Shown: piece by piece, positions 1 to 53,583 of the stretch
Position numbering within the stretch: position 1 is the stretch's first letter
How the letters are laid out: every line of letters starts with the position of its first letter
Assembly (NCBI GenBank): GCA_013115145.1
Contig: JAAPAO010000201.1
Location: 1-53,583 of the forward strand
Source of the DNA: Perkinsus chesapeaki ATCC PRA-425
Lineage: Eukaryota; Protista; Perkinsozoa
DNA length: 53,583 nucleotides
Direction of reading: 5' to 3'
The notes under the pieces: model-generated
What the model was told of the DNA's origin: nothing
What the model saw: only the letters and a program-made list of their open reading frames with translations
Database searches by the model: none
Made by a program: the position numbers and the translations under genes

Positions 1-555
1 GACCAACAGAAAGCGAGATGGCCGAGGCTTCTCGCTGGGTCGACAAGGAATGATACATGGATGCTTCATATGCCCTCCTGAGGATCTAGTCATCGTGGAT
101 CAGCATTTGCTTAAGGAGCTCAGGGGGATCGTGAGGCACTTGCCACGCTGGGCCACTCTGACCTCCTACCGACAAGACTTTCGGGTTGAGATTGAGTAGG
201 TCAGGGTTGACAGGCAAATGGTGCGACTTTAGTCGGAAACGCGAAAGGGGCTGCGAAGAGGCATAGACCGTTTCATCGAACGGGTCACCGGATCCTTGAG
301 GAGCTGCCAGTTGAGCTAGTCAGACACTTGTATGTAGTTTCTAGCTGCGGTTGCTTATCGAGGCTTAGCGGTCGAGGACTGAATGCTGGCTCATTAGCCG
401 TTCTGAAGAGCACCAATAGGTCACAAGTTCGGGAAATGGCGATGAGAAAAAGGTTGCTCCGCCATTTCTTCGAGGAGGATCTAATTAACGACTTGAAACA
501 CAACCGAACATCGTTTCTATTGATGAGTATTTCCTTCCCCGGAAGGATATGGTAA
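1..555 (+). CDS. Probable 3' part of an unknown intron-containing gene (partial)
   Basis: Frame 2 is open from the window edge to about 196 (TNRKRDGRGF...YRQDFRVEIE). A second open frame runs from about 235 to a stop at 555 (...MAMRKRLLRHFFEEDLINDLKHN...). I could not reconcile the splice phases and recognise no domain. Confidence 0.3.
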
Positions 556-649
556 AAGTAGAATAAAGGCCAAAGCTTCTAGGACTCTTCGGACCGCCGC
601 TTAAATTTCAACGGCGTCCGGTTTAACGAGTCAGTATAAAGAACTTCCT

Positions 650-1615
650 CTACGCCATAAGGGCCATCGCAGCTCCAAACACCAGGGCGCTCATGACGCC
701 GGACGCCGAAGCCGCGTAACTTGGGACAACGGTTGGTCCTACGGTTGGCGCAGCGGTCGTAGTTGGCTCAGCCTCGACAATGAAGTTGAGGCACTGGGTT
801 CCCTCGGTTGTGTTACCGTGAACGGTGCCATTGACAACGGTGTAGTTGAGGGGGGATATCCAGTTTCTGTCACCGGCCGCAAGACAAACTCTTACAACTT
901 CAGCCTGTGCGTTCTCCTTAGCCTTGTAGGTAATGCCCAAGTCGAACCTATCATAGTTCTCGGTTGTAGAGCCGTTGAGCTGCAGGAGATCCCTGCAAGC
1001 CTTGGGGTCCCTGTTGGGAGTGGCATCACCTTTCTTGTTAACCCATGAGGCGAAGCAAGTGAGGGAGGGGAAGCTATCATTGCTGCTCCCATAGACAGTG
1101 AGATTCACTGTGGCGCTTTCCCCGCCCTTGAGGGTGAAGATATCTTCCTCCGTACCATTAAGAGTTAGGTTCTTCGCGAAGGGGTTCTCCTCGAAAATGA
1201 AGTTACCCATAGCAATGTATCTGGTGATGTTTTGGACCACGTAAATGCCTACGGTGTGGTTGCCGACAAAGTTCTGGTAGGCCCTCAGAGTTCCAGACAC
1301 CGCGATCTCACCCTCGGACAAACTGGCGGACGGTAAGTCCCTATCCACGAACATCTCGGGGTAGACGGTCCCGATGCTGCCAGCATTGCTCATGTCTTCA
1401 GGATCAAAGCCTGGGCACGTCCAAGTGAGGTTGAAAGCCAATGTGTTAGGTACCGCAACTTCCAGAGTAGGGAAGGGGTTGCCATCGACAGTGCACGTGA
1501 CGTTATTAGTGAAGTTAGCGGGGGCCATGGTCGGAAACGGCGCTGGGGGAGTACTAGTCGTCATTGCCGAGGCCAAAGCAGCCGCCGAAGCGAATTGGAG
1601 AGTGATACGAGCCAT
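650..1615 (-). CDS. Single-exon, predicted GPI-anchored, heavily N-glycosylated surface protein (321 aa)
   Basis: N-terminal signal-like segment (MARITLQFASAAALASA), 13 N-x-S/T sequons counted, a Thr/Pro-rich stalk (EPTTTAAPTVGPTVVP), small residues (AASASG), then a terminal hydrophobic tail (VMSALVFGAAMALMA) with no cytoplasmic residues. Confidence 0.8.
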   Translation of the reverse strand: MARITLQFASAAALASAMTTSTPPAPFPTMAPANFTNNVTCTVDGNPFPTLEVAVPNTLAFNLTWTCPGFDPEDMSNAGSIGTVYPEMFVDRDLPSASLSEGEIAVSGTLRAYQNFVGNHTVGIYVVQNITRYIAMGNFIFEENPFAKNLTLNGTEEDIFTLKGGESATVNLTVYGSSNDSFPSLTCFASWVNKKGDATPNRDPKACRDLLQLNGSTTENYDRFDLGITYKAKENAQAEVVRVCLAAGDRNWISPLNYTVVNGTVHGNTTEGTQCLNFIVEAEPTTTAAPTVGPTVVPSYAASASGVMSALVFGAAMALMA

Positions 1616-2218
1616 ATGAGCAAGGGAAAAGCTAAAGCCTAGAGCAAATAGTCACCAATCCAGGGGGGGGGATAAGGAGGAGACAAAGGCTGAACTCAGA
1701 ACATTCGAGAGGGCTGAAATACCCGTCTCTAAAAAAGCCGTCTCCGACAAATGGCAGTCTCCGAGGGGTTCCCGCGTCACAGGATAAGCGCCACCGCCTC
1801 CATGTCACCGCCAATTGATGTCGCATGGTGGGCGCTTCCCCGTCGCGTCTCGAGGCGTTCCGTCGATTTCGCGGAGTCTACAGCTGTTGCTGGTGGTTGA
1901 CGCATAGGGATGAACTCAAAGCGAGGGAGGATCAACAAAGGCTTACATCAGGTCTTCAGCTCTGGGGGAGAATTAGCTACATAATAATCGATTAACCGCG
2001 CAGAGTCGAGTGACGGCGGCAACAACAGCAGAGTACGTTGGGCTCTCACAGTGAGAGCCTCACTGTAAAATCGATGCCCAGCACCCCATATTATGATGGC
2101 CTGACCAGCCACCTTCCCAGTGGCCACTTGCGAATGAGCATGGGCCCGACTGCTACGTATGATCGTCTCTCGCGCAGTACTAAGGAAGCAGCCGTTCAGA
2201 ACTTCTGTCCTTTTCTCC

Positions 2219-5200
2219 ATGGAGAGCGCGACCGCGTTGTTTGACACCGCAATAGCTCTGCTATTACCGCTGGCAAGGGCTGTGCCTGAGTGCTCTAACA
2301 CGTCTACCGCGTACCCAGCTGTGACTTGGCACTTTCATTTGGTGACTTCATGCTACCCAGAACAGAGCATATGTTCTATTCCTCGCTGTGCAGCTGGGTA
2401 TAAAGCAACAGATATGAGTTGCCTCCACTACGGAGTGGTAAATATGAATCCAGAATGAACAACCGTTATCGACTTCAATATTCAGATTTCACCAATATGC
2501 GAGTCAGCCACATCGTATTTCACGCTAAGAGTCAGTTCAAACGAGGCAAGCGTAGAGAATATGGTAGTTGCTACGGTAGAAGGTTTTGACGAAAATGGCA
2601 TGCGGTCATTGACTGAGAGTCGGTAAGGCCACGCCCGTGTCTCTTCTATGACGCTTTGAAGCGCTACCAGTTTTAAGTAGCTTAGGGATAACGGGCCAAC
2701 GCAAGGCTTGGAAGCCATTCCGATAGCGCTGTCACCGGCAACTCTGAAACTCAGAAATTTCCAGTCACACCTGATACCCTTCGCCTTTCGCGCAACAATC
2801 TACCTTTTCCTAGTGTGGTTACGCTGGACTCGCCTGAGAAAATACTCTCCTCATTGCTAGGGATCTTATACTGCGTATCGAGTCCCCCGATGGCTCAGTC
2901 CGCGACGAAGTAATTAGTGTGGAAGCTGGGGTGGGCCGCTTCACCCAAGTTCATTCCACAATGGTAGTTGCACCAGAGGGCGAAAGTATATAAGACCTTC
3001 TTTAGGTTGGGCTCATGAAACTTAGTGTGCAGCCACACGTGGCTAGTATCGACGCAAGCATTCTTGCGGGAGCTGTTGCCGAGGTGCTGTGGCGCTCCGG
3101 GCCAGCTCGAACGTTCGATATAATCCGACCGGCGTACCGCGGAACCGTATCTATATCTACGGACAATGAGGTGAGGCTCATTTCCGGAGCAACATTGGAC
3201 GATTATTTTTTCATTATTCCAGCTTGAGATAGAAGTCGAAACTTACGATATTCATGGCAACCCCTCGGAACTTGATGCCAGAACGTGCGAGGTAATGGCG
3301 ATACGAGCAGGCACTGGAGTTCTTCGAAGTGCACGAGCGTGATGCGTTATAGAGTGGCCGATAATTCCCAGGGGCCGACTGCCGCCGCTTTCTAGGGAGT
3401 CCGTGAATGATGGACCTTGGCGCTCAGGTTATAGCAGACCTAGCAACCGTCTCAGAGGCAGCGGTCTCCTGTTCACCCACTGACTGCTTGCGCGCCATAA
3501 TAATAACAGGCGGTTCCGGATCGACCCGAGTCTCTAGCATTGCCGCCCAGACATTAAGTCTACATGTGAACTGTATGAGCGCGTTGAGCACGAGGCCAGG
3601 CGGAAGAGACACGCTAGAAGTTGAAGTCGCCCCCGGTACTGCAAGGTCTTTACAAATGGTAGGAGGCAACTTCGTTGCGACTGCCGGTAAGCCTCCCCGG
3701 GAGCTTGCTGGCTCCACTCGACGTGCCGGGGCAGGTTCACCGGTATCTATACCACTAGAAGCGTTGGACGCCCACGGCAATTTGGCGACTTCATTTGCCG
3801 GTCGCGCAACCCTCAAACTACAGGTAAGTTCGGCAGAAACGCTCAAGCTGACCTTTTGATAAGGAGTCCTCGGCGTGCCGGTTGAGTCGGGTGCAGAGTC
3901 CGCCAGAATCGCAGCCTACTTTCACACTTGGTCGTGCGGTCGCTGAATTCACCAACATGTTCGCCGAATCGTGCAAGGTAATTTTCCCCTACGCAGAAGC
4001 ACCCTCTACCAAGTTGTCACACTTTCCGCAAGTGCAGTTCATAGCATGCCGGTCAGGCCTACCTGCTGGCTGGTGATGGCGTCGATGTCGCAGCAAGAAC
4101 CGTTACACTAACTTGGACGCCCGGAACACCGGTACGCCAGGATATGCAGTGCATAGCTTGTACAGTGCGTTTACTTCCTACGCTTATCACCAGGTATCTT
4201 ACCGGATCAATACTGAGCTGTCCGATGTCGGAATTTCAGTTGACGCTTCCGCTAATATTGTCTTAGAGCTTGTAGACACCTATGGCAACGTTGCCGAGAA
4301 CCAAGTGAACTGTTGCATAACTTGCACCATTGACGTGCCACAGGTCGGGAGCTACCAAGGACGCGTCAGTTTCACTCCCGCAACCGCCGCCATAAGCCCC
4401 GGCAATCTGGTGTACTTCTCTGCTGGCTACTCCACGGTTACAGCCACCCATCGTCTTCCATCACCTGTCACATTGAGCCTCCCTTCGATATCCTTGGGGG
4501 GACTCACTGCCATTCCAGGAACTCACATCGTTGACTTCCAGCCTGGCGCAGCAGTGGAATTGGTGAGAATCCCACCAGAGCACCGAATCCCAAAGAGCAT
4601 TCAGGTCTTCAATACAACGCACGATGTCGTCGTCGGTTCTGATATGAGCCTCGTCGTGTACGCGCGTGACCAGTATAACAATCTGGCCACTCATCTCCCC
4701 ACGGTGACCATTAAGGTGGTGGTCTTCTCGGGTACTTCGAGCTTTCGAAAGTTCTGAGCCTCGAGTGTTCCTAAACTATTCCCTAAACTCCTCAGGCACG
4801 GAAGTTGAATTGGATCCTCCGAGTGGAGCGATGATTATGACCAGTGGGATTGGCTCTATGAAGGCAACTTCGAGGATTGCTCACAGCGCAACATTCCGTA
4901 TGCTCGACGCTCCACAGAGTCTCACATGTAGTTCAATACATCCACGGCCATTTACGGTCACACATGCGCCTGAGCATTCGCTTTGCACGGCCTTAAACAA
5001 CCAGCTCTTGCTCGTTTCCGAGAAACCTTTCGAGGGCCGTCTTGAACATCCTTACACTTGCTCGGCTGAACCATTCGGAAATGAATGAGATGCATTAAAT
5101 AACTTCTCTACGTACCAACATACAATATCTAGTCGGTCAAGGTTGTAAATTACATTCTAGTACCGGTATTTCCCACAAAATTTTTGACAGATACCGATAC

Positions 5201-8200
5201 TGTGACTGCGACTTTCCTTGTCGGTCCGCCGGCGAAGCTCGAGTCTGTCCGTTCGGATGGCGATGGTCCTGTTTCGGTCGACAATACTCTGCGATTAGTC
5301 GTGAAGTTGCAAGACTCGTTCGGCAATGTGGTTACGTCAGCAACAGGGTGGATTTTCACCGCGCGGATAGTGAACGGCATGTCTACAGCATTCACGCTAG
5401 TCAGTGGGCTGGGCGGGGCTATCTTGGAGCACACGAGGGCTGAAACGGTGCAAGTCGAGGTGGAAGATACAAACGGCTATGGTGTAGGTAGCGTACGCAT
5501 GGTGTATCGTCCTGGCATTGAGACAGGCTAGATTTCCCTGTTCTGTCAGGTCGTCATGGACACACCGATCGCAGTCCTTTTCACACACGGCCAGGCAGTG
5601 CAGTTGAGAGTTTCTTTGAACGCTACACGATCCTCAGTGGACATACCAGTTGTTGCGACTGTATCCTGTCTAGATCGTTATGGAAATCTTGCCATAAGTT
5701 ACGATGCGGCGGCCACAGTGGAGTGGGATGTCTCCGGTAGCTCCTCCACGAGCTTTCCTCGTTTGATCTAAAGCTATTATAGGTTCGGGCGTTCCTCGTG
5801 ATCCATATGCAGTCTTCTCCCATGGAAGAGCATCGACCCTCATAACCGCTGATCGGCTAAACGCATCCCCCAGCGAGTCCGTTGTTGTCTCTCTTCGCCT
5901 GTCTGGGCAATCTACGGGGCTGACTGTCCAGAGTACGAACTTATGCCGAAAGCTGATTTTCGCGTTGAGAATTTATGTCTCAGGCAAGCTACTCGAATGG
6001 ACTGTCGGCTCGGCCCGAACGATCTGGCTCACCGGCGGTGCTTCAACCACCGTCGGTTTGGATATGAATATCGAGCTGCAAATCAAGGATCAGTACGGAA
6101 ACTCTCTTCCATCGCTTGATCAGTCGTACACCGTTTGCCTCTCTGTGGCGATTCCCGGTCTTCTTGAAAGAGAACGGTGCATCACCATGTCTTCATCGAT
6201 AGCGTCATTGTCGATCTCATCCTTCCGAGCTGGGCGATTTCTCCTTTCTCTCTCGAGTGTGAGCCCTAACACACTAGTTTTGGCGTCCGAAAAGGAAGTG
6301 ATATTCCTGCCTATCGCAGCTGCACAGTGTGCCGCAAATAGGAATGCTATTGGTGAGGATGCACCTCTCCCCTTCCCATGCGGACAATACTGCAGGTTGT
6401 ATTGCTGTCCTTGAACTATCAGCAAGTAGCAGCAAGGTAGATGATAGCGTCCTGGTGACAATAACTGTGAAGGATCCCCACGAGAACGTCGTAACCGACT
6501 ACTCTGGCCAAATGGTTGTGGAAGTGGCTCGAGGAATCGAAGTTTCTCTATCGACATCCGGCATAGTTCAGGTGACTAACAACATCGCAAACTGAATACG
6601 TTCCTGAGCGAACTGTGGTGCTCAGCTCAATGGAGGCATCGGCAGCTGCTCAGTTTCTACAAAATTACCTCAGTCGGGTGTGAAGGTCCAGCTCTTGGAC
6701 ACCTTTATCACTAATCTGCTCATCGACGGTCTTGGGTATCTTACAGTGAGAAGTGTAGCCCATCATAAGTAATCGTACCTATGTCAGCTCGATTTCCTTC
6801 CCGGAGACGCATTTAAGTATCAGCTCAGCTCTGCCGTTAGCAGCCAGGTTGTCAGCGCGACTGCTACTATTACCGTGTCAGTCAAGGCATTTGATCAATT
6901 CGGGAATAGTCCCCCCGCAACCCTTCCTGCCGGGGAGAACAATGTACAGATTTATACTGTAGGGCCCTCTTGCGGATCAAACGAATAACCAGATTGCTGC
7001 GCGACTATCCTATGTTCAGATTTCTGGAAGTATATTACCGCTAACCGCGACGGTTAAACTCACAGTGCAAGGCTCGGCTGAAGCTGATTTTCTCAGCACA
7101 AAGGCAGGCTCGGTGACTCTTGGTCTGAAGGAGTCCACTTCGAGCCATACTATCGATCTTCGTTCTACCCTCTCTCTTCTTTTCTTGCCTGGTCCGCTAG
7201 CCCAATGGCAAATCAAGGGCCCAAAAATTGAGCTAGTCGGAAGAATAGCCCAAATCGTTATAAGCGCATATGATTCCTTTGGCAACGCTGTGACGGACGT
7301 GCGGGAGCCCGACTATATCTTTGTCGCAATAAAAACAGTGTTGGCATCATCCAGCAACGTAACCGAGACCACAGAGCAGTCCCTCGTGATGGGCGGCCAG
7401 GCCACGACGGAGATAACTGTCCCTGAGCCAGCTGCTGTGGAGCTCACTGCTAGGCACCCCTCCACCTCGACGAAATCTGAGACTTTCGTGATTAATTTCC
7501 GGTTTGACCTAACACCCCCTGAACTCAGTGTTTCACGAGGGAATATAGCCTCAACTTCGGTTGAAGTCCAGTACCTTACGACTGAGGCCGGCTTTGTGCT
7601 CTGTACCGCTCTTGATCGGGATGGATACGAGGCATTCACAACGGCAACTAACGAAGTGAAATGGAGACAGATGCTGGATGGTTCCGGGAAGAAGGTTGGT
7701 ATAGCCGATGGTGTTGAGCTGGTTGGAAGCCTTCGTATCACTGGGCTTACACCGGAGACAACATATGTTGTCCTTTGCTATGCCGGAGATGAGCAGAACC
7801 CTCCGAACCTTTCTACCAAGGAGGATATTATCGCAAACGAGTTCTCCTTCCAGACTCTGCAAAAATTAGAGACTACAGCGGACCTCAGTGAAGGCGAATA
7901 CTTTTGCTCACCAAACTGCGCCACATGGTTGGGCATAAGCATTCCGTTGGTCGCCGTATTGCTCGTGGTGGCCTTTCTTATATTCCGGCAGAAACAGAAG
8001 CTAGCCCTCTCCTTTGAAAAGCGAGAAGTGAGTTCCCGGAACTCAGTTCCACACTAGCTAATCGTCTCGATCGTTCAAAGGTTAAAATGAAATCCCGGCG
8101 ATTCAGCTACTTTATTTTGTCAGCGTGTCCTTAACGTCAGAAATCGCATTCTGCAAGGGCTGCTAGTTGATGACCGAGGAAGTTTCAGGGACGATTCAGA

Positions 8201-11200
8201 CTCGGGCAAGTGGATGATGAGTTACAGGAGCACCGGATGCCCGCTGCTCTTATAGGAACTGAGCCTAACTCTGAGGCAGAAGGAGATACCAGCGACAACG
8301 TATTCGCGAAGGCGGCTGAGATGCAGAAAATGATCATGAATCAGCTGATGAACACGGTTCATAGCATACAAAGCCAGTGCGACGAAGCCATCGATACTGT
8401 CATGGAGAAAGCTGCGGCACTACAAGATGAGTTGGCTTTAGCCATAGAGGACAACGAGGATGACAACAGTATAGACAAGAAGCTGAGGAGGAGCGCTTCG
8501 CAGCTTTACGAAGATCTCGATAGCATTTTGTACAACATGGGTGGCCTTGACTTTGGCAAGACTCAGGACCTTGGAGGTCTACAAAGGACTGTGTGTCATA
8601 GCGACTACAAAGGTCAGGTGTTGACGTCGAAACTTTATCCACGACGAGTACGTCTGATGATCGTGAGGGAAGGCTGGAAGCTGTCAAGGGAGCAGAGGGA
8701 CTGCTGGAGGATATCTTTGACCTACACAGGCATCGCACACGGGGTCTTCGCTTTGAAAGCCGCACTTTCTGTTACATAATTATCCTACACTATGATCTAC
8801 GATTGCAATGCACGCGCATACCGACGTTTAAAAAAACCGACCGTTATGCCTGCGATGGCAGAACGAATGGATCGGGGCTATTCCTTTTCCGCTTACACTC
8901 ATGACACTTGTCCCTCAGTCACCTAGCAGAACTTGATGGTACTGATGCGGAGGCGGAACAGATCCTCCTCCAGCGACTGGAGGAGCTTGAGCAGAAGCTC
9001 GCCAGCTATTCAGAAGTCGTCGAAAAGGAACACCTCAGCCTGCTACGAGGAATGAGAGAGAAACACGCTTCCCGGTAAGTACGGTAGTCTCCACGTCAGA
9101 GCCTTCGACGACCAGCAATCATGTTTACTGCGCGTATCAGCATAATCGGTATTCGTGGGCATGATTCATGGAGCACGAGTATTCCTCCGAGGAATTTCCT
9201 CGAACCGTGGTTAGTCGGAACCACGTATCAGATGCAGTGTTCTACTAAGGGGAAGAGACTTGAGAGCTCAGGTTGGAGGAGTCACGAGAACTCGGGACTA
9301 CACTGCAGATGATAGTAAATAGGAAACATAAACTCTTAATCGAGCAAGCCGCGCAAGTTAGCGACCTCCTTGGAGCTCACGGACAGGAGGTGATGCCCGT
9401 TGTGGTGAAGTCCACGCCGTGGGATCCTGCGATATGTAGATCCGCCATGCTGAAGATGAGCACTTGAGAGAGCTGCAGGAGCAGGAACTGGGACTGCTAG
9501 CAAAGCAAAAGGATCAAAGGGAAATAATTTTCGAGAAATTTCGGGCAAAGATAGGTTCGACGGATGACGAGCTGGAGAGGTCTTAACTTCGTGGACCGCT
9601 GTGAAGTTTCATTCAATTTTCATAGGCAGAAGCTTCTGCGCGAGGGTATGGAGATGATGACTGAGGTCGACAGGAACATTGCCGCCGAGAGACGGGACCT
9701 TCAAGAGAGACTTCGACAAAGGGCTAAAGCGAGAGCAGCAGGGAGGAAATCTAAGCACGTAGGGGACTGTTGTGGAGGAAGGTGTTCACTTGCTATTTCG
9801 AACTCGTACTGTCTCAGGACCATGAGCTAGAGGAGCTCCTAGCCAAGCACAGAGCTGAGGTTGATGCTTTGCGGGGACAGATACGGGATCTACAGAAGCA
9901 GTTGAGAGAGAAGAAAGATGACATGTTCAAAGAAATTACCGAAGTCATTGGAGAACACGTATGTGGGGATGTTGCTTTTAATGCCTCTCACGTTTGCTCA
10001 CGGAAGCCATCTTCCCCATCCTTTGACGCTCGAGACAGATTACTGGTGAAGTTTCGAGCCGAGAAGCTGCGAAGGCGTGGGACAAAGAGAAGGCTGAACG
10101 AATCGAATCGATAGAGAGAGGACATGAGAGGAGACTGAAAGTTATCCGCGATGGAGATGTGGGGCTAACCAGGCCTCCGTCGCTTAACACTTATTCTTTA
10201 TGCTGATTAATAGGACTTGGAGGCTATAATGAAAGAGTACGAAAGCGCTGTTCTGAACGCCGAAAACGACATGGAAGCTGAGAAAATTGCTCAGCAGAAG
10301 GCTAATCGGGAAAGGCTAAAAGCCAGACGAGAGAGGCGGGAAGTAAGAGCTAAGTAACTCATGCGTAACACGATCGCAGCCAGCCGTGCCGGTGTTGCGC
10401 ACGCTTGTGCTCAGGCGCTCATAGAGAAGCGGCGGAAGGCCGAAGAGGCTCTTGAGGATATTGGTGTCGACTTCGACAGTGCAGAGGCAGAGCTAGTCCA
10501 GAAGTACGTCGGTGTTTATTCTGAGCTTGCGTATCGACGACCTACATTCAGACAAGCATTGGAGCTACTTGGCATGGACAGCGAGCGTGCAGAGAAAATG
10601 CTCGAGAGTGTTCTTACAGCGAAGATGGAGAACTCGAGTGTGATGGCATCGCTGGAGTCTGCCTCTCACGTACAAGTGAGCTCTCATCGAGCCCGCAGCT
10701 GCAGAGAATTTTTGGTACGAATCAGGTGTCGAGCATTCAGATGGAAGGAGGCCTTGGTGCTGAACAAGAGTCCCGCAAGTTTCTGGACCAGCTGGAGCAA
10801 GTCAAGACAAAAGTCGTGGCGGAGCTCGGTCGCCACAGCGAGGGGCAACTGGCTGTGGTTGCTCGCTTTGCGAATAAGGAGGCGAGGGACTTGAGGTGAG
10901 CTTCGATCTTCGTGACTTGCGGAGCCGAACTTCGCTTTAGGACTTTGCATCGTCGGGAGCAAGATAAATTGTCGGTGCACTATCGCCAGACTAAAGAGGC
11001 CGCAGCACAGAACGTCACTGAAGTGCTCGGGGAGATGGAAGAGGAAGAGCAAAGATCGGGACATAATTTGCTGGCTTCACGCCTTGACGTTCTTATGGAA
11101 AAGGAAATATCTCGCATCCACACTTCGAGAAGTTTGGATTGTATCGAAGGCGGAGACATCAATCAGCAGCTACAAGTACGCGGGCAGACGGTGGATCGAA

Positions 11201-13025
11201 GGTCCACGCTGGCCTTGACGCTCAACTAGATTAACCTAATCCGCTGAAGGCGATTCGTTAATTATTAGAATCGTCCACTTTTGATAGACCATTCGTAAGG
11301 CATCCACTTCAGGCTGTACTCGAAAGAAGTGACAACCTTGCGAGGGAGCAAAAAATTCGTGGTGCATACTCGAAGCTTCGTCGAGCAGTAGAGAAGAGTG
11401 CACGCGAGAGACTCGAGTCGGATCGAGCTCACCAAGCTGAAGAGTAACTGCCCTCGTTAGGGCACCCTGAGCCATATCCAAATACAAATTATCCATTGCT
11501 TCGGCGGCTTAGGCAGATCATTCGCGGGGAGCTGTTGGCGGTTGAAGAGGAGGAAAGGAAACTACGCCGGGAAGCAATCGAGAGCGTGGTTCAAACACAC
11601 ATGTCAACAGCAAGCCAAATTGTGGACTACATGGATACAGGATCTGGCTCGAGCCGGTGAGGTCTTCATTCTGGCCGAAGTCTTTCTGCCCATAGGCTCC
11701 CACCTGTCTTCGATGCTTCAATTACCGAAGCTGAACGACACAAGCTCTTGGAAGAGCACGAGCTGCGCAGAGCGGAAATTGAAAACAGAATATCTGATAA
11801 TCGTGAAGCGCAGAAGCATGCCCTGCAGCAAAGACTAGCGGCACGACGGAAGAGACTGGAGAACAAGAAGGAGCAGATCTTACAGGACGCTGGAACTAGG
11901 AGTCGCATCAATGTAACTCGGCAGCAGCGATTCGGCTCCACCATACACTTCGAGAAAAGCGCACTCCGGACCCAATTGTGGTTTACTGGGCTCTTCAGGC
12001 ACACTTGCACAGAGCAATAGGGGCGTTGGGTGCGCACCGACGGCTTGATAAGTCACACGCTGAAGAGATGGAGGAAATGGCTAACAGGCACAGAGCAAGA
12101 GAAGAAGAGGTAACCAGCAGACTCGAAGAAGAAGCTCGCAGAGAGAAGGAGGCAATAGAAGCACGGTACAAAGCACAGATGGAGGAGCTTGAGGCCAAGC
12201 TGAGGAAGGCTTTGAGGAAGGTAACCAGACTGCTTGAAGCAGGCTCGCTGTAGTGGCTCCTTGTTTTTTCGATTTGTTTTCTGTTGATCTTGTTGTGCTA
12301 TCGTCCGTATTATCTAGGTCTCCCGAGGTCCTCCTTATGGGAAATATATCATTTTGGTCGTCGCATGTGTAATTTCTATGCGTCTTCCCGTAATGTTCGT
12401 TTACGAGCTTATTCCAGGCTGGTAATCCTCGAGATACGGTCAGAGTGGCCCCGGAGGAAATGGCGGCAGTGAGGGAAGACCATCAGAAGGCGATGACGGC
12501 AGCAGCGCAAGAGGTGAGGGAGCCCGGTTGGCAAATACTCGGGATGGGAGTGGATCAGCTGGAGGAAGAGAAGAGAGTGCAAGAGCTTATTATGCAAAAG
12601 AAGATCGCAGAGAGAGAGGCACGAATAAAGAAGTCGAAGGAGAGAGTGAAGAAGAAACATAGACAAGAGCAGGTATATCGAAAGAGCTCAAGGTTTTTAC
12701 ATTGAACCTGGTACAGGTTCTTGCGGAACTATCGTACGAGCAGAGCAAGCTGCAGAAATCTTCTGGGGGTCGCGGCCAGGCGAACGTCGCACAGCTTGTC
12801 AGCAGCCTTAACAAAGTTAACGCTTTGATGCGGATACTGAACACGGACTCAGTAATGGATCCGCCCTTCCTCATCCACCTTTTCCTGTTGTAGGAGGAGT
12901 CAGTATCACAGACGGCGCGACGTTTCACAACAGTTGATCCGGCGATGATGCCGACCAGTCCAAGGTCGAGCAGACCAGATCCACCAAGTGCGCCTCCTTT
13001 CGTGGAGCCAGCTCGAGCCGTGTGA
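2219..13025 (+). CDS. Giant multi-exon type I membrane protein: Cys-rich N-terminus, about 10 invasin/filamin-like Ig repeats, one TM helix, long cytoplasmic coiled coil
   Basis: Putative signal peptide from ATG 2219 (MESATALFDTAIALLLPLARA); the start is uncertain. Repeated D-x-[YF]-G-N motifs (LDAHGN, VDTYGN, RDQYNN, QDSFGN, LDRYGN, KDQYGN, FDQFGN, YDSFGN) between 2580 and 7290. TM WLGISIPLVAVLLVVAFLIF followed by RQKQK at about 7925-8000. A phase-0 intron 8028-8188 joins it in frame to E/K/R/Q-rich helical exons. The final intron (about 12852-12893) leads to ...PFVEPARAV-stop at 13023-13025. Confidence 0.75.
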
Positions 13026-14280
13026 AACATCCACCAACGCGGCCATTGGAAGGGAAGTTCTTGAAGCTCCACAGCAGCTATTGCATGAACCAGGCTTTCA
13101 AGTGTGAATATTTCATGGGTTTCCTTTAGATTGCTGGTTTTGTTGAGAAAGATAGCAGCATTTGCGAGATACTAGCGTGTCCGACACGCCGTGTCGATAT
13201 CTGCTGAGTGGATCCACTGTCAGTGCCGGCACTGCTGTCACGACTTGACAGAAGCAATACCTCTTGTGCGGGGAACCTGATAGCAGGAGGGCTCATTCTA
13301 CATTCCAAGTTGCTACTCAGTGTCGGCAACACCATGATGGTCCATTTATGGGGCTAGTTCAAGGACGAACGTGTTGTGATTCATTGATATGTGGGAACAA
13401 ACTCGGAGACCTCCTCGTGGTGTTCCTGGAAACGCATATCGAGTCAGACTTTTTTCTAGTACTATGGGGGGTTTTTTGATTATCTCCATCCATGTTGTCT
13501 AATATAAGTTCTGATGATGTAAAGTATAGTTTCATCAGTAAAAGTTTGAGGAGATAGTCTATGGAAGCGTCACAGAGTTGATGATAACATAGAACTTCTG
13601 TGACAACCACTCAAACCTCCATACATCTGGAATAGCGTTGGTTGATAATGAATCCACATTGTGGATTCCACAAGGAAGGAGTTGAATGAATCACATCGAA
13701 TATAGACTCAACCTGTATTTTTGAACATTCAGGCAACCGCTCTGGATGCCATTGTTCCTAGCTACCATCAAAATGATGCAATCACGTCCCGCCTACCATA
13801 CTATATAAATGAATGTAGCCAAGACACAGTGCAGTTGGGAGACAATAAGGAGGTGCATAAACTTTAAGTCACGTCCATTGAACTTCGTCTAGGACGCGCA
13901 TTACGGCACGGAGAGTCACGGCATGAGATACATAATTGCAGTTCTCCGTGAGGAGGTCCCTCGCAGGTCCCGATCCATTCCTAAGTAGTCACAAATATTG
14001 TGTGGTGCACTGCATAGACTTCCCCGTGACGGAAATTTACTGACTCAACTCGAGTTTCTTGCTGACAAAAGTATGTCTCCTGTGCTGGTAGCACGGCATA
14101 CCTCGAGAAGCGTATGAGTGGCAGAAAATGGTTGGCCTCATATCATATGAAGTTGAGAATAGTTATCTTATCCTTACACACGCTGATACAAAAACGAGCG
14201 ATGGATAACAGCAACTTGCCAGATTTATGCATATCGTTATAGGACAGCTCATCGCAAGTAGCCTTGTGTTCGCACCAAAA

Positions 14281-14448
14281 TTAGTTTGGCACACACCCTT
14301 TTATGCAGCCCAACGCAACGGGGCTAACGCATTCACAAGATTGACCTGGCGGACACTCCTTGCAGTCGGGGAAAATAGCAGGAAAGCCGTTGACCAACTG
14401 TAGCAGGCAAATGATGAAGGTTATGACCAGAGATATAGCGCGATTCAT
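14281..14448 (-). CDS. Small secreted cysteine-rich peptide (55-aa precursor, about 34-aa mature, 6 Cys)
   Basis: Internal ATG at 14448 of the track ORF 14281..14595 gives MNRAISLVITFIICLLQLVNG|FPAIFPDCKECPPGQSCECVSPVALGCIKGCVPN. This is a classic signal peptide plus C-x2-C-x5-C-x-C-x7-C-x3-C. A pyrimidine tract and AG (ctcctcttctgccag) lie 7 nt upstream of the ATG. Confidence 0.7.
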   Translation of the reverse strand: MNRAISLVITFIICLLQLVNGFPAIFPDCKECPPGQSCECVSPVALGCIKGCVPN

Positions 14449-16240
14449 TGTTAAGCTGGCAGAAGAGGAGTGTTGTACGTGGCGAAGCTGATGGCGAGCT
14501 ACCATGAGAGACCACAGGGAATGTGACGCTCGATGTTCCATTTCCACCTCACACGCGTCTCCCTTAACACCATCTGCCCGAGAGTGCACTGCCAATACAG
14601 TATTGAATGTTCGGATGCGCTAGGATCCCGATATCAGAGCAGTCTCCTAATTCATGTAATGGCAGTTCACTTAGCTCCCTATCGGCCACTTATCTGCAAG
14701 TGCCAGGGACTCGGCTGTGTTAAGCCGGTTGCTGATTATTGGGGGAAACGCGTCACAGGGACCCTCAATGCTGAGGCTGGCACTTAGGCTTTGTACCATG
14801 TACCATATATTGTGACTTTGCATGTATGCTGCATGTGATACTTGGAGTGTTGCTTACCCAGAACCAGGCAGCGGAAACGACAATGCGCTGTGCCCACCGA
14901 CATCGTGTCGGTGCCATAACGGTGCTCTCTCCCGAAATATCAATTTTGGCCAGCGTCACGCCTCAGCTCAACGGTACAATCGATTCTCGATCCTTTGATG
15001 AGGATCCTTGCGGATGAGGTCTGTGCGGGCCTACAGTTTGCGCCAGCAATAACCTCTAGTTGGGGTGAACGGCTCTCCCCGCACACTAGCACCACACAGA
15101 ACAGCGCCCTCCGCACCAAGGTCGCCTGAAGGCTTCTAGGCCGTCATTTCCCCCTATTAATTTATTTACATGATGCAGCATCATTGATGCTGCAATAGCG
15201 ACATTACAACTATTACAAGATCACTTTAGCATCAGGTAATTCCTAACTTAGAGAGCACTCACATATGGGTTGATCTATCGCTTTATCGTCGAGGCAACAT
15301 ATGATATGTGTATGCGTGCAAGTTCGGTCGCCCGTAAGTCATGGGCGCCATAATAGATTATTGTTTAGAAAGCTTCAGACCAACTACAAGCTAACAGTTT
15401 TCCTCCACTCGAACCAAAGTATCGAGCTGACAAACAAATATACCGCATATTAGAGCAGTAACTGTGCTATCGCCCGAAACACTTTCCTGCCCAACCTTCG
15501 CTAAACGAGGAAACTAGGTGGCAGCACGTTAAAGAAATGTCTGCGAAAGTGTCAGAAGGGTACGGCTGATAACTGGTCAATAAAGTAGTCTCACTGAAGA
15601 GATCGTGATACTTTGAAGTACCCCGAACAATCCGCTCATACCTAATGCGTTATCCTTTGCTCAGCACGCATGTACAAATATGTGACGCCATCGGTGACAC
15701 GGCGCACAACAGTATAACAGTAATAGGCTATTACTAATACCAGAGCGAGAACATCGGAAACCATGTATCGCTCTTTAGGATCTGAGTGATTAGTGGGAAA
15801 GAGCGGATAACGCCATACTGATGGTAGTAGCATTGCTACAGTACCAAGGCGCGCCATGGGCAGATGGGGCGTGCGCGGAAAACAACTAAAGTGCGCATCT
15901 TCATTGGCGCGCGCCAAGAAAATAATTTTTTATATTCGAATGAAGTTGCCGGCTTTGTCCAACTGTTTGTTCTCGCTACGCTGCATGAGCAGGGCGGGGG
16001 TAATATAGCAGGTCTTGTTGTAAACTCAATGATTGTACACAACGATTTAGTTATTTGTCGCTTTGCCTGGGGTTGTTCCTTTGAGGATAATAATGCCGGA
16101 TGGAACGAACTTGCATCTCGCTGCACGTGTTTTCCCACCTTCAGAAGGAACCTGAGTCTGTTGACTTGTCAATTGATAATGAGACCGGTCAATGCCATGA
16201 AGATCCAAGTGGCTAAAGTGGAGGTTTAGTCCAATCGAAC

Positions 16241-19200
16241 ATGTTCGCTTGTCAGTCGCTTCCTCTTTCGTTTCTTATGATAATATCTGAAATCCCCGAA
16301 GTCTCCCATTTCTCCACTGAAAGTCCCAATTCACCACGACGGCATCGCCGCGAATCTAAGCTGTCTGATATCCGTATCGTTCGACACCTCGATATTGCTT
16401 CGCATTCTCTCTATAGAGAGTCAGAGGTCCCACTGGATGAACCGTTATTCGAGCCCAGTCCACCTGTCATCAGGGTAGCTGCCCGTCACGGCTTAATACC
16501 TTCTTTCATCCATTTGCTCAGTTTACGCACTACCATGGCATGGACAAGCTTAGTGTAACCCTGTCATTGCGGAACAAAGATACCGTCTCCAGGCGAGTAC
16601 AGGTCCTTCCGCCGCAAGTAGAGCATTTCACAGTACGACAAACGGCGTTGCTACACGGTGGAGCGCTGCTCTCAGGTAACGCGCAAGACAGGGAAGGACC
16701 GATATGACCTAGTGGCCCCCGGCATGGAGGTTTCTTTTCTAATTAAGTTCCATCCTAGTGCGCGAGCTGACTACTGTCATGATCTTGAAGTTGTCACGGA
16801 GAGGGAGGTGTTTGCGGTGCCGATACGTGCATTTGCAGGAGTACCGAAGCTGGACGTTCCCAGACGGATTGATTTTGGAAAAGTCAGTTGCTTGCTCGTC
16901 TGCGCGGAGTTAAGGCCGTCAATAGGTTCCCGTGAAGTACGGAGAATCGCGGGTTGCCTATGTACGTAACGTCGGTGATGTAGCCGCGCAGTATTCAGTT
17001 CACTGTACGAGCGAGCACATGCTGCAAGGTGGGCTATCATGGCAAACGAGGATATCGTAGCTCTTATGATTAAGAAATGAACTATAGTGGCTTTTATATG
17101 GTATACGAGGTATCTCGACCTATGTGTACTATTGCCTTGCAAAGATATAGATCGCTAATCATATAAGTACAACCAAATATGTGATAAGTCCGGATAAGTG
17201 AGCGCGACGTACTTATGCGACTTACTAAGGCATAATACAGCGTGAACCCCTCAACATTGAAATAGAGAGTTACATGACCTGCCGCTGGTTACTGAGTGTG
17301 ATAACCTAAAGCTTGGTAGCACAACACTATAATACGTAATTGATAGGCATGTCTAAGTCGATGGTCGGACGACAATAAATATTGGTATTGATGGAAGATG
17401 ATATGTCCTCTCTTATTAATTCGTGTACCTTTGCCGTACCAGTGTTTTATCATTATATTGCAGCTCCATATCATACTTATCAGGTTCTATTGACGATGCT
17501 GTTTATTGCATATCGGGGGCAACTGGTCTGCTAGAGGCAGGTCAGGGTGCTCAGATAGAGCTAGCTTTCAAGCCCATGACACTCGAGCACTACTTTCGAA
17601 CTGTTACCATACGGTGGGTTCTACGTAGTGCTAATCGTAGGATATCCAACAGCAGGTACTTCAATCCCGGTGAGACGAACCTGTCCTTGCCTGGAGATGT
17701 CCAACATCATAGCGGTACTCGAACAGCCACCATTGAATGTGAAGGTCGGGGAGTGACCGCAGATATCAGATTTAGTGCGAGAAACCTACAAATGGATAAA
17801 ACTTACATCGCTCTGAGTAACACTCTTGGTGAGGCTTTATACGACTAGCTGGAATAATGAAAGCATATCAGCGTAACACTACGGCAACATTGTGTCACTT
17901 GGCCTCAGCTACAAGATAGCAACAGCCGTCTGAACATTCGTTGCTTTCTTATCAAACAATGAAGCTTTGGCCAGTCGTTGAATTCACAGATGCCACACTT
18001 CTGTGGGTCTGCTTGACAGTAAAGCAAGTTTGATATGCTCGACGCTGCATCGTTCGTCATACGTAGTTGATGGTGCCAAAAGTTGGTCTTGATAAGGTAC
18101 CCGTAAGAGCTTTATCATAACCAACAATTCGGACGTCATCGTGGAACTATCCTGGCGAGCATTCTCGAGTGATGCCATGGACGCAGAGGAGAAGGAAAAA
18201 TTACTTGTCCAGCTGGGCCGAGAGCAAGCAGAGGAGCAGCTTTACACACTCACACTCTGCAGCACTGCAGAAGGCCAACAAGGTACGAAGCTGACGCCCG
18301 GTCGATTAGCGACGAATCCGACCGTTAGGGTATTCCTCCACGATGACGCAGGACGACTTTCCACCGGCCATTCGTAACATCATAGACAACATTACGGACT
18401 TTGGGACAGAGGAGTTCGCCGGTCGACTGAGTCCGAGTGTTAGCAGCAGCACAGGCAGCGAGAGCGAGGCGGGCTCGGAGGCGATGAAACACTCTCGTAT
18501 GGAGAGCTTAGCCATGCGAGCGTTGGATACGAAGTGAGCCGTTACGTTCGGAGTTAGGTGGACTTGTGGTTGAAAGATACCAGAACATCAGCAGGCAGAT
18601 AGCCGCGGATCCGCTCTATTTTTACGATGATGCTTTCACGATCGAGCCGGTTATCACCACCATTTATCCGGGAGCTTCGAGGACGATAACGGTGGGTTTT
18701 CCGCGGATGTCGCTTGCGTGCACTTCTCCGCGGCTTTAGGTTACCTTTAGTCCCTCAGCGGCACTTCGCTACAGTTGTCTTGCTTACTGTAGCATCGTCG
18801 GTTGTGTGGAGCGGATACCTATCACGTTGAATGGCGTCGGTATCGGGCCCAAGGCGGCCTTCTCTTATGATGACCTCGACGTTGGCCAGGTGGCTTGGCT
18901 TTGATGTTGATTCCTACCGGATTAAACCCCTCTATTAGGTCTATGTTGAATCCGAACACCAGTACGAAGTCACTCTCTACAACCAAGGAGAGATAGCCGC
19001 CCATTTCGAGCTTATGCCCAACAATTCCATATTCGGTTCCAGGTGAGCTTGTCAGAAAAGGAAGTATCTTTCGTACGCTCTCTGTGTGAATCGAATTGTG
19101 TCTCGCTCATGGACCATATTTCCCTTATTCATTACTCCCCTCGTGGTCTTCCGGTCTGTACTAGATTCCGTCTTTAGGTTTACCTTTGAGCCAAACATTG

Positions 19201-22200
19201 GAGAAATGCCAGTCGGGGAGAGTGTTAAAATAGTCGGTAACTTTACGCCGAAGGAGATCGGCGAATTCCACGAGGTATCGGAATATCATATCCCTGCCTC
19301 AATCTTCCTGCAAATGGTTCTCAGGTCTTCCACTGGCAACTTGCTGGATCTTTGACGACCCTTCCGATTGTGTTCAAGGGACAGAGCATCGCCCCCAGCT
19401 TCACCTTCGACGTCGATTCCATCGATTTCGGCTTGGTCTCGGTCGGTTTCTTGAACACTAAGGGCATCATCTTAACAAACACGTAAGGAATATGGGGATA
19501 GAATGGCATTAAGTTCATTAAGGACTTATGGACTTCAGTCCATAAAGTTGAATCACGACCTTCAGCTTTGTGCGAGCAGGCTCCCGCACAGATCGAAAAA
19601 AGCTTTATCTCCTCGTCTTTGAAAGTGGCGCCAGAAACCCGCTCTGTATGACAGGTCAGCCCCGCCCAACTCGGTGGAGGCTGCGAACGTAGAAATTGTT
19701 TATGTATCTTTTAGCTCATAGTATGTTATATGAATATCGGTAGTTCAGTTATTTAGGCTGCAGACTCTGGCATCTTAGTTGGTATTAAATCTTCCTGACC
19801 TGCTTGTAAGTCTTCCCTACTTGGGGAATGTAGTTCCCCGAATTCTGCCAGTTGGCTCACTAGGCCGGAGGTTTCCCTAGTATCCCTTTTCAGATCTGAT
19901 GTCGCTATTAGCTTTATCCTACGCGTCCCTGCCGATGGGCGTCTTGCGAAGAAGGAGTTCGATTTAGTACCTAGTCGCGGCTCATTACAGCCCAAAGCAA
20001 GCCAACGAATTCAAGTACGTGACGAACCGGCTAACTTCACCGTTAAATGTGCTCAGGTTGATTTCATACCCGAGAGCATCAAAGCTTATGAGCTCAGCCT
20101 GGTGGTGGATTTGGAGGGTGTCGGCCAAGAACTGCTCTCCATACCGATATCGGTCAGTGTTAGCTCGGCGCTCCAACGTTCTTTCCACTCTCAAATAGCA
20201 ATGGCGAACTTTTATGCAAATTTGGCTTCAGCGCATTCTTCGTAATCTTTCAAGCTCCGAACCGTTTCCAATATTAACCGAAGTCCTACCGTATTACGTG
20301 ACTGGAATAGACTGGAGCTTTATGCACCAATATTATTAGGGTATCGTCGATCATTTTTGGGCAGTATGACGGCCCTCCTTTCCTTAGTTGATACTGTGAG
20401 CCGGCTGCTTGTTAAAGAACGGCTGGATAGGTGAATCGAACTCGTTGTTGATGGCATAGTCTCTCCACTGGGTGCCGAATCTTCGACTCCTATCAGGCCG
20501 AGTGTGGCGTGCCATCTGTGTCCTTCGAGCCCGTGGAAGCCCTGTCCTTCGGCGAAGTGTTTATACGGTACCCTTTCCACAAGTGTCTGGTCATCCATAA
20601 TACCTCATCCTTGCCTGCCAAGTTTGAGATTCTCACTCATAAGAGCGGTAACGCTCCGCCTGGTAGCCTAAGTTTGGCGACCACCAAACGAGACGAGTTC
20701 CTTAGGGGATCCTAATTCGATAGTCGCCGATGTGGAGCCAGACCAGCCGCACGGCAGAGTTCCGGCAGCCAGCAGCCATGTGGTCACGCTAACCCTGCAC
20801 GCTAGGCGACCCGGACCTGTGAAGATACCAGTGTAGCCTTTTGAACGGAGCGGCGGGACTGGTAGTCGATTTTCAGATACATCAAAGTAGCTGGGCACAA
20901 TGTGCCGTACCCGATCACACTAGAGGCGCAGGCGGTAGGACCGAAGGTTTTCGCGGAGCCAAAGACGATCGATTGGGGAGCCATCAAGTGCTTGGATGTA
21001 AGAGATTTGGCAGCGACCATCGGAGATCCTGATAGGTTTTGACGAAGACGATTAAGCTGACAAACGACTGTTGCATACCCGCACGCGTTAGAGCATTGAT
21101 GAAGACACGAGGGTCTCCATGGAGGATTCCGCAGAAGGTGGTCGCGCTGGAGCCTCAGGAAACTTACTACCTCACGGTCAAGTGAGCTACTCAGAGACGA
21201 GCTGACCTCGGAAATATCTTGTCAGGCTGCGACCAGAAGAGGCGCAGAAATACGCAGATGTTATGTATCTGATGGTCGAGGAAGGCGATGACTTGGCTGT
21301 GGATTTCAAGTAGGGTATCTGGAATTTCGTGGCGCGTGAGAATAACTTGCAGGTGTCGAGGAACGGATACTCCAGTTGTTTGTGATGACGATGTGAAAGT
21401 TGTCGATTTTGGTACGCAGTACACCACTCAAAAGGTGACGAAGGACATCGTCCTGAAGAATTTCGGGAGGAAACCGAGGACGATCACTTGGCTGGTGAGC
21501 TTTGGGAATGCGGAATAAATGGCATCATACACGTATCTGATACGTGAAAGCTTGCTGTGAATGATTCTTGGGAGATTCGAGGCCTGGGCTGTAAGCTGTC
21601 AAGGCTTCCTCGGTCTGCTGTCTGTCGAGGCACTTGGCGGTGCCTACAAGCATGGTGCCATCCCGTCCGAGGCCTCTCTGCGGTCTCATTGGCAGCATCT
21701 AACTATCGGGTTAAGCTTGACAGTCGACCTTAAAGAAGCAAGATTCCCTCGTCCACCTGGATGCTACCCACTTAGGTTAGCAAAGAAGCAGCCAGAGAGA
21801 AAGCGTTGAAACAACTCGGCAAGGACGGTGCCAAGCCAAACAAGGCTAAGCTCCCGGCTGTACCTTATACAGTAAGGACCGATACTAACAACCGACTTGA
21901 ATGAGCTGGTCAGATTCACCCAGTGTCTGCCACGCTGAAGAGCGGCACAGGCTACCGATTTACCATTACGGCCTGCAGTGAGGTCTCTGGGCTGGTAGAG
22001 GACGTCGTTGAGTGTATCGAGTGCATTGGGGCGAGCAAGAAAGGAAAGACTATCTACCAGTCTACGTTCAAGGTAGGTCCCATCACGCAGGCATCTGGAG
22101 CTCCTTCATTGCCAGAGTAGCTTCGTGGCTCCCCTGCTGCGGATGTCCGAGAAGACTGTGACCTTCCGCTACATGTGGAGTGCTGATGAAGGGGGCAAGG

Positions 22201-25200
22201 CACCTGTTATGACGAGGCCGTTGGAGATCACTAATATCTCACCGTTGCCGATTACCTTCTCCTTGAAGGTGCCAGCGCCCTTCGCCGTCAGGTAGATCGG
22301 CTCCGTGTTCTATTGCGAAGCTTCTAAGTAGGATACCAACAGCAGAAGTGTCCGAGGGCGCGAAAGTGGAGGGCGATTCTATCACTTTGGGGTCGAAGGC
22401 CCGAGCTACGGTGGAGGTGGACTTTGATCCTTCCTTCAAGATTGATCGGCAGTGCGGTACAGCGAACCGAAAGATCCATGTGAGAACTGAGGGGTGGGTG
22501 TGGCTGACTGGCTCCACTTAGATCACATACGCCGACCACCCTCAGAAGGATCATGTGGAGGCAGTGGGAGAAGTTGTGTTCCCTAATTTATCATTCGACA
22601 AGGCCGAGCTGGACTTCGGCGCGGTCCTCAATTATACGGTGTCGGAGACTTGTGTGAAGGTAGGAACTCAGCAGTCTGCGGCCGTATTCAGCCACAGCGA
22701 CGTCCCGCCTCTCAGTATTCCTCTCGCAGCAGTATTTTCTTGAGTACCGCGGAAGTGGCAAATTTGGTGTCATTGTTCTGTTGTCCATTAGGTTACAAAT
22801 ACCTCCGATTTGCCATCTGATTATAGATGGGAGTTCATCTTATTGAAGAAAGATTCCAAGAAGGTGAGCTTGATGCTTCCTCTTGATCCATTAGTGATGC
22901 CTTCTGTTCAGCGCAAGGCCATCCTACCGAACGTGGCGTTTGATATCGAACCAATTTGCGGCACTATTGCTGCTCAGTCTTCGGAGATGATGACATTCCG
23001 GTTTAACGGTGTGCCAGATCGGCTATGCGAAGCACTGGCAAGGTTAGTTTACGCTGCGGTCCTCGAAAAAGTTGTCACCTCGACTTGGTAACGCATGCTT
23101 CGACTATCCTTTTCCTCGTTCGCCCTGCACCTGTACCGTCTGAGAAAGGCTCCTCTCCCGTTCTTGTTTAAAGGGAATATGTGCACCAGCTGGAGCTGTT
23201 CCTTCGATAGATGCACTGTGGCTGGTGGGCCTTGCTATGACATACGGCTTCGTGGCCGCGCTGCAGAGATGGCCTTCCGCGTGGACAAGACGAGCCTTGA
23301 CTTCGGCAGCATGCAGTTCGACACCTCGGCCGACAGAGAGATTATGCTATTCAACAAGTGCTGTGTGCCAGTCTTCTTTGAAGTAGACCTCCGCGGCCTC
23401 AATCGGAAGGTTGTCGCTGTCACCCCCAATAAGGGAGTGATTGCTGGAGATGGCAAGGAGAGACTCGTGGTCAAGTTCTCGCCGGGTAAGCGGGATCATC
23501 GCTGCAGCTCTTGAGCACTACGAGGCTGCCGGCATCGATACTGGAAGGTCCAGTCTGATGTCCTCCCCTAGGAATAACTTCGGACATCTGTTGACCCGGT
23601 CACCAGAATTCCCGACCGAGTCCAAAGAGAATACAAATAATTCTTCGTCAATTCCGGTTCTTATCCGACGCTGGAGACTCTGGTAAAAGCTTCTCGAAAG
23701 GTGGCTATCAATGATCTGGAAATCGTAGACCTAGGTGGCATTCGTGCATGCTCCTTTTACGAATGGTTGGTGTGTCAGGTATTCCCTCAGAAGTCTCCGA
23801 AAGGTTCTTGATTCGGGTCTCCCATCTGCCTCCAGTTGCCATCAGTGTTAACGGATTGGGAGTTTATCCCGCGGTAGTGCTCAACTTGCCACGTACAAAT
23901 GCGGAAGAGCATGCCCGAAGGATGGAAGAGATGGCCGAGAGGATACCTATCGAGGTAGGCTGTCGACCATTTCGAGTCCGTAGGGAGCCATACAGCTCGG
24001 CATATGTTGTCTGAAGCTACTACAGTATACGTTGCTATTTCATCCGTAATATGAAAACTATAAGCGATTCGTTCCAACAGGCGAGGGTCCAATGTACAGT
24101 AACTTGCGGATCAGATGCCGCAAGCGAGTCCAACGTCTAGAGGTCCATCACGTCGAGCAAGCATCAGAAGCAATACAGGGTTCCGCGACCGCATGGGAAG
24201 CGTAGTCTTCTCGGACCGCGCCGATACCCCGGATTCCGTCGGACCTAAGAGCTCACCTGCAGCGGCTATGGCTGCGGTGAAGCGGGCTGCCACTTTGGTA
24301 TCGCTAATGAGCCGCAAAGGGTCTGTCTATGATATGGCGGGTGTGGCACCACCTCATACCGTAACGCCCTTCACGAACCATACATTGAGGTACCCCCAGA
24401 TGAAAGTAACCTAGAGGAGCTTCCGGCTCATAGGTGTACAGTGGAGATCGACCGAGCGAGCCTTTGTGATGCCCTGATCGCCGCTGAGAGGCAATCCGCC
24501 TCGGCACTTCCCATGACGCCTAGCAACCGTAAGAAGGCTCGCCAGGTAGGCAGGACTTACATCGTACTTTTATTGGTGGCTTCAGCTGACGTCGATGACG
24601 GTTGCCGGGACATATTTCTGCGACTTCGGAGATATCGTTCTGGGTCAGAGCAGGCGGCAGCCGTTCACGGTGTACAACTGCCACTCGACGGAGATCATGC
24701 TGTCGATTAGCCGGAAGGAGCTAATGGAGGAAGGCTTTGTGGTGACGCCTGAGCAGGTGAACGCTAATGCGACTCTGAGAATGTTCGGCAGTGGTTTTGT
24801 TAGGTCGGTATAATCCCCCCGGGCGGCTCGCTGCAAATGTCTATTATAGCGGAGCTCCCGAAGGATGCAGATGAGGGGACGCGCGAGCTGGTATGGGAGC
24901 TTCCGATACAGAACGGCCCGAGGTAAGCAGCCTTTGCCTTGGCTTTACAAAACCCGATTTTGTGGAACCCAAGAATGTGAACTTTTTTGCCAATCAAAAA
25001 ATATAACATCGTGAACTGGGCAGGAGATGACATCGATGCTGAACTTAGTGAGACCTTAGAAGCTAGCAGCGTGAAACATGGCCACTCTTCGAGTGTTGGT
25101 GTTATTAAGCCCCCCGAGGTACGCTATACACCTGAGAGCTCGCCACGAAATTCCCGAACTGTCTCTACCCGTCGACCATGTGGATTTCGGCGAAGTCATT

Positions 25201-28200
25201 ATGGGGCATCGGAGCAAGTAAGAAGGTTCCTGCATTGAGAGACTCTCGGAAGTTGTCCCTTTAGGCGGTACGTGCGGCTGATCAACGACAAGCACGTCCC
25301 ACTTGAATGGGTCTTCCGTCCCCCTACTACCAAGTTTGGTCAGCCCCTTCCGCCTTGGGAAGTCCCCTTCACCATATCACCGACTTTCGGGGTACTTGAG
25401 CCAGGTCAAAGCTCGGCGCTCCAGGTGAGAAGCTTGTCCAGGCATCATTACCGCCTGCTCCGAGGCTTAGTCGATTGTAGCTCTTGAATGGATTTGTACA
25501 CCTTTCTTCGGTGAAGCTCTCCCTTTAGCATACATTTTTCCGTGTCGAAGTTTATATTTTTTTATTTTTTTTATTTTTTCATTTGACATGAATTTTCTTT
25601 GACATATATTTCATATGTGCATTTCACTCTATTTCATCATATTTGTTTATTCTCGTTTTATTTCGTTGACATGCATTCTTTCATACGTGTATTTCTAGCT
25701 TCATGACGGCTTGATCTTCGTCTTCACTTTCGCCTCAGATTTCGTTCACACCGAACGGCGTCGCGTCATTCCACGAGAAGATAGCTTTACGCATAAAGGA
25801 CAACAAGAAGCCTACTGTGCTGTCCTTTTCCGGGACAGGCGCCGCCTTGGAGGTGGGTATCGATAGAGAAGTCGCTTCGCCAGGGATTTCAGGTGATAAT
25901 TAAACCGGCCTCGTTCTACCGGTTGGGCCCCGTCCTCCCCTACCAACAAGATCCACCATGCCGGCAAGAATTTGTGATCGAGAATCCCACAGACTATGCC
26001 GTAGAAGTCTACAGTGTGGACTTTGATAAGGCAGCCACCTGATGGTGCTGACGTTGCTGCAATCGTTTTTCCTAGGTTCACCTGGAGGAGGAGGGAATGC
26101 TGATGGCCTTTGACCGCTACGATGAGCATGGTATCGCGGAAATGCCACTGAGAGAAGTGGGGTCATCTACCTGGTCTCGACTATCTGAGCGTGTCGAGTC
26201 CCTACGGCAAGCAGCAGAGAACGCAGCTCAGGTGAGACACGGATGCGCTTCAGCAACGTTCTGCACTGCTGCCTAGGCCGCTGAGGGTGACATGGCAGAA
26301 GAGGAAGGGCGTGTCTCGCCAGATGACCATGAGTTAGATGACGACGAAGGCGAGAGCGTTCCAGAGCAGCGCGAGGAAGACTACCCCAATCGTGTTCCGT
26401 CGGATGAGAGGGTCTCAGTTATCATTCTGGGCCTCCCGAAATCCGGAAAGACCACCGTCGCTAGGGCCCTCGAGGCCGAGCATTCAAGGAAGCTCTTGAC
26501 TGTTGATGAGTGCATCGAGTGGGCGCTGAGCAATCCTAGGAGTCTTCGAGACGACTATGTAGCGCAGAAACTTGTGCGGAGAGTTCGAGATGCGACTGCC
26601 GAACGCGAGAGCGCTGAGGAGACACATAACCTTGATAAGGCAGATGTCGCAGACATCATCAGGCGGCGTGTAGATCTGTCAGATTGTAACACCGGAGTGG
26701 TTTGGGATGACGGTACAAAGGAGTCGAAGTATGTTGGCAGTGGCCTGGTTGAGTGCATTCTGGCATCGCTTGAGGAGGGCGAGAGGGTGTCGCTTATCAC
26801 TGTGAATGTTGAAGGGGAGGAGATTGACAAGAAAGAAGCGCAACTATCGACTTACTATAGTAGACTTCGAGAACTAGCGGAGAAGGAGATCGAAGACGTT
26901 ACCGAAAAGCTGACACGTTCAGAAAATGAAAAAACGGAGACGCCAGCGGAAGATGGTCACGTGGAGGATGCCACTGTTGATGTAGAGGGGCTGGCTAGGG
27001 CCGAGTGGGCGGCTGAGCTGGAGGCGAGGAAATTGGAGCTTGAGGGCCTGCTGAAGTGGTTTGACGAAGAGCAACCGAGCACGAAAGCCAGTCTATACGT
27101 GGAAGAGCTCTCTGCACTCTTGTCACATATCCGAAATGAGCCTGCGGTAGAGGATGATGTTGTCGTCCAGCCTGGTGATGCTGAAGGGGGAGCTGAAGCC
27201 GAGGAGGCACTTGCGGAGAAGGCTGAGGCTCTATTTGCTCAGGAAGACCATGCGAAACTCACGAGCATCATCGACTGGGTGGAAGTCGCTACTAGTTCGG
27301 AGCAGCCCGACCTTAAGAACGTCATTGACCAAGCTCTCGCGTCCGTATCCGCTCCTTCTGTGCCGCAGTACGGCAGGCTGCCACATCCAACAACCGTGCA
27401 GCTGATTCGCAAACCCGTTCCTCGACTACCACGGGGCACCTCAGGCATCTTCAATCTGCTCACCCCGAAAGCAGTTGACGAGGAAGGTGAAGAGCAGTTC
27501 CACGAGCAAGCAAGATGGATCATCGGCCCGCGCTCTGAGCAACGCGTCGCCGTTCAATTCTCCGCCACTAAGAGCGGTACATTCTCAGAGCAGTTCAAAT
27601 TTGAAGTGGTGTCCGGCGGGCTCTTCCCATTCCAAGCCTCTGTGGATGTGTCCGGAACTGCTGGGCTTCCACACATCAATAGTGACCCTCGAAACGTATT
27701 CATGCGACGTATCAAGAACCGGCCTCGAACTGGTTATGCAAGAAAACAGTTCATTGCATCACAGAGTATCTTCGACTTCGGACCTCTGCTTGCTGGCCGC
27801 ACAACTGAAATGAGAGACGAAGTGCTTGGAATGGATGTTGAAGCGCCACAGCGCGTGCTCAGCGAGCGCCTAATCCGCTATCATTCCGAAACGATTCGGG
27901 TGACGAACAATTCGCTGTTCCCAGCAGAAGTTCGCTGTATCATGGCCTCTGTGTTGAGCGCTGGATCTGGTCAACTCACGGACGATCCTGACAGCTTTGA
28001 TGACTTCCCGTCGATGAGCCTCAACGACTGTCCGTTTGTGGTTGAGTCGTCATCTTTCCGTCTTGAAAAAGATGAAACGAGGGATGTGCAGCTGTGGTGT
28101 TTCCCACAAACCGAGGGACACTTTCGTGACGCGCTAGCGATTATAGTCAAGGACAACCCTGAAGTGATCAAGTGGAACGTGGAGGCCCTAGGAGCAGCTC

Positions 28201-31200
28201 CGAAGGCCGACCTGGATACTGACGCCATCGATTTCGAGAGCCTCATGGTCAAGCAGCGAGACACCCGTAAAATACGCGTGCAGAACCCCTCAGCCATTCC
28301 GATAGAATGGGAACTGGTTCCTGAGGAGTCGGCAGAGGGAGAGGAGACGAGCCCGATCCCGCCGCCCGAAATGTTAATCGAGCCCCTGTCTGGAAAGCTG
28401 GCGATTGGCGAGGCTTGTGACATTGCCGTGGCCTTCTACACGGAGGAGCCTATTTCGCACGATTTCGTCATGAATCTTGTTGTGCGAGATTCTGAAGGGC
28501 TCAACGCTTTCTCTCCGGAGCCGCGCGCAATTCACTTTAAGGGGGAGGCATTCAGGGTCCAGGTCTCAGTTAACATACCTGGAACTGAAGAGGATGCTCC
28601 TTCGAACATCATAGATTTCGGTGATGTTCGTGTTGGCCAGGTGGCGGAGAAGTCCCTTGAGCTAGTCAACGATGGGGAACATGCTGTGGACTACTCCCTG
28701 GTTGTTCGCGGAAAGAGAATGCGCAAGTTACTGTCAATTGATCCGCCGCGTGGCACTCTCGAGCCCGGCCAGCGGCAGGACATCAGCGCGGTACTTGTTT
28801 GCCCGAAAGCTATGGCGATCGTCCAGAGCCCAGAGATGTTCATGAAGCTCATTGAAAGTCGCACCGGTGAAGAAGTGAGACCGGAAATGCCACCGCTGAA
28901 GATCTCTGCTAACGCGCAGTTCAATCGTGTGTCGGTTAACCCGTCAACTGACATCGACTTCGGGCCGTTGACGGTAGGCGAGACTGCAACGGAGCTCCTG
29001 AACATCACCAACGATGGAGCATTTCAAATCGCTTGGTCCCTTATTGATATGAAATCTAGGGAGGAAGAGTCAGGCGCTGCGGAAGGCACGAGCGCTTCGG
29101 AGTTGGCTGTGGGACCCTTCAAGGTGTCACCCGCCAGTGGCATGTTACCACCCGGAGAGATGGTTGAAGTGTCGGTCGCCTTCAATGCGCTCGAGGAGGA
29201 CAACTTTTCCTCCAAGCTGGGCCTCGTGGTCGAAGGTACAGAATCGGGCGAGCCCATCGCTATTCTGCTCACCGGAGAAAGCTATATACCGGGACTCGAC
29301 ACTGAGAATCTTCACTTGGTGTTTGAGGAGCAGTTCATTAGTAAAACTAGAGAGGATGCCGAGGCTACTATAGGGTCATCTGACCTTCGGGTGTACTGCG
29401 AAAATGACAAGTGCTTCACTTATGGTCCGATCGTGCAAGGCAAATCCATCACCGAGCGGTTCCGCCTTTCTAATCCAACTGGAGTGACCGTGGAGGTCGA
29501 TTGTAAACTCGAGCAGGCGGCTAAGGATCCTCCATTTACTTTGTCGCCGGAGAAGCTCAGCCTACCTCCGTTCGAGTACCGGTACGTAAGCATCACTTTC
29601 AGCCCGAAAGAACTGGGATCCTTCGACGGCAAGTTTTCGGCTGTTGTCGCCAAGGGTACGGACGCCAGCACAAACAGCCTGTCCTTCTTGGTCAAAGGAG
29701 ATGGTGTTGTACCGTCACTGAGTGTAAGGGCCCCAGCATTTGGTTCCGATGGGAGCAATTGCAGCTTTGACTTTGGTGAACTTCCGGTTGGAACTTCACG
29801 TGAAACATCCTTCGTACTGGTGAACGAGCACAGAATCGATGCCACGTACAGAATCGAGCGCAGCGGGAGCGGCCTTCGATCCTTCACCGTTGTGGGGCCA
29901 GTTAATGCCACCTTGCGTCCAGGCGAGACTCGAAAGCTCATAGTGGAGTACTCTCCAGTAGCGCCAGCCGAGGCCGATGAATTGGTACTGAAACTCATCA
30001 CTGTACATAATGATCAAGAAAGCCGCTCATTGAAGCTGAATGGCCGAGCGATAGTGCTACCGGTGCAGTGGGAGCTGCCTGATGATGGTGTAGTTGCCGA
30101 CGTACCGTCCCTTATTGGTGCCTGCCGTGCTCATAACTTCCTCAACTTGGGTGATATTCCTGTGGGTTCCAAGAAGGAGTTTTCGTTTGGACTGAAGAAC
30201 ACCTCCGAGGTTGTGCAAAAGTTCGAGATGGCCGAGGTGTCAAACCCTCAATTGAAAGCCTGTATAACTTTCCTACCGTCCGTTGGCCATGTATCGCCTG
30301 GGGAATCTAAGAAATTGAAGCTGGTGATCAAGCCCACCGAGAAGATCATACTGGACAGAGTGCCGCTTAACTTCAAGTTAGTTGGAATCGAGCTCGAACA
30401 GCAAAGCTCACCGTGGGATGGTTCTCAGAAGACGCGACAGAGTGGTATAGAAGTCCCACTCCCCGAACCACCACACTCTTTGCTTGGGGACGCGGAGTCG
30501 GAGCTTCCGCTGTTGATATCTGTTAAAGCCGATGTGATTAGCTACGAGTGCAGCCAGACAGAGCCGATCTTGTTTGCCGAAACTGTTCTCTACCATGCTA
30601 GGCAACACGGCTTCGTGCTGGAAAACACCTCCGAGGTTGCTTTTAACTATGCATGGAGAATTAACGACATTAGAGCCGGCTCCGCGGCTCACCGCGCGTT
30701 CAGCGTTACACCACGAAGTGGGATCCTCCAGGGCAAGGCAAAGCTGGATGTGGCGGTGCGCTTCAATCCGACAGAGGTTACTGACTTCTCTACGGCCCGA
30801 CTAGAGTTGATACTGCCGCAGAAAAACGAGGAAACGCCGGAAGTATGTATTGAGCTAGATGCCTCGGCGACATGCCCTGTGTGCCACTTCGAGCTTGTCA
30901 ACTGTCCAACGCTACCTGGCCGCGACGATGTCAGAATCTTGAAGTTCCAATCGCTTGGTACCGGCGTACGAAATCGCAAACGATTTTGCGTGCTGAACAC
31001 AACTAAGAACCGCTACCGCTTCTTCTGGGTTGATCATCGCCAAGCGTTGCCCGAGGTCTCTGACAATGGTGCTGCACAGGCGGAAGCGAGCGAAAGCAGT
31101 AGAGGTCCTGGTGACAGCCTGCAGCCATTTGGCTGTGTGACGCGTGACGGTGAAATAGCGAGTGGAAAGAAGTACGAAATGGAAATGCACTACACTCCGA

Positions 31201-33177
31201 TGAGCTATGGACGACACGAAAGTTTCTGGACGTTCCGTGTGCCGTCGCAAGAGCTCGTTGTACCTTTCCAACTCGTCGGGATTGTCCGAGAGCCAAGGTT
31301 GGACATTGACTCTCCTAGCGTTAATTTCGGCAAAGTATGAGTCTCTAATGGTCCACGGGGCCCTCTACCTGTGAAATTGAGTGATTGATTAGGTGCTTGT
31401 GAACTACCAGACGAGGCGGACGGTCAGCCTTATCAATCGAGAGCATCTTCCTTTCCAGTTCATGATAGATGGAGCTAGCTGGTATGACAACGCCCTTATG
31501 ATCTCGCCCATGAAGGGTAAGTCCAGAGGTTTGTTTACGAAAATATCTGGATCGTGTTCCCAGGTACGATCGGTCCCGACGGGAAGATGACGCTCGGTAT
31601 CACATTTAAACCGCTGGAAGAAAAACTATATAACTTCAATATTATCATTAATGTTAAGAGAAAGGTGGACTCACGGTATGCCACAGTTGGAGTCGACCAT
31701 CTTAGGCTGAGCCTATCATACTGAACATCAAGGGAAGCGCCTATAAGATCAAGTCGACATTATCACTGCTTGAAAGTGCCGACTCTGAGTCAGGGCTCGA
31801 ACTCTACCCGAGGGTGCCAGCGAAGCACGACTTTGGAACCTTACAAGTATACTCGTCCTTGCTGGTCTTTTCTGCATTGTTATTCCAGGTAATGGAGAAG
31901 AGATCCTTTTATCTTTCCTTGGGGAATCAGTCGAGCTTCGAACTTGAATATCTGCTGCAGCTGCGCACTACCACTCGGCATGGTCTAGTCCAAGTAAGCC
32001 TCCGCGTACACGCTCTCGCGGGCAGAGCGCGTTGGCATTGTATCCTTGGTAGGTGCCCAGTAACCCTAGAATGGGGTTGGTTCCTCCTTTCCTCAAAGTC
32101 ACCCCGATGCATGGCTCCGCTGCTGTCGATGACCCAACTGTAATTGAAGTGGAGTATTCGCCTCCCGATTCCCACACGCTACATGGGACGATGCTTAAGG
32201 TGATGCTAGCTGACGCTGCCTAAAAGTCGTGGCTCCCCTCAGCTCCTCGTTGGTGGAAACGGGCCCGGACAAAATGTGTATAATATTGACCTCGCGGGCA
32301 GTGCTAGACGGCCCGTGGTGGATTTCTCTTTCACAGAGAAAGACTTCGGGCCTACTTTCATGCTCCAGTCTGGCCAGACATCTTCAAACCCATCTGGTGG
32401 AGGTGAGCGGAGGCAGCCGGCTTTTCCCCAAGATGCTGGTCCCTTAGATGGAATCAGCTACTTCAGCGCTGTCGCAAACCTTACTATTACAAACAGAGAC
32501 ACTGCGCCCTGCTCGATCACCACCTCGAAACTAGGGGAGAGCGAAGACTTTGAAGTCAGAGCTTCCGAGGGACTGCAAATCGCTGTCGGAGAGACAGCTA
32601 ATGTTCCAATAGCGTTTGTTCCTAAAGAACTGCGTATGTATTCTGAGACGGTAGAGTTTACTCTCAACGGATGCACCAAGGTAAATGTTCGTTTGAAAGG
32701 TAAGTCAGCGCTTCGTGCTCTATCTCATGTTTGTAATCAGGTCGAGGCATTCCGTTATATCTCGAAACAGAGTTACCCGAGATGCAATTGTTAGATTTCG
32801 GGCATGTGTCCTCCGAACAGCACCAAACTGTCACCAAAGAAGTTGTATTGGTCAACAGATCGGCGGCTAGTGTGAGATTCACGTTGGCGGACATTGATGT
32901 AAGAGTAGGGCTCCAAGGATTCTGCGAGAAGATCTTATGTTAGAAGGAGCTCCGTGACAAGCAAATCAGTTGGCAACCCAATGGCATGATTGAGCTCAAG
33001 CGTCGAGAGAAGGTTACTATAAGGATGTCATTTTCTCCCGCTTCTCGGATGCGGCCGTTCATGTTGCCCCTACAAGCTCTCCTGGACGGTCCAGCCGAAG
33101 CGGGACACTTTTCCGTGCGCATTCTCAACGTTAAAGGGGCTTCCTACTCCTCTGCTTCACGAGCAGGAAAAGTCTAA
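16241..33177 (+). CDS. HYDIN: HYDIN, axonemal central-pair protein (multi-exon; C-terminus apparently missing at this locus)
   Basis: Tandem ASH/PapD-like domains with HYDIN-typical motifs: PLFEPSPP; VAPGMEVSFLIKFHP..DYCHDLEVVTEREVFAVPIRA; repeated 'IDFG/DFG.V...R.I.L.N'; the adenylate-kinase-like P-loop IILGLPKSGKT at about 26420; FDFGPLLAG; LWCFPQTEGHF. Splice phases checked at several introns are consistent. The start codon is approximate. Confidence 0.92.
25551..25697. repeat. T-rich low-complexity island inside a HYDIN intron (25425-25738)
   Basis: tttatattttttttattttttttattttttcatttgacatg... with loose TTGACAT recurrences, abruptly AT-rich against about 50% GC flanks. Confidence 0.7.
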
Positions 33178-33802
33178 CAAGGCACTCATGAGTCTTGTCG
33201 GCCATCCTAGCTAGCAGCTACTGAAGCTCCTCCATACATGTGTTCATGACTGACTATTTGTCTAGAATGGCTACACTTGGCTATTAACGTGCTATCATCT
33301 GTCGGGCTTTGCGTTCCCGAGTTGAGTACTAAGTCATAGTCCCGCTCTGAGTGCTTGATGACAAAGTGCATTCCCCCAAAAAGATTCCGCATGACACCTG
33401 GGAATACTTTGAGGTCTTACGTGGTAACCTAAACTTACCGCGATCGGCGATCACTGATCGCAGCTGAACTCTTATCACTAGCCGACCTCCTTGCCCGAAA
33501 AACTAACAATGGACTTGTTAGAACCAACCCAACTCACAGATAGCTTGTGGAAGGCTCGGGAGTTTACGTGTGATGCCTAAATTACGACACCATCAATGAA
33601 CGATAGCAAGATAAACAAATAGAATAGCGTAGGTGACGTAGAATAGCATAAAAACAGTGAGACAATTGTGATTAAAAGTTGATACATACATACCGTCATT
33701 GCGGCACGAAAATTCACAAAGTTAAGACGTAAACAAAGGTCCAGCAAAGTACTGGAGATTCTCCAGTGGAGGAAGTAAGTTCCGATGAGTTCACCTCAGC
33801 TC

Positions 33803-35420
33803 TTACTCTGAACATTCACAAGGCGTATCAGTGCCGGAGCATACACTTGGTATCTGCCAGTACTTACAGTAGGTACCAGGATGCACCGAGTTGCAGAAGT
33901 CATCACATTGAGGCTCTCCTCCACCGCCACAAGGTGTAGTTGTAGTAGTTGTTGTGGTGTCGCACGACTCAGTAGTGGAAAGAATGACAGTCGTACTGTG
34001 AGGCTTCGTGGTATGTACTGCTGTCGTGCTTACAGACGATGTGGTTGACACCTGCGATGTAGCTATGGCCGTAGTCGTCTCATCACCACATGAGCACGGC
34101 AGATTTGTTCCACTACAAACGCTGGGATACTTGTAGTACATGCAGTAGCTACCACTCTGTACCGAATCGCAGTACGCGTCACACTTCAGCTCGCTACTCG
34201 TGGTCGTACTAGTAGTTGTGGTCGTACTAGTAGTTGTGGTCGTACTAGTAGTTGTGGTCGTACTAGTAGTTGTGGTCGTACTAGTAGTTGTGGTCGTACT
34301 AGTAGTTGTGGTCGTACTAGTAGTTGTGGTCGTAGNNNNNNNNNNNNNNNNNNNNNNNNNNNNNNNNNNNNNNNNNNNNNNNNNNNNNNNNNNNNNNNNN
34401 NNNNNNNNNNNNNNNNNNNNNNNNNNNNNNNNNNCTAGTGGTCGTGGTCGTACTGGTAGTTGTGGTCGCAGCTGAACACCAGCTATCGTCCCATTCGACA
34501 AATCTATTAGCCCGACGAGTATAGTCCCAAACGATGAGATCACAAGAGTATCCTCTCAGAGCACCAGTACCGTCGTTAGTGATTTGGTTCATATCCGATC
34601 CAGCACCGCAGCCACCAACGACCAATTCTGACTTCCCAGCCGGAGAGTTCCACTTCCTTCTGTAAACGGCATCATCACCATCTCTGTAGAAGATGTAACC
34701 ATCCAAAACTTCAATACCAAATTTACCAGTGGGGTTGAATGTGTACTCATAGTTTCTGTGAGTAGAACCAACGTCCCAACTTACCACGATGTTATCTCGA
34801 CCACCAGTTTGAACGATATACAGGGTGTTGCCGAGTTTACGGATACCAGCAGGCTCGTCCAGCTTCTTAGAGCCGTTACCTTGTCCAGAAGCAACCACGT
34901 CGCTGTCCCATGAGGACGCTCTCTTGACAAAGCGATAAACCTTGTTATTCTCGGAATCACTCGCATACAAGACCTGCTCGTCATCATCGTAGTAGAGACC
35001 GGCCCAAGTATAATGACGCGAGCTTTCCTTCACCTTATCGATGCGACCAGCCCCACTCGTACTATATAGATTGATACAGTTATCCACAATAGCAAAGATA
35101 CCAGAGCCATCAGCCTTAACAGCAATAGAATCGGCTTTATCATGTAGTAGAGTAGTCCGAACTGAACCATCAGCAGTGACCTTCCACAACTGATACTCGC
35201 GCTCGTCCAAATCCTTAGCTGATATATACCAGTTGCGAGCCGCATCAAAGTCATAGTCAATCATATCAACACCACCAGCAGGGAGGAACTCGGGTCCCAT
35301 AGTAGCACGATTGTAGACCTCGAGAGCCTCGTTACTGTCACACCACGATGATGGATGGCCGAGTACACTAGTGAAGACACTCGCAAGAATTGAAAACACA
35401 GCGAGGAACGACTGAACCAT
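33803..35420 (-). CDS. Secreted NHL beta-propeller + Thr/Ser mucin stalk + two Cys-rich modules, copy 1 (spans an N gap)
   Basis: Signal peptide MVQSFLAVFSILASVFTSVLG; NHL-like blades (LYASDSENNKVYRF, GQGNGSKKLDEPAGI..LYIVQTGG, VVGGCGAGSDMNQI); (T5S)n stalk; two C-x3-C-x8-C-x8-C-x6-C-x-C modules; stop at 33803. The two track ORFs differ in frame only across the N run. Confidence 0.85.
34200..34468. repeat. 18-nt coding tandem repeat (GTGGTCGTACTAGTAGTT)n encoding the T5S mucin stalk
   Basis: At least 7 perfect units are visible before the gap and degenerate units after it; the true length is unknown. Confidence 0.95.
34336..34434. other. Assembly gap (N run)
   Basis: Run of N inside the 18-nt repeat. 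Confidence 0.99.
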
Positions 35421-35533
35421 AATACACCTTGAAAAATAAAAGCTGAAAACAGAAAGATTTGAAAATCGGACACATACTAACAAACGAATACTAAACACTG
35501 ATGATGACTGAATGAACATAGAAATACTTTGAG

Positions 35534-35589
35534 TCTAGCAGTCTAGGCTAGAGCTAATGATTTTTCAGGCATCCTGTCTCCATTGTGTC
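35534..35589. promoter_or_regulatory. Conserved upstream non-coding block of NHL copy 1
   Basis: TCTAGCA....GGCTAGAGCTAA...TGTCTCC.TTGTGTC is shared with 38288-38343 and begins 114 nt from the ATG (113 nt in copy 2). A regulatory function is inferred. Confidence 0.4.
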
Positions 35590-36537
35590 ATACAGCCACC
35601 GTGATTTCTGACTCGCTCCGAACGATTTCTAGTCTTATTTTTGTGAGAAGTGTTTGGCGAGTCTAAACCTCCTATATATGGCGTTCACAGTGACTAACTT
35701 TGAGGTGTTGCAAGTACGCTAAGCTTTGGGATAAAGCTACTGTTCATCTGCGGAGCTCGCTGTTCGTGCTCTCAAAGCTCGTTTGTTGATGAGAACTTGT
35801 TATCAAAGGAGCCTAGTAGTTCGCATGCTCACCTTGAGCTCTCCGTCAAGAGCGCTCGAAGTTCTTAGGAATGTGGTTAATGCACGTGCTTGCTGTGAAT
35901 ATCAGTGTGAAACAATAGCTTCGAGCTATCAGCGCACCAAATTTTGGACTCAGGCTCAGCACTTACTGCTACTAGTAAACTGGAGAGCTCATGCCATGAG
36001 CAGATTAATAAATTGCCACTAGCTAGCTATATTTCATATCTAATCTACAGAATCTTTACAGTACATCTTTATTATTTTGTAGAGGACAACTATGATCTGG
36101 GGATTCTATTGTACCTCAACGATACGCACCGAGTAGTGTAATAGAATTGAGTGGGCTTCCCTGCGAGACTTCAGTTTTTCGGGCGAAGCAAGTTGAACTC
36201 GAAGGCTCGGAATATAGTTACCGAATAGTTGAAGCAATTTACTCTCAAATTTAATGACTGAACTCAAGCGTGAAGAAACTGCTGAAAAACCTTTGGCAAG
36301 GAAACATCGCTCTTATGACGAACAAGCGAAACATCAAATGAGGTGAAGTACTCTTATCGAACTTCTCAGGAGACGTAGTGAGAAAAACTAGCTTAGAACA
36401 TAGAGCTCAGTTAAAATGTATCGTAGCTTGACAATATTCTCATTCAGTTTGAAACGTTCAGCAAATATGGCTTCCTGTGCAACTTCGATGATAATAAGTT
36501 ATGATTGCATCACACCGTGCCATATCTTGCTCGAGTC

Positions 36538-38175
36538 TTACCTTGAGCATTCACAAGGGGTATTGGTTCCGGAACAGACGCTTGGTACCTGCCAGTACTT
36601 ACAGTATGTGCCAGGATGCACAGAGTTGCAGAAGGCGTCACACTGAAGGTCCCCACCACCACCACAAGGCGTGGTCGTCGTCGTAGTGGTTGTAGTTGTA
36701 CCACATGGTTTAGTCGTAGATAAGGTCCTGGTTGTACTGTGAGTTTTTGTAGTATGAGCCGTCGTCGACGTATGTACCAAGGTAGTGGTTCCAGTACCGC
36801 ACGAACAAGGAAGATTGGTTCCACTGCACACACTAGGATCCTTATAGTACATACAGTAACTCCCGCTATGCATTGAGTCGCAGTATGCGTCACACACCAG
36901 ACCATTGCTGGTTGTACTAGTAGTAGAAGTAGTGGTACTGGTTGTACTAGTAGTAGAAGTAGTGGTACTGGTTGTACTAGTNNNNNNNNNNNNNNNNNNN
37001 NNNNNNNNNNNNNNNNNNNNNNNNNNNNNNNNNNNNNNNNNNNNNNNNNNNNNNNNNNNNNNNNNNNNNNNNNNNNNNNNGGTACTGGTTGTACTAGTAG
37101 TAGAAGTAGTGGTACTGGTTGTACTAGTAGTAGAAGTAGTGGTACTGGTTGTAGACGTTGCAGTGGAAGTAGTGGTACTGGTTATACTAGTAGTAGAAGT
37201 AGTGGTACTGGTTGTAGACGTTGCAGTGGAACACCAGCTATCATCCCATTCAACGAATCTGTTAGCGCCTGTTGTATAATCCCATACGATAAGGTCGCAT
37301 GAGTATCCTCTTAATGCGCCGGTTCCAGCATTAGTGATTTGGTTCATATTCGACCCAGCACCGCAGCCACCAACAACCAATTCTGACTTGCCAGCCGGAG
37401 AGTTCCACTTCCTTCTGTAAACCGCATCAGCACAGTCTCTATAGAAGATGTAACCATCGAGAACTTCAATGCCAAATTTACCAGTAGGGTTGAATGTGTA
37501 CTCATAGTTCCTGATACTAGATCCGATATCCCAGCTAACAACAATATTGTCTCGACCACCAGTCTGAACAATGTACAGGGTATTGCCTAGCTTTCGAATT
37601 CCAGCCGGCTTGTCCAACTTCTTCGAATAGTCGCCTTGTCCAGCAATAATAACATCTCCATCCCACCAGAGGCTCCTTCTCACGAACCGGCAAATCTTGT
37701 CGTTCTTCGAGTCGCTGGCATACAATACTCCCTCAGCGTCGTCGTAGAAGAGACCACTCCAAGTCTTGAAAAAGGAGCCCGACTGAACCACCTCGATCAA
37801 ATTTCCATCGACTGTACTATAAAGCTTGATACAGTTATCCACAATAGCAAAGATACCAGACCCATCAGCCTTAACAGCAATAGAATCGGCTTTATCATGT
37901 AGTAGAGTAGTCCGAACTGAACCATCAGCGGTAACCTTCCACAACTGATACTCACGCTCGTCCAAATCCTTAGCTGATATATACCAGTTGTGAGCCGCAT
38001 CAAAGTCATAGTCAATCATATCAACACCACCAGCAGGGAGGAACTCAGGTCCCATAGTGGCACGATTGTAAACTTCTAGAGCTTCATTATTATCGCACCA
38101 CGATGATGGATGACCGAGTACACTAGTGAAGACAGTTGCGAGAACTGGAAGCAGGGTTAAAAACGACTGGACCAT
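36538..38175 (-). CDS. Secreted NHL beta-propeller + Thr/Ser mucin stalk + two Cys-rich modules, copy 2 (spans an N gap)
   Basis: Paralog of 33803..35420 with the same architecture: signal MVQSFLTLLPVLATVFTSVLG, 10-aa STT repeats, and CDAYCDSMHSGSYC.. and CDAFCNSVHPGTYC.. modules. Confidence 0.9.
   Translation of the reverse strand: MVQSFLTLLPVLATVFTSVLGHPSSWCDNNEALEVYNRATMGPEFLPAGGVDMIDYDFDAAHNWYISAKDLDEREYQLWKVTADGSVRTTLLHDKADSIAVKADGSGIFAIVDNCIKLYSTVDGNLIEVVQSGSFFKTWSGLFYDDAEGVLYASDSKNDKICRFVRRSLWWDGDVIIAGQGDYSKKLDKPAGIRKLGNTLYIVQTGGRDNIVVSWDIGSSIRNYEYTFNPTGKFGIEVLDGYIFYRDCADAVYRRKWNSPAGKSELVVGGCGAGSNMNQITNAGTGALRGYSCDLIVWDYTTGANRFVEWDDSWCSTATSTTSTTTSTTSITSTTTSTATSTTSTTTSTTSTTSTTTSTTSTTSTXXXXXXXXXXXXXXXXXXXXXXXXXXXXXXXXXTSTTSTTTSTTSTTSTTTSTTSTTSNGLVCDAYCDSMHSGSYCMYYKDPSVCSGTNLPCSCGTGTTTLVHTSTTAHTTKTHSTTRTLSTTKPCGTTTTTTTTTTPCGGGGDLQCDAFCNSVHPGTYCKYWQVPSVCSGTNTPCECSR
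36909..37229. repeat. 30-nt coding tandem repeat (TGGTTGTACTAGTAGTAGAAGTAGTGGTAC)n encoding a Ser/Thr stalk
   Basis: Perfect and variant units on both sides of the N gap. Confidence 0.95.
36982..37080. other. Assembly gap (N run)
   Basis: Run of N inside the 30-nt repeat. Confidence 0.99.
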
Positions 38176-38287
38176 TATACACCTTAGAAACTAAAAACCT
38201 GCGAGAACAGTAGAGACACTAGGGACTACACATCGAATAACCGATATTGAGAACTGATGACAACTCATGAACAATGAGTTGCTAGAA

Positions 38288-38343
38288 TCTAGCACTCGAG
38301 GCTAGAGCTAACCATTCCTTGAGCAGCATGTCTCCTTTGTGTC
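38288..38343. promoter_or_regulatory. Conserved upstream non-coding block of NHL copy 2
   Basis: Homologous to 35534-35589 at nearly identical spacing from the start codon. Confidence 0.4.
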
Positions 38344-39236
38344 GCGAAATCGTCGTAACTTCTAGTGTAGTAGGGAACACTCCCAGTCTTCCACTTGAAC
38401 GTGTATTGCTTATCTACGGAAAATAGCTAATCCTGATGGAAGTAATCTGATAGAGGAGCATAGGGATGTCTTGGGATGCAGTTATTCTCAAGTGCAACCG
38501 GAAGGTCGCGCTGGTATACCTCAAGCAGATCTGGCGTCTGCTTTGCACTAAGGATGCTGTTGTCACTCTTGAAGTTCAAGATTTTCAAAGGGGGCTCTGA
38601 AGAATCTTCTCATTCTTGAGGCCCAGCTGGAGAAGATACCATAACTGGGGAGCAAACGCACGTGTCCTGCGGACCGTAACTTAGTTGAAGTAGGAAACCT
38701 GGTTCCCGAGACCATCATATGCCTCTTGTGATAAGAGCCTAATCTTGCGAGTCGTCCAGGCTTCGAGACGCGCTCAATCCGATGCAAAGAGGACGAGGAG
38801 TAAAAGTTCCTTGACGAGGAACAAGTATAAACTCGGGTTGATGACGATGCGCAGAGTGGATCATCACCCGATGAGCACTTTTAACGAAACTACGAACTCT
38901 GAACCTTGATAACATGCCAAGGCTCGACCCAACGGACGAGCACTGATTGGCTCCAATGGAGCACCTCATCGCGACCACTCTTATATCATATGAATGATCA
39001 AGTATCATACCCGTTCACCAAGGTCCAAGCTGCTAGTGACAATGCTGTTAGTGATTGTGCTAGTATTGACCACACGTTCGTCTCGGGTTTCCTATGTATG
39101 AGTTTCACGAACACGAAATGGTTCTCATGTTATTGAAAAAAGATTAAAAATTTAATTAGCGATTGATGGGCAATCGCGTCGTTACCGTAATAATGTGAGT
39201 AACGACCAGATACCTTGGGCTCAGCACATGGTTTGA

Positions 39237-40176
39237 CTAGGGCTGCTTGCTCTTGGTAGTAGTAATAATCGCAGCTGAGCACCATCTATCGTCCCATTCG
39301 ACAAATCTATTAGCCCCAGGAGTAAAGTCCCAAACGATAAGATCACATTTTTCCGAGTATACTCTTAATGCGCCTGTTCCAGCATTAGTGATCTGGTTCA
39401 CATTCGACCCAGCACCGCAGCCACCAACAACCAATTCTGACCTGCCAGCTGGGGAGTACAAACTCTTCTTGTAAACGGCATCATCACCACCTCTGTAGAA
39501 GATGTAACCATTCCAAACATCGATACCAAATTTACCAGTGGGGCTGAATGAGAATTTGAAGTTCCTTTTATTAGAACCAATATCCCAGCTAACCACTGTG
39601 TTATCTCGGCCACCCGTCTGAACGATATACAGGGTACTGCCGAACTTACGGATACCGGCAGGCTGATCCAGTTTACTCGAGCCATTGCCTTGCCCAGAAA
39701 CAACGACGTCACTGTCCCAAGAGATGAACGAGCGTCTAACAAAGCGATAAACCATGTTATTCTCCGAATCAGTTGCATACAGGGCCGTCTCGTAATCATC
39801 GTAGTAAAGACCGCTCCAGGTATGACTCAATATATCGTCCGCGTCGTCGATCCAGTCGTCGATCCATAACAGCTATAGAGTCAGCTTTACCGCTCAGTAG
39901 AGTTAATCGGGAGGAACCATCAGCAACCACCCTCCATAGCTTATACTCGCCCAGAGACAGATCTTTACCAGATATAATCCAGTTACCATACTTATCGAAG
40001 GCATAGTCAATCATATCAATCCCACCATCAGGAAGGAAACCGGCCCACCCAGAAACGCCACCGTAAACTCTCTCAGCCTCGTTGTTATCACACCACGATG
40101 ATGGACGTCCAAGTACACTAGTTGTGGGGACGCTAGCCAGAATTACGAGTAGAACGAGTGACTGCCGGCGGACCAT
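39237..40176 (-). pseudogene. NHL beta-propeller paralog, copy 3: internal deletion with frameshift, no stalk or Cys modules
   Basis: Signal peptide and the first blades (MVRRQSLVLLVILASVPTTSVLGRPSSWCDNNEA...GKADSIAV) are in one frame; the rest (HTWSGLYY...FVEWDDRWCS) is in another. About 24 codons present in copies 1 and 2 are missing at a junction carrying a 12-nt tandem duplication (39843-39866). No GT-AG pair I found restores the frame. Confidence 0.75.
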
Positions 40177-40431
40177 AGCAGTGTTACGATATCGATGTTT
40201 CATTTATTATAATAATATACCTTGGGGGAAGGGAAAACCTGAGGACCGAGAGAAACTCGATTGCGAGCCTACACAAACGAATAATTACTGAGCTCGGACA
40301 ATGAAGTTAGAGCGATGAATTGCTAAGGTCTGGCAGTACAGGGTAGGAACAAAGAGCAGGAGATACTAAAATCGACGGGGTAAGAGTATTCGATCGCGCC
40401 TTCCAAAAATAAATGCATACAGTTAGTCCTC

Positions 40432-40520
40432 TCTAAAAGGGACGTTGCTCTTTGCAACACCCTTTCTAAAAGGGACGTCGCTCTTTGCAACACCCTTTCT
40501 AAAAGGGACGTCGCTCTTTG
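40432..40520. repeat. 33-nt tandem repeat (about 2.7 copies) with an internal hairpin
   Basis: Unit TCTAAAAGGGACGTYGCTCTTTGCAACACCCTT at 40432, 40465 and 40498 (partial), followed by a CTCTTTG micro-duplication. Confidence 0.95.
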
Positions 40521-40900
40521 CTCTTTGCTCTGCCTCGGGTACGATTATTGGTTGCAATGCTGCGCCTTCAACCCGCCTGATCGGTCACAAAAGTCCAGAG
40601 CCGAGCGTTAGAACCGTTGCTCCATCGTAATGGAAGCTAAGCGTAAAATGCATTGTACTATAGGGATTCGTCGAGTTCAGGTTGTATAGGATGATCTACG
40701 CCATATATCGTATTGCTACGTGTGAATCTTTTCCAGCTTACTCAGTGAGTGACTGACTGCGTGCAAACTGACTTACTAACACAACACACACTGTACATCG
40801 ATCTGCACGGGCACTTTTCAAGAAGTGGAGGAACCAGAAGTAAAGGAGATTAGTAATCATAATAGAACAGGTAAGATCAAGCAAGCAACCGACAGCAGAC

Positions 40901-43092
40901 TTAAAGCAGGTGACTCTTCTCGAGATGTCGGAACTTCCGATACACTGCAACGCCAACACTGATGATAGCAATAAGACATGCAACGGCGAGCCAAACTGAA
41001 CAAAGGACAATAATGGACAGAATACAAGCCGAATGGAGTTGGCCTTACGGAGAGTATTTCCTGAGCTTCTTAGTTCATCCTTCATCTTCTGCGCCTTCCG
41101 CTGAACTTCGGCGAGTGATGACGATCCAGGATTCGAATTCTACAAAAATAGGGTTAAGGAAAGCGCACTGAGAGCCGTGCCCACCATGGTAGCCAAGCCT
41201 TCTTCCAACATATCGAGATCGCGCTGCCTGCCACGTCTGGAGTCCGCTGCCTGGACAAAGACCGCATCGATTTAGCCCAATGGACAACGGAGGTTACCTC
41301 TCGGGAAATGTCCATAAGATCTTGTTTCATATTCCTGAACTGCTCTGCCATATCAACATTGCCGCTCACTTCAATATCCCGCTGCAGGCGATCAAGAGTT
41401 TGCTTCAGCGTTTCGGTCCTCGCCTAAACAACACGACGATGACGTCAAGAAGGTGACCAGGTAAGCAGCAGCTACCTGCAGTTCCTTCATTCCTTGCTCG
41501 GTTCTCCAACGCAATGGCTCCAGCTCGGTGATAATTTTATACGCAGTTAGTTTCAAGTCGTTCAACGAAGAAGCCATTCTTTCTGGTGTACCTTGGCAGG
41601 GGAAGTAACGAATAGGAAAACAGTATCGAGAGCTACCATCCAAAGCCCTCTCAAGGATGGGATCAGGACGGGCGTTGAAATCGAAGGCCTCGGGAACCGA
41701 CTCGGGATCCTCTCCTCTGATTCAATAGCTGCAGATGGCAAATGAGATTTCTCCTACCTCTGGCCTGGATCGTAGTTGACCACAGTAAGAGTGTTCAGAT
41801 TCACTTGGTCAACATGATTAATAATCTGACCCCCGACTGGCACCACCATCGAGGTGATGCCAATGTACCTAAAGCACTTGTGTCACATCCAGAACAATAG
41901 GAGACTTACCCATTAGGTCGAATCCTAAACTTAGGATCGGTGATTTGGTAGTTGATCAGAGGCGTCCAAGGGTCCGCGTCCTGAACCACATCCGATGCCA
42001 ACACGCAGTGCTGCTCCCCTCACCGCAAATCGACCCTGCACGTTTACGGACTCTGGCTGTACTCTGATCTGTATGGTGAGTCTTCGGTTCCTGTAGTCCC
42101 AAAAGGAACCGTAACCTGACAGGGCAGCCGCCGTTTATCTTCCACGGAGCTAGAGGATTCGTTACCGGTCGGCAAATCGACCTGGCGATTGTATATGAGG
42201 CTTCCGTCGTCCATGGCCAGCGAGGCGCTTGGTTGTAGTTCCATCCTTCCATCGACGAAACGGTTGTTCGGGAAGAATATGGCGAGGCCGTTGAAGTTAC
42301 TTTTGTAACCCATCAGACCCAAACCTAAACAAGGGAAGCCGAAACTACCACACGGGAGTCCCGTGACGGGACAGACGACATTGACATATGTTGACGATTC
42401 GCTCGAGAATATCATTTATTTTCAGCCTACGGAAGGCTGGGATATGCACCTTTTGAGGAGCTTCCATCCACGAGCCGCTCCCCTGAGCTCGTTTTCGTAA
42501 TCAGTTCACTTATATACTTATTCTAGCAACAAGTATGAGTTGGGTAGCTTACCAGCCTTCTCGAGATCCTCTACACAGTGGTCTCGGCAGCTAAGCACTT
42601 CCCTGGGGTACTGAGTCGACGGGTCATCATATACATACCAGAAGGCGAAACCCTAATCAATGAATGATGAAAGGCTGCCGATGTGGAAGAACCACCTGCT
42701 CGTGCTTCGGGTCCGATCCGTCCGGAGGATTCTTGAGATCGAGCGTGAACGTTGCCTCGAAGTTGTCGGTTCGCAATGGGGACCTGCCGACGATGATGTA
42801 GCCCTACCGACCGCAACTAGCCGAGCACCTGTGCCACATGGCCCCGAATCTATCGGGCACCCTCGGTACAAGAGGAACATAGTCCCCCTCAGAGACACAG
42901 GTTCCCATAGTATTCCAGCGCTCGTTGAAGAGCCTCTGGTCCACAGCCTGCCATGGCGCTACTGAGGGCAAGCCTAACAGCACTAAACCCTACCTGATTG
43001 AAAGAGTGGGACTGCAGTTGCACTTGCCCGTGGACGGGGGCGCTGAGGATAAGTAAGAGAGGAGCAACCAGTAGCAATCTTGGATTAGGCAT
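40901..43092 (-). CDS. L-type lectin cargo receptor of the ERGIC-53/VIP36 (LMAN) family, multi-exon
   Basis: Signal peptide MPNPRLLLVAPLLLILSAPVHG. Spliced exons read RWNTMGTCVSEGDYVPLVPRVPDRFGAMWH, LRTDNFEATF, GFAFWYV, LMGYKSNFNGLAIFF, AMDDGSLIYN and YIGITS, matching legume-like lectin motifs. Then a coiled-coil stalk, TM WLAVACLIAIISVGVAVY and tail RKFRHLEKSHLL-stop (40901). Confidence 0.85.
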
Positions 43093-43206
43093 TCCTATGC
43101 GATGTAAAAAACTGAGGGAACAATAAGATGGAAATTGAAAACACTCGAACTCAAGCCGAGTCAAACATCAGCCAAGGAACACCAGTGTATCGATGTAACA
43201 CGGTTG

Positions 43207-46174
43207 TCATGTACGTCTCGCAGCGCTAGATGCTGCGTGGGGCGTCGGCACCCGAACGACAACGGGAGGCCGCGGGACCGGACTCGCCGCCGTCTGCTGG
43301 CCTGCCATGAGGGTCTTGAAAGCCTTGGCGCTCGCTAGTAAAGGTTCGAACACATCTTCGATCAGCTTCCCATTGAGACCATCTAATAATGAACTAGCTC
43401 GGACCTTATGGCATTCATTGAAGATGAAGTAGGCGAGCATGCTCAAACCCTCCAAAGCAGCACTCGTTTGATTGCCGTTGATCAGGAGCCGTCTGACAAT
43501 GCCTATCCTGCTCTGGTACTGCCTACCGGCATACTCCTCACCAGGGTCACCAGAATGGACCAACGATCGAGCGTAACTCTCCAGCTCGAGAGCAGATAGA
43601 GCGCTATCGATCACTTCAATAATCTCAGCGTCGAGCTCCGACACGCCGACCATGGCTCTTCGACCGCCCACCTCCTTAGCGAAGTCGGCCAGGCCAACGT
43701 GAGAAGGTCCGTCTTCTCGTTCAAAGGTCCAGCCCATACCTCGGCCACCTGCAGCTGCCAGGCAGTCAACGTGACTCAAGCGGCCAGCGAAGTTTGCATC
43801 AGCATCGACATAAGCCACGGCAGCTTCCTGGACACTGCCCAGCTGAGGGCCTGTCAGACCCGCCAGCTCGCATGCCCAGCCGTCGAGCAATGCCTCGATC
43901 AGTCTTGCGCTGAACTCATCAGTAACTATACCAGCAGACCCAGAACAGTCCGACTTGGCCTTCCAGGCGTCCGCCGCTCTCACCGCAGTGGCAACAGAGT
44001 CCGCTACGCCCCCACTGAAAAGGTCCTGGGCAAGTTTGATTGCCGCTGTGGCCTTGGACGACCCCTTGTCCTGGAGATTATGTCGGTACTTGCTTCGTCG
44101 ACGCAGAAGCTCTCTAAAGTAGAGCATCATACGAAACTCCACAAACGGTCTGCGACCGGAAAGGAATTGCACAACCGTGGAGCATGTGCAGCATCGAGTA
44201 CCCAACGCTCCAGATGGGCTCCTTGGAGCGGCTTCTGCACCCTGCCACCGTAACAAGCTTTGGACCAGTTGCCAGGACCGCTCGGCAAGGACAGATGGAA
44301 CCCCATGCTGACGGCGTAGGAATGCCATCACATTGCAGCCTACCGACTCTGACGTGGATCGGCCTTCAGCTGCACTGAACTGGCCTGTGAGAGAGTCATA
44401 TAGCCGATTGATCAAGGCGTGCAGACCAGCGTGACCCAACAGTGCTTCCCGAGGAGACCGTCGAGCAGCAGCATCGACAGCGCCTCGTGGGGAAGCCTGT
44501 AAGAGAGAGAAGTCGATAAGATGCACGAAATCGCTGTTGAAAAGCTCATCGGCCTCGAGGTCCGTAGCAGGCTGGGGGTCACCACTGGCAGTCCCTTCCA
44601 CGGCACTGCCGTGGACGATATAACAACTTAGTTCAGTCGACTGGCTATCGCTGACAACACCCACACTTCTCGTGGAGGAAGGAAGAAGACATTCTGAGAC
44701 ATCGTTTGCCTCGATCGATGCGTCCAACATGGGCGGCTCGTCCGTTTGCGTGCCGGTGCAATCTGCCAGCTCATCAGCAGCTTGGACATCAGCGTCGGCA
44801 TAGGCACACTGGTCAGTCTGAGTACCCTCCTCCTCTATCAACAAGTCCTCCATATCCTTCATCTGTACCAAAAAGGGCAAGGCATCGTCCGCATTCCCCT
44901 CTAAGAAGGAGAGACAACCATCTTCAATGGCGGCATTGGCAGCGATAGCTCGCAGAGCACTGGCTAAGCTCTTAGGCAACGCATGCGCCAGGGTGTCGAT
45001 GACCTCTGGGCTCGCTAAGGCTTCAAGTAGGGCCTCGCAGGATGCCGCACACCGGCTACGCTCTCTCTCCACACCAACGAGAGTGTCCGTACTAACACCG
45101 ACATCACGGCCTCCTTTTTCACTGCACTCTTTTAGCCGGCGCGCCATTACCTTATTGTTGCTCACCTTGAGCCATTCAAGCTCGTCGTTAAGCTCTGCCT
45201 CTCGGCCCCGTAACGCCGCCTCAGTCACTTCAGCTCGACCCAAGTCGACCTCCAACTGATCTGTTCTCGCCTTCTCTGCGGTCAGATCCTTGTAGATCCT
45301 CTGCTCCCTCGCGGCGGCGGCCTGTTGTTCATGACGAAGCTCCACCGCTGCTGCTAGGAGCTGGGCATCCGCTTTAGACTGCAGACTGTCGGCCAACTTC
45401 CACAGCAGTTCTCCCCGCTCTCGACACTCCTCGCCGATATCTAACAACCGCACGATGGAGGTGAGAGAGTCGCCAAAAAGAGCAAGCGCCACAAAGTAAT
45501 GCGATAATTAATGGCACTGAACTGGTCGAACTGATGTGCGCTGTATTTATTATAGACGACACCTCGCAGACATGTCTGAGTTGCTCAGGATACCTGCTAA
45601 ACCTTTATACAGAGCTATACCAAACTTCTCAGGTATATTATTATTAGCGTCGATACGCAATCTCTTACCATAGCGATACCTTACATAGCTTGATACAATC
45701 CCTTACCTTCAGCGAGTTCGCCGAGGACCCGTATCGCCGCCCGCACCGCCGAGTGACTTTCAGCTAGACGATTCAGCAAAGAGAGCCCTGGAGAGGGGGA
45801 AGTATCCGCGTGGCCCTCGAGCTTCGAGATGAGTTGCAGCGCCTGCGGCGAGAGGAATGCGAAGATTCCACCACGGTCGACATACCCTCTTGCGTGCGCT
45901 CTCATATGGAATCGTCATCGTTTCCAATTCACACCAATCCTCGGCTCGAGCGCACAATAAATCATCAACATTTCTGCGGTAGGGCGACCGTGCCTGCCAG
46001 GGACAACACTGAACTCAGATTTCCGCGCCACCAGCCACCCCTCAGCACCTTGCCCTTTCTCCACTGCACACTAGCGCGATCGCCAGACGGGACCTCCGTC
46101 AGAGCACATAGCACTGTCTTGGTAATGTTACCGCTGCTGTGCTCCTCCAAGTCGAAGCGAGGCTGATGGGACAT
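43207..46174 (-). CDS. Uncharacterised coiled-coil protein with acidic repeats and a possible degenerate EF-hand
   Basis: A 2.2 kb final exon (acceptor near 45442) joins by a phase-1 intron to an exon ending AEG at about 45707; upstream ATG at 46174. N-terminal coiled coil, acidic TQTD repeats, FLRRQHGVPSVLAE segment, AYVDADANFAGRLS loop. Confidence 0.7.
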
Positions 46175-46516
46175 GCATCGAAAACTGGTAGAGTAGAGGG
46201 CGCCTCATGCCAAGCAACTCAATTCTGTGGGGCACCAGAGGCCCTCCGCAAACGAGAGGGCAAAAATGGGCAGATCGAAAAAGAAACAACTGATGGACTA
46301 TATGACGGCTCCTTGTAGAGTTTAGCTCTTCCTCAACTACTGAGTCTCAAACACGTCGGGGAGGAAAAGCGAATGAATCTTTTGCCTCCTATATTTCAGG
46401 GAGGGAGCTCTCCTGAACGCTAAGGCTAGTGATGACGCCTGTGTTGGCCTCCTCCCACTCCCGAGCTTCGATGCTTCCCCTGCTTGAAGTGAGGCAGTGT
46501 ATCGTAATTTGTAAGA

Positions 46517-49500
46517 TCAATGGGAATCACACCAGACTGAGAGCAAACAAAATCTTAAAGATTCTCGCCCGGGCTCGGTGAGCGCTACTACCTCCAGACC
46601 GTTATTCCACGAGACGGCCATGGTGCCCGCATTAGGGTTGACACTGTCGAGCTGGAGAAGGGTCCCGACTGGTGGCGCCCCAGGCCTCATTGATTCGGCA
46701 ACGACCATCTGACAAAATATACAGGCAATTGCCGAGTCCTCCGACTTACCAGTTGATTGCTCTGAATTTGTGGGCGCGTGACGCCTCCACCGACTGGGAG
46801 CATTCCGCCCCGGTGGGCCTCCAGCTTGGCCGCCAACTCGCTCATCGCTGAGCGAGGACGACTAAACAAAAAGTAGGGCTTCGGTGGTTGCTAGAAGGAG
46901 GAAGCTTACGCAGCCTGTGTGGGTAGTGCACCGACGCTGGCTTTCTGCTGCTGCTGCTGTTGCCGTTGGCCCTGAGATCTGGGGCTGTGGAAAACGCTGG
47001 CAGGAACCCAGCCAGGCTGTTGAGGAGTTCTGGAAGACGCTAATGATAATGCGAAGTTTAGCAGAGGCACCTACTTGCGAACATTGATCGCCCATGCCCA
47101 GAGGCCATCCGGGGAAATCGACTTCACCATCATAACATCTCCGGTGTCGACATGGAGCTGGTTCGGGTCGGTAGGGTGCCAGAAGCACCGTGCGACGTGC
47201 CTAAGGCGATGACAATCCACTCGTCCTTGGCAATATAAGACCCTTACTGAGAATTCGCCACAAGTTGAGGTGTAGAGCTGTCCGTCGGTTGCTGAGCTTG
47301 CAACAGCTGTGTCTGTTGTTGCTGTTGTAGCAGTTGGCGCTGTCTTTCTATCAGTTCCGCCGCCGCCGTGGCCGCCGTGGACTTAGAGTTGATCCCCGGG
47401 GGAGCCGCCTTATCCTCTCCAGGCTGCTGCTGCTGCTTTGCTGTCACAGATGATGATGCTGCTGCTGTCGATCCCTTGCTCGCCACGACAGTCTTCATGT
47501 TCGTTATCATAGACCCGATCGACTTCACTGTACGGCATCTCACCGGATACCTGCCAGCCAGCATCACCTGCATCATCAGCCGAAACATAAACCCACATGA
47601 AGGGCTCATTGCGAGCGATAATCTGCTTGGCCCGCTCCTGAGAGTCGCCATCCACTCCCGTCTGGAGCATCAGCACGTCCACTTTCCTCATACTGGCAAT
47701 CTGAGGCGAGCCATGCCCAGATCGGCGGCGGGCCGTGACTATTCTTACTAGCGTAGCAGAGATGCCCCTCAGTAAAGATTCGCAGAAGAGAACGCCAATA
47801 ACCGAGTTGCCTCCTGCAGCCTTCGCCTTGGTCTCCTCGATGGCGCTGACAAACTGGTCGGACGTAGCAGCGGACTCCGGAGGCGTGTTAGGTCTGCCAT
47901 AAGCGTGTGGAATCGTCACCAGTCCGCAGCTCTGGTACCCGAGATCTCGCTCGTCAGCTTTGATCGGGACAAGCTGCCACTGGTTTAAGACCTGACCGAT
48001 ATGGAGCCGTCATGAGCTTCCTGGGCAGCAGCAACAGCAGCATCCACTACATTTCCGATTTCCTCCGTCGACATCCGGTCCTCTGTGCTCGGACTCGTCG
48101 CCAAGTTTTTCAGGGCCACCAAATCGGAGATCAGAAAAACCTTCGGAGCTGCAGCAGGCGCCGTCCGAGGAGATACTCCAACGGTTGCGGCAGCCGCTGG
48201 CGCCTTCGCGACAGGAACTGCCGGAGCTGGGGTTCGAACCTGCGACCATCTCAATAAGATGAATTAGTCCTTGTGTTTCTGACCTGTGGTGCAGCTAGTT
48301 GCGGCTGCGGTGCTGGAGTGGGCACCGCCTTAGGTACGCTGGGCTTGGGCATCGCTGGTGCCATTCCCCCCGGTTTGAACTCTGGCGCTTCTGCCCGCAA
48401 ATGAGAGACACCTGAGTCGGCCACTGACCGGAGTGATCTACCAATGATCCCACCTTGGCCGTCTCTCGGTGAGGTGGCAGCCGAACCGCTGCCTTGCTTC
48501 TTCTGCATGATCTCGTATGACACTAGACGTGGCTTAAGATCGAACATGGTCTCAACTTCCCCTTTGCTGAGCAGCTCCTCCACAACACAGGACTCTGCAG
48601 CAGAGCAAGGCGATATCGTGGGAATGAAAAAGCCAATGAACCCCACCTCGCTGAGCCTTCTCAGTCGCGGCTCTGTTGCGCTCAATCATATCTTGTAGAG
48701 ACAGCTGGATCGGTCGGCCGCCGCGAACCAGCTCGGTCCCTTCAGGGCATCCGAAAACGTGAAGTCCCTGAGTCCACCATCAGTACAGACCCGGCGCTTA
48801 GCCCACGGTTACCAGTGGTGCCCTATTCTGGTGAGGAAGCATGTTGTCCATGAACCCTTGGGTCTTAGCATCCGAGACATCCCCCACTTTCAGCAAAAAT
48901 TGTCCTATACAAACCAAGTACATTTGACGACACGAAACGGAGTGCGCGGGGGGGGGGCACGACTCGCTAATCCGCGAACAGCAGACGCGCCAGGGACGGT
49001 GTTCACACTAGCAGCGAGCCGGCAAAGAACTATCCTCGCCAGTCGTCCTGCTAATGCCAGTGCTTTGTATCGAGCGTGGGAAGAGGCATTCATCTTTATA
49101 TTATAAAACTTAGAAAGTGCCCACAATCAAAAGAGGTCAGAAATGTTTAGAATCCCATGACCGATACTGGAAGGGCCTTGTCAGTGAAATGATCAATTGT
49201 ATGGTGGAGCTTTCATTCGAAGTGCAAACGATTGTTTAATATTAACTATATGGAGGGTCTTACCTGTCAGTGGCTTCCCTTGGAAATTCTTACGGAACAT
49301 ATGAGCCAAACCTTCTGATAGAAAATTGATAAAAGCGTAGCCTAGAAAGGGTATAATTGATAGGGGGCGTAAGAATGCCACTTCTTGCCTTTGGTTTTCA
49401 CACCTTGCTGTGTCGCCGGTGTCCTCTCGTGTGGCATAAAAAGGAAATCATAGGCTCCTGCAAAGCAGAGTTGAAGAGAGACCGTCGAAGCTTCGACGTA

Positions 49501-49876
49501 CCTTTGAAGCCTTCTTGGTTGATAATAGCGATCAGATCCAACGAACCAAGATCATTAGGAACGTTACGGAGCATCACTGTGGTACGTTGAGGAGCTGTTG
49601 AAGAAAGTGCGGTATGAACTAAACTCCGACACCCTTACCGGCCGCTGGGCTCGCCAGCAGCTGCGCGTTGCTGCCATATCTCACATCACCGCCGAGGTGT
49701 GAGCCTTTTGCTGTGCCTAACAGAGGAGCATCTTGGGAGGGACGAATCATCGGCGCACCTCCGAACATTCTGAACAGAGCGTCAGTGTTGCTGCCTTCGG
49801 TAGGGTTACCGGTGGAGCCACCTGCCGTTGTAGTAGCCGAAACCGGTCTTGAAATGTTCTCCCGTAGATTAGACAT
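46517..49876 (-). CDS. Mei2-type RRM protein with a PAM2 motif, Gln-rich tracts and an SH3 domain, multi-exon
   Basis: Spliced RRM: RTTVMLRNVPNDL..LIAIINQEGFKGAYDFLFMP..LGYAFINF..DAKTQGFMDN (about 48830-49590). PAM2-like SHLRAEAPEFKP at 48371-48406. SH3: VARCFWHPTDPNQLHVDTGDVMMVKSISPDGLWAWAINVRK|TPQQPGWVPASVF (about 46990-47200; a 45-nt intron restores the frame). The exon chain at 47560-47800 is unresolved. Confidence 0.75.
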
Positions 49877-50066
49877 GGCAGCAAACTATTGATGAACGAT
49901 TGCCCTTTCATGCGAACTATCGCACCGATTTAGCCCGCGTCAACTATTACCAAGATTGCCGATTTTACACGTGTTAAAACAACACAGTGATCGGTTTGAC
50001 TCTCGTTCCCCGTCTCGGAAATTACCCTGCTTCATTCCCCCTTAGTTCAGCCGTTCCTTTGGTGTT

Positions 50067-50993
50067 ATGACGCTCGGTCCCTATCATAGTAGCGAGATTA
50101 TCAGAGACCCCCTCCTGGTCACTGTTATTGCTCTCTGCTCTTTCGCCCTGGTCCTCATCAGCAGGTTGGCGATGAATTCCCAACCCGGCCACTACTGTCG
50201 TGCCGCAATTGTCCCCCAGACTCTGGCATGTTTGGTCTGCCTTGTGCTCTGGTTCTTCTTCAGCGGCTCTGACGCCTTCGTGCCTATCATTTTCGCTTGT
50301 CCAGCATTTGGTCCCATTGGTGCTTCAACCTGGTCATGGTTCATGCAGCTGCTGAGCAACCGAAAGGCCCGCGCCCTCGAAAGCGCCGCCGCAGCCGTTG
50401 TCGAGCAAGTAGAGATGATGGAGAATGGTGGGGCCGATGTGCCTAGGTCGGCCTCAGTGGTCAGCTTGGAACGCAGGCCATCTCAGACTGAGATCGAAAC
50501 AGTAAGCAACTCGACTCTGGTGTTTCTAGCCTCATGGCAAAATCGCAGTACAAGCCTCTCGAAGGCATTTTATATCCTCTTTACTCTAGGGATTGTCTAC
50601 GCTTATTCCCCTCAGATAGCTGACCCGTTGCTTGGCCGTTCCGTTGAGGATACTGCGGAAACTGTGCAAGATCCTCTGCTGCCTCCTAACCCGGTCATCC
50701 CTACGGTATTCATCCCACGCCTCTGTGAAACCCGATCATTCGTTCTCGAAGATGATGACCTCGAAAGTGGATACGCGACCCCTCGGGACTACAGGGTCGG
50801 TTCCGCAGTCAATCTCCGCTCCCCATTGTGCATTCTCAGGTTCGTTTCTATCCCCAGGCGATGCTGCCAATCGAGATGCGGACTCTCGCTGCCACCTCTG
50901 GCGCTTAATCATTTTTTACGATCACCCATGTCATTCTCTAAGCTGTCGTTCATTTACCGTTATTACAACAATTTTATCATTTTACAGGCATAA
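50067..50993 (+). CDS. Unknown multi-pass membrane protein
   Basis: 308-aa ORF with 3-4 hydrophobic segments (LLVTVIALCSFALVLI, LACLVCLVLWFFF, FYILFTLGIVYAY). The 3' end may be spliced differently. Confidence 0.55.
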   Translation: MTLGPYHSSEIIRDPLLVTVIALCSFALVLISRLAMNSQPGHYCRAAIVPQTLACLVCLVLWFFFSGSDAFVPIIFACPAFGPIGASTWSWFMQLLSNRKARALESAAAAVVEQVEMMENGGADVPRSASVVSLERRPSQTEIETVSNSTLVFLASWQNRSTSLSKAFYILFTLGIVYAYSPQIADPLLGRSVEDTAETVQDPLLPPNPVIPTVFIPRLCETRSFVLEDDDLESGYATPRDYRVGSAVNLRSPLCILRFVSIPRRCCQSRCGLSLPPLALNHFLRSPMSFSKLSFIYRYYNNFIILQA

Positions 50994-51247
50994 TAATGCC
51001 GTCTTCGTATGACCCCGACCGATGCAGGTGACCAAGCGACTGCCTAGTACACAGCATTTCGCCGCCGACGCGGCCCAGATTCGTGCCGTCTGTCGTGGCA
51101 TGGTGGTAGCTCTCCTAGTCATCCGTGCTCTCGGCCACGGTCACGAATTTTTGCCTTATTTATGAGGTTTGTTGGAGGACGTATCAACTCTGGTCATGCA
51201 TGTCCCTTGTGATGTCCAACACTACCGACTGTGTCGTGTTCTAGTTA

Positions 51248-53102
51248 ATGCCAATTCACCAAGGCTCTCCTGCGGCTGGTATGTCCGGCTTACCCCAGGG
51301 GGCCAAGGAATGTTTCTCCGCGGCTATTAGGATTGCTGAGGAGGGCGGGCTGGACGCATCTGTGTCCGAGTTGGAGACCCTGGATCCGGCTCTCGACCTC
51401 GGCACATTACGGCAGATCCTGGATGTCTATTACCAGTGCGGCAAAGGGGTAAGTAGTCTCTGTAGGGAGGAGAGGTGGCGCCCTCAGAACCAAGGCAGCG
51501 GCGTGCGAAAAACAGATCTCATCGAGCGACTTCATGCCCACACAGAATTGGCCAAGGCGATGCATGATAAACCTATGGTGAAAAGGGATGGAGCAGACTC
51601 GGAGCCATGGGCGTAGGGCTGGGGGCATTGGACAACGTTTTTTGAAGCTATGGATGAGAATGTGTTATTAGCACGTTTTGAAATTGTTGGTCGGTAGTAG
51701 TGAGTCGGCGTTGTCCTTGTGCTTGTGGCGGTCTTCTGGGAACCTGTCGCGAGAAGGATGGATCTGGCAGGTACATTATCCCGGAGCTGGCTGCTATAAT
51801 AGGCGAGACCATCACCTGGACTGATGTTCTGAAAGCCATATGGACTAGATTGTCAAGGCGACGACACTGCAAAGACCTAAAGGGGCCTGTGGAGACTACT
51901 ACCGTGGAGCTCGGTAGTAGACGGGCCAGAGGGAGCTGGGATGGCGGGTAAAGGTGCACATGGACGAGTGGAGTCCCCGCCGCCAGCTGCCGCCTACGAC
52001 GTGTCACAGTACCAGACCATGGGCCCGACCAAGGAAGATGACAGCCCTTCGGTGGTGCGGGGCCCAAGTAGGCACGGTTTGAGGAATGACAGAGAGCTCA
52101 TCGGGCAGGCCCCTGCTACTCGGAGTCGGTATCAGCGGTTCATCCCTTCCTTCGGGACACCATTGAGCCAGCCGTGGCCAGCGCCTTTGCTGCTGTCTCC
52201 AGTGCGGTGTTGGCCGTGAGCAGGAACTCGAGTGAGGCACGAGGCCAGAGTGCGCCTTAGGTCCCTCGCGAAGAGGTCTACGTGCCTCCGATTGACATGC
52301 CACCGAGGCACTTCATCAGCCGTACCGAGTTGACAGTTGAGTCGGGAATCGTCCAAGAGAAAATCGGCGTCTATGAGGGGCTGCTTGGCGATGGAGAGGG
52401 CAACTGTGAGCTACCGAGGACCAGGAGTCAGACACCGCAGGGCCACCAAGCGAAAGAGCCCAAGAAGAAGGTCCGGCCACCGGCGCTAAGGTCGCACTCG
52501 GCGAAGAGCGTCCGGGAGACCACCGTCCCGGTGGGGCCGAGCCTGCTCCAGCGAGGGATGAAAAAATCACACAAGATGATGGCGGCGAGTTTGCGAAGTG
52601 ACGCTGATGTGCCCGAGGAGGAGGCGAGGTGGGAGCGATCCGGCTGGGGTAGTTCCAACGGTGGCTTCAGCAGCGCCTCGTTCAAGGCGCGGAAGGCCCC
52701 GAAAGTTCGGACTGTGCCAGCTGGCGGCTCACCGGGAGCGTTTTCACCGATCGTTGTCGGCAGTCATCAGGTGAGCTTTACAAGGAATTTCGCTGGGATG
52801 GACGGGCGCAGACGCATGTGGCCGAGTTGGAGGTTCGACATCGCCTGGGCAACACCAAGACCAGACCTAGACGGCCGGACACAGCCTCGGCGGCCTTCAT
52901 GTCGGCCAGCTTCAGGAACAGCTCCAGTCGCGGTCCCCTTCTTGAACGGAGCAGCGAGCCTCCGAGGTTGGATCTGGTTCGAGGGAGTGCGTTTTACTAT
53001 CATATCCAGGCCATTCACGGCCCGCCCGGTGCCATGGGTGGTGACAGCACCGATGTATGGATCATTGATGTCGTCCAAGGCGAAGATGAGGAAGAAGAAT
53101 AG
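51248..53102 (+). CDS. Unknown multi-exon gene (or two genes), basic and low-complexity, with an acidic C-terminus
   Basis: Successive + strand open frames (51248-51616, 51700-51951, 51941-, 52282-, ending ...VVQGEDEEEE-stop at 53102) with GT/AG sites between them. The exon joins were not resolved. Confidence 0.45.
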
Positions 53103-53197
53103 GCAGGAGCGGGAGGTACTACAGAAGCTCGGAGGGAGGCATTAGCTCTCGTGCCTAGCTATCAGACAATTCTCGGATGTCCCGGAACTCTATATTT

Positions 53198-53583
53198 TCA
53201 TCCTCCACGAGCCCAATTGGGCCCATGGATGCCAAGGAAAGGGAATATAAAACCGGAGGATTTTTCATTCCAAGCACCAAAAAGCGTACCTTTTAAATTC
53301 GGTGGGAGGACATTCGGGGGCGCATGACGGCGCTGGTTCATGGCAGGCACATTTCTCACGGACGGCTTCGCTGCCACCTCGGTTGCAAGCTCGGGAGGAT
53401 GCATCTAGACGAGGGGATGTGATCGATCGGAAGGGCGTGTAGGTGCCACCAAGCCGCCGTGGACGGGGCAGCCTTCTTGCAGATTGCTGAGCTCGCGTAC
53501 GGCAGACAGCGTTGGCACGCACACGGCACGGGTGCTCACCAAAGCACTCAGGAGTGATATGGATGAGGAGAGAGCATCATCGG
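53198..53583 (-). CDS. 3' part of an unknown gene (partial, runs off the window)
   Basis: An open frame ends ...TLFGAWNEKSSGFIFPFLGIHGPNWARGG-stop at 53198. No start within the window and no domain recognised. Confidence 0.35.

What the first reader, a model, noticed from the sequence alone, without database searches (positions are those of the whole stretch)
33803..40176. Tandem, diversifying family of secreted NHL propeller - mucin stalk - twin Cys-module proteins (best candidate for an undescribed system)
Seen: three co-oriented intronless paralogs. Two encode signal peptide + an approximately 300-aa NHL-like propeller + a repeat-encoded Ser/Thr stalk + two six-Cys modules, with no TM or GPI signal; the third is broken. 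Established: NHL propellers are ligand-binding or catalytic scaffolds, and 'globular domain - O-glycosylated linker - small Cys module' is the layout of tethered secreted enzymes and adhesins. Inference: a birth-and-death family of secreted host-interaction proteins with a variable head, a variable-length spacer and a conserved anchor.
Basis: partly seen in the sequence, partly recalled or inferred. Interest (0 to 1): 0.75.

Follow-up and report, generated by a model that had tools for sequence, protein, structure and literature searches.

The report
Perkinsus secreted propeller-stalk-cysteine module gene array
A clam parasite (Perkinsus chesapeaki) carries three neighbouring copies, one of them broken, of an unnamed gene for a secreted protein built from a six-bladed propeller head, a threonine-rich stalk and two small six-cysteine modules. 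The family is real and found only in this genus so far, but it evolves conservatively, and its cysteine module is a general tag on many of the parasite's secreted enzymes.

Summary
On the minus strand lie copy A (33803-35420), copy B (36538-38175) and a broken copy C (39237-40203). A and B encode a signal peptide, a 297-aa head, a Thr/Ser stalk made of perfect 18-nt or 30-nt repeats, and two six-Cys modules. There is no hydrophobic C-terminus.

Both N gaps sit inside the stalk repeats, with the same repeat unit and coding phase on each side. Continuity is therefore plausible, but stalk length is unknown.

The head models confidently (pLDDT 88.7) as a six-bladed propeller closest to NHL domains (Z 23). 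It fails Pfam NHL, yet its profile retrieves true NHL proteins.

The genome is Perkinsus chesapeaki. The head family gives 22 genomic matches, an estimated 10-16 genes, in old subfamilies shared with P. olseni and P. marinus.

"Diversifying" is not supported. A versus B gives dN/dS of about 0.12 with saturated dS, plus mosaic gene conversion.

The six-Cys module (motif GSYCKYW..PSVC) matches no Pfam or PDB family. It occurs at least 118 times on 45 contigs, including on S1/P1 nucleases and FAD/BBE oxidases, so it is a CBM-like appended tag. This scan had already noted it on other DNA of this genome (s1-225891).

Binding target, expression and host role are untested.

The parts
33803..35420 (-). 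Copy A: whole gene, from start codon to stop, read across the N gap at 34336-34434
   Evidence: ORFs. Head is 84% identical to B. The same 18-nt repeat and coding phase lie on both sides of the gap.
34470..35360 (-). Copy A head: 297-aa six-bladed NHL-like propeller. The signal peptide is 35361-35420.
   Evidence: Alignment A1; profile match at E 3.7e-121.
34190..34469 (-). Copy A stalk: TTTTTS repeats from an 18-nt unit (7.5 perfect copies seen) interrupted by an assembly gap. True length unknown.
34088..34183 (-). Copy A six-Cys module 1
33812..33907 (-). Copy A six-Cys module 2. The stop codon is 33803-33805.
36538..38175 (-). Copy B: whole gene, in frame across the N gap at 36982-37080
37225..38115 (-). 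Copy B head: the propeller used for the structure model. The signal peptide is 38116-38175.
   Evidence: AF2 pLDDT 88.7, pTM 0.88. NHL domains rank top in the fold search at Z 23.4.
36901..37224 (-). Copy B stalk: T/S repeats from 30-nt and 63-nt units, interrupted by an assembly gap
36799..36894 (-). Copy B six-Cys module 1
36547..36642 (-). Copy B six-Cys module 2. The stop codon is 36538-36540.
   Evidence: AF2 of the module gave pLDDT 86.5.
39796..40203 (-). Copy C, first frame: signal peptide, blade 1 and part of blade 2, then a frameshifted tail and a stop
39237..39830 (-). Copy C, second frame: blades 3-6, ending right after the head with no stalk and no Cys modules
   Evidence: No tail match on this contig beyond A and B.
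39850..39865 (-). Copy C lesion: junction of a roughly 62-nt deletion relative to A and B, which shifts the frame
   Evidence: DNA alignment A2.
35059..35358 (-). Gene-conversion tract: 94% identical to B at 37814-38113, with dS 0.06-0.17 here against more than 1 elsewhere
34836..35072 (-). Divergent patch, codons 117-195 (end of blade 2, blade 3, loop to blade 4). A-B nucleotide identity is 52-68% here, and A is closer to C. The B counterpart is 37591-37827.

Best explanation
This is a tandem array of two intact genes and one decayed gene from a family seen so far only in Perkinsus (22 genomic matches in this assembly, an estimated 10-16 genes). The genes encode secreted modular glycoproteins.

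Shown:
- Each protein has a signal peptide.
- The head is a divergent NHL-type six-bladed beta-propeller. An N-terminal strand closes the ring, and two cysteines are invariant.
- A repeat-encoded Thr/Ser stalk follows.
- At the C-terminus are two copies of a 32-35-aa six-Cys module, with consensus C-x3/6-C-x5-GSYC-KYW-x2-PSVC-xGTxxPC-x-C.
- The same module is joined by Thr-rich linkers, at either end, to many other secreted proteins of this genome, including S1/P1 nucleases and FAD/BBE oxidases.

Inferred:
- The stalk is O-glycosylated and acts as a spacer.
- The six-Cys module is a CBM-like anchoring or binding module, with a conserved Tyr/Tyr/Trp cluster. It would hold its passenger on a glycan surface, most plausibly the parasite's own wall or surface coat.
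- The propeller is a ligand-binding head rather than an enzyme, because its invariant residues are the structural NHL-repeat positions.

Evolution: the array changes by tandem duplication, patchwise gene conversion between copies, stalk repeat expansion and contraction, and occasional gene death, all under overall purifying selection.
For: - Anatomy.
- Fold: AF2 pLDDT 88.7 with 24 strands in 6 blades. VIA top hits are TRIM71, Lin41, TRIM2 and PknD NHL domains at Z 22-23. Foldseek top hits are the Pizza6 designed six-bladed propellers.
- Homology: the A1 profile hits hundreds of multi-repeat proteins; all six sampled carry Pfam NHL at E 1e-40 to 1e-70. hhalign gives 90.6% probability, E 1.3e-6, over blades 3-4.
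- Family spread: 22 own-genome matches. Relatives occur in P. olseni and P. marinus (XP_002776235 has head, stalk and two modules). Subfamilies mix species.
- Selection: dN/dS is 0.12 for heads. Tails have dN 0.13 with saturated dS.
- Mosaic identity among A, B and C.
- Module promiscuity: at least 118 matches on 45 contigs. Passenger domains include PF02265 and PF01565/PF08031.
- Module conservation: G, S, Y, C, K, Y and W are each present in 43-54 of 54 copies.
- Earlier scan note s1-225891 reports the same module on mucins and a subtilisin.
Against: - No binding or localisation data exist. I found no paper on this family.
- The module has no significant structural or sequence match, so 'CBM-like' rests on architecture alone.
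- Most other passengers of the module are enzymes, which by analogy favours an enzymatic propeller.
- ORF continuity across both gaps is unproven.
- The fold-search gradient is flat (NHL Z 23 against YWTD and SGL at Z 20-21), so the subtype of propeller is not sharply defined.
Confidence: 0.6

Rival explanations
1. Tethered enzyme. The propeller would be a catalytic six-bladed domain (lactonase/arylesterase, lyase or cyclase type) delivered to a substrate surface by the six-Cys modules, like the nucleases and oxidases that carry the same tag.
For:
- SGL, PAL, strictosidine-synthase-type and phytase propellers score Z 19-21 in the fold search.
- Weak DFPase sequence hits, E 0.3.
Against: - No His is invariant across 10 complete heads.
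- The invariant Asp, Asn, Gly, Pro, Tyr and Trp sit at the repeated NHL structural positions (FD, D..N, L..P.G, YIxYR).
- The best fold matches are the non-catalytic NHL binding domains.
- There are no Pfam SGL, Arylesterase or Str_synth hits.
Confidence: 0.2
2. Fast-evolving host-interaction effector or adhesin family. The heads would diversify to track host ligands such as mucus or haemocytes, with the stalk length tuned and a constant anchor.
For: - Tandem duplication with one dead copy.
- A strongly divergent patch in blade 3 between A and B (52-68% nucleotide identity).
- Stalk repeats differ in unit and are perfect, so they expanded recently.
- The family is lineage-specific in a parasite.
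Against: - dN/dS is about 0.1-0.2 everywhere that could be measured, with saturated dS.
- Subfamilies predate the split of Perkinsus species.
- Gene conversion homogenises rather than diversifies part of the head.
- The anchor is a general secretome tag.
- Nothing links these proteins to the host.
Confidence: 0.15
3. Assembly artefact. The copies would be haplotypes of one gene wrongly scaffolded in tandem across N gaps.
For: - The assembly holds haplotig-like pairs. C3122 and C156 differ by 0.0066 substitutions per site.
- Both full copies contain scaffold gaps.
Against: - A single N-free stretch (34435-36981) carries head A, a 1.1-kb spacer and tail B.
- dS between A and B is 0.84 overall and saturated in most windows.
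- The stalks use different repeat units.
- Upstream regions are only 43-72% identical.
Confidence: 0.03

Closest known systems
NHL-repeat six-bladed beta-propellers (Pfam PF01436; TRIM71/Lin41, TRIM2, Brat, and the extracellular sensor domain of M. tuberculosis PknD)
   Same: - Six four-stranded blades, with the best structural matches at Z 22-23 and rmsd about 3 Å over about 250 residues.
- Two blades keep the NHL sequence signature (GL..D....LYvsD..N.v.rf and L..P.Gv....g.LYI).
- The family profile retrieves NHL proteins.
- Like PknD and the teneurin NHL domain, it is extracellular.
   Different: - No member passes the Pfam NHL model. The best is E 0.042, in one of 16.
- Sequence identity to solved NHL domains is 10-18%.
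- There is a family-specific GGCGxGxxxNQ loop and invariant Cys7 and Cys251.
- It is fused to a mucin-like stalk and six-Cys modules, a combination not seen in the hits inspected.
Fungal and oomycete secreted enzymes with a Thr/Ser linker and a small disulfide-rich carbohydrate-binding module (CBM1 type)
   Same: - The layout is a globular domain, a Thr/Ser-rich linker and a 30-40-aa Cys module with conserved aromatic residues.
- The module occurs at either terminus, singly or in arrays, on unrelated secreted enzymes.
   Different: - There is no sequence match to CBM1 or any Pfam family.
- It has six Cys, not four.
- It is predicted as a helix plus hairpin rather than all-beta.
- Carbohydrate binding is untested.
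Cysteine-stabilised alpha/beta (defensin-like) knots
   Same: - The 32-aa variant has CxxxC in a predicted helix and CxC near the C-terminus, with six Cys in total.
- The weak Foldseek rows include plectasin and plant defensins.
   Different: - The Foldseek matches are not significant (E at least 5.6, probability at most 0.06), and VIA found nothing.
- The 35-aa variant has Cx6C.
- It occurs as an appended module on large proteins, not as a free peptide.
Public annotation of this locus (FOL47_003344 and FOL47_003345, 'hypothetical protein'; UniRef names 'Sorl1p' and 'DUF5050 domain-containing')
   Same: It covers the same DNA.
   Different: - FOL47_003344 is a chimera of B's head (residues 1-265) spliced onto A's head, skipping B's stalk and modules.
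- FOL47_003345 bridges C's frameshift with a 58-nt GT..AG 'intron' that deletes conserved coding sequence.
- The true architecture is therefore not in the databases.

Membership tests
NHL repeat / six-bladed beta-propeller clan | Six-bladed propeller fold with NHL domains as nearest solved structures | tested here: met
   AF2 pLDDT 88.7. VIA gives TRIM71 Z 23.4, Lin41 23.3, TRIM2 22.4 and PknD 22.3. Foldseek finds Pizza6 and Thin NHL. The gradient to YWTD and SGL propellers (Z 20-21) is shallow.
NHL repeat / six-bladed beta-propeller clan | Match to Pfam PF01436 above its gathering score | tested here: not met
   No hit at E up to 1 for A, B or C. Among 16 family members, the best NHL hit is E 0.042, in one member.
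NHL repeat / six-bladed beta-propeller clan | Profile-level homology to bona fide NHL proteins | tested here: met
   The A1 profile hits hundreds of multi-repeat proteins at E 1e-18 to 1e-50, mostly through profile positions 121-201. All six sampled carry Pfam NHL at E 1e-40 to 1e-70. hhalign gives 90.6% probability, E 1.3e-6. PDB profile search has NHLRC2 on top but weak, E 0.03.
Catalytic six-bladed propellers (SGL/PON lactonases, PAL) | Conserved metal-binding or catalytic residues lining the central tunnel | tested here: inconclusive
   No invariant His. Invariant polar residues (D39, N238, N258, D279, R286) lie at repeated structural motif positions. There are no Pfam SGL or Arylesterase hits.
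CBM1-type appended carbohydrate-binding module | Sequence match to the family model (PF00734) | tested here: not met
   No Pfam family for any of 54 modules. The best unrelated hits are E 0.01-0.75, in single members. There are no PDB relatives.
CBM1-type appended carbohydrate-binding module | Small disulfide module joined by a Thr/Ser linker to diverse secreted catalytic domains, at either terminus | tested here: met
   It is found on S1/P1 nucleases, FAD/BBE oxidases, an unassigned domain, mucin-like proteins and the propeller family.
CBM1-type appended carbohydrate-binding module | Binds a polysaccharide | not testable with these tools
   The only support is the conserved aromatic cluster: Y in 52/54, Y in 43/54 and W in 47/54 copies.
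Cysteine-stabilised alpha/beta (defensin-like) fold | CxxxC in a helix paired with CxC in a strand, with fold similarity to defensins | tested here: inconclusive
   The pattern is present in the 32-aa variant only. A helix at residues 3-12 is predicted. Foldseek rows for plectasin and plant defensins have E 5.6-9.3. VIA gives no match at Z 2 or more.
Mucin-like O-glycosylated stalk | Long Thr/Ser-rich tandem repeats between folded domains | tested here: met
   Perfect 18-nt (TTTTTS) and 30-nt repeats. Glycosylation itself is not testable here.
GPI- or TM-anchored surface adhesin | C-terminal hydrophobic segment | tested here: not met
   A and B end two residues after the last Cys of module 2.

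The most novel reading that the evidence does not exclude
The GSYCKYW six-Cys module would be an undescribed domain family that anchors a large part of the Perkinsus secretome (nucleases, oxidases, proteases, mucins, propellers) to a glycan surface such as the parasite wall. The propeller family would then be a set of lectin-like or receptor-like heads displayed on stalks of variable length. Together they would form a parasite surface-display system with no counterpart in apicomplexans.
Probability: 0.3. Interest if true: 0.6.

Novelty: new variant of a known kind. Interest (0 to 1): 0.45.

Why it matters
Perkinsus species kill oysters and clams, and almost nothing is known about their surface and secreted proteins. 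This locus shows that the public gene models hide a whole architecture: propeller, mucin-like stalk and cysteine modules.

The cysteine module marks dozens of secreted proteins. It therefore gives a simple sequence handle for listing the parasite's surface-tethered secretome. It also gives a testable hypothesis for how enzymes are kept at the parasite surface.

The practical value is better annotation, plus candidate antigens or markers. The conceptual novelty is moderate, because the layout copies the well-known scheme of a catalytic domain, a linker and a binding module.

Tried and rejected
- Pfam on all pieces of A, B and C, on 16 heads and on 54 modules: no family found.
- PDB sequence search with the head profile gave only weak hits, E 0.03 or worse. 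With the module profile it gave only chance RNase 4 hits.
- ESM Atlas: the head gave NHL clusters at 0.93-0.94, which is a lead only, with recognition below threshold. The tail gave nothing.
- Word-based protein search: the head found only 3 close Perkinsus proteins. Module searches found 0 and 1 hits. These blanks reflect the tool's length and word limits, not absence of relatives.
- Fold search of the module: no VIA match, and Foldseek matches were not significant.
- Literature: four searches found no description of the family or the module. The 'cysteine-rich modular proteins' mentioned in PMC8062965 carry no sequence detail, and I do not equate them with this module.
- An intron as the explanation for copy C's break is rejected. 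C is shorter than A and B at that point, not longer.
- Haplotype duplication is rejected.
- Positive selection is not supported by pairwise dN/dS. Site models were not possible with 3-4 sequences.
Full report
**1. What is there**

Three related open reading frames lie head to tail on the minus strand.
- Copy A runs 33803-35420.
- Copy B runs 36538-38175.
- Copy C runs 39237-40203 and is split over two frames.

Direct-repeat analysis gives a spacing of 2755 nt from A to B and about 2000 nt from B to C. None of the three needs an intron.

A and B each read as follows:
- An N-terminus of about 20 hydrophobic residues ending ...SVLG.
- A 297-aa head.
- A Thr/Ser stalk.
- A first 32-aa six-Cys module.
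- A Thr-rich linker containing two extra Cys.
- A second six-Cys module.
- A stop codon two residues after the last Cys.

There is therefore no transmembrane or GPI-type tail.

**2. The assembly gaps**

Both N runs (34336-34434 and 36982-37080) lie inside the stalk.

The stalk is encoded by perfect tandem repeats. A uses an 18-nt unit, with 7.5 copies at 100% identity. B uses 30-nt and 63-nt units.

In B, the flanks end and start on codon boundaries of the same 30-nt repeat, so the nominal 99 N keeps the frame.

In A, both flanks carry the same 18-nt unit and both read Thr/Ser in their coding phase. The head side stops two bases into a codon and the tail side starts with the last two bases of a codon. 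A gap length of 2 mod 3 would therefore be in frame, and the arbitrary 99 N produces the apparent shift.

Continuity is thus plausible for both copies but unproven, and stalk length is unknown. The gaps are what one expects from short reads collapsing perfect repeats.

The stretch 34435-36981 has no N (with the gap coordinates). It carries head A, the 1.1-kb spacer and tail B. The tandem arrangement is therefore real and not a scaffolding artefact.

**3. Copy C**

C aligns with A and B up to '...KADSIAV'. It then lacks about 62 nt, which removes two strands of blade 2. It continues in another frame, so the first frame runs into a stop at 39796-39798.

The second frame encodes blades 3-6 and stops 11 residues after the head. 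No stalk or module remnant follows.

C is shorter than its paralogs at the break, so the break is a deletion and not an intron.

dN/dS of C against A is 0.37 for the N-terminal part and 0.21 for the C-terminal part. C was therefore under constraint for most of its history.

I kept its two pieces apart in all analyses.

**4. Organism and public annotation**

The word-based protein search returned the window's own models. These are FOL47_003344 and FOL47_003345 of Perkinsus chesapeaki, plus a P. olseni relative at 71% identity.

FOL47_003344 is a chimera. Residues 1-265 are B's head, spliced directly onto A's head, so B's stalk and modules and both gaps are skipped.

FOL47_003345 restores C's frame with a 58-nt GT..AG 'intron'. 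That intron removes sequence conserved with A and B.

The true architecture is therefore absent from the databases.

**5. The head**

Pfam finds nothing in A, B or C. Across 16 family heads it finds only isolated sub-threshold hits, with NHL at E 0.042 in one member.

An AlphaFold2 model built on the alignment of 16 paralogous heads (A1) is confident, with pLDDT 88.7 and pTM 0.88. It has 24 strands in six blades, plus an N-terminal strand that can close the ring.

An all-against-representatives structural search puts NHL domains on top:

| Target | Z |
|---|---|
| TRIM71 | 23.4 |
| Lin41 | 23.3 |
| TRIM2 | 22.4 |
| PknD sensor | 22.3 |

Other six-bladed propellers (YWTD, SGL lactonases, PAL, teneurin NHL) follow closely at Z 20-21.

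Foldseek's best hits are the Pizza6 designed six-bladed propellers. From my own knowledge, not a tool result, these were designed from an NHL-type template.

The A1 profile was run against 1.84 billion representative proteins.
- About 20 full-length relatives came first.
- Hundreds of long multi-repeat proteins followed, mostly matched through profile positions 121-201.
- All six of these that I scanned carry Pfam NHL at E 1e-40 to 1e-70.

hhalign of A1 against one of them gives 90.6% probability, E 1.3e-6, over blades 3-4.

The ESM Atlas also points to NHL clusters, but this is only a lead.

The head is therefore a divergent NHL-type propeller. It is a member of the fold and clan by structure and profile, but not by the Pfam model.

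Across ten complete heads, the invariant residues are Cys7, Cys251 and the repeated structural positions of NHL blades. No His is invariant. This mildly favours a binding scaffold over an enzyme.

**6. The family**

The head profile matches 22 places in this 41.7-Mb assembly. Allowing for contig-end fragments and haplotig pairs, I estimate 10-16 genes.

Members carry one to three six-Cys modules after stalks of different repeat types. In one subfamily, a different Cys-containing C-terminal domain of about 110 aa takes their place.

Close relatives are 'hypothetical proteins' of P. olseni and P. marinus. XP_002776235, for example, has the head, a stalk and two modules.

A maximum-likelihood tree resolves subfamilies that each mix species. 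A, B, C and a P. olseni protein form one clade (99/99 support), with C branching first. The subfamilies are therefore older than the species.

**7. Selection and exchange**

For A versus B heads, dN is 0.10 and dS is 0.84 overall, giving dN/dS of 0.12.

dS is saturated in codons 120-225 and 270-317. It is only 0.06-0.17 in codons 46-120.

At the DNA level the copies form a mosaic:

| CDS nucleotides | Pattern |
|---|---|
| 169-349 | A and B are 95-100% identical |
| 409-650 | A is closer to C (60-85%) than to B (52-68%) |
| 829-950 | B is closer to C |

This is the pattern of gene conversion between tandem copies.

The most divergent patch covers codons 117-195, meaning the end of blade 2, blade 3 and the loop to blade 4. 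It has dN 0.27 against saturated dS, so it gives no sign of positive selection.

The tails have dN 0.13 with saturated dS.

'Diversifying' is therefore not supported. Both full copies are maintained by purifying selection. That result also excludes haplotype duplicates.

**8. The six-Cys module**

A search of the genome with B's tail gives at least 118 matches on 45 contigs.

The module comes in a 32-aa form (CxxxC start) and a 35-aa form (Cx6C start). Conservation in 54 aligned copies:

| Residue | Copies of 54 |
|---|---|
| G | 54 |
| S | 51 |
| Y | 52 |
| C | 54 |
| K | 46 |
| Y | 43 |
| W | 47 |

It sits at either terminus, singly or in arrays, joined by Thr-rich linkers to several kinds of protein:
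- S1/P1 nucleases (PF02265, E 1e-52 to 1e-56).
- FAD/BBE oxidases (PF01565 and PF08031).
- An unassigned domain.
- Mucin-like proteins.

It has no Pfam match and no PDB sequence relative.

Its AF2 model (pLDDT 86.5) is a short helix followed by hairpins. VIA finds no structural match. Foldseek gives only non-significant rows, which include fungal and plant defensins.

The CxxxC...CxC pattern of the short variant resembles the cysteine-stabilised alpha/beta motif. I treat this as a lead only.

It found a real, unassigned six-Cys module that is a general tag on secreted proteins, including a subtilisin.

**9. Mechanism**

Shown: the domain order, the fold class of the head, the repeat nature of the stalk and the promiscuity of the module.

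Inferred from the established logic of modular secreted enzymes (catalytic domain, O-glycosylated linker, small binding module, as in CBM1 cellulases):
- The module tethers its passenger to a glycan surface.
- The stalk is a glycosylated spacer.
- The propeller is the working head.

The parasite's own wall is the most economical target. The reason is that nutrient-scavenging enzymes such as nucleases carry the same tag.

I rate the explanations as follows:

| Explanation | Confidence |
|---|---|
| Overall reading, of which the binding-head part is the weakest | 0.6 |
| Tethered-enzyme rival | 0.2 |
| Fast-evolving host-effector reading | 0.15 |
| Assembly artefact | 0.03 |

**10. Limits**

- Transcription, localisation, glycosylation and binding are all untested.
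The module's range outside Perkinsus was therefore not established here.
- Four literature searches found no paper on the family.

**11. Verdict**

The family is real, modular, secreted and tandemly duplicated with one dead copy. It is not diversifying, and its 'anchor' is a genome-wide tag already seen by this scan.

It is a new variant of a known kind: a divergent NHL propeller on a linker-plus-module chassis, with an apparently undescribed module. Interest is moderate.

Noticed in passing
window 33803-38175 and 39237-40203 (public models FOL47_003344 and FOL47_003345): The deposited gene models are wrong. One fuses B's head to A's head across B's tail. The other invents a 58-nt intron inside conserved coding sequence to bridge copy C's frameshift.
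   Followed up: yes
L006:1081-1452 (-), L007, L011:2473-2868 (+); protein P0004: One subfamily of the propeller family carries a different Cys-containing C-terminal domain of about 110 aa in place of the six-Cys modules. Its motif is ...QWCIDYF.KLGF.PG...DYAR.AICDP, and P0004 has it twice. It has no Pfam hit.
   Followed up: partly
L059:402-2222 (-), and L060 at 484-2100, 2939-4294 and 5068-6420 (-) (contig C3304): A cluster of genes has N-terminal six-Cys modules, a Thr-rich stalk and an unassigned C-terminal domain of about 330 aa beginning RFGTYSWSQDYWR. The domain has no Pfam hit.
   Followed up: partly
L067 (contig C2990) and L068 (contig C908): Tandem arrays of S1/P1 nuclease genes (two and four copies), each ending in one six-Cys module. 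They could be surface-tethered purine-salvage nucleases.
   Followed up: partly
L012 (contig C3122) versus L013 (contig C156): These are near-identical propeller-stalk-three-module genes on two contigs, 0.0066 substitutions per site apart. They are probably haplotigs of a polyploid or heterozygous genome, so family counts from this assembly are inflated.
   Followed up: partly
window 40428-40521: A 33-nt tandem repeat (2.8 copies, 96% identical) lies in the upstream region of copy C.
   Followed up: no
window 36660-36740 and 33925-34000: The linker between the two modules of A and B holds two extra cysteines flanking a poly-Thr run (C-T8/10-PC-GGGG). They could form a small disulfide loop.
   Followed up: no
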